DNA of 32,000 bases from Sulfolobus acidocaldarius DSM 639 (GTDB taxonomy: Archaea > Thermoproteota > Thermoprotei_A > Sulfolobales > Sulfolobaceae). Below, piece after piece: positions 1 to 32,000 of this stretch (position 1 is the stretch's first letter; the number at the start of each line of letters is the position of its first letter). Made by a program: the position numbers and the translations under genes. The stretch is from assembly GCF_000012285.1 (NCBI RefSeq), contig NC_007181.1, forward strand, positions 1,890,001 through 1,922,000. Direction: 5' to 3'. The notes under the pieces were generated by a model, which was given only the letters and a program-made list of their open reading frames with translations, was not told the DNA's origin and did no database searches.

Positions 1-1080
1 GAACCCAAAGAGGGAAATTGAGCCCCACAGTCCCAATGGATAATAAAGGTAATAGTTCATCAACTCACTGGATACAGAGGACCCGATAACTCTTCCCAGC
101 CCAGTAACCATACTGTAGAGTCCCATTTGCTTACCTCTTGTGTCCTTATTGGCTAAAGTGTTCGCTAGAGCCTGAGAAATTGGGGTAACGATCATTTCAG
201 CAATCGTTATGAATACCACATCTAACATTGCAACATATAAATTAGTAATGAAAGCTATGGCTAGATAAGCCAAGCCGTACATTACCATCCCGAAAGAAAT
301 TAGCTTAACCTTACTTCCTATCAGTCTACCTGCTAAATCCTGAAAGGCTACAATAAGCAGTCCATTTATGGCAAACAGTATTCCCACTTCAAATTCAGTA
401 AAGTGCAGTATAGTATTGTAGTAAGTGAGTATGGAGAAACCTAACTGACCTACTATCGCAAATGTCAGGAAAGTTGGTATTAGGAACGTTAAAAATTCTT
501 TATTAAGATTAAAGTTCAAAATACTACCAGCTCCCTTAAAATCAGGTAGTATTTTAACTATAGGTATAATAATTAAGACTAGTAATGAAGAGATCAGTAA
601 TAGCGTCCTAAAGCTAAAGAATGTGAATATGTAACCACCTACTAGAGGTCCTAACGCCCATCCAGCATTTATCCCTACCCTCTGTCTGCTGTAAGCTTTA
701 ATCAGTTGGCTAGTGCCCTTATACATATCCCCTACTATGGCTGTGGACGAAACGTTGTATACTGTATTAAAGAAACTCTGAAACAAAATAAATACCATCA
801 CATAGAGAGGCATGTTTAGGACGTATGCAAGAAGTAATGCAATAGATGAAAATAGAATTGAAAGAGCCATACTCCTTTTCCTTCCCAAGTAGTCTGTTAT
901 GATTCCTCCAGATATGGAGGCTATGACATTCACAACTGCCTGAACCAGATAGAATAATGACACCACTGATAAGGGCAGTCCATACACCTTATAAAGGGCA
1001 AACCCAACATATGGCCAAATAATGGATCCACTGAATGACCTAAATCCGCCTATTAGGGCTAACTTATTTATGTTGTTCAT
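1..1080 (-). CDS. MFS-type transporter, N-terminal 360 codons (C-terminus lies outside the window)
   Basis: Absent from the ORF track because it runs off the window. Hand translation of the reverse strand from ATG 1080..1078 is open for all 360 codons down to base 1 (MNNINKLALIGGFRSFSGSIIWPYVGFALYKVYGLPL...ITDYLGRKRSMALS...NKDTRGKQMGLYSM...). It has repeated hydrophobic helices and an MFS motif-A-like loop, DYLGRKR. Confidence 0.8.
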   Translation of the reverse strand, partial: MNNINKLALIGGFRSFSGSIIWPYVGFALYKVYGLPLSVVSLFYLVQAVVNVIASISGGIITDYLGRKRSMALSILFSSIALLLAYVLNMPLYVMVFILFQSFFNTVYNVSSTAIVGDMYKGTSQLIKAYSRQRVGINAGWALGPLVGGYIFTFFSFRTLLLISSLLVLIIIPIVKILPDFKGAGSILNFNLNKEFLTFLIPTFLTFAIVGQLGFSILTYYNTILHFTEFEVGILFAINGLLIVAFQDLAGRLIGSKVKLISFGMVMYGLAYLAIAFITNLYVAMLDVVFITIAEMIVTPISQALANTLANKDTRGKQMGLYSMVTGLGRVIGSSVSSELMNYYLYYPLGLWGSISLFGF

Positions 1081-1244
1081 TTTATATAATGAAACTGCCA
1101 AGATGTAATAAAGTTGTGTTATTTACTAATTGAGATTCGATTTGATAAAGTATTGAATTCTCATGTTTAACTGTGCTAATTATTAATGAATTTAGTACCA
1201 AAGTTGTGTAAAATTCTGCGTCATGAAAATATAATCATTTATTT

Positions 1245-2489
1245 TTACTGCTTAGGAAGAAATTGTTCCGAAAATTTTTGATATGATTTGTCATCGTAGT
1301 AACCTATGATTACCTTTCTCCTTAATGATGGAATATTTATGTATCTGCTAGCATCGTCATGCTTCTCTAAATCAATAAAAACATTATTGCCGAGGCTTAA
1401 GACAATATTATCTGTTGGCATACTGACGTCGGCTGAATAAACAAGTACTTTACCCTTCACATCCTTTATAAAATTGTAGAGCTCCCTCTCTCTATCTCTA
1501 TCATTCATGGCCATGGAGAAAAAATTAGCTTGATCATATTCGAGTACTTTTTTCCTGTATTTTACCCTTTTATAAAGGGTTTCATATAATCTACTGTATG
1601 TTTCGCTTCTATCTCTTATTTCATGAAGTTTACTAATAATGAAGTTGTCTGTGAAACCTAGAAATTGATCGCATTCCTTTATATTATCAACAGTTATAAT
1701 CTGGTCCATCATCATTTTTGCGATAGTGTATGCCATAACTGAGTTGAATATACCAACAACAGGATGGTTATAAATAGCGGAGTACATGTGATATCTTGCC
1801 ATTAAATATTCCTCTAAATCGTCTCTTCCTTTTATGTTAAACACATATTTACCGTCAGAACCCCTTATTTCAACTGTCTCTAATATTCTATCTAAAGGAA
1901 TTTGTCCATATTTAACACCAAAATAATATGAATCTCGTTGCAGGTAGTCCAACCTATCTGCATCTAAGCTCGAGTTAAGTATAGCTTTAATAGTTTTTGT
2001 GTCTTCCGAATTCTCGACGTAGACTCTTTTCATCCATCTACTCAAATCATCATTATTCATACATTTCTGAATTACATGAATTCCCACCAATTCATGCAGT
2101 TTAGCAACTTTCACCTCTTTAAAGAATTCATTTCTAAACGTAGAATAAATCCCGTTATCCATATATTCAATATATTTAAGTGCAAATTCAAAAGTGTGAG
2201 AAAAAGGAAGGTGTCCAATATCGTGTACTAGAGCTAGTCTCCTTATATTTTCTCGTGTTACAGTCTCTTCATTAACATCCTTTATTCTGTTAAACATCAA
2301 GTCTGCTACATGATAAACGCCAAGACTATGCTCGAATCTTGAATGTGTTGCTGATGGAAAAACTAAGTATGCCATACCGTTTTGTCTTATATACCTTAAC
2401 CTTTGAAAAAAGGGAGAATCAACTATTCTTAAGTCTTCATCATTTACCCGAATGTAACCATAAATAGGATCCCTAATCAGTTTAACCAT
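1245..2489 (-). CDS. HD-domain dNTP triphosphohydrolase-like protein (SAMHD1/EF1143-type)
   Basis: 414-aa ORF. The blocks RFEHSLGV, LVHDIGHLPFSH and DADRLDYLQRDSYY match the H...HD...D metal-site signature of SAMHD1-type HD phosphohydrolases. Confidence 0.85.
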   Translation of the reverse strand: MVKLIRDPIYGYIRVNDEDLRIVDSPFFQRLRYIRQNGMAYLVFPSATHSRFEHSLGVYHVADLMFNRIKDVNEETVTRENIRRLALVHDIGHLPFSHTFEFALKYIEYMDNGIYSTFRNEFFKEVKVAKLHELVGIHVIQKCMNNDDLSRWMKRVYVENSEDTKTIKAILNSSLDADRLDYLQRDSYYFGVKYGQIPLDRILETVEIRGSDGKYVFNIKGRDDLEEYLMARYHMYSAIYNHPVVGIFNSVMAYTIAKMMMDQIITVDNIKECDQFLGFTDNFIISKLHEIRDRSETYSRLYETLYKRVKYRKKVLEYDQANFFSMAMNDRDRERELYNFIKDVKGKVLVYSADVSMPTDNIVLSLGNNVFIDLEKHDDASRYINIPSLRRKVIIGYYDDKSYQKFSEQFLPKQ

Positions 2490-2826
2490 TATCTATCCCT
2501 AACTTTCGCAATAGCTCCTTCTCTTTATCGTCAAACTCAACCTTATTTCCAGTAAGATAATTCCACATCTTTGTAGAAGTGCTCTTCACTATCCCAGGGT
2601 CTACATCTAAATCAATTCCCTTGCAGTCGTAGGAATCCTCTACATACTCCACATATTTCACATAACCATTATTTAATTCAAATCCCGACAGGTCACTTTC
2701 TCTCTTACTAATAGCAACTAAGAAAGCTAATGAATGTGCGACATCTCTTGGATATCTCTTCATAAAGCAATAAATTAGACGAGAAATCCTGAAGTTTTCA
2801 AATGTAATCATAGTTTGTATATTCAT
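2482..2826 (-). CDS. small hypothetical protein translationally coupled to the HD protein
   Basis: 114-aa ORF whose stop (2482-2484) lies 8 nt inside the HD gene (ATG at 2489). I recognise no motif. The internal ATG at 2811 (MITFENF...) fits the upstream TATA-like TTTTAAATAATAA better than 2826, so the start is uncertain. Confidence 0.55.
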   Translation of the reverse strand: MNIQTMITFENFRISRLIYCFMKRYPRDVAHSLAFLVAISKRESDLSGFELNNGYVKYVEYVEDSYDCKGIDLDVDPGIVKSTSTKMWNYLTGNKVEFDDKEKELLRKLGIDNG

Positions 2827-3102
2827 CCGTATTATTATTTAAAATAGACCTTTTAATTTGTTAATGAAGAGCAAACCGAAAGTATTAGATCGGAAAAAGT
2901 ATATTAAATATTTTGACGTCTTACTTTTAATTAGATTCTTCCCTATCATGAGGGTATTACCTCATCTCTGGAGAGCTGAAGGATAATATAACAATTCACT
3001 CCTCGACCTATAACTACTATTAAGTTAGCTATTAATAGATATATAGTTATTATTTATAAATATATACATATTCTTATAAATATAAATATTTATATTCGGA
3101 TT

Positions 3103-4461
3103 ATGGAAAATAAAGGAAACTATACCGCAAGATTGGAGAGACTACCCTGGACGTCCCTCCATACGAAACTACTAATCTTACTTGCAATAGGTGAGTTTTT
3201 TGACCTATTTGATTTGTTCATAGGAGGTTTCGTTGTTCCCTCCGTTGCAGCTTACTACAAGGTGGGTAGGGCAGATGCTGTCTTCTACACTGTGGCACTG
3301 CTATTTTTGGGAGCCTTTGTAGGTTGTCTACTATTTACACTTATAGGAGATGCTTATGGAAGGAGAACTGCAATAGTGCTTAACATGTTTCTACTTTCTA
3401 TAGGTGAGCTCCTAATACCCTTGGCATCTAATATAGGATTATACGGTCTGTTCAGGTTTATATCAGGTTTAGGAGTTGGACCAGAGGCAGTGCTAGTGTT
3501 AGACATCATGAGCACAGAGTTTTTCCCTGCTAGAATAAGAGGGAGAAGATTAGCTCTAGGGTACACACTTGCCTGGACATCTCCAATTGTCATAGCTGTT
3601 CTGTCAATATTCATTATACCTAGAACCTTTATCATACCTGGATGGCAATGGCTTTACATAATAAGTGGGTTAGGTATACTGAGCATAATACCCTTAAGGT
3701 TCCTGATACCTGAATCCCCAAGATGGTTAGAAGTTAAAGGGAAATTTGAAGAGGCTGAGAAGATAGTGAGTAAATTTGAGGAGAGAGCGTTGAAGGAGTA
3801 TGGCTCTCTACCACCTTTATCAGAAATAAAAGTTGTAAAAGCGGAGAAGATACCCATCTCAACTATATTTAGTAAGGAATACAGGAAAAGGACTACAATG
3901 CTTTGGATATTCGAATTCTTTCAAACTGCAGCTTATTATGGTTTCACTAGTTTAGCTGTAACAGTCCTGCTGACTAAGGGATTTACTATAGTCTCCACTC
4001 TACAGTACTCACTGATAATCTATACCGGGTATTTTACAGGGTCACTAATCTCTGTGTTCATAATTGACAGTAAGAAGTTTGATAGGAAATGGCAAATAGT
4101 CACAATGATCATACTGATAGGTATTGACGGGTTAATATTCGGGTATTCTCTAAATGTGCCTATATTACTGACCTCAGGTTTTATATTGGCAAATATGGCG
4201 AATATATTTTCAAATGCGTTCCACCAATATGGAGCTGAACTGTACCCAACTAGAATTAGGGGATTCGCTACTGGTGCCCAGTACAGCCTTAGTAGGCTTG
4301 GTAACTTTATATGGCAGACATATTTACCTAAGATTCTAGTGGCTTATGGTCCATTCGCCATGTTCTTGGCTATCTTCATTATAGCAATAGTTGTTGCGTT
4401 AGATGTGGGTATATTGGGTCCAAAAGCATCACAAATAAAGGTAGAGGAATTATCTCCTTAA
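3103..4461 (+). CDS. MFS transporter (sugar-porter/metabolite:H+ symporter-like)
   Basis: 452-aa ORF with about 12 hydrophobic helices. It has a GDAYGRR motif-A loop, a PESPRWL motif after TM6 and ELYPTRIRG in the second half, all typical of the sugar-porter branch of MFS. TATA-like TTATAAAT ends about 21 nt before the ATG. Confidence 0.85.
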   Translation: MENKGNYTARLERLPWTSLHTKLLILLAIGEFFDLFDLFIGGFVVPSVAAYYKVGRADAVFYTVALLFLGAFVGCLLFTLIGDAYGRRTAIVLNMFLLSIGELLIPLASNIGLYGLFRFISGLGVGPEAVLVLDIMSTEFFPARIRGRRLALGYTLAWTSPIVIAVLSIFIIPRTFIIPGWQWLYIISGLGILSIIPLRFLIPESPRWLEVKGKFEEAEKIVSKFEERALKEYGSLPPLSEIKVVKAEKIPISTIFSKEYRKRTTMLWIFEFFQTAAYYGFTSLAVTVLLTKGFTIVSTLQYSLIIYTGYFTGSLISVFIIDSKKFDRKWQIVTMIILIGIDGLIFGYSLNVPILLTSGFILANMANIFSNAFHQYGAELYPTRIRGFATGAQYSLSRLGNFIWQTYLPKILVAYGPFAMFLAIFIIAIVVALDVGILGPKASQIKVEELSP

Positions 4462-4626
4462 TAAGTTACCATAAGCTTGTGGCTATATGAAAGAGAGATA
4501 AAGTGAATACCCTTTTTCGTCCTCTGGTTCAACCTTCGAAACTCCAAAAACCAAACAAGTAGATGACACTTATAGTGTAATCAAGAATTGATGTGATGTT
4601 AAAAAATAAATTTGCCTTTCAAATAT

Positions 4627-4794
4627 CTACTTCTTTTTCTCCTTCTTAACTTCGTCCTTAGCTTTCTTAGCCTCTTTCTTAGCCATATCTACTCCTTCTT
4701 TTGCCATATCTTTAGCTTTCTCTCCGGCTTTCTTTGCACCTTCAGCTGCGGACTTTGCCGCATCCTCTATTTTATCCTTCATTTTCTTTGCCAT
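4627..4794 (-). CDS. 55-aa lysine/alanine/glutamate-rich small basic protein (below ORF-track cutoff)
   Basis: Hand-translated: MAKKMKDKIEDAAKSAAEGAKKAGEKAKDMAKEGVDMAKKEAKKAKDEVKKEKKK*. ATG start with TATA-like AATATATAC ending about 25 nt upstream (leaderless geometry). TTTATTTTTT lies on the same strand about 15-25 nt after the stop. The listed + strand ORF 4612..4806 is its mirror image. Confidence 0.55.
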   Translation of the reverse strand: MAKKMKDKIEDAAKSAAEGAKKAGEKAKDMAKEGVDMAKKEAKKAKDEVKKEKKK

Positions 4795-4942
4795 ATCATT
4801 ATATAATTAGAATTACCTAGTATATATTGATTTTCACTCGTTGTAGAGAAATAATGGAGTAGAATAAAGTAGACTATATTCCCGGAGAATTTCTAAAAGT
4901 ACAAAAAGTATGAGCAAAGGGGAAAAATGATATAACGTATTT

Positions 4943-6865
4943 TTACGCTAAATTACTAATGTCACGTGATGTTGTAGAGCCTATCATATAATAAGTATTG
5001 GGATTCTTAATTCCAACTTTTTCGTTTAATAAAGATTTTGACTGTATTTTCTGAATATACGCGGGATTGCTAATTGTTACGTTACCTACTATCTTTACGT
5101 ATACGTTTATTGTAAGTTGACCATAGAAGCTTTGGTTAGGAAACCCAATTGTGATATTACAGTAGGTAGGTGAAGTGTTTAAATATCTTCCTATTAGGTT
5201 AGGTGATATACTCAATATTTCGAAGATGGAAGGACTCAAACTTATATTGTAAACTTCCACGATACTATTCTGGTAATATGAGTATTTGTAAGCCTGCAAA
5301 TTTATAGTAAAATTACCACCACTAATTCCGTATACATAACTAATGAAATGATATGGAGTACCGTATACATAAGCCAAGGACTGATTATTTACTTCATAAT
5401 TAATTGCAAAAATGCTAAAGTTGTAGATTTTTGAGGGAATGGGAGCAGAGAATAGTGTCTGATTGTTTTCACTTACATAGATTATGTAAAGGGGTTTTGC
5501 TCCAAGTGGTATCTGAAAAGCAACTTGTCCCTGAATAATTTGTCCGTTAACTATAGTGTTTATATAAGGTATATGGTTAGTGACTGCGTATAAATAAATA
5601 AACGGGGATGTAGGACCATACAGATTACTGTATATTCCCTTATTAGTAACTAAGTGTATATTACCTGGATTGAATGCCACACTTGCACTACCGTTATACA
5701 TGATTGATAGATTTGCAACCAAATATGTGGAGACTTCCAGCTGTCCTGGTCCACCTTGAGAATATTGTAATAAAGCCTCGGCTCTGTCATTTATTGCTTG
5801 AGTTACAACAGCTTGAAATGATGGTTTATAAGTAACATTCATAAATACGTTAACGTTTCCATTGTATGACTCATTCGGTAACTTGACTAATATTATAACA
5901 TTCTGACTTCTTGGGAAAGATGAACCTGTTACAACTGAATATTGCCCCGGCGTCAGAGTGGAATTTACTATGTCCGGAGAAATTTTTATTATACTAAAAG
6001 CAGAAGGGTAAACTCCTATTTTAGTTACAGTTAATGGCATTAAGCCTTCACTGTTTTGAACATTAAGTGACAAAGTTATCGTATCGTTTATCGTGTATAT
6101 AGTCGAAGCACTATTTAGACTTAAACTTACCTCCGAGTCATTGGTAAATGTATTGACCTTAATGACTTTTAGATAATCGGTAGTTACATTCACTAAACTA
6201 ACCTGACCTATGATCTTACCATTATCAACTACTCTCAATGTAGAAGGAGTTGTATTCAGGGGAATAAGAAAGATCAGGTCTCTATTTGCCGTAACCTGAT
6301 AACCTAAAGTGATATTTTCTGTTGCAGTCAGAAATAAAGGAGCTAATTGATAGTTGGTATTCAGTAAAGAGTTAAATGAGTAATAGTAAGATACACTTGA
6401 GGAGTGTTGCAAGATAAAGTAACTATAAACGCTTCCGTTATTAGTAACTAATTCAAATGATGATGGATATAACGTAAAATTCTGAGCTTCATTATTGGTT
6501 ACTGATGCCTTTATTATTACGAAATAACCGTTTTGTAAGGAGTTTAGTTCGCTCTGAGAATATACACCGCTCTGCGTAAGCGAATTCGCCAACTGCACTG
6601 CGTCCTGTCGATCTATTATCATATATCTAGGGCTTATTGTTATCTCAGATTGGGTATTATTTTTGTATCCTGAAGTTCCCGTTGATTGAGTCGTAGAGGA
6701 TGATGTTGTTAGCTCATTAGTCGAGTTAGTAACTGAAGAACTCTTGGATGTCATAGTTTTAGTATTTGTTGGTGAGACATTCAAGTATCCATTAAGATAC
6801 AAGAAAGATACAACAACTGCTATTACAACTACTAGAACGATTATGGCTAAAACCCGTGTTTTCAT
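4943..6865 (-). CDS. membrane-anchored extracellular protein with Ser/Thr-rich stalk, many N-x-S/T sequons and a duplicated two-domain module
   Basis: The ORF-track ORF (656 aa) begins at a TTG. The ATG at 6865 (MKTRVLAIIVLVVVIAVVV...) is preceded by TTTATAAAAG about 29 nt upstream. It has an N-terminal TM helix, then a T/S-rich segment, then long beta-rich sequence dense in NxS/T sequons. Confidence 0.75.
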   Translation of the reverse strand: MKTRVLAIIVLVVVIAVVVSFLYLNGYLNVSPTNTKTMTSKSSSVTNSTNELTTSSSTTQSTGTSGYKNNTQSEITISPRYMIIDRQDAVQLANSLTQSGVYSQSELNSLQNGYFVIIKASVTNNEAQNFTLYPSSFELVTNNGSVYSYFILQHSSSVSYYYSFNSLLNTNYQLAPLFLTATENITLGYQVTANRDLIFLIPLNTTPSTLRVVDNGKIIGQVSLVNVTTDYLKVIKVNTFTNDSEVSLSLNSASTIYTINDTITLSLNVQNSEGLMPLTVTKIGVYPSAFSIIKISPDIVNSTLTPGQYSVVTGSSFPRSQNVIILVKLPNESYNGNVNVFMNVTYKPSFQAVVTQAINDRAEALLQYSQGGPGQLEVSTYLVANLSIMYNGSASVAFNPGNIHLVTNKGIYSNLYGPTSPFIYLYAVTNHIPYINTIVNGQIIQGQVAFQIPLGAKPLYIIYVSENNQTLFSAPIPSKIYNFSIFAINYEVNNQSLAYVYGTPYHFISYVYGISGGNFTINLQAYKYSYYQNSIVEVYNISLSPSIFEILSISPNLIGRYLNTSPTYCNITIGFPNQSFYGQLTINVYVKIVGNVTISNPAYIQKIQSKSLLNEKVGIKNPNTYYMIGSTTSRDISNLA

Positions 6866-7286
6866 AAGGATCAGAATGTAATCATTAGACGGACTTTTAT
6901 AAAGATTACTCAAGTTAACTATTAGTTCTGAATATATATAAACTACTTACTTATTTTGAACAGATATTCTTTTATCTATATATAGGATTTTGTTTCCTCA
7001 ACTCTGCATAGACATGTGATGACTTGTACAATAGTTGGAGGTAAAATTATTGAGAGAACAGATGAGAAAGTTTCAAGTAGATTAACCTAGATCTGTAAAC
7101 ATCTAAATCTTACTCTTCTACATCAACACTTCCAAAGATAAGTACTTCCATCTAAATTTATGATATTTAACATGCAAAGCCCTCCTTCTATCCTCAAATG
7201 TACGTATGGACCCTTAGCCTATTTATAGCTCGTCAACAACCTATATAAGCCATAACTTTAAATAAGGATATTGTTATATTTGTTAT

Positions 7287-7949
7287 ATGACAAATATGTT
7301 TTCATTACTCTACCCGCTAATCTCCATAGTAATTGGTGTAGTTCCACTCTTCATCTTCAAAAGAAACGCCTATCTCTTAGGCATAGCTGCTGCCTCATAC
7401 TTCACTGCCATAATACTCAAGGAGATAATACAGCTCTCTTTCAGAAGTTTTTTCATCACACCTACTCTTCCGACCTACCTGAGTTACGGTATATTGACAG
7501 CAATCTTTGAACCAGGTTTTGCTTACTTATATCTAGTCTTAACAAAGGCTAAAGTAAATGGACAACTAGGTCTATCATATGGGTCTTACTTAGCCTTCTA
7601 TGAAAATGCCATATTTTTGGGACTGCTTAGCCTTCCGAACTACCTGTTGCTCAGTGTACAGTTTTCTGTACTATCATTAGCTCTTTACGGTCTAGAGAGG
7701 ATATCGTCCTTTATACTCCATTTATTTTGGGGTTTTTCTTCCGCCCTATCAGCCAGCAAAAAGAACATTAAGTATTTATCAGTCTCCATGCCTTATGGAA
7801 TGGTCGACTCAGTAGCAGCGTATTATCAGTTATCTCATAATATTTCCCTCGTGTCAACAGAGATAATCTCGCTCGTCGTTTCTATCAGCTGTTTACCAAT
7901 AATCGTACTGTGGTATAAAATGGACAAGAGAAATCAAAGATTAGACTAA
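7287..7949 (+). CDS. polytopic membrane protein, function unknown
   Basis: 220-aa ORF with about 6-7 hydrophobic helices. The ATG is preceded by CTTTAAATAAGG about 19 nt upstream. It contains conserved-looking charged residues in membrane context (FEPGF, YENAIF, ERISSFILHLFWG), which could indicate an intramembrane hydrolase, but I cannot assign a family. Confidence 0.65.
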   Translation: MTNMFSLLYPLISIVIGVVPLFIFKRNAYLLGIAAASYFTAIILKEIIQLSFRSFFITPTLPTYLSYGILTAIFEPGFAYLYLVLTKAKVNGQLGLSYGSYLAFYENAIFLGLLSLPNYLLLSVQFSVLSLALYGLERISSFILHLFWGFSSALSASKKNIKYLSVSMPYGMVDSVAAYYQLSHNISLVSTEIISLVVSISCLPIIVLWYKMDKRNQRLD

Positions 7950-8114
7950 TTAGCTGACTACCTATAATACTCGATTGTGAACTAAACTTATTTCCTCTAT
8001 ATCAAAGCGACACTGTCTAGACATAGTTGTCCAGAGGTTGACTGCCTTTATTTCCATGTAATAATGTAGCCTTACTACATAAGTTTTATTACACAGAAAG
8101 TAATAACTGATATT

Positions 8115-8345
8115 GTGGGTAACTGGGCTACTGTTTCCACTAAGGTTAGGAGGGAAGTATTGGAGAAGGCTAGACAATATGGGATTAATGTTAGTGAAGT
8201 ATTAAGGAACGCCTTGGAGGAAGAGGTAAGAAGGAGAGAAGAGGAGGAGTTGAAGAGGAAATTAACAATAGCTGCAGAGGAGTTGAAGAAGGTCAGTACA
8301 GAGGAAGTAGTTGATTGGATTAAGGAGATGAGGAGGAAGAGGTGA
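8115..8345 (+). CDS. vapB: VapB-type antitoxin (ribbon-helix-helix)
   Basis: 76-aa ORF with a GTG start. The N-terminus has a strand-helix-helix pattern (ATVSTKVRREVLEKARQYGINVSEVLRNALEE), followed by a charged tail. It overlaps the downstream PIN gene by 4 nt (GTGA). Confidence 0.75.
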   Translation: MGNWATVSTKVRREVLEKARQYGINVSEVLRNALEEEVRRREEEELKRKLTIAAEELKKVSTEEVVDWIKEMRRKR

Positions 8346-8716
8346 GGTTGAAATACTTATTCGATTCAAGTGCAATATTCGAGGCTTTGAAGTCTTTAGG
8401 TAGTAAGGCAATAGACGTGTTAAGGGAAGAGAGTACGATAAATTTGGCTTATTATGAACTGGGGAACGTTTTGTGGAAATACAGAAACGAAATTAACGTT
8501 AAAACAGTGTTAGATGCATTAACCGGTCTTCTCTCCTTAATGAATGTCATTGATGTTAAACTGGATTACCAAATACTTAAGGAAAGCGTTGACAAGGGAA
8601 TAACATATTATGACGCTGCTTACCTGGTAACTTCACTGAGGATGAACCTGACTTTAGTCAGTTTAGACCGTGACTTGATAAAATATGGAGCGATAAGGTT
8701 GAAGGAGATCTTATGA
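8342..8716 (+). CDS. vapC: VapC-type PIN-domain toxin (ribonuclease)
   Basis: 124-aa ORF with the four spaced acidic positions expected of PIN domains (YLFDSSAI, YYELGNV, YYDAAYL, SLDRDL). The size and the 4-nt coupling to the antitoxin are typical of vapBC. Confidence 0.8.
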   Translation: MRLKYLFDSSAIFEALKSLGSKAIDVLREESTINLAYYELGNVLWKYRNEINVKTVLDALTGLLSLMNVIDVKLDYQILKESVDKGITYYDAAYLVTSLRMNLTLVSLDRDLIKYGAIRLKEIL

Positions 8717-8927
8717 GCATCTGCACACCATATGATAATAAGGGTAGAAGTTAAACTATACAATACATTCAATTGTTGACAACTTATATACTTGTTCTCT
8801 CCCCCAGTTATTTTTAAATCAACTAATAAAAATAATTTAAAACCATTTAAATATCGTATTTTTTCTATATCTATACTTTAAGTTAAGATATATCTATTTA
8901 TTTATCTGAATTCCCAAGGTATTACCT

Positions 8928-10034
8928 ATGTATGACTGGTTTAGTGAGATGAGAAAGAAAGACCCAGTGTATTATGACGGAAACATATGGCAGGTGTTTT
9001 CCTATAGGTACACAAAGGAGGTTTTAAACAACTTTTCGAAATTCTCCTCAGATCTTACAGGTTACCACGAAAGGCTTGAGGACCTAAGGAACGGTAAAAT
9101 AAGGTTCGACATCCCCACTAGGTATACCATGCTGACCTCAGATCCCCCTCTCCATGATGAGTTAAGATCAATGTCAGCAGATATATTCTCGCCTCAAAAG
9201 CTACAGACACTTGAGACATTTATTAGGGAGACCACCAGAAGCCTATTAGACTCAATTGACCCTAGGGAAGACGACATAGTGAAGAAGTTAGCTGTTCCAC
9301 TACCAATAATAGTTATCTCAAAAATATTGGGTCTCCCAATTGAAGATAAGGAGAAGTTCAAAGAGTGGTCAGACTTAGTCGCATTCAGGTTGGGTAAGCC
9401 TGGAGAAATATTTGAGCTAGGTAAGAAGTACCTTGAGTTAATAGGTTATGTGAAGGATCATCTAAATTCAGGGACCGAAGTGGTCAGCAGAGTTGTCAAC
9501 TCAAACCTCTCAGACATAGAGAAACTCGGATACATTATTTTACTTCTCATAGCGGGTAATGAGACTACAACTAACTTAATATCAAACTCTGTTATTGACT
9601 TCACTAGGTTTAACCTGTGGCAGAGGATAAGGGAAGAGAACCTCTACCTTAAGGCTATCGAAGAGGCTTTAAGGTATTCTCCTCCTGTGATGAGGACTGT
9701 AAGAAAGACTAAGGAAAGAGTGAAATTGGGTGATCAGACTATTGAAGAGGGAGAGTACGTTAGAGTATGGATAGCCTCAGCAAACAGGGACGAGGAGGTG
9801 TTTCATGACGGAGAGAAGTTCATCCCTGACAGGAATCCGAACCCACACTTAAGCTTTGGGTCTGGAATACATCTGTGTTTAGGTGCTCCTTTGGCTAGAT
9901 TAGAGGCAAGAATAGCAATTGAGGAATTTTCAAAAAGGTTTAGGCACATTGAGATATTGGATACTGAAAAAGTTCCAAATGAAGTGCTGAATGGTTATAA
10001 GAGACTAGTGGTCAGGTTGAAGAGTAATGAATAA
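8928..10034 (+). CDS. cyp119: cytochrome P450 CYP119
   Basis: 368-aa ORF. It has the heme-thiolate loop FGSGIHLCLG, the I-helix AGNETT and the EEALR (ExxR) motif. The N-terminus MYDWFSEMRKKDPVYYDGNIWQVFSYRYTKEVL and the overall length match my memory of the thermophilic CYP119 protein. TATA-like ATTTATTTA lies about 23 nt before the ATG. Confidence 0.96.
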   Translation: MYDWFSEMRKKDPVYYDGNIWQVFSYRYTKEVLNNFSKFSSDLTGYHERLEDLRNGKIRFDIPTRYTMLTSDPPLHDELRSMSADIFSPQKLQTLETFIRETTRSLLDSIDPREDDIVKKLAVPLPIIVISKILGLPIEDKEKFKEWSDLVAFRLGKPGEIFELGKKYLELIGYVKDHLNSGTEVVSRVVNSNLSDIEKLGYIILLLIAGNETTTNLISNSVIDFTRFNLWQRIREENLYLKAIEEALRYSPPVMRTVRKTKERVKLGDQTIEEGEYVRVWIASANRDEEVFHDGEKFIPDRNPNPHLSFGSGIHLCLGAPLARLEARIAIEEFSKRFRHIEILDTEKVPNEVLNGYKRLVVRLKSNE

Positions 10035-10242
10035 TGCAGAGAGGTTTCTCCACTTAATGTTAAAGGAGGGAACAAAGGTGTTATTTCTGTTATAGAGATA
10101 GCCCTTATGCCATAACCATAATTAGCTTAAAGAACGCCACGTTGTTTATTCCACCTTAAGAAGCTCTATATCTTAAACTATTCTTCATCTAATTATTATC
10201 TGCAAAGAAATATTTATTAAAGTCTCTGTTTCAAATTACACT

Positions 10243-11136
10243 ATGAGTCAAAAGGGAGAGGCTGAAGGAATTGCAAGGATAAGGAGTGCAGCCTTATTTT
10301 ACATTGTTGCAATCTTAATTACATTAGTTGCAGTCTTTGCCGTATTTATACCCCTAATAGTCTCTATATCCAGTATATCAAGTAATTTAAGTAACCCAAA
10401 TGCCAGCTCAGCAAGTGCTGCTGCAGGAGGCATTTTGTCAGCTGTTATAGGAGTTATTGTAGTTGCAGTTATAGTCAGTATTGTAATCCTCGTATTCATA
10501 ATATTATCATTTCTGAGGTTTAGGGATGGGTTTTCGATATTACAGGCAATAGGCAGAGATGTGGGAATTGGGAAGACTGGCACTACGCTGATACTTGTGG
10601 GTGCTATCCTACTAATAATACCTTTTCTAGATATAATAGGTATCATACTAATATTCGTAGGGCAGATACTACTAGGTATTGGGATCTACAGAATAGGTGA
10701 GATTTATAACAACTCCTTAACGAAGATTGGAGGAATTCTTGTGGCTATTCCATTGATAGATATTACAGCGTTTATAGGGATGATTATGACATATGTAGGG
10801 GTAGGACAAATACAGAGAGAGTTCGGTATGAGACCTCCTCTTCCTCCTTCATCACAAATACCATCTCAACAGACTGGTAGTGGAGTCTTAAGAGGAAATG
10901 GTACAGCTGATTTAAACATTTACTTACAAACACAGGAACAAGTAGTATCAGCCCAAATATTAGGTACAAACTATCTCACCGGTTTAATAGTTCCAAATAT
11001 GTTACAGCCTGGTTTCAATAATCTAACAGTCAACTTCAATGTTCCACTTAACCTTATGCCTAACAGTATTTATGTGATCAGACTTAACTTAGCGTCAGGG
11101 AGGACTTTGGATGTTAATGTAACATTTCAACCTTAA
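10243..11136 (+). CDS. membrane protein with C-terminal soluble beta-rich domain (archaeal DUF973-like, tentative)
   Basis: 297-aa ORF with four or five hydrophobic helices (GIGIYRIGEIYNN region). A Pro/Ser linker (MRPPLPPSSQIPSQQ) follows, then a roughly 90-aa domain with NxT sequons. The family name is from memory only. Confidence 0.7.
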   Translation: MSQKGEAEGIARIRSAALFYIVAILITLVAVFAVFIPLIVSISSISSNLSNPNASSASAAAGGILSAVIGVIVVAVIVSIVILVFIILSFLRFRDGFSILQAIGRDVGIGKTGTTLILVGAILLIIPFLDIIGIILIFVGQILLGIGIYRIGEIYNNSLTKIGGILVAIPLIDITAFIGMIMTYVGVGQIQREFGMRPPLPPSSQIPSQQTGSGVLRGNGTADLNIYLQTQEQVVSAQILGTNYLTGLIVPNMLQPGFNNLTVNFNVPLNLMPNSIYVIRLNLASGRTLDVNVTFQP

Positions 11137-11240
11137 TCAGTAACTTCCCTATAGCTCTATCAGATAAGCCTAGTTTACAGACTTAATAAGAGGAGGGAAA
11201 ACTAAAAAATAGTACATATATTTTTTCTTAAAAACCCAGC

Positions 11241-11804
11241 TTATTTCTGCCACAACTCTATTATCTCTTTGTTGCTAAGTACGAGAGATAATTTAGTCAT
11301 ATTGGCAAGTGATCTCTCATGGGCTTGCTTGTCTGCTGAAGACACTGCTTCCTTTGCTATAACAGGAATAAAACCCAATGCCTGTGCATGCCTTGCAGAT
11401 GTTTCAACACCTATTTCAGTAGCTATACCAGTAAACACAATCGCGACATAACCACCGTGCCTTAACATTAATTCAAAGTTTGTTCCAACAAAGATGCTAG
11501 GGGTATTCTTCCTTAATATTACGTCTCCTTCCTTAGGATAAACCTCCTTATTTATATCCCCTGGGTTAAGGATTCTCCTTAAGTTTACCTTTGGTTGAAA
11601 ACGTTCAGGATAAGGAGTGATCATAGTATACACAATTGGTACTCCACTTGATCTAGCAGCTTCAATAAGCTCCTTAGTCTTAACTATAAACTCCTCCTTA
11701 TTGAATATAGAATTTACTAATGTATCTTGAACATCCCAGACTACTAAAACTGAGTTGTTCTTATTTATCAATTTCTTTATCTCTTCAGGGTTAAAATAGG
11801 ACAT
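11241..11804 (-). CDS. isochorismatase-family hydrolase (nucleophile Cys position is Gly)
   Basis: 187-aa ORF. It has VLVVWDVQD (catalytic Asp region), [22 protein letters not shown], and [17 protein letters not shown], which corresponds to the G-x-x-T-x-x-C-V-x-x-T-x-R block of the family. Confidence 0.8.
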
Positions 11805-11992
11805 ACAATAAAGTCACTATTTACAAATTAAAATGTTACTCCAAAACAGAACATCCCCGCTTTCATTGACCCACGTATTGCTTGGTTATAATTCACAGTG
11901 ACCCTTGATAAAACTAGGAAATAGAGGAGGACGCTTAATCTATTACGAATATTTGAAGGGAAGAGCTAAAACCTGAAAAATTTGGGACTTTA

Positions 11993-13417
11993 TTAGCTCT
12001 TGTCAGTAGACAGTTGTGCTCTAGCTTCTTTTCCTCTAAGTGCTGATAGGATAAGTGCCACAACCAAAATCCCTATTGAGACGTAAAATGCAGACTTTAA
12101 ACCTATCAGGAAAGAGCTAGCCACACCGCCTATGAGGTTAGTTGTACCTAAGAAGACCTCAAAGGCGACTTCTCTTGGTATTGTTACAGAGGCTACACTT
12201 AATACAATAGCATAACTTAACAATGTCCCTATATTTGCCAAAGTCCTAGACAACCCTGAGGCACCACCGTAAAATCCCCTTGGTGCATTAGCCATTATAG
12301 CGCTATTATTTGCAGGGAAGAAAAGAGAAGAGCCTAAACCCCCTATTACTGAGGCAATAACCACAACGTATAAGGGAGTGTCTAATCCAATAGACAGGTA
12401 TATGAGTACAGCTATTATCATCAACCCCAAGCCTATTGTTGCAGGTATCCTAGCCCCTATCCTGTCTGATAATCTCCCTGTGAATGGAGAGACAATACTG
12501 GCTAAGACATAACCAGGGACCAATAGCACTGAAGCGTCGAATGGAGAGAGCCCCCTAATCCCCTGCAGGTACATGATGATTATAAATGCCGTAGCCAAAT
12601 AACCTGTCGTCTGCAAGAAAGAGGCTAAAAGGGAGTATGTAAACACTCTACTACCCTTAAACGCTTTAAGGTCTATGATCGGAAACTCTTGTCTCCTCTC
12701 CAAGAGGAAGAATATGAGTAGGAGAATAATTCCACCAGAGATAAGGTAAATGTTTAATGACCTCACCCCTGCACCAGCAATGTCTGCACTTCCATATGCT
12801 ATTAACGACAGGGAAGCTAAAAGGAATGCCATCCCTAATATATCCAGTTTCACCTTTCGTCTCTCGTTTGTCTTAATATATCTTAAACCCAGTAATATCG
12901 CTAGTATTCCAATTGGTACGTTGATGTAAAATATATACCTCCAACCTATGAATGTTGTAATGAACCCCCCTAGGACTATTCCCAACGTAGCCCCTGCGTT
13001 CCAGCCTATCGATGTGTAACCATAAGCCCTACCCCTCTTATTGGGAGGAAATATGTCTGCAATGATTGCGCCGCTATTAGCCTGCATCATTGCTGCTCCT
13101 AGTCCTTGAATTGCCCTAAAGGCGACTAGATCAACTGCTGAGAGGGATGCACCGCATAAGGCAGAACCTATGGTGAAAATTAGAAAACCCATGTTGTACA
13201 ACCTAGACCTACCATATATGTCTCCAATTCGACCTAACTGAGTTGTAAAGACTGCTATTACCAGTAAGTATATGATTATAACCCATATAATTATGGACAG
13301 GTCTGCCCTTAATTCTTGGGCTATAGTTGGAATTGCTAAAAGCACTATTGTAGTATCAATTGCTGACATAAGAGTTCCAAGTACCACCACAAATAAGGAC
13401 AGGTTATTAGAATTCAT
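11993..13417 (-). CDS. MFS transporter, 14-TMS drug:H+ antiporter (DHA2/EmrB-like)
   Basis: 474-aa ORF. The N-terminus [24 protein letters not shown], the loop [13 protein letters not shown] and [12 protein letters not shown] are characteristic of DHA2. It has about 14 hydrophobic segments. Confidence 0.85.
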
Positions 13418-13610
13418 AAAATAGGATTACATTGAGTTAATATTTATTCCTTTTTTCGAAAAATCCTTCACCTTACCTCTTTACTGTGCGGAGCTTTACT
13501 GCTTTAAATACCTTCCTTAGAAAATTTTTTATAACTCAACCGAGAAAATTATTCATTTTTCAGTGATCAACCTGTATATATTAAGAATGTTGATAATTAG
13601 ACAGGATACT

Positions 13611-13630
13611 AAAAATTAAAAAAAGAAGAT
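13611..13630 (-). terminator. oligo-T terminator candidate for the sox transcript
   Basis: On the minus strand the sequence reads TCTTCTTTTTTTAATTTTT. It starts about 7 nt after the stop of the 66-aa ORF, and its T7 run is at 13618-13624. No comparable T-tract lies between soxC, soxD and the 66-aa ORF. Confidence 0.45.
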
Positions 13631-13636
13631 TTAACT

Positions 13637-13837
13637 TTATATTCCCATCTTATTTATACCACGATAAACTACTAGAAATATAATGGAGGCTAATATTAAG
13701 TAAGTCGCTGCCATTATAATGGACGTATTTGAGCTACCTATAGTATTTGAGGATAGTAGATTTAAAGGAATTGACAGTATTATGAAAAAAATTGCGATTA
13801 TAGAAGTTATAAGTACAGCAACAGTCATTCTCTTCAA
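13637..13837 (-). CDS. small two-helix membrane protein, possible extra cistron of the sox operon
   Basis: 66-aa ORF with a TTG start at 13837, preceded by GGTGA (inside the last soxD codons) at 6-nt spacing. An alternative ATG is at 13828 (MTVAVLITSIIAIFFIILS...). It has two hydrophobic helices and begins only 1 nt (TTG) or 10 nt (ATG) after the soxD stop. Confidence 0.5.
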   Translation of the reverse strand: MKRMTVAVLITSIIAIFFIILSIPLNLLSSNTIGSSNTSIIMAATYLILASIIFLVVYRGINKMGI

Positions 13838-13838
13838 C

Positions 13839-13961
13839 TCATCTCACCAGTAAGGTTATTAGTTTTACTGAATCCCATAAAAGGTTGTATGTCATGAATC
13901 CTACCATAAATGCGGTTGCACCGAAAATTAATCCCAGAATTACCAAACCTAACCTGTTCAT
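13839..13961 (-). CDS. soxD: SoxD, 40-aa subunit of the SoxABCD quinol oxidase
   Basis: Hand-translated, below the ORF-track cutoff: MNRLGLVILGLIFGATAFMVGFMTYNLLWDSVKLITLLVR*. The ATG is 6 nt after the soxC stop and is preceded by GGAGTGA. It has a single TM helix. Its length and position match the known soxD. Confidence 0.8.
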   Translation of the reverse strand: MNRLGLVILGLIFGATAFMVGFMTYNLLWDSVKLITLLVR

Positions 13962-13967
13962 CTCTCA

Positions 13968-15659
13968 TCACTCCTTAACAAATATTTCATAGTGGTAAAG
14001 CTGTATAGCAACTCCCCATAAAAGCAATATCACACCAAGATCCATACCAGCATATGTGGCTTGAGGACCTACGCTTGGTAAAGTCCACATGAGACCTAAT
14101 AACACAAGAGAGACCACAAACAAAGCAATAATGCCAAAGAAGGCAATCTTCTTCCTTAAACTTATCCTGGAACTAGTATTTCCTACGGAAGCGACAGGCT
14201 TGCCTCCTAAAACGTAAAATGATATCCTCCTCAATGCATATATGGCAAATAGACCAAGAGGTACTAGTATTATACCATTAATAAGTGTTGGGAACTGTAT
14301 GAAATTGAATAATGTAGCTGCGAATGATAACGTTCCCACAGCACCTAGTAATATCTCCATTGGAGTTATATTCATCTTTATCACCCTAGAGTCAGTTGCA
14401 GTTGTGCTCACAGTCTTAGTTTTTCTCTCAGTGGGCCATAAATACACAATTATACCTATTATGACTAATGGAGGTCCAAGGAACTCAATTTGAGCAGATG
14501 TTGGCTCTGGAACTCCAGGTTCAAGATATCCCCACACAGAGAGCTCTACCAAGTAAACAGCCAATGTGGTCATTATCCATGTCCAGAATTTCCTTCTCGT
14601 TACGTAAAGTGAGTCTGATGGGTCTAGGAATGGAAGCAACATCAATATCACTAACCCTACAACAAGTAAGGCTATAGTAAGTATTGGGGTTATTGGTATT
14701 CCGTTAGGCAACAGGAAGTCTACCAGTTTGAACAGGAACAGGAAGAACCATGGTGGATAAGGCTGAACGCTTACTGCCTGAGGAGACCCAGCCTGTGGAG
14801 CAGGGTATGGGTTAATAACTATTGGCAACCCATTTATGTTAGCTAAAAGGTTAGGTACAAACAGGATAATTCCCCAAGTTATCAGTACTATTGACAGCAT
14901 GTAAACGAAGTTTCTTGGCCACCAGGGGTTAAACTTCTCTTGTTCCTCCTTAGTGTAGTAGGAAGGGACCTTTGGTTTCTCCCTTGTCGCAGGGGTCATT
15001 CCATATCTCTCTGAAAGCATAAAGTGAAATAGGAAGAGTACACCTAGCAAGAACACCATAATTATGTGCCAACCTAAAAGTCTATCAAATAACTCAGACC
15101 TCACTAGGGGATTAGAGGATAACGCAGCACTACCTCCAGGTCCAAATAGCCATCCTACTATTGCTGTTGCCCCAGGTATACCAGTACCCACTAAAAGCTG
15201 ATCACCGATATCAATTGCATTTACTCCTAAGACATCACTCACTAGGCTGTATCCAAAGAAGGAAGCCCCCAGAGTGAGTGCAAGTAATAGAACTCCAGTC
15301 ACCCACTGTAACTCTCTAGGTTTCTTGTATGCTCCTTTGTAGAAGTTTCTGAACATGTGGATGTAAGCTAGAAGAATCATAATATATGAACCATACAGGT
15401 GACTGAACAGTAAAACTGAACCATAGGGTACACTATTAATAATAGTTTGAGTTGACTGATATGCAAATGCAGGCTGGTAGTAGAGGAGGAGGAACAGCCC
15501 AGTTATTATTGTGTAGGCAAATGACGCAGCGACCATAGCTCCGAGCCAATAAGATATATTATACATGTAATCTGGAGTCCTGAACAGGGGTGCCTCATTT
15601 ATCCCTAATCTTTCTAAAATTGAATCTATTATTCCTGATTTCTTCTCTTCAACCAACAT
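13968..15659 (-). CDS. soxC: SoxC, cytochrome b-like di-heme subunit of SoxABCD
   Basis: 563-aa ORF with two H-x13-H pairs in hydrophobic helices (SHLYGSYIMILLAYIH and WHIIMVFLLGVLFLFH), as in cytochrome b. GGTGA lies 3 nt before the ATG. It overlaps soxB by 11 nt. Confidence 0.95.
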   Translation of the reverse strand: MLVEEKKSGIIDSILERLGINEAPLFRTPDYMYNISYWLGAMVAASFAYTIITGLFLLLYYQPAFAYQSTQTIINSVPYGSVLLFSHLYGSYIMILLAYIHMFRNFYKGAYKKPRELQWVTGVLLLALTLGASFFGYSLVSDVLGVNAIDIGDQLLVGTGIPGATAIVGWLFGPGGSAALSSNPLVRSELFDRLLGWHIIMVFLLGVLFLFHFMLSERYGMTPATREKPKVPSYYTKEEQEKFNPWWPRNFVYMLSIVLITWGIILFVPNLLANINGLPIVINPYPAPQAGSPQAVSVQPYPPWFFLFLFKLVDFLLPNGIPITPILTIALLVVGLVILMLLPFLDPSDSLYVTRRKFWTWIMTTLAVYLVELSVWGYLEPGVPEPTSAQIEFLGPPLVIIGIIVYLWPTERKTKTVSTTATDSRVIKMNITPMEILLGAVGTLSFAATLFNFIQFPTLINGIILVPLGLFAIYALRRISFYVLGGKPVASVGNTSSRISLRKKIAFFGIIALFVVSLVLLGLMWTLPSVGPQATYAGMDLGVILLLWGVAIQLYHYEIFVKE

Positions 15660-17202
15660 TATTCACCCCTTTTTCACTATCAATTTTCTTTACCAGTTCA
15701 CCCTTATCAACCTGCATACTAAAACTACTTACAGATGGTGATGAAAAAACAGGTTGTTTTGATGCATATGCTAAAGCATCGAACATCCCCACGAATAATG
15801 TGAGGAGTAGACCAGGTATTCCTATTTCGGCTAAGAATGATTCCACTAAATTATAAGGTTGGAATATGACAGGATAAGCTATCATCCTTCTTAAAAATCC
15901 TAAATAACCCGCAACTGACATGGCATACCCCACACCCATGAAGGGAGCGGTCCACCATATCATACCTATCCTCATCCACTTGGAAGATGTTGCGCTAAAG
16001 TTAAACCCAGCAAAACTCGTCCTTAACATGTCGAGAAATACTGTTGTGTATCCCATAATTATTAATGTCCATATCATCAGGTGGAAGTGTCCAACTACGT
16101 AGTAGGAGTTGTGGAATAGAGGATTTATTGAATTCTCAGGTAAAACTAGTGCTTGAGCTCCAGCTAGTATGAAACCTATCAAAGATATTAAAGCACCCAT
16201 TCCAACAGGATCCTTCCAGTCATATTTTCTTGAGGTAAATATAGTCAGTCCTAGATTAAGCACTGTTAGTCCGGAGCCTGTTGCCAATATGAGTGTGGAT
16301 AAGTTCACCCATTCCCTTAACACAATTGGTAATGGCCATGTCTGTAGGTGGTGAACCCAGACACCCATTGTACCTATTGCAAGGAGATATATATTCCATC
16401 TAGCCCACTTTTCGCTATAAAGCGATCTACCGGCATACTGAGGTATATAATAGTACAGTGCACCGAATAGAGGGAATGGTACATAATAAACTACAGGATG
16501 ACCATAAAACCAGAAAAGGATCGCCCAAAGTAAGTTATTTACAGGCACATTTGCGAAGAAGTATAAAGTATACCATAGTGTCGCTGCTGCTAGAGCAGGT
16601 AGGGTAACCGCTATTACGATCGAGAATGCTACACCATAAGCTGCGAATATGTTTAGTCTTTCACCCTTAGGCTTTGTTGCGTAGGCATCTGCAATAAGCG
16701 TAACAAACGCTGCAGTCTGCAATATAACTGCTATTGACATTACCAAATAAGCCATTCCCATTAACTGGGGTGTTGTGTAAAACAGGAAAGCGTGAAATTG
16801 ACTGTTTGACTCGATTGCTAATGGAGGATACATATACCAGCCCATGTCTGGAGAACCAGCCATTGCTATTCCTAGAAGTACATTTGATAACCAGAAGAAT
16901 ATTGCCATCTGTTTAGTATGGATTATGGACAATTTGCTCTTATATAGGGAGAAACCTATTACTGCTGCTGCAGCCATGGGAACAAAGGCTATCATTGCAG
17001 CCCATCCATGTATCGTTAGAGCACTGTAATACAGTTCACCCACATTAGGGGAATTCTGGTCATAGGTTAGAAACGTCCTTAAGTTCATTGCAGCTATTCC
17101 TAATACTCCTAACCAAAATATAGAGCCAATAGTGTATAACCAAACCACACTTAGAGTATCTTTTGGCCAAACCACATTCTTTATTCTCTCTATAAGACTC
17201 AT
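15649..17202 (-). CDS. soxB: SoxB, heme-copper oxidase subunit I
   Basis: 517-aa ORF with the ligand motifs YGHPVVY, WVHHLQT and VVGHFHLM, and about 12 or more TM helices. GGTGG lies 7 nt before the ATG, and the ATG overlaps the soxA stop by 1 nt. Confidence 0.97.
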   Translation of the reverse strand: MSLIERIKNVVWPKDTLSVVWLYTIGSIFWLGVLGIAAMNLRTFLTYDQNSPNVGELYYSALTIHGWAAMIAFVPMAAAAVIGFSLYKSKLSIIHTKQMAIFFWLSNVLLGIAMAGSPDMGWYMYPPLAIESNSQFHAFLFYTTPQLMGMAYLVMSIAVILQTAAFVTLIADAYATKPKGERLNIFAAYGVAFSIVIAVTLPALAAATLWYTLYFFANVPVNNLLWAILFWFYGHPVVYYVPFPLFGALYYYIPQYAGRSLYSEKWARWNIYLLAIGTMGVWVHHLQTWPLPIVLREWVNLSTLILATGSGLTVLNLGLTIFTSRKYDWKDPVGMGALISLIGFILAGAQALVLPENSINPLFHNSYYVVGHFHLMIWTLIIMGYTTVFLDMLRTSFAGFNFSATSSKWMRIGMIWWTAPFMGVGYAMSVAGYLGFLRRMIAYPVIFQPYNLVESFLAEIGIPGLLLTLFVGMFDALAYASKQPVFSSPSVSSFSMQVDKGELVKKIDSEKGVNNVG

Positions 17203-17708
17203 CAGCCTACCACCTCTACTGTCCCAGTCATGTAAGATGAATTATATCCTGCATACTCAGCGTCCCTCCACGTGTAGTTACCTGGCTGATTAATTACAAA
17301 GTAAGCATAACTTGTGATCCCAGCCACATTATTGAGGTTAATAACCCCGTCAGGTGTCCTTAAGTAGAACCCAGTGTCGACTTGTGGAGAGTTTATGATT
17401 AAGACCACTGGTTCGCTCTTATTCACTACTATTAGATCAGGGGTCCATTTGTACTGTGTTGCGGTAAGATTAACTACCAACATCCCGTTTATTACTTCGG
17501 AGTATTGTCCTGGTGATGGAGGGTGGGAGTCAAAGTATTGGACTGCTTTTTGGGCTTGTTCAGGTAAGCCGGAATATGTTGGTAAACCATAATCAAGTGA
17601 GAAGCTCTTTCCTGTGGATAAGTAGTATACGTTCCAACTGAAGAATATTAGTACTAGAACTAGCATGACGATGAACCAGACTTCTTCAGCATGTTCCTTA
17701 ATATCCAT
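17202..17708 (-). CDS. soxA: SoxA, oxidase subunit II homologue lacking CuA ligands
   Basis: I place the start at ATG 17708 (MDIKEHAEEVWFIVMLVLVLIFF..., 168 aa), not at the GTG-initiated 211-aa track ORF. It has one N-terminal TM helix plus a cupredoxin-like domain. The C-terminal PGNYTWRDAEYAGYNSSYM aligns with the CuA loop of subunit II but has no Cys or His. Confidence 0.9.
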   Translation of the reverse strand: MDIKEHAEEVWFIVMLVLVLIFFSWNVYYLSTGKSFSLDYGLPTYSGLPEQAQKAVQYFDSHPPSPGQYSEVINGMLVVNLTATQYKWTPDLIVVNKSEPVVLIINSPQVDTGFYLRTPDGVINLNNVAGITSYAYFVINQPGNYTWRDAEYAGYNSSYMTGTVEVVG

Positions 17709-18204
17709 AAACCCTAAACACCTTATTATACATCTCCTATAGGGTTTATAAGTCTTTGTTATTGAAGAATTACAATATTTTGAGTTTAAATAAATATAGT
17801 ATTTAAACAATAAAGCCTTTAAGTACTTTATCAACACTAAGTGTATTGATCTTTTTTAATAAAATTATATACTGAAATGAATTTTATTGTAAAATATAAA
17901 AAATATCCGTCAAGAGAGTTTATTTAATATTTACCCCTCTCTGATATCAAAAATGTATTTTATTGGTTTATAAGATAAATATTCAGTAATAATAATTTAC
18001 ATGAAAAGTTTCCTTATTAACAGTTTTCATAAAAATTAACAGGAAAAATAGTTAGAATTCATTAACTCCCCCCTTCCTTTAATTTTTTGAATTTTTTCAA
18101 GTACGAAGTTCTAATACATTAATTTATTTACTTATGTATAAATATCTGATTATCCTTAAAAATGGAATTAGAATCTCGGAGTATAATCAAAACTTTTATT
18201 AAAA

Positions 18205-18211
18205 TTTATAA
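18205..18211 (+). promoter_or_regulatory. TATA-box candidate for leaderless soxL transcript
   Basis: TTTATAA ends 23 nt before the soxL ATG (18235). That is the usual Sulfolobus spacing for transcription starting at or next to the start codon. Confidence 0.5.
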
Positions 18212-18234
18212 GGATAAGATAATATAGGTTAGCA

Positions 18235-19221
18235 ATGAGACCTAGATCTGGAGGAATTCCAATTATAAAGCGGGATGATCTTATATTCTCATTGAAATTA
18301 GTAAGAAAGATGAGAAACCCAAAGACTAGATTTGATGAGGTTGAATTTGTAAAGAAGGGTAGAGATTATCTATTTAACTATGCAGAAAAGAACGTGGGTC
18401 CTTTAGATCCCAGTAGGAGAGCCTTTTTAAAGGCTGTTCTTATTGGAATTGGTGTAGCAGCAGTTGCTAGTGCTGTGCCAATTGTCTCTTACCTTAACCA
18501 ACCTGAAATTTCTTTGAATACTTTTCCTTGGATCATTATAGTTGACTCAAGTGGTAATCCTATAAAAGCCTCGCAATTAAAAGTAAATAACCCAGAGATC
18601 TTGATATTCCAGTACCCAATGGAGGGAGACATAACTTTCCTCTTGAACCTTGGAGATGAAAACGACAATCCAATTCAAGTACCTCCAACTACAGTCACAA
18701 TACCTGAAAATGGTGTCACATACTCATTCCCTGGAGGAGTAGGTCCAAACAAGTCCATTGTTGCTTATTCAGCTATATGCCAGCACCTTGGTTGTGCCCC
18801 TCCTGAAATACACTTCTATCCTCCAAAATACATGAAGGTAGGACTTCCAACACCTAATTATTTGCCTGGCGTGGCTTTGCAAGCAGCTCAACAGGCTAAT
18901 GCACCAGGTATAATTCACTGTGACTGTCACGGTTCTTCTTACGATCCATATCACGGTGCCTCTGTACTGACTGGACCAACGGTTAGACCACTTCCTTATG
19001 TCCAGTTGTATTGGGACTCTAATACAGACTTCTTATATGCCGTTAGCATGAATCTAAAAGCACCAGTTATACTTGGACATTCGTCAGATCTTTCAGGTTA
19101 TGCCTACTTATCCTCCTACGACGAGTCTACTGGTTGCAAAAAGCTACTTTTGAAGAGTAATCAGACGCCTTCAAATTGTTACTCGGAAGTACAAAACTAT
19201 GGAAATACTTTTCAGGGATGA
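18235..19221 (+). CDS. soxL: SoxL, Rieske [2Fe-2S] protein
   Basis: 328-aa ORF with Rieske boxes CQHLGC and CDCHGS. It has a twin-arginine motif SRRAFLK followed by a hydrophobic helix. It is divergent from soxABCD, as known for S. acidocaldarius. An alternative start is at M26 (MRNPKTRF). Confidence 0.9.
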   Translation: MRPRSGGIPIIKRDDLIFSLKLVRKMRNPKTRFDEVEFVKKGRDYLFNYAEKNVGPLDPSRRAFLKAVLIGIGVAAVASAVPIVSYLNQPEISLNTFPWIIIVDSSGNPIKASQLKVNNPEILIFQYPMEGDITFLLNLGDENDNPIQVPPTTVTIPENGVTYSFPGGVGPNKSIVAYSAICQHLGCAPPEIHFYPPKYMKVGLPTPNYLPGVALQAAQQANAPGIIHCDCHGSSYDPYHGASVLTGPTVRPLPYVQLYWDSNTDFLYAVSMNLKAPVILGHSSDLSGYAYLSSYDESTGCKKLLLKSNQTPSNCYSEVQNYGNTFQG

Positions 19222-19664
19222 TAGGTGTGAAGACCTCTATATTTGATTATATGTATGAAAAATACATGGAAACCACAAGGTTAATGTCAAAAATGAACTA
19301 CATTCCGGCAATCGCTTCTGGTGAAATAGCCTTACTCCTTATATTATACAGCGGAGGAATGGGGTTAGCTATATATAATTTACCTCTTGAGGGACCATTA
19401 CTCATAATGCACTTATACGGTGCAATACTAGTGGCTGTGTTAAGTCTGGGTCTTTTGGCAGCAGCTGTTAATTATAGGGATAAGGGGGCAATACTCATTT
19501 CTTTCCTCAATGTTCTTTCAATACTCTTCGCCGCCTTCGAGGGGTCATTCTACTTTGGCGGTATAGTTGATGTATCCTATTTGATGCAGATGGGTATGGG
19601 GTTTGTATTTGCAGTTATTACTGCATCTGGTTGTTTAATATATGCCATAAAGAGAGGTGAGTGA
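19218..19664 (+). CDS. 4-TM membrane protein, paralogue A, co-translated with soxL
   Basis: I place the start at ATG 19218 (MIGVKTSIFDY..., 148 aa). It overlaps the soxL stop in an ATGA arrangement. It has four hydrophobic helices with a His in helix 2 (LLIMHLYGAIL). Confidence 0.7.
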   Translation: MIGVKTSIFDYMYEKYMETTRLMSKMNYIPAIASGEIALLLILYSGGMGLAIYNLPLEGPLLIMHLYGAILVAVLSLGLLAAAVNYRDKGAILISFLNVLSILFAAFEGSFYFGGIVDVSYLMQMGMGFVFAVITASGCLIYAIKRGE

Positions 19665-20067
19665 TGTGGTCGCAACAGAAAATAAAATAAGACCTAGTAG
19701 GTTAATGTTATACACATCTCTAGTTGAAACGTTTCTCCTGGCAGGGCTGTTCTTTGAGGGAATATCGACACTTTTCTATGATAAGTTCCCACTTACCCAA
19801 TATAGTGAGGCGCTTATATTATCAGGTCATATAATATTTGCAATGCTTGTTGGATTCTTTGGAGTTGCAATTTTAGCTCAAGCAATTAGAGAGGGCATAA
19901 GAAATATTTACATCCTGTCAATCCTCAACATGATTTTTATAGGGATAGCTGCTGCAGGTGGTCTAGCATTTTATGGAATACTCAACCCAGATTACTCATA
20001 TCTGATGGCTCTTGGATTCTTCGGATCTCTATTTTGCACTTCATCTATATTCTTCTATTCCATTTGA
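19657..20067 (+). CDS. 4-TM membrane protein, paralogue B
   Basis: 136-aa ORF with a GTG start at 19657. GTG 19666 lies 5 nt after GGTGA (19656-19660) and is an equally good start. It is alignable with the preceding gene (conserved His in helix 2, shared SYLM motif). An oligo-T terminator follows. Confidence 0.7.
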   Translation: MSDVVATENKIRPSRLMLYTSLVETFLLAGLFFEGISTLFYDKFPLTQYSEALILSGHIIFAMLVGFFGVAILAQAIREGIRNIYILSILNMIFIGIAAAGGLAFYGILNPDYSYLMALGFFGSLFCTSSIFFYSI

Positions 20068-20068
20068 C

Positions 20069-20105
20069 TTTGATTTTTTGTTGTGTTATTTTATTTAGAT
20101 TTTTC
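20069..20105 (+). terminator. oligo-T terminator cluster ending the soxL operon
   Basis: Directly after the TGA at 20065-20067 the sequence reads CTTTGATTTTTTGTTGTGTTATTTTATTTAGATTTTTCG, with T6 at 20074-20079. Confidence 0.5.
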
Positions 20106-20266
20106 GAATTAAAAAATTTTTATTAAATATTTCTTATATGGTCGAATCACACCTTATACAATATATATTTTTTATTAAATTTATTAAAACTTCAAATTTC
20201 GCTATCTCGTAAAGTTTTGACAACGACAGACGGAGAGACTATGTGCCACAAAAACTTATATTTATA

Positions 20267-20773
20267 ATGAGTAAATTTACATTCATGACGATAATATTTG
20301 ATATATTAAATGAAGTTCATGGTTTCTTCGGTGCCTTATGGGCAGGTGCAGCATTCTTAAACTTCCTGGTAAAACCACGAGAAAAAGAGCAATTTGTCAG
20401 AATAGGAAAATTCTTCCTTATATCGTCTGTTATAACAATTGTGACTGGTATCATAATATTTGCTTATATATACCTCATACCCTATAACGGGAACCTGTTC
20501 ATAGTGAATGCCGTATTGCACGACAGTCTAAACATAAGAATTAGAGCCTTCCTAAACCTCGTGGGCGGAGCCTTCGGTCTTTTAGCTTTTGGTTCAGGTA
20601 TAGTAATTAGTAACAGAATAAGGCAGTTAATGAACCTTAGAGAAGGTGATGTAGTGGGACTGGAGATCAGAAATTCAATATCTACACTCTCAAAATTTAA
20701 TATTGTGTTCCTGTTGCTCTCAATTTCTATGATGATTTTAGCAGGGTCAATAGCCCAGGTTATTGGAGCATAA
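20267..20773 (+). CDS. 4-TM membrane protein with CopD-like His/Trp helix (tentative)
   Basis: The track ORF starts at GTG 20243. The ATG candidates are 20267 (MSKFTF...) and 20285 (MTIIFDILNEVHGFFGALWAGAAF...). The latter lies about 25 nt downstream of TTATATTTATAA (leaderless geometry). The H-x6-W-x-G pattern in helix 1 recalls CopD-type copper-handling membrane proteins, from memory only. Confidence 0.6.
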   Translation: MSKFTFMTIIFDILNEVHGFFGALWAGAAFLNFLVKPREKEQFVRIGKFFLISSVITIVTGIIIFAYIYLIPYNGNLFIVNAVLHDSLNIRIRAFLNLVGGAFGLLAFGSGIVISNRIRQLMNLREGDVVGLEIRNSISTLSKFNIVFLLLSISMMILAGSIAQVIGA

Positions 20774-20858
20774 GCCACTTAATTGTTCGAGCGTATATCA
20801 GCCGAAACCATTTAACTTAACCGACTAAATATCTAAAGGCGCAGAATTCAATTTTTTC

Positions 20859-22043
20859 TCACAAAAGGGACATTATTCCACTTATTAAAAGTATAACTAC
20901 AGTTATCCAATAAATTACCATCCTTCTTCTGCTGTAACTATACTTACCCATAATCTTTTCATCACCGACCAAAAGCCCTACGAAAAAGGCGGGGATAAAG
21001 ACTATTATAGGCGTTACAGACATCAGGGATAATACAGTGTTAACTATCTGATCATAATTCTGGCTGAAGATAGAGGCAATAATAATTGCTGGAACAGACT
21101 CAAAAACGTACAGAAGAGTCGTGTTCCTGTGGTTATGTTTGTTTAATGCCTCTAAAGTCCCCCAAGCACTTCCTAAAGACTCAACTATCAAAGCTAGTAA
21201 CCCACCACATATTAGACCTATTCCGAACACATATGGTGAATATATACCACTTATAGCTGATAGGGCATACGACATTTCCCTGTAATTTAAGGGATCAATA
21301 GAAGAGGACAATCCTGTTGTTGATATCTCGATAGCAACCATCAGCAATTCTGACACTAAAGCCCCTATAAATGTCTCCATTGATGACCACTTTACCTTAA
21401 CATCCTTGCTAAGAGCTGAGTTATTATATTTATAGGCAGTGGCAGAGGCTTGATAAAATATCATGAAGGGCATCACAACTGCTCCTATGTTTGCTGCCAA
21501 GAAAAAAAGGAAGGACTTAGAAGCGGAAAAATATAACAGTTGTTGGTTTGGGGAAACTCCTCTTAGAAAGGCTTGAACTATGAATGCAATAACAAGAAAA
21601 AACGATATACCTAATAACGTCTTCTCCATTTTTTCATAAGTCCTTGTAAGCACAATAGATAAATGAATCACAAAGAATAGTGGTAGGCTTATGTAAACTG
21701 GAACGCCTATCATTAATGACCCTACAGCTATTCCTACATACTCGACCACATAAGTGAAAAGGTCAACCAAAAACATGGGAATTGCAGCAGTTAAGGCGAA
21801 TTTCTGTGAGAACTTTTCCCTTAGGAGAGTTCCTAACCCTTTTCCATTATTTACAGCCCCTACCCTCCCTGCAGCCTCTTGAACTATGTAAAGAGGAAGT
21901 GTGAGAACTAGCAACAAAATTATCAACCTATAACCATATGTTTGTCCGTCTGCAACTCCTGTCAATATACTAGCGGCGTCAACATCAGCCATCATTACTA
22001 TCCATGCAGAACCAAACAACTTTGCGACATCATTAATACTCAT
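20859..22043 (-). CDS. NRAMP-family divalent cation transporter, divergent metal-site motifs
   Basis: 394-aa ORF with about 11 TM helices. The region AWIVMMADVDAASILTGVADGQTYGY aligns with NRAMP TM1, and GAVVMPFMIFYQ aligns with TM6. The overall layout is typical of MntH-like proteins. Confidence 0.8.
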   Translation of the reverse strand: MSINDVAKLFGSAWIVMMADVDAASILTGVADGQTYGYRLIILLLVLTLPLYIVQEAAGRVGAVNNGKGLGTLLREKFSQKFALTAAIPMFLVDLFTYVVEYVGIAVGSLMIGVPVYISLPLFFVIHLSIVLTRTYEKMEKTLLGISFFLVIAFIVQAFLRGVSPNQQLLYFSASKSFLFFLAANIGAVVMPFMIFYQASATAYKYNNSALSKDVKVKWSSMETFIGALVSELLMVAIEISTTGLSSSIDPLNYREMSYALSAISGIYSPYVFGIGLICGGLLALIVESLGSAWGTLEALNKHNHRNTTLLYVFESVPAIIIASIFSQNYDQIVNTVLSLMSVTPIIVFIPAFFVGLLVGDEKIMGKYSYSRRRMVIYWITVVILLISGIMSLL

Positions 22044-22045
22044 AG

Positions 22046-22061
22046 TGATGTATAGACATCA
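22046..22061. promoter_or_regulatory. inverted repeat TGATGT-ATAG-ACATCA between TATA-like element and the NRAMP start codon
   Basis: Perfect 6-bp arms with a 4-bp spacer lie 3 nt upstream of ATG 22043. The TATA-like AAAAAATATAAATC is immediately upstream on the coding strand, so the repeat covers the expected transcription start. Confidence 0.35.
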
Positions 22062-22262
22062 TGATTTATATTTTTTACGATTAGGCGTAATATACGTGAA
22101 ATAAGGATATCAGCTAACACTAAACTCAGTCTTCCCCAACAAATGGTTGAGATTAAGGAGAATAAGAAGAAAAAGATGTGTGTGGAGTTTTTGATGGGGC
22201 TGTAGATTATATGTTGCTCACCATTTTTTCTTGCTCCCACTCAGTCTACAGATTGAACTTTT

Positions 22263-23636
22263 TCATGCACTTAAAATCTCAACCTCTCCTGAAGTCTCCT
22301 CCAAGGACTTGCCTTTTGTCTCAGGTATTGAGATCAGCGTAACTATAGCTGACACTATGGCTACTGCACTTAGGAATCCTATAGCAAATGCCTCTCCGTA
22401 CTCTGTGAAGAGCGATGGAAACACAAAGGCAGTTAAGGCAGCTCCTATCCTTCCAGAGGCTACGGTCAATGACTGGACAAATCCTCGTATCTTAGTTGGA
22501 GCTAACTCTACACCTAAAATTCCCACTGCACTAACTGAACCAGGTCCAGCTTGACTTGCGAAGTTATTGAGACCGTATATTAGGAAAGCTACTATGGGTG
22601 AAAAACTCAATGCGAAGCTCTTGTACAACGAAAAACCTAAGAGAGCTAATGCCATTCCAAAAAAGCCTATTGTCTGCATTGGTTTCCTACCTATCCTATC
22701 AACTAACATAAGGGCAACTATTCCTCCTGGGATAACAAACAGTCCTTCTATCATTATCTGAAATACTCCAGAGTTAATACCTAGGCTTGAGGCTATGAGC
22801 GAAGGACCGAATAGATTTCCGGCATAAGCTACTATATCAAACAGAAACCATAGAACACAAGCAGCTAAAAACTGCCTCCAAAATTTCGTTAGATAGAATC
22901 TGAAACTGTTTTTGTCTCTTAAATCGGTGTTCACTGGATAAGTCTCTCCAGTCACACTTTTTATGACACTGTTTAACTCCTCTAGATCTCCCTTAATTCT
23001 CCCCAGGTATCTGGCAGTCTCAGGTATTTTCCTCCTGAGGTAAATCACAGACGCTGCAGGTATTGCTCCTGCTGCCAAGACTACTTTCCACAGAAGTTGA
23101 GGGCTAAGTCCCATACTCGAAAGACCTAAGTATAATAGCGCTGATGTCGTTGCTCCAAACCCCCAAAATAAACCAAAGCCTAACGCCAACATCTTCCCTC
23201 TATCCCTAGCATTTGAGTGCTCCGCCATTATCATTGGTGATAGCACGTAGTCTGCGCCTATACCTAGCCCCAATATGAACCTAACGATAATCAGTTGTAC
23301 TGGGTCAACAACGAGGGCTTGAAGTATTGCACCTATCGTCAAAATCGCAACGTCTACTCCGTAAAAGGTCTTCCTTCCCTTGTTCGATAAAAATCCAAAA
23401 AGTATGGCTCCAACTGCTGATCCCATGAGGGCTGAACCAGTTATCAAGGAGACATATAATGAGTAGTCTGGGTTAGCCCTTGTTATTCCAAAAGTCTGTA
23501 ACACGGTCAGCAATACTATGCCTATAGAGGATAGATCATAACCATCTGTGAACACTCCCATCCCTGTAGTTATCATTGACTTAAAGTGAAACCAGCTCAG
23601 GTTCTTTTCATCTAAAGGCTTGAAGGGTTTACTCAT
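22263..23636 (-). CDS. MFS transporter (Pho84/PHS-like signature)
   Basis: 457-aa ORF. The N-terminus FHFKSMITTGMGVFTDGYDLSSIGIVL resembles the G-x-G-F-F-x-D-x-Y-D-L-F block of phosphate:H+ symporter-type MFS proteins. It has 12 hydrophobic helices and a central loop containing PETARYL. Confidence 0.85.
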   Translation of the reverse strand: MSKPFKPLDEKNLSWFHFKSMITTGMGVFTDGYDLSSIGIVLLTVLQTFGITRANPDYSLYVSLITGSALMGSAVGAILFGFLSNKGRKTFYGVDVAILTIGAILQALVVDPVQLIIVRFILGLGIGADYVLSPMIMAEHSNARDRGKMLALGFGLFWGFGATTSALLYLGLSSMGLSPQLLWKVVLAAGAIPAASVIYLRRKIPETARYLGRIKGDLEELNSVIKSVTGETYPVNTDLRDKNSFRFYLTKFWRQFLAACVLWFLFDIVAYAGNLFGPSLIASSLGINSGVFQIMIEGLFVIPGGIVALMLVDRIGRKPMQTIGFFGMALALLGFSLYKSFALSFSPIVAFLIYGLNNFASQAGPGSVSAVGILGVELAPTKIRGFVQSLTVASGRIGAALTAFVFPSLFTEYGEAFAIGFLSAVAIVSAIVTLISIPETKGKSLEETSGEVEILSA

Positions 23637-24002
23637 AGTATCTCTGTGTTATGATTAATTGCAGTAGATATAAATATTTCGTATTATTAACTAAATATAT
23701 TTATATATTGAAATAAGAACTAAATAGTGGTTTATAAAATATGTAGTTCGTGGAACGAAATTTATTTATAAGCAGTGTTGAAGCCGACTCAGGGGACTGA
23801 ATACTAATTATAAGATCACGGTAATCATTAACAATATTTTCTTATAAGAACGAAGTTAACTGAAAAATAACTTAAAATATTACTTATACTTTCCGCGTTT
23901 TATACTATGATTAAAAATTACAAAAACCTTTTGAGTGATAAAAATTGAAAAGGATAGGCAAAGAAAAACTTTTTGCTTTATCTTGTACTTTCTCAGAAAT
24001 AG

Positions 24003-24761
24003 TTAACTAATCACAATTGCATATGGCACAGTAACGGAATTGGAAGCAACTAACACCACCCACATACCAGACTCAGCATGAGAGTAGATTCCACATGCTA
24101 TCCAGTAGTAACCGGCTGGAATATTAGGTAGTACTCCTACAGCAGACTGTCCTCCATATATACCATTGCCATAATAGTCTGTAGCATTAGCTCCTACATA
24201 CAGCATGATCTTACCATCAGCTGATATATTCAGGTTATTGGGCTTTACTGTATTATTTAGCACTATAAGGGCGTTATGGGGTAAAGATTGAGGGTTAGTT
24301 AATTTCACTAACACGTTCCATCCTGCAGGTACGTAAATTCTCATTTGACCATTAGAAGTGCCATTATAGTTTAGGGAACTTCCTTGTACAACTAGATAAA
24401 TGAACACTGTTTTATTACTGGGGTTATACTGTAGTTGATAGGCTCCTGGGGGTAACGTACTTGATGTAGTAGTAGACGTAGTAGTTGTTGTAGTTGATGT
24501 GGTCGTGGTGGAACTAGTGGTAGATGTACTTGATGTAGTAGTGGAAGAAGAGGACGTGGAAGATGACATTGATGAAGTACTCGTTGTTGTGGGTGTTGTA
24601 GTCGTACTTGAGCTAGTAGATGAGATACTACTCATACTACTACTGGACGATGTAGTACTACTGGTTGGTGTTCCATGGTTAAAACTCATTATGGCGAAAA
24701 CACCTGCAATTATTACGATAATTACTACGACCGCTATTATGACTATTGTCGAGGTCTTCAT
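24003..24761 (-). CDS. membrane-anchored type-1 (blue) copper protein, sulfocyanin-like
   Basis: I prefer the start at ATG 24761 (MKTSTIVIIAVVV..., 252 aa), which is preceded by GTATATAAAG about 21 nt upstream. The track ORF starts at 24815. It has a TM helix, a 72-residue Ser/Thr stalk, and then a cupredoxin domain with ligand pattern LPHNALIV ... YWIACGIYSHAESGMW (H, C-x4-H-x4-M). Confidence 0.75.
   Translation of the reverse strand: MKTSTIVIIAVVVIIVIIAGVFAIMSFNHGTPTSSTTSSSSSMSSISSTSSSTTTTPTTTSTSSMSSSTSSSSTTTSSTSTTSSTTTTSTTTTTTSTTTSSTLPPGAYQLQYNPSNKTVFIYLVVQGSSLNYNGTSNGQMRIYVPAGWNVLVKLTNPQSLPHNALIVLNNTVKPNNLNISADGKIMLYVGANATDYYGNGIYGGQSAVGVLPNIPAGYYWIACGIYSHAESGMWVVLVASNSVTVPYAIVIS
24456..24671 (-). 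repeat. low-complexity coding tract (72 consecutive residues almost exclusively Ser/Thr)
   Basis: It encodes TPTSSTTSSSSSMSSISSTSSSTTTTPTTTSTSSMSSSTSSSSTTTSSTSTTSSTTTTSTTTTTTSTTTSST. The DNA is a degenerate ACN/AGY/TCN triplet repeat. It generates a spurious D/V/E-rich ORF on the opposite strand. Confidence 0.85.
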
Positions 24762-24888
24762 AGGTTCATGAATAGGCACATTCTTTATATACTTTATCCA
24801 AAATTTTTTGTACATAAAAATTCTTAAAATAAATTCGGTTTAAGTTACTCTTTTTCATTGCATCTAGTTCTATTTCACCCAAGAGATT

Positions 24889-25974
24889 TTAATTTCTAAC
24901 ATTCCTGAAGAACAAGAAGAAAAGAACTGTTGCTAGGCTATAGAGTGATCCAGTTATTATGAAGGGTAATACGTAATTACCTATATTAAAATAAAAACCG
25001 CCAATACTAGGTCCAAAGGCTCTGGGAATGGAGCTCATCAAGTTAACTATTCCGTTCGCCCTACCTCTTTCGTTCTCTGGGACTAACTTCAGCACCATAG
25101 CCTGGAATACAGGAGAGGTCATATTCATCAATGCATTTCTTGTCACAAAAATTATTGAACCGATGATGAATGATGGAGAAAAAGGAAGTAAGAAAAGTAG
25201 GGCAATTGCAGTCGCATGTAAGTATACTATTGTTTTCACTCCTCCAATCTTCTCAGCTATAATAACTGAGAAATAAGTGCTAAAAGCCAATGTCAGTTCT
25301 GCTATTGCAAACACTGGACTCATCTGTGAACTAGTTACCCCAAATCTGAGGTTAAACCAGAGTGACATAAGTGGGATCACTAGTCCTGCCCCTAGACCTA
25401 TTAAAGCCTCCGTTGAGAACTTTCCTATTGTCCCTAGACTCTTAAGAGCGATATTTCTGTAGCCTTTATAACTCTCCTTAACTGGAATTAGTAGTAGCAG
25501 GGAAATTAAGTTAACGACTACCTCAATTAGCAATATCTCCTTATAAGTTAGTACTAGTGGGAATAGACTTCCAGCGACTGATAACAGTATTGATAGACTT
25601 TGCCTAACTCCTAAAAGTCTCTGAAAGCTTTCAGATTTTTCCGCTAGTAAAGACATTATTAAACTCCCTGATCCCCAACTCTGATAGAACAAATAAGCTA
25701 AAGGATATCCTAGAAACAAGAAGAATATAGATAGTGTACTTATACCCCTACTTATTATGGAGAACTTTTTCCTCCCATACATATCCCCTAGAAAAGAGAG
25801 GGTTAAGGAAATCAGTGCACCAATGATTATTGACCCTGATAATAGCTCACCAATGGTCAAAGGACTAAGTCCTAAAGAAAGGAGATAAAGGGACATAATT
25901 ATAGTGTTAGCCCCCATGGATATACCGAAAATCGATGACGATATAACGAGCAAAAAACTCTCGTATTTAGTCAT
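24889..25974 (-). CDS. MFS-type transporter (short, about 10-12 TM)
   Basis: 361-aa ORF made of hydrophobic helices throughout. It has an MFS motif-A-like loop GDMYGRKKF, and PENERGRANG in the second half. TATA-like TTTTTTATAAAG lies about 19 nt before the ATG. Confidence 0.8.
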   Translation of the reverse strand: MTKYESFLLVISSSIFGISMGANTIIMSLYLLSLGLSPLTIGELLSGSIIIGALISLTLSFLGDMYGRKKFSIISRGISTLSIFFLFLGYPLAYLFYQSWGSGSLIMSLLAEKSESFQRLLGVRQSLSILLSVAGSLFPLVLTYKEILLIEVVVNLISLLLLIPVKESYKGYRNIALKSLGTIGKFSTEALIGLGAGLVIPLMSLWFNLRFGVTSSQMSPVFAIAELTLAFSTYFSVIIAEKIGGVKTIVYLHATAIALLFLLPFSPSFIIGSIIFVTRNALMNMTSPVFQAMVLKLVPENERGRANGIVNLMSSIPRAFGPSIGGFYFNIGNYVLPFIITGSLYSLATVLFFLFFRNVRN

Positions 25975-26021
25975 ATTTTAGTATAATATTAGTCACTTTA
26001 TAAAAAATATGTCGATTAAGG

Positions 26022-26059
26022 ATAACTAAATAACTAACATAAATACCTTATTTAGTTAT
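26022..26059. repeat. perfect 12-bp inverted repeat with 14-nt spacer
   Basis: ATAACTAAATAA (26022-26033) and TTATTTAGTTAT (26048-26059) are exact reverse complements. The repeat lies 48-85 nt upstream of the MFS start at 25974 and about 180 nt downstream of the stop at 26240. Confidence 0.6.
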
Positions 26060-26239
26060 AGTTTCTCTACGTGGAGTAGTAAAATAAGACGGTTCAACCT
26101 CTTCACGACATGAACTCTGTGACAACAGATAGAGTCTAACTTCATTAACTCTATTTAGAGCACAGCTAAATAGGTGTGGCACTCTTACGTTAAACGTGGA
26201 CAACCATTATTCCAATAACTTGAGAGTTCTCCTTGAAAA

Positions 26240-27712
26240 TTACTTACTTTGTTTTTGTAACAGCTTAACTGAAAATCTCTTCAAGTAACTTCTGACATCA
26301 TGGAAGACTATATTGTCGTGTGGACAAGCCTCTACGCAATCGCCTACACCTATACACTTAAACGACTTAAATTCTCCTTTTTTGATGAAATTTGCCCTCA
26401 TGTCCGTCAGTCCAACAGGACATGCTAACGCACAGTCTACAGTTTTACAGTTCAGACACTGTTGAGGATCCTTTACCTTCAGCTTAAAGAGACCTAAATA
26501 CCCGAAGAACTGGTTAAATGTCCCCCAAGCACATATACCCTCAGTTACACATGCGTAGTTCCCTAAAAATGGCATAAACATGAACTGGAAATACCAAATA
26601 ACATTAAAGTAAAGACTTGCATAGAATTTTGTAGCGTCATTGCCTAATACTGAAAATGAAATTACTCCCTCGTAGTTGAAATAGGACAGGACAGCAAATA
26701 CAATCAAAGACGCCCAAACTGTAATCATAACCCACTTATACCAATTAGCCATCCTAGAGGTCAGTGTCTTTCTCCCCAGCTTAGAACTCCTATTGTATTT
26801 CCTCATAGATCCTTGAAATGTGCCCTGTAACATGAATGGGGCTGTACAAGTGACAGAGCATATTTGCCTACCTCCAAATAGAAATGAGAGAACTGCTGTA
26901 ACTGCAAAGGTTCCTATTATTCCGTCAATCAAGTATGACGGTTCCACAGGACCATAAGTCCCTAAACCATTAAACCACATATATGGAATATACTGTACGC
27001 TGTTTGATATTGGGGAGAAAGTAGGTAGCCAAATGCTATAAAACGCATACGCAAACATCATTAATAGATATCTTATCTTGTTCTCCAACTTATTCAGCTC
27101 TAACACTCTGAATGAACCTAATAATCCCAACCATATGCCCATATTTATCATAAACCACGGGCTTGCTGTTATTGTAGCAAAAACAGAGAGAAAATCCATC
27201 AAGGCAAACAAGGGGTTAGTCAAAGGAAAGAAACCAAAATTACTATACAAGCCCATAGCACTACTTATCATCCCTGTTTCAAAATTCAATATTCCACTGG
27301 CAAACCAAGAAAGAGAAAACGCCTGGAAGAGAAGTAGGAAAGCCACTCTAGGGTTACTCAGGTAATTAACCTTTCTCTCGATACCGAACTTTACCCTATA
27401 CATTAAATATGTGGAGACCACTAAACCCAGAACTACAGTATAGTACATGGGTAAATTATAAGCTTGCGATAAAAATTCAAATGAATATACGACGACGAGA
27501 ACAGATAAGATGTCTATTAGCTTATATGGATAGTTTGTTAGTGACAACCTCTTATAGTATACACTCTGAAACAGAAATCCAATAAATACCATAGTTGCAA
27601 ACGTAACTGGTACAGTTAGGAAAGGAATCAGTAGTACTACCAAGATCGTAAATATATACGAATGTCTAAAAATGTAGTCAACAAAACTACTCAGGATCTT
27701 CAAATTATCCAT
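26240..27712 (-). CDS. polytopic membrane iron-sulfur protein (N-terminal multi-TM region plus NapH/polyferredoxin-like C-terminal half)
   Basis: 490-aa ORF with GGTGA 4 nt before the ATG. It has about 10 or more hydrophobic helices. Membrane-proximal Cys pairs are GRQICSVTCTAP and NYACVTEGICAWG. The C-terminal ferredoxin motifs are CLNCKTVDCALACP and CIGVGDCVEACP. Confidence 0.75.
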   Translation of the reverse strand: MDNLKILSSFVDYIFRHSYIFTILVVLLIPFLTVPVTFATMVFIGFLFQSVYYKRLSLTNYPYKLIDILSVLVVVYSFEFLSQAYNLPMYYTVVLGLVVSTYLMYRVKFGIERKVNYLSNPRVAFLLLFQAFSLSWFASGILNFETGMISSAMGLYSNFGFFPLTNPLFALMDFLSVFATITASPWFMINMGIWLGLLGSFRVLELNKLENKIRYLLMMFAYAFYSIWLPTFSPISNSVQYIPYMWFNGLGTYGPVEPSYLIDGIIGTFAVTAVLSFLFGGRQICSVTCTAPFMLQGTFQGSMRKYNRSSKLGRKTLTSRMANWYKWVMITVWASLIVFAVLSYFNYEGVISFSVLGNDATKFYASLYFNVIWYFQFMFMPFLGNYACVTEGICAWGTFNQFFGYLGLFKLKVKDPQQCLNCKTVDCALACPVGLTDMRANFIKKGEFKSFKCIGVGDCVEACPHDNIVFHDVRSYLKRFSVKLLQKQSK

Positions 27713-27746
27713 CTTATCACCAACTTGGATTAAATATCAATTATGT

Positions 27747-27759
27747 AAAAATAAAAAAA
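27747..27759 (-). terminator. oligo-T tract between the 336-aa gene and the membrane FeS gene
   Basis: The minus strand reads TTTTTTTATTTTT, about 50 nt after the stop at 27809. It may terminate or attenuate transcription before the next gene. Confidence 0.35.
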
Positions 27760-27808
27760 CAGATTATATTTACCTTTAATCACCATATTGAACGAGATGT
27801 TTGTTGTT

Positions 27809-28819
27809 TTATATTGGGTATGGGTATATTGCTGGGTCGCTAAAGTATAACACCATGTTCGAGTTCGTAGCTGACATTAATTGACTTGGTGATGTTATAC
27901 CTGGCACAACAACCTGTAAGTCAGTGTTAACAAGTGTAGTCCATATTGGGTTCTTAGCATTAGCCATTCCAACTGCACTATCATAGGTCATCATTGCGTT
28001 CTCAAGAGCCTGAATATTGTTCAAACAATTTGCTGTTGGGTTAGTTGTGTTTGATGGCACTATAGCCTGGCATTGACCTGTTATTGGGTTGGGGAATATG
28101 TTGGGATCAAATACCAACACAACAACAATATACCACGGTATACTCTGGTTTGTGGTAAATGTGACCAAGTGGTCGTGGGCTGGTGTTGGTAATACACCCT
28201 CTGGTAGGCCAAACACACCATTCTTATAACCCAAAGCCTGCTCAACAGCAGTAAAGGCTGGGGAGTAGATGTAGGTCATGTGGTCAGGACAGGCAGTCAT
28301 TGTCCCAGCAGCACCACACTGTGTAGTAATAATATAAGTCACGTTGTTATAAGTAAATGTTGGGAAGCCCTGGGAAGTTGCACCAAGTTGTGTAACACCA
28401 AATATTGAGAGACCAGCAAAGGCAGGGACTAAAACAAACACAGGGGCAGCATTCTTGGGGAATGCTGAAATATTACCAGCACCGACTTCACAACCCATTG
28501 CAACCTTGCTCTGGTTAGTCTCATTGGGGAAGAATGTTGTAGCAGGGGGAGTACACATGAACTGGGCAGTGTACTGGAATGTTATAACCTGGCCATTGTA
28601 AAAGGCACCAGAGGAGTTAACAGTAACAGGCTTAGTCAAAGTAGAAGTAACTGTAGTAGTTCCAGCTGGTACTGTTGTGGTAACAGTAGTGGCTGGACCA
28701 GTGGACTTAGTCGCATATAGTACAAAACCTACGGCAGCTATTATGATTAAGATTACAACTACTGCGGCGAATACAGTATTAGATACGGCTTTTTCTATTT
28801 TTCCCTTACCTTTTTTCAC
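27809..28819 (-). CDS. membrane-anchored extracellular Cys/His-containing protein, unknown function
   Basis: 336-aa ORF with a GTG start. It has an N-terminal TM helix (VFAAVVVILIIIAAVGFVLY), then a Thr-rich stalk, then a domain with six Cys (FMCTPP, MGCEVG, TQCGAAGTMTACPDH, GQCQAIV, ANCLNN), His motifs (ACPDHM, PAHDHL) and NxS/T sequons. Confidence 0.7.
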   Translation of the reverse strand: MKKGKGKIEKAVSNTVFAAVVVILIIIAAVGFVLYATKSTGPATTVTTTVPAGTTTVTSTLTKPVTVNSSGAFYNGQVITFQYTAQFMCTPPATTFFPNETNQSKVAMGCEVGAGNISAFPKNAAPVFVLVPAFAGLSIFGVTQLGATSQGFPTFTYNNVTYIITTQCGAAGTMTACPDHMTYIYSPAFTAVEQALGYKNGVFGLPEGVLPTPAHDHLVTFTTNQSIPWYIVVVLVFDPNIFPNPITGQCQAIVPSNTTNPTANCLNNIQALENAMMTYDSAVGMANAKNPIWTTLVNTDLQVVVPGITSPSQLMSATNSNMVLYFSDPAIYPYPI

Positions 28820-28870
28820 AATATTTCACTTCTTTCATGTATGGCTAAGGCTATTTTAAAAATATATTTA

Positions 28871-28920
28871 AAAAATTCTAACGGAAAAGGAAAAACAGGT
28901 TTGAAAAATTCTAACGGAAA
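28871..28920. repeat. two identical 17-bp direct repeats AAAAATTCTAACGGAAA, start-to-start spacing 33 bp
   Basis: The copies are at 28871-28887 and 28904-28920. Each extends to 21 nt with one mismatch (TTTR prefix). They lie in the 119-nt gap upstream of the 336-aa gene, directly next to its TATA-like element. Confidence 0.85.
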
Positions 28921-28938
28921 TATTTAAACCTGATATTA

Positions 28939-29640
28939 TCACCTTAATTCATGAGAGGATCGACCTAAGTTACTGTCCACAGTTCCGACAAATTTAGCCC
29001 TCTTTGACATTTGACTATAATCATAGTTGATCCATCTCCCTAAGTTGGCACAAACTGGTCTAAATATATCTGATCTACTGTCGCTTAATACATCATTAAT
29101 CCATTCAGGCACCCAGCTCATAATATGTGTCGTCATAAAGTTATATTCGTCCATGACTATTTTAGATATGTCCCCATTATCCTTTGATAAATTTATTTCC
29201 TCTCTGATCAAGAATGACATAAATCCTAAGATAGTAGATATATGGTCAGGCTCATGCATGAAACTTCTGCTTTTCATCACTAAACCTCTCGTAGTGTAAA
29301 ATCTAACTATATCATTGTATCTAAAGGTCGTTATTCCCTCGCCTATAAGTAAGTAATTTCTCTTACTTTCTACCGGAGTTAGAGGTTTATTTCCAAAACC
29401 GGTAAGGAATAATGTAGTGTACTCAATTAGGTAGTCCTTCTTCGATTTACTCTTGAACTTCTTCCTTATTTCGAACATATCCACGTTGGCTAACTCCTTT
29501 AATATGCCTCCTACTTTTTCAGTTACGTCATTCAACTTATCTAACATATCATTAAATTCCTTGTCCTCAATTTTATACAGAAAGATTTCAGAAAAAATAT
29601 CATATACTAAAAATCTTAGAATTCCTTGGTCACTAGACAT
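28939..29640 (-). CDS. TorD/DmsD-like redox-enzyme maturation chaperone
   Basis: 233-aa ORF with helical composition. The HEPDHISTILGFMSFL block matches the E-P-x-D-H signature of the TorD family, and YTTLFLTGFG is also present. It lies 11 nt downstream of the FeS-subunit gene. Confidence 0.7.
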   Translation of the reverse strand: MSSDQGILRFLVYDIFSEIFLYKIEDKEFNDMLDKLNDVTEKVGGILKELANVDMFEIRKKFKSKSKKDYLIEYTTLFLTGFGNKPLTPVESKRNYLLIGEGITTFRYNDIVRFYTTRGLVMKSRSFMHEPDHISTILGFMSFLIREEINLSKDNGDISKIVMDEYNFMTTHIMSWVPEWINDVLSDSRSDIFRPVCANLGRWINYDYSQMSKRAKFVGTVDSNLGRSSHELR

Positions 29641-29651
29641 AGGAGAACATC

Positions 29652-30485
29652 TTAACTACTGGAGTTATTGCTTTGAGTTGTTGTACTGTTGGTTCCCTGT
29701 GACCCTAATTGAACCACACCTGTTGCAGTCCAGACGTTGAAGTACTCTTCTTGGGATAGTAACTCTACATCCTCATTCCCTGCATAATCACTTCTCCATG
29801 GTAAGTAACCGCTGGCAGGATTTGCTCCAGTCTCAGGTCCCATCACAAATCCACCTTTATCCACAAACAGTATAGTTCCTGGATCTGTAGGATCCAATAT
29901 ATTTGCCCAGATTCTAGCCTGAACCATGCATCCGTGAATACATGCTGGAATTCTCTCCTCTGGTGGTATGGTTGTATCGTATAGTCTATCAAAACAATGG
30001 GTACACTTTTTCACAACTCCTTGAACTGGATCAAAGAACCTGTTACCATAGGGGCAGCCATAAATGCAGTATTTACAACCTATGCATTTGTTATAGTCGA
30101 CAAGGACTATACCGTCTTCAACTCTCTTGAAAGTTGCCCCCACTGGACATACTGGTACACAAGGGGCATTCATACAGTGGAAGCAGTTTATTGGTATATT
30201 ATAAACCTTAGTTTGGGGCCAATTCCCCACTTCAACGTTTAGCACTCTCAGCCAGAACATTACGTCTAGGTCTCCGTAAGGGTTAAGGTCAGGTAATGGT
30301 CCGAACATACCTGATGTGTTCCACTCTTTACATGACATCTGGCAACCTGCACAGCCAAAGCACTTATTTAAATCCGTTATTATTGCAAAGTTCTTAGATG
30401 GTTTAAACGGTAACCTATATTCAACTCCGTTTTGATACATGTCTAGGGTTATTTGTTGGGGTTGAGTACTATTTGTGGAGGACAT
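29652..30485 (-). CDS. four-cluster iron-sulfur subunit of a molybdopterin oxidoreductase (DmsB/PsrB/NrfC type)
   Basis: 277-aa ORF with four Cys groups: [37 protein letters not shown] and CTHCFDRL...ACIHGC. GGTGA lies 6 nt before the ATG, in the 11-nt gap after the catalytic-subunit stop. Confidence 0.9.
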
Positions 30486-30496
30486 ATTATTTCACC

Positions 30497-32000
30497 TCAT
30501 GGGGAAACTTGTTCTGATGCATAACCATACCTCAACTTATAATTACCAATTACGTAACCGTTTTGGGCTAAAGAGCCAGGGGATACAAAGCTCCATATTT
30601 CTGTGTTCTGCATTGAGTTAGCATTGAAACGTAGATAGGGTATATCAACTGCTTGTGCAAAGGCAGGTGTAACTGGGGAATTGCTTACACTTATTTGTCC
30701 ACCTATCTGAGAGACTATTGTGCTTATTATATCCTGGTTACTGAAGTCCTGTCCCATATAAATGAAAGTACTTGAGGACACACTGACCTTATTTGTGTTA
30801 GCCTTTCCGACTATCTTTATCCTTGAATCATGCCATGCTGTCTGTCCTGTTATAGGGTCTAAGTTTAATATGGGAAATGCATTGTCCACGTTAGGGTCTA
30901 ATGCTCCTCCTCTAGAGGGAGGCATATATACAATATTAGCCCAGTTATTCAACACACTGTACTTCACCTGAGGAGAGTCCTGAGTTTGGCTCCTGAAACC
31001 TGGTAATGCCTGAGAGGATACTACCACCCATGCAGAACCTGGTCTAGTCGCCTCGTCTAGGAACACTAATGCAGTGAGCTGAGTTGTTAGTCCCCCACTC
31101 TTGGGCTCGTTCATAGCCTGGAAAGTGACAAAATCTCCATTATTTATACCCATTGACTGAACATAGGGGTCTGCTGAACTCAGGACCATTGGGGTATAGG
31201 GTATAATAGCTGTTAACCACGGAGTAGTATAAGACCAGGAGTGATATGTTCTATCATGTCTCCTTACAAAGAATGTCAACGGATACTGGGAAAGGTCTAT
31301 ACCATCTTGAGTAATATCAGACTTCCATGTGGGAGGCGGGTAATACCCTCCAAAAGGTTTGAAGTAATCCAATATGTTATTCCTGAGAGCACTACCGTAA
31401 CTATCATTAGGCAGTGTGGATGGAACGAGGAACTTAGAGTTGTTTGTTAACTTGTAATAATAGTAGTACGCAGCGTTATAACCTGTCCATTTTCCAGCTG
31501 CAGCAAGTCTAAATCTCTGCAAATACTCAAGATATATTCTGTGAATATATGGTAACCCAACGTTACCATAACCTCCTGGCATGTAAGCTCCCCATCCTCT
31601 AAAGTAGAACATATTGACATTTCTCATGTATCTTATTGACGGTGGAAGTACGTATACTGCGCCTCCCTTACCTACCTTTACTACTCCTGGATTTATGTCA
31701 TTTAATGTCATTTTTCCGGCTGCGAAGTTATTTATTATACTTTGTAGCAGGTTCTGGAGTAATGGCTGGAACTGTACTGGTAATCTGAAGTAATCCTCAA
31801 TTCCGCCATTTCTGTTACTTGCACCTATGGTGTAAGTCGTTGCAGTAGAGAACGTTGAACCGCTAGGCACTTGAGAGGTAATTTGGCTTATGACTGTACT
31901 TTGGTCAGAGCCATTTGGAACAAATGAGGCATATAGCTTAAGCTGTTGGGGATTTGGAGTTTGCGCTTCAGCCTCATTTTTCAATATGTATTCAAAGTTT
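30497..32000 (-). CDS. molybdopterin oxidoreductase catalytic subunit, C-terminal about 500 residues (N-terminus outside window)
   Basis: The reading frame stays open through the window edge. The M at 31984 in the track is a TTG codon, and the codons upstream of it are sense. The block [23 protein letters not shown]...[26 protein letters not shown]...[18 protein letters not shown]...[18 protein letters not shown] resembles the C-terminal molybdopterin-dinucleotide-binding barrel of DMSO-reductase-family enzymes. The FeS subunit and TorD-like chaperone follow directly. Confidence 0.7.

Follow-up and report, generated by a model that had tools for sequence, protein, structure and literature searches.

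A SoeA-lineage molybdoenzyme complex of Sulfolobales, predicted to be exported and enlarged, and an independent gene pair beside it in Sulfolobus acidocaldarius

The quinone-reducing sulfite dehydrogenase SoeABC, known from Allochromatium vinosum, Ruegeria pomeroyi and Aquifex aeolicus, is a member of the DMSO-reductase (MopB) family, within its bSreA/SoeA lineage. Like the Sulfolobales complex described here, it combines a Mo-bisPGD alpha subunit carrying one FeS cluster with a four-cluster beta subunit and a haem-less NrfD/PsrC anchor. SoeA lacks a signal peptide and is oriented towards the cytoplasm, the compartment in which sulfite arises (PMC6335251, PMC10100899). A second parallel is SreABCDE of the thermoacidophilic archaeon Acidianus ambivalens, in which a Tat-exported molybdopterin subunit is accompanied by a FeS subunit, an anchor, and polyferredoxin-like and chaperone-like proteins (PMC8551704). 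Archaeal SreA, however, groups with PsrA/PhsA and not with SoeA (PMC10100899). PsrABC of Thermus thermophilus (PDB 2VPW) likewise shares Tat export, an NrfD-type anchor and an aligned Mo-ligand Cys with the complex analysed here.

The window, a stretch of 32,000 nucleotides from S. acidocaldarius DSM 639, contains only the 3' part of this complex. The relevant features are:

30497..32000, minus strand: C-terminal fragment of alpha (500 aa, residues ~953-1452), comprising part of insertion 860-1067, a domain-IV-like region and the C-terminal extension; the in-frame translation runs past the window end
29652..30485, minus strand: beta, four-cluster FeS subunit, 277 aa (PF13247, PsrB match, 16 Cys)
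28939..29640, minus strand: TorD/NarJ-type maturation chaperone, 233 aa (PF02613)
28820..28938, minus strand: A+T-rich intergenic stretch of 119 nt, containing a duplicated 30-nt unit and a TATA-like sequence (sequence read)
27809..28819, minus strand: 336-aa membrane-anchored extracellular protein of a conserved family (TM helix, homologues)
27713..27808, minus strand: intergenic stretch of 96 nt, containing an oligo-T tract and, ahead of the 490-aa gene, GGTGA (sequence read)
26240..27712, minus strand: polytopic membrane protein of 490 aa that carries a 4Fe-4S dicluster domain at its C-terminus (PF13237, PF12838)

From alpha through to the 490-aa gene the intergenic gaps measure 11, 11, 119 and 96 nt. 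One GGTGA lies immediately 3' of the alpha stop codon, and a second stands 4 nt before the start of the 490-aa gene, past the oligo-T tract. Within the 119-nt region, the 17-bp repeat TTTCCGTTAGAATTTTT occurs in two copies (28871-28887 and 28904-28920; 0.02 matches expected from shuffles) and forms a portion of the duplicated 30-nt unit (family D1, 28858-28920; 87% identity, 33-nt spacing). The open reading frames, gap lengths, GGTGA sites, oligo-T tract and 17-bp repeats are all as an earlier, sequence-only reading of this DNA had described them. Judged from these elements, the 119-nt region is a probable separate promoter of the 336-aa gene. Comparison of loci divides the segment into two units, alpha-beta-chaperone and the 336-aa plus 490-aa genes, which appear to be neighbours only in S. 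acidocaldarius. The first is recognisable as the 3' part of a cluster present in at least seven Sulfolobales lineages.

The 500-aa fragment of alpha inside the window has no Pfam match, so that the identity of this subunit becomes clear only from the full-length protein (1452 aa; L001:5631-9989), which was recovered from the genome. At its N-terminus lies a Tat signal with the twin-arginine motif SRRDFLK and a hydrophobic stretch (MSQLKLSRRDFLKISGFAGLGTAVFL), matched weakly by the Tat-signal models PF10518 and TIGR01409. The FS0 motif (C59-x2-C62-x3-C66-x28-C95) aligns with that of PsrA, and Cys210 of the sequence GGFC210S aligns with Cys173 of PsrA chain 2vpw_A (position counted from the alignment), which is the Mo ligand in the PsrABC structure. 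All five cysteines of the protein are thereby accounted for, four as FS0 ligands and the fifth as C210. Across 19 homologues the four FS0 cysteines never vary, and SRRDFLK, the FS0 cysteines and Cys210 together are fully conserved in sets of 12-19 homologues that reach down to 30% identity. The Tat signal, N-terminal FeS motif and Mo-ligand residue, which had been named as features to look for in the full alpha, are thus all present.

Standard family models capture this protein poorly. PF00384 and PF01568 find no match on full alpha even at E 10, and the best NCBIfam match, PhsA, reaches 62.8 bits against a cut-off of 694 and covers residues 5-140 only. Three relatives (P0031, P0034 and P0036) have precomputed PF00384 or PF01568 matches. 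In a Foldseek search the top 50 matches were all Mo/W-bisPGD enzymes (E down to 7e-14), with TM-scores that are low because the predicted structure of alpha is poor (mean pLDDT 57). The best match among solved structures is PsrABC, with E 2e-18 for the N-terminal third of alpha (family profile); PsrA differs in being 765 aa long, and past alpha residue ~310 only two short stretches match. Profile alignment by hhalign of the alpha family with P0037, a bacterial protein whose SoeA label comes from JGI annotation without experimental assignment, spans 907 columns (alpha 53-1334; probability 100, E 1e-94, 34% identity), that is, essentially the whole length of SoeA. P0037 carries PF00384, PF01568 and PF04879, and the active-site loop AHGGFCS is common to both proteins. 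These alignments identify alpha as a predicted Mo/W-bisPGD catalytic subunit of the DMSO-reductase/MopB family and place it in the lineage of bacterial proteins annotated as SoeA. The closest relatives of the alpha-beta-chaperone core, PhsA, TtrA, PsrA and SoeA, act on sulfur compounds, in agreement with the sequence-only reading, which had recognised a core of this kind. Current pipelines label alpha or the complex as 'oxidoreductase', as a Tat-signal protein, or as SoeAB, and automatic pipelines label the Metallosphaera orthologues SoeAB(C) (PMC7325606, PMC8551704).

Distinct differences from SoeA are nonetheless seen. P0037 begins at the FS0 region and has no leader, whereas the Sulfolobales alpha carries the invariant Tat signal and an acid-type surface composition, and is ~480 aa longer owing to its Tat leader, a C-terminal extension and no fewer than five insertions. 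Its identity among the at least seven Sulfolobales lineages is 69-80%. The charged-residue content of alpha and beta is about half that of the cytoplasmic helper proteins, which fits an extracellular location in acid. Perhaps the insertions act as acid and heat shielding.

The remaining subunits and the conserved gene neighbourhood match this assignment. Beta has 16 Cys in four groups and matches Fer4_11 (PF13247, E 4e-18) and PsrB (2vpw_B, E 9e-31); it has no signal peptide, ends in a Ser/Thr-rich tail, and is 79-86% identical across other Sulfolobales loci. The chaperone scores 55.7 bits against PF02613 (cut-off 22.2), with weak NCBIfam matches to EbdD, a type II chaperone and TorD. The sequence-only reading had reported no NrfD/PsrC-type anchor, which holds inside the window; in the same genome, however, an NrfD gene (349 aa, PF03916) is located ~5 kb upstream of alpha. 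Every related locus whose sequence reaches upstream of alpha (eight loci) has NrfD alongside alpha, and so do both distant relatives. Beta and then the chaperone follow alpha in each of the nine related loci that extend past beta, and a TPR gene is found in 10/10 related loci. Genes for a polyferredoxin, a HAD-like protein, a DUF2299 protein and a regulator are seen wherever related contigs reach, and the cytoplasmic polyferredoxin and the TorD-like chaperone travel with NrfD-alpha-beta wherever downstream sequence exists. The chaperone, polyferredoxin, TPR protein and DUF2299 are a further difference from SoeABC. In the distant relatives L017 and L018 (one at 30%, the other at 58% identity), NrfD, alpha, beta, chaperone and polyferredoxin share one locus, the chaperone standing after beta in L017 and upstream on the opposite strand in L018. 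MoeA and MobA-like genes are also present in both, and TatA and TatC flank the operon in L018. The first unit thus very probably encodes part of a complex iron-sulfur molybdoenzyme of conventional three-subunit build, whose archaeal form is enlarged and predicted to face outward. The unusual composition formerly ascribed to the cluster gives way to a conventional enzyme whose anchor lies just beyond the window.

In the mechanism proposed for this complex, alpha would be exported through the Tat system, with the four-cluster beta co-exported, and the NrfD/PsrC-type subunit would serve as quinone-interacting membrane anchor. The TorD-like chaperone, polyferredoxin, TPR protein, HAD-like protein, DUF2299 protein and a TrmB-like regulator would act as cytoplasmic helpers. 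A sulfur compound, with sulfite/SO2 as the leading candidate, would be oxidised by the Mo centre at the acidic cell exterior, and electrons would pass from FS0 along the four clusters of beta and on to the NrfD subunit. Caldariellaquinone would be reduced there and would then feed the aerobic oxidases. The activity as a dehydrogenase, that is, as a sulfur-compound:quinone oxidoreductase, is suggested here tentatively, and sulfite specifically as the substrate is doubtful. Searches turned up no data on expression, activity or knockouts, so substrate and electron direction are guesses from homology. As SoeABC faces the cytoplasm, the site of sulfite production, an outward-facing enzyme may act on something other than sulfite. 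Laboratory strains of S. acidocaldarius are heterotrophs. Together with the reported absence of sreABC and doxDA from this species (PMC5127849), this makes a sulfur-oxidising role not obvious.

Membrane-bound, quinone-linked sulfite:acceptor oxidoreductase activity has been measured in membranes of A. ambivalens, and reviews currently attribute it, on grounds of homology, to a small protein resembling sulfite oxidase (PMC8551704, PMC5461723). A more speculative and on the whole unlikely extension would be that the complex is the Sulfolobales membrane sulfite:acceptor oxidoreductase, or acts on an unrecognised external substrate, with the ~480 aa of lineage-specific insertions as a shell within which a Mo-bisPGD/five-FeS enzyme would operate extracellularly at pH 2-3 and ~80 C.

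Alternatively, alpha-beta-NrfD could be a terminal reductase that passes electrons from quinol to an external acceptor under oxygen limitation, as in Acidianus SreABCDE or Thermus PsrABC. Candidate acceptors would be sulfur/polysulfide, tetrathionate, thiosulfate, arsenate or a metal. In structure and family comparisons, beta and the conserved N-terminal third of alpha indeed match reductases best (PsrA/PsrB, PhsA, TtrA/TtrB), and the set of catalytic, FeS, anchor, polyferredoxin-like and chaperone-like proteins parallels that of SreABCDE (PMC8551704). The outward orientation is that of archaeal SreA, PsrA and TtrA, and the lineage itself includes reductases, as the SreA-type sulfur reductase of bacteria groups with SoeA (PMC10100899). 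Against this reading, the enzyme is retained in at least seven Sulfolobales lineages (alpha 69-80%), among them the obligate aerobe S. acidocaldarius. In addition, polysulfide and thiosulfate are unstable at the acidic external pH of Sulfolobales, which follows from established chemistry. In S. islandicus and Acidianus (P0024, P0028; PMC8551704) alpha is moreover present in addition to sreABC, which would make the giant alpha a paralogue distinct from SreA. A terminal reductase is accordingly an improbable reading, and a dehydrogenase of the SoeA lineage is preferred.

The two remaining genes of the segment clearly follow a different pattern. The 336-aa protein combines an N-terminal TM helix (16-34) with a Thr-rich stalk, six Cys and low charge. 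Its homologues at 50-77% identity occur in Sulfolobales, Marsarchaeota, Thermoprotei and Nitrososphaerota, and C89, C110, C168, C250, C265, H180, H215 and H217 are invariant in the family; a PDB fold search with its model (pLDDT 81) gave no match. The 490-aa protein resembles NapH/MauN in being polytopic, in its C-terminal, probably cytoplasmic 4Fe-4S dicluster domain and in a membrane-proximal CxxxC pair (a single one, C285/C289), with 7 Cys in the ferredoxin domain. It differs by a long extra N-terminal membrane domain. With 442 homologues, several per genome, it belongs to a large Sulfolobales 'polyferredoxin' paralogue family.

In the sequence-only reading, the NapH-like protein and the extra extracytoplasmic protein took the place of the anchor, so that a five-gene module would tie alpha-beta to the membrane in place of NrfD. 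In S. acidocaldarius the five genes are indeed adjacent and on the same strand, also in its strain SUSAZ, where their accessions are consecutive, and the C-terminal half of the 490-aa protein is weakly NapH/MauN-like (E 4e-10). The scores against TIGR02163 and NF007013 are however far below the family cut-offs (39.6 bits vs 213 and 36.8 bits vs 234), and NrfD is encoded in the same genome and in every related alpha locus with upstream sequence. No homologues of the 336-aa or 490-aa protein were found around alpha in L003-L011 (available sequence, up to +/-10 kb), and in the closest relative that shares this layout, what comes after the chaperone is unrelated ORFs. Instead, L012, L013 and L016 have orthologues of both genes, the 490-aa one immediately after the 336-aa one, and the pair occupies unrelated positions in the genomes of S. 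tokodaii, M. tengchongensis and A. manzaensis (69-73% and 56-65% identity). There its neighbour is a DsbA-like DUF929 gene, joined in one species by VKOR; its conserved partners thus differ from those of NapH/MauN in including no Nap-type enzyme. The A+T-rich, promoter-like gaps of 119 and 96 nt also stand apart from the 11-nt gaps within alpha-beta-chaperone. Replacement of the anchor is therefore highly improbable, and the co-conservation with the core on which the module depended does not hold. The 336-aa and 490-aa genes are, by all indications of synteny, an independent conserved pair with their own promoter-like regions and not part of the molybdoenzyme cluster, although they may be co-transcribed with the chaperone in S. 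acidocaldarius.

Least probable is that alpha is a degenerate, cofactor-less scaffold, as QrcB or ActB of alternative complex III, within a complex that would be a quinone-interacting electron-transfer module only: the failure of the Pfam molybdopterin models, a weak similarity to QrcB (E 6e-7) and the large size, heavily altered by insertions, speak for it, whereas the invariant Cys at the Mo-ligand position and AHGGFCS loop, the dedicated TorD-like chaperone in every locus extending far enough, the MoeA and MobA-like genes flanking the operon in distant relatives and the lack of an encoded cytochrome partner speak against it.

Taken as a whole, an exported alpha-beta-NrfD complex of the SoeA lineage, with quinone-reducing oxidation of sulfite or another sulfur compound as its leading candidate role and with the 336-aa and 490-aa genes as a separate unit, is the best explanation of the locus and a reasonably probable one. 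No experimental characterisation of the alpha complex was found in the searched literature, in agreement with the sequence-only reading, which had named the cluster a candidate for an undescribed module. The case also illustrates that a standard operon can look unusual when a window edge cuts it.

To our knowledge, nearly all other members of the SoeA lineage are bacterial and face the cytoplasm. The complex is strongly conserved in at least seven Sulfolobales lineages, including S. acidocaldarius, which is the main genetic model and offers good genetics. Sulfite oxidation in Sulfolobales has so far been assigned by homology only. An exported alpha with large insertions would raise the questions of which extracellular substrate it handles and by what means molybdopterin and FeS cofactors withstand hot acid.

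Read on the minus strand, the stretch from 26240 to 32000 contains exactly the open reading frames that the sequence-only reading had listed, with gaps of 11, 11, 119 and 96 nt between successive genes as described.

Genes of the region under study, in minus-strand order
30497-32000, minus strand: alpha, the molybdoenzyme catalytic subunit, frame open to the window end (ORF reading)
29652-30485, minus strand: beta, 277 aa (ORF; Pfam, four-cluster ferredoxin-type subunit)
28939-29640, minus strand: chaperone, 233 aa (ORF; Pfam, NarJ/TorD-type)
27809-28819, minus strand: 336-aa protein (ORF; no Pfam match)
26240-27712, minus strand: 490-aa protein (ORF; Pfam, C-terminal 4Fe-4S dicluster domain)

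The full locus was recovered by exact look-up of beta, which led to S. acidocaldarius with 10 kb on each side (L001), and places the complete alpha gene (product AAY81396) at L001:5631-9989, encoding 1452 aa. All three features proposed for checking on the full protein are present: an N-terminal twin-arginine signal (MSQLKLSRRDFLK), the N-terminal FeS motif FS0 (C59-x2-C62-x3-C66-x28-C95) and the loop GGFC210S, in which C210 aligns with Cys173 of Thermus PsrA, which we take to be the Mo-ligand position. The four FS0 ligands and the Mo-ligand Cys, all of them conserved, are the only 5 cysteines in 1452 residues. As Pfam returned no match for the 500-aa alpha fragment in the window and no molybdopterin-domain match for full-length alpha, it was identified through NCBIfam, PDB profiles and an hhalign comparison; of these, the NCBIfam and PDB sequence searches recognised only the first ~310 residues, with PhsA, TtrA and PsrA as best matches.

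The genes of L001 were compared with six-frame ORFs of ten further loci, one from another S. acidocaldarius strain (L002) and nine from other Sulfolobales. All eight loci from outside S. acidocaldarius that include upstream sequence have an NrfD-family gene (PF03916) with alpha, beta and the chaperone lie 3' of alpha in 9/9 loci extending past beta, and a TPR gene occurs in each of the ten compared loci. In loci whose contigs reach far enough, the set also comprises genes for DUF2299, a TrmB-like regulator, a truncated HAD-like protein and a cytoplasmic polyferredoxin of ~500 aa. The loci of Metallosphaera, Stygiolobus, Acidianus and related lineages (L004-L008, L011) carry the NrfD and TPR genes immediately 5' of alpha and then run downstream as alpha-beta-chaperone-polyferredoxin-HAD-DUF2299. 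The arrangement differs in S. acidocaldarius, 'Ca. Aramenus' and one Saccharolobus MAG, where a polyferredoxin-HAD-DUF2299-NrfD block is found upstream of alpha, which in S. acidocaldarius puts it just outside the window edge. Two more distant relatives of alpha (58% identity, 1458 aa; 30% identity, 1247 aa) likewise come from loci that group the genes for NrfD, alpha, beta, the chaperone and a polyferredoxin in a single locus, contiguous in one of them (L017), and both loci also hold MoeA and MobA-like cofactor genes; the other (L018) additionally carries TatA, TatC and a weak TusA match. The conserved NrfD and the linked cofactor and Tat genes indicate that the enzyme has a standard anchor and that cofactor and export machinery are genomically linked to it. 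The unusual composition without an NrfD anchor that had been proposed is thus a window-edge effect combined with a species-specific gene adjacency, since NrfD travels with alpha.

The accessory genes upstream of the window occupy L001:613-5427, and in some loci only there is also a 290-aa protein without a family match. Neither this protein nor the DUF2299, truncated HAD-like, TPR and TrmB-like proteins have a described role in molybdoenzyme maturation. A link of the cluster to the nearby sulfocyanin-like, MFS and Nramp genes was rejected, as none of these is kept beside alpha in other genera, with a distant SoxE match in L005 (one of the Sulfolobales loci) as the sole exception. The sulfocyanin-like protein itself (SoxE domain, window 24003-24815, minus strand), two genes downstream of the cluster, has a long Ser/Thr stalk and an annotated length of 134-270 aa across records, so that its start codon is uncertain.

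The two genes that were proposed to replace the anchor behave differently from the core. No homologue of the 336-aa or the 490-aa protein was found around alpha in any other locus within the sequence covered (up to 10 kb each side), and in 'Ca. Aramenus', which has an S. acidocaldarius-like layout, the chaperone is followed by unrelated ORFs on the opposite strand. The homologues are instead adjacent as a pair of their own in M. tengchongensis, A. manzaensis and S. tokodaii (L012:6854-9362, L013:6867-9518 and L016:5108-8524, in three other genera), where the 336-aa protein is 69-73% and the 490-aa protein 56-65% identical. Co-conservation of the pair with the alpha-beta-chaperone core is therefore absent, and the five-gene module falls on the sequence-only reading's own terms. 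Together with the A+T-rich gaps of 119 and 96 nt flanking the 336-aa gene, as opposed to 11 nt inside alpha-beta-chaperone, this identifies the pair as a separate conserved module, itself uncharacterised. A divergent DUF929 gene lies beside the pair in all three species, and in S. tokodaii, whose DUF929 protein was the one read and combines a TM anchor with a thioredoxin-type WCPYC motif, a VKOR gene adjoins it. This context suggests that the pair may be an extracellular module for thiol/disulfide or metal redox chemistry.

Genomes encode several paralogues of the 490-aa protein, whose family is large; the protein itself is only weakly NapH-like (39.6 bits vs a cut-off of 213). The 336-aa family reaches Marsarchaeota, Thermoprotei and Nitrososphaerota at ~50% identity, and in the Nitrososphaerota locus examined the homologue stands without a 490-aa partner. 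Its invariant residues are C89, C110, C168, C250, C265, H180, H215 and H217. The model of the 336-aa protein is confident (pLDDT 81), and in the PDB neither a fold match for the model nor a sequence match was found. Its charged-residue content is, as in alpha and beta, markedly below that of cytoplasmic accessory proteins. Among S. acidocaldarius strains (compare L002:11661-12774) the Thr-rich stalk varies in length, giving proteins of 336-423 aa, and strain GCA_001560115 carries the gene as two separate ORFs.

Smaller details of the intergenic sequences also stand: GGTGA directly follows the alpha stop codon, an oligo-T tract and GGTGA stand ahead of the 490-aa gene, and the 119-nt gap has two copies of the 17-mer TTTCCGTTAGAATTTTT vs 0.02 copies expected from shuffles. 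The 17-mer lies within a 30-nt unit that is itself duplicated (87% identity, 33-nt spacing, window 28858-28920) and may represent a promoter or regulator site present in two copies. This unit adjoins a TATA-like run in the chaperone/336-aa intergenic region. A sigma-70 promoter and terminator scan gave background levels, sigma-70 models not applying to archaea, and an Rfam search of the window gave no matches.

Saccharolobus, Sulfurisphaera, Acidianus, Metallosphaera, Stygiolobus, 'Ca. Aramenus' and unclassified Sulfolobales have homologues of alpha that are 69-80% identical and 1420-1458 aa long; after the 30% relative, the next matches are bacterial proteins of ~970 aa, one labelled SoeA by JGI. 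When the N-terminal 1047 aa of P0033, a partial homologue 80% identical to alpha, were searched against 1.84 billion cluster representatives, just 47 proteins were found at E < 1e-30, with the Sulfolobales-type alpha forming a single 50% cluster followed by a few intermediates of 1074-1183 aa. Profile-profile alignment (hhalign) placed alpha 53-1334 on residues 13-927 of the SoeA-labelled protein (probability 100, E 1e-94, 34% identity, 907 columns). The two share the active-site loop AHGGFCS, the SoeA label being a JGI annotation. Domain mapping shows alpha to be ~480 residues longer through its Tat leader, insertions (~139-165, 307-540, 658-701, 860-1067 and 1127-1161) and an extended C-terminus. 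The same P0033 fragment was modelled with AlphaFold in place of alpha; the model had a mean pLDDT of 57 and was confident at residues ~290-600 only. Foldseek matched it exclusively to Mo/W-bisPGD enzymes; the model is adequate for confirming the family and inadequate for the active site or insertions.

Beta has four clusters and no signal of its own, and is presumably co-exported with alpha. Charged residues in both subunits (6.5-9.4% per charge class vs 11-17% in cytoplasmic helpers) fit exposure to acid. Substrate would be turned over at Mo on the outer face, five FeS clusters would relay the electrons to NrfD, which would exchange them with caldariellaquinone. The complex could, tentatively and at somewhat below an even chance, be a dehydrogenase oxidising a sulfur compound and supplying electrons to the aerobic chain; for sulfite specifically the chance is somewhat lower still. 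A sulfite/SO2 or related sulfur dehydrogenase is favoured because the nearest lineage includes SoeA and the complex is kept in obligate aerobes. This preference is weak because SoeABC sulfite dehydrogenase faces the cytoplasm (PMC6335251, PMC10100899), whereas the enlarged alpha carries a Tat signal, and because the SoeA lineage also holds the bacterial sulfur reductase SreA (PMC10100899). The latter membership speaks for the alpha-beta-NrfD enzyme working as a reductase, which has a low probability. A cofactor-less alpha of the Qrc/ACIII type is unlikely, since the Mo ligand is conserved and chaperone and cofactor genes are present.

S. acidocaldarius is reported to lack sreABC and doxDA (PMC5127849), and reviews assign the membrane-bound sulfite:acceptor oxidoreductase activity known from Sulfolobales, by homology, to a ~200-aa sulfite-oxidase-like protein (PMC5461723, PMC8551704). 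'SoeAB(C)' sequences, their function unverified, have been found in all Metallosphaera (PMC7325606, PMC8551704), and in a broad survey only five archaeal sequences fell in the bSreA/SoeA lineage (PMC10100899). A description of the cluster, its size, Tat signal or accessory genes was not found in the open-access literature. From its sequence, the complex is best described as a conventional alpha-beta-NrfD molybdoenzyme, apparently an archaeal variant within the SoeA lineage that is enlarged and faces outward. At least seven Sulfolobales lineages have it, and, experimentally untouched in the open-access literature, it is directly testable in S. acidocaldarius.
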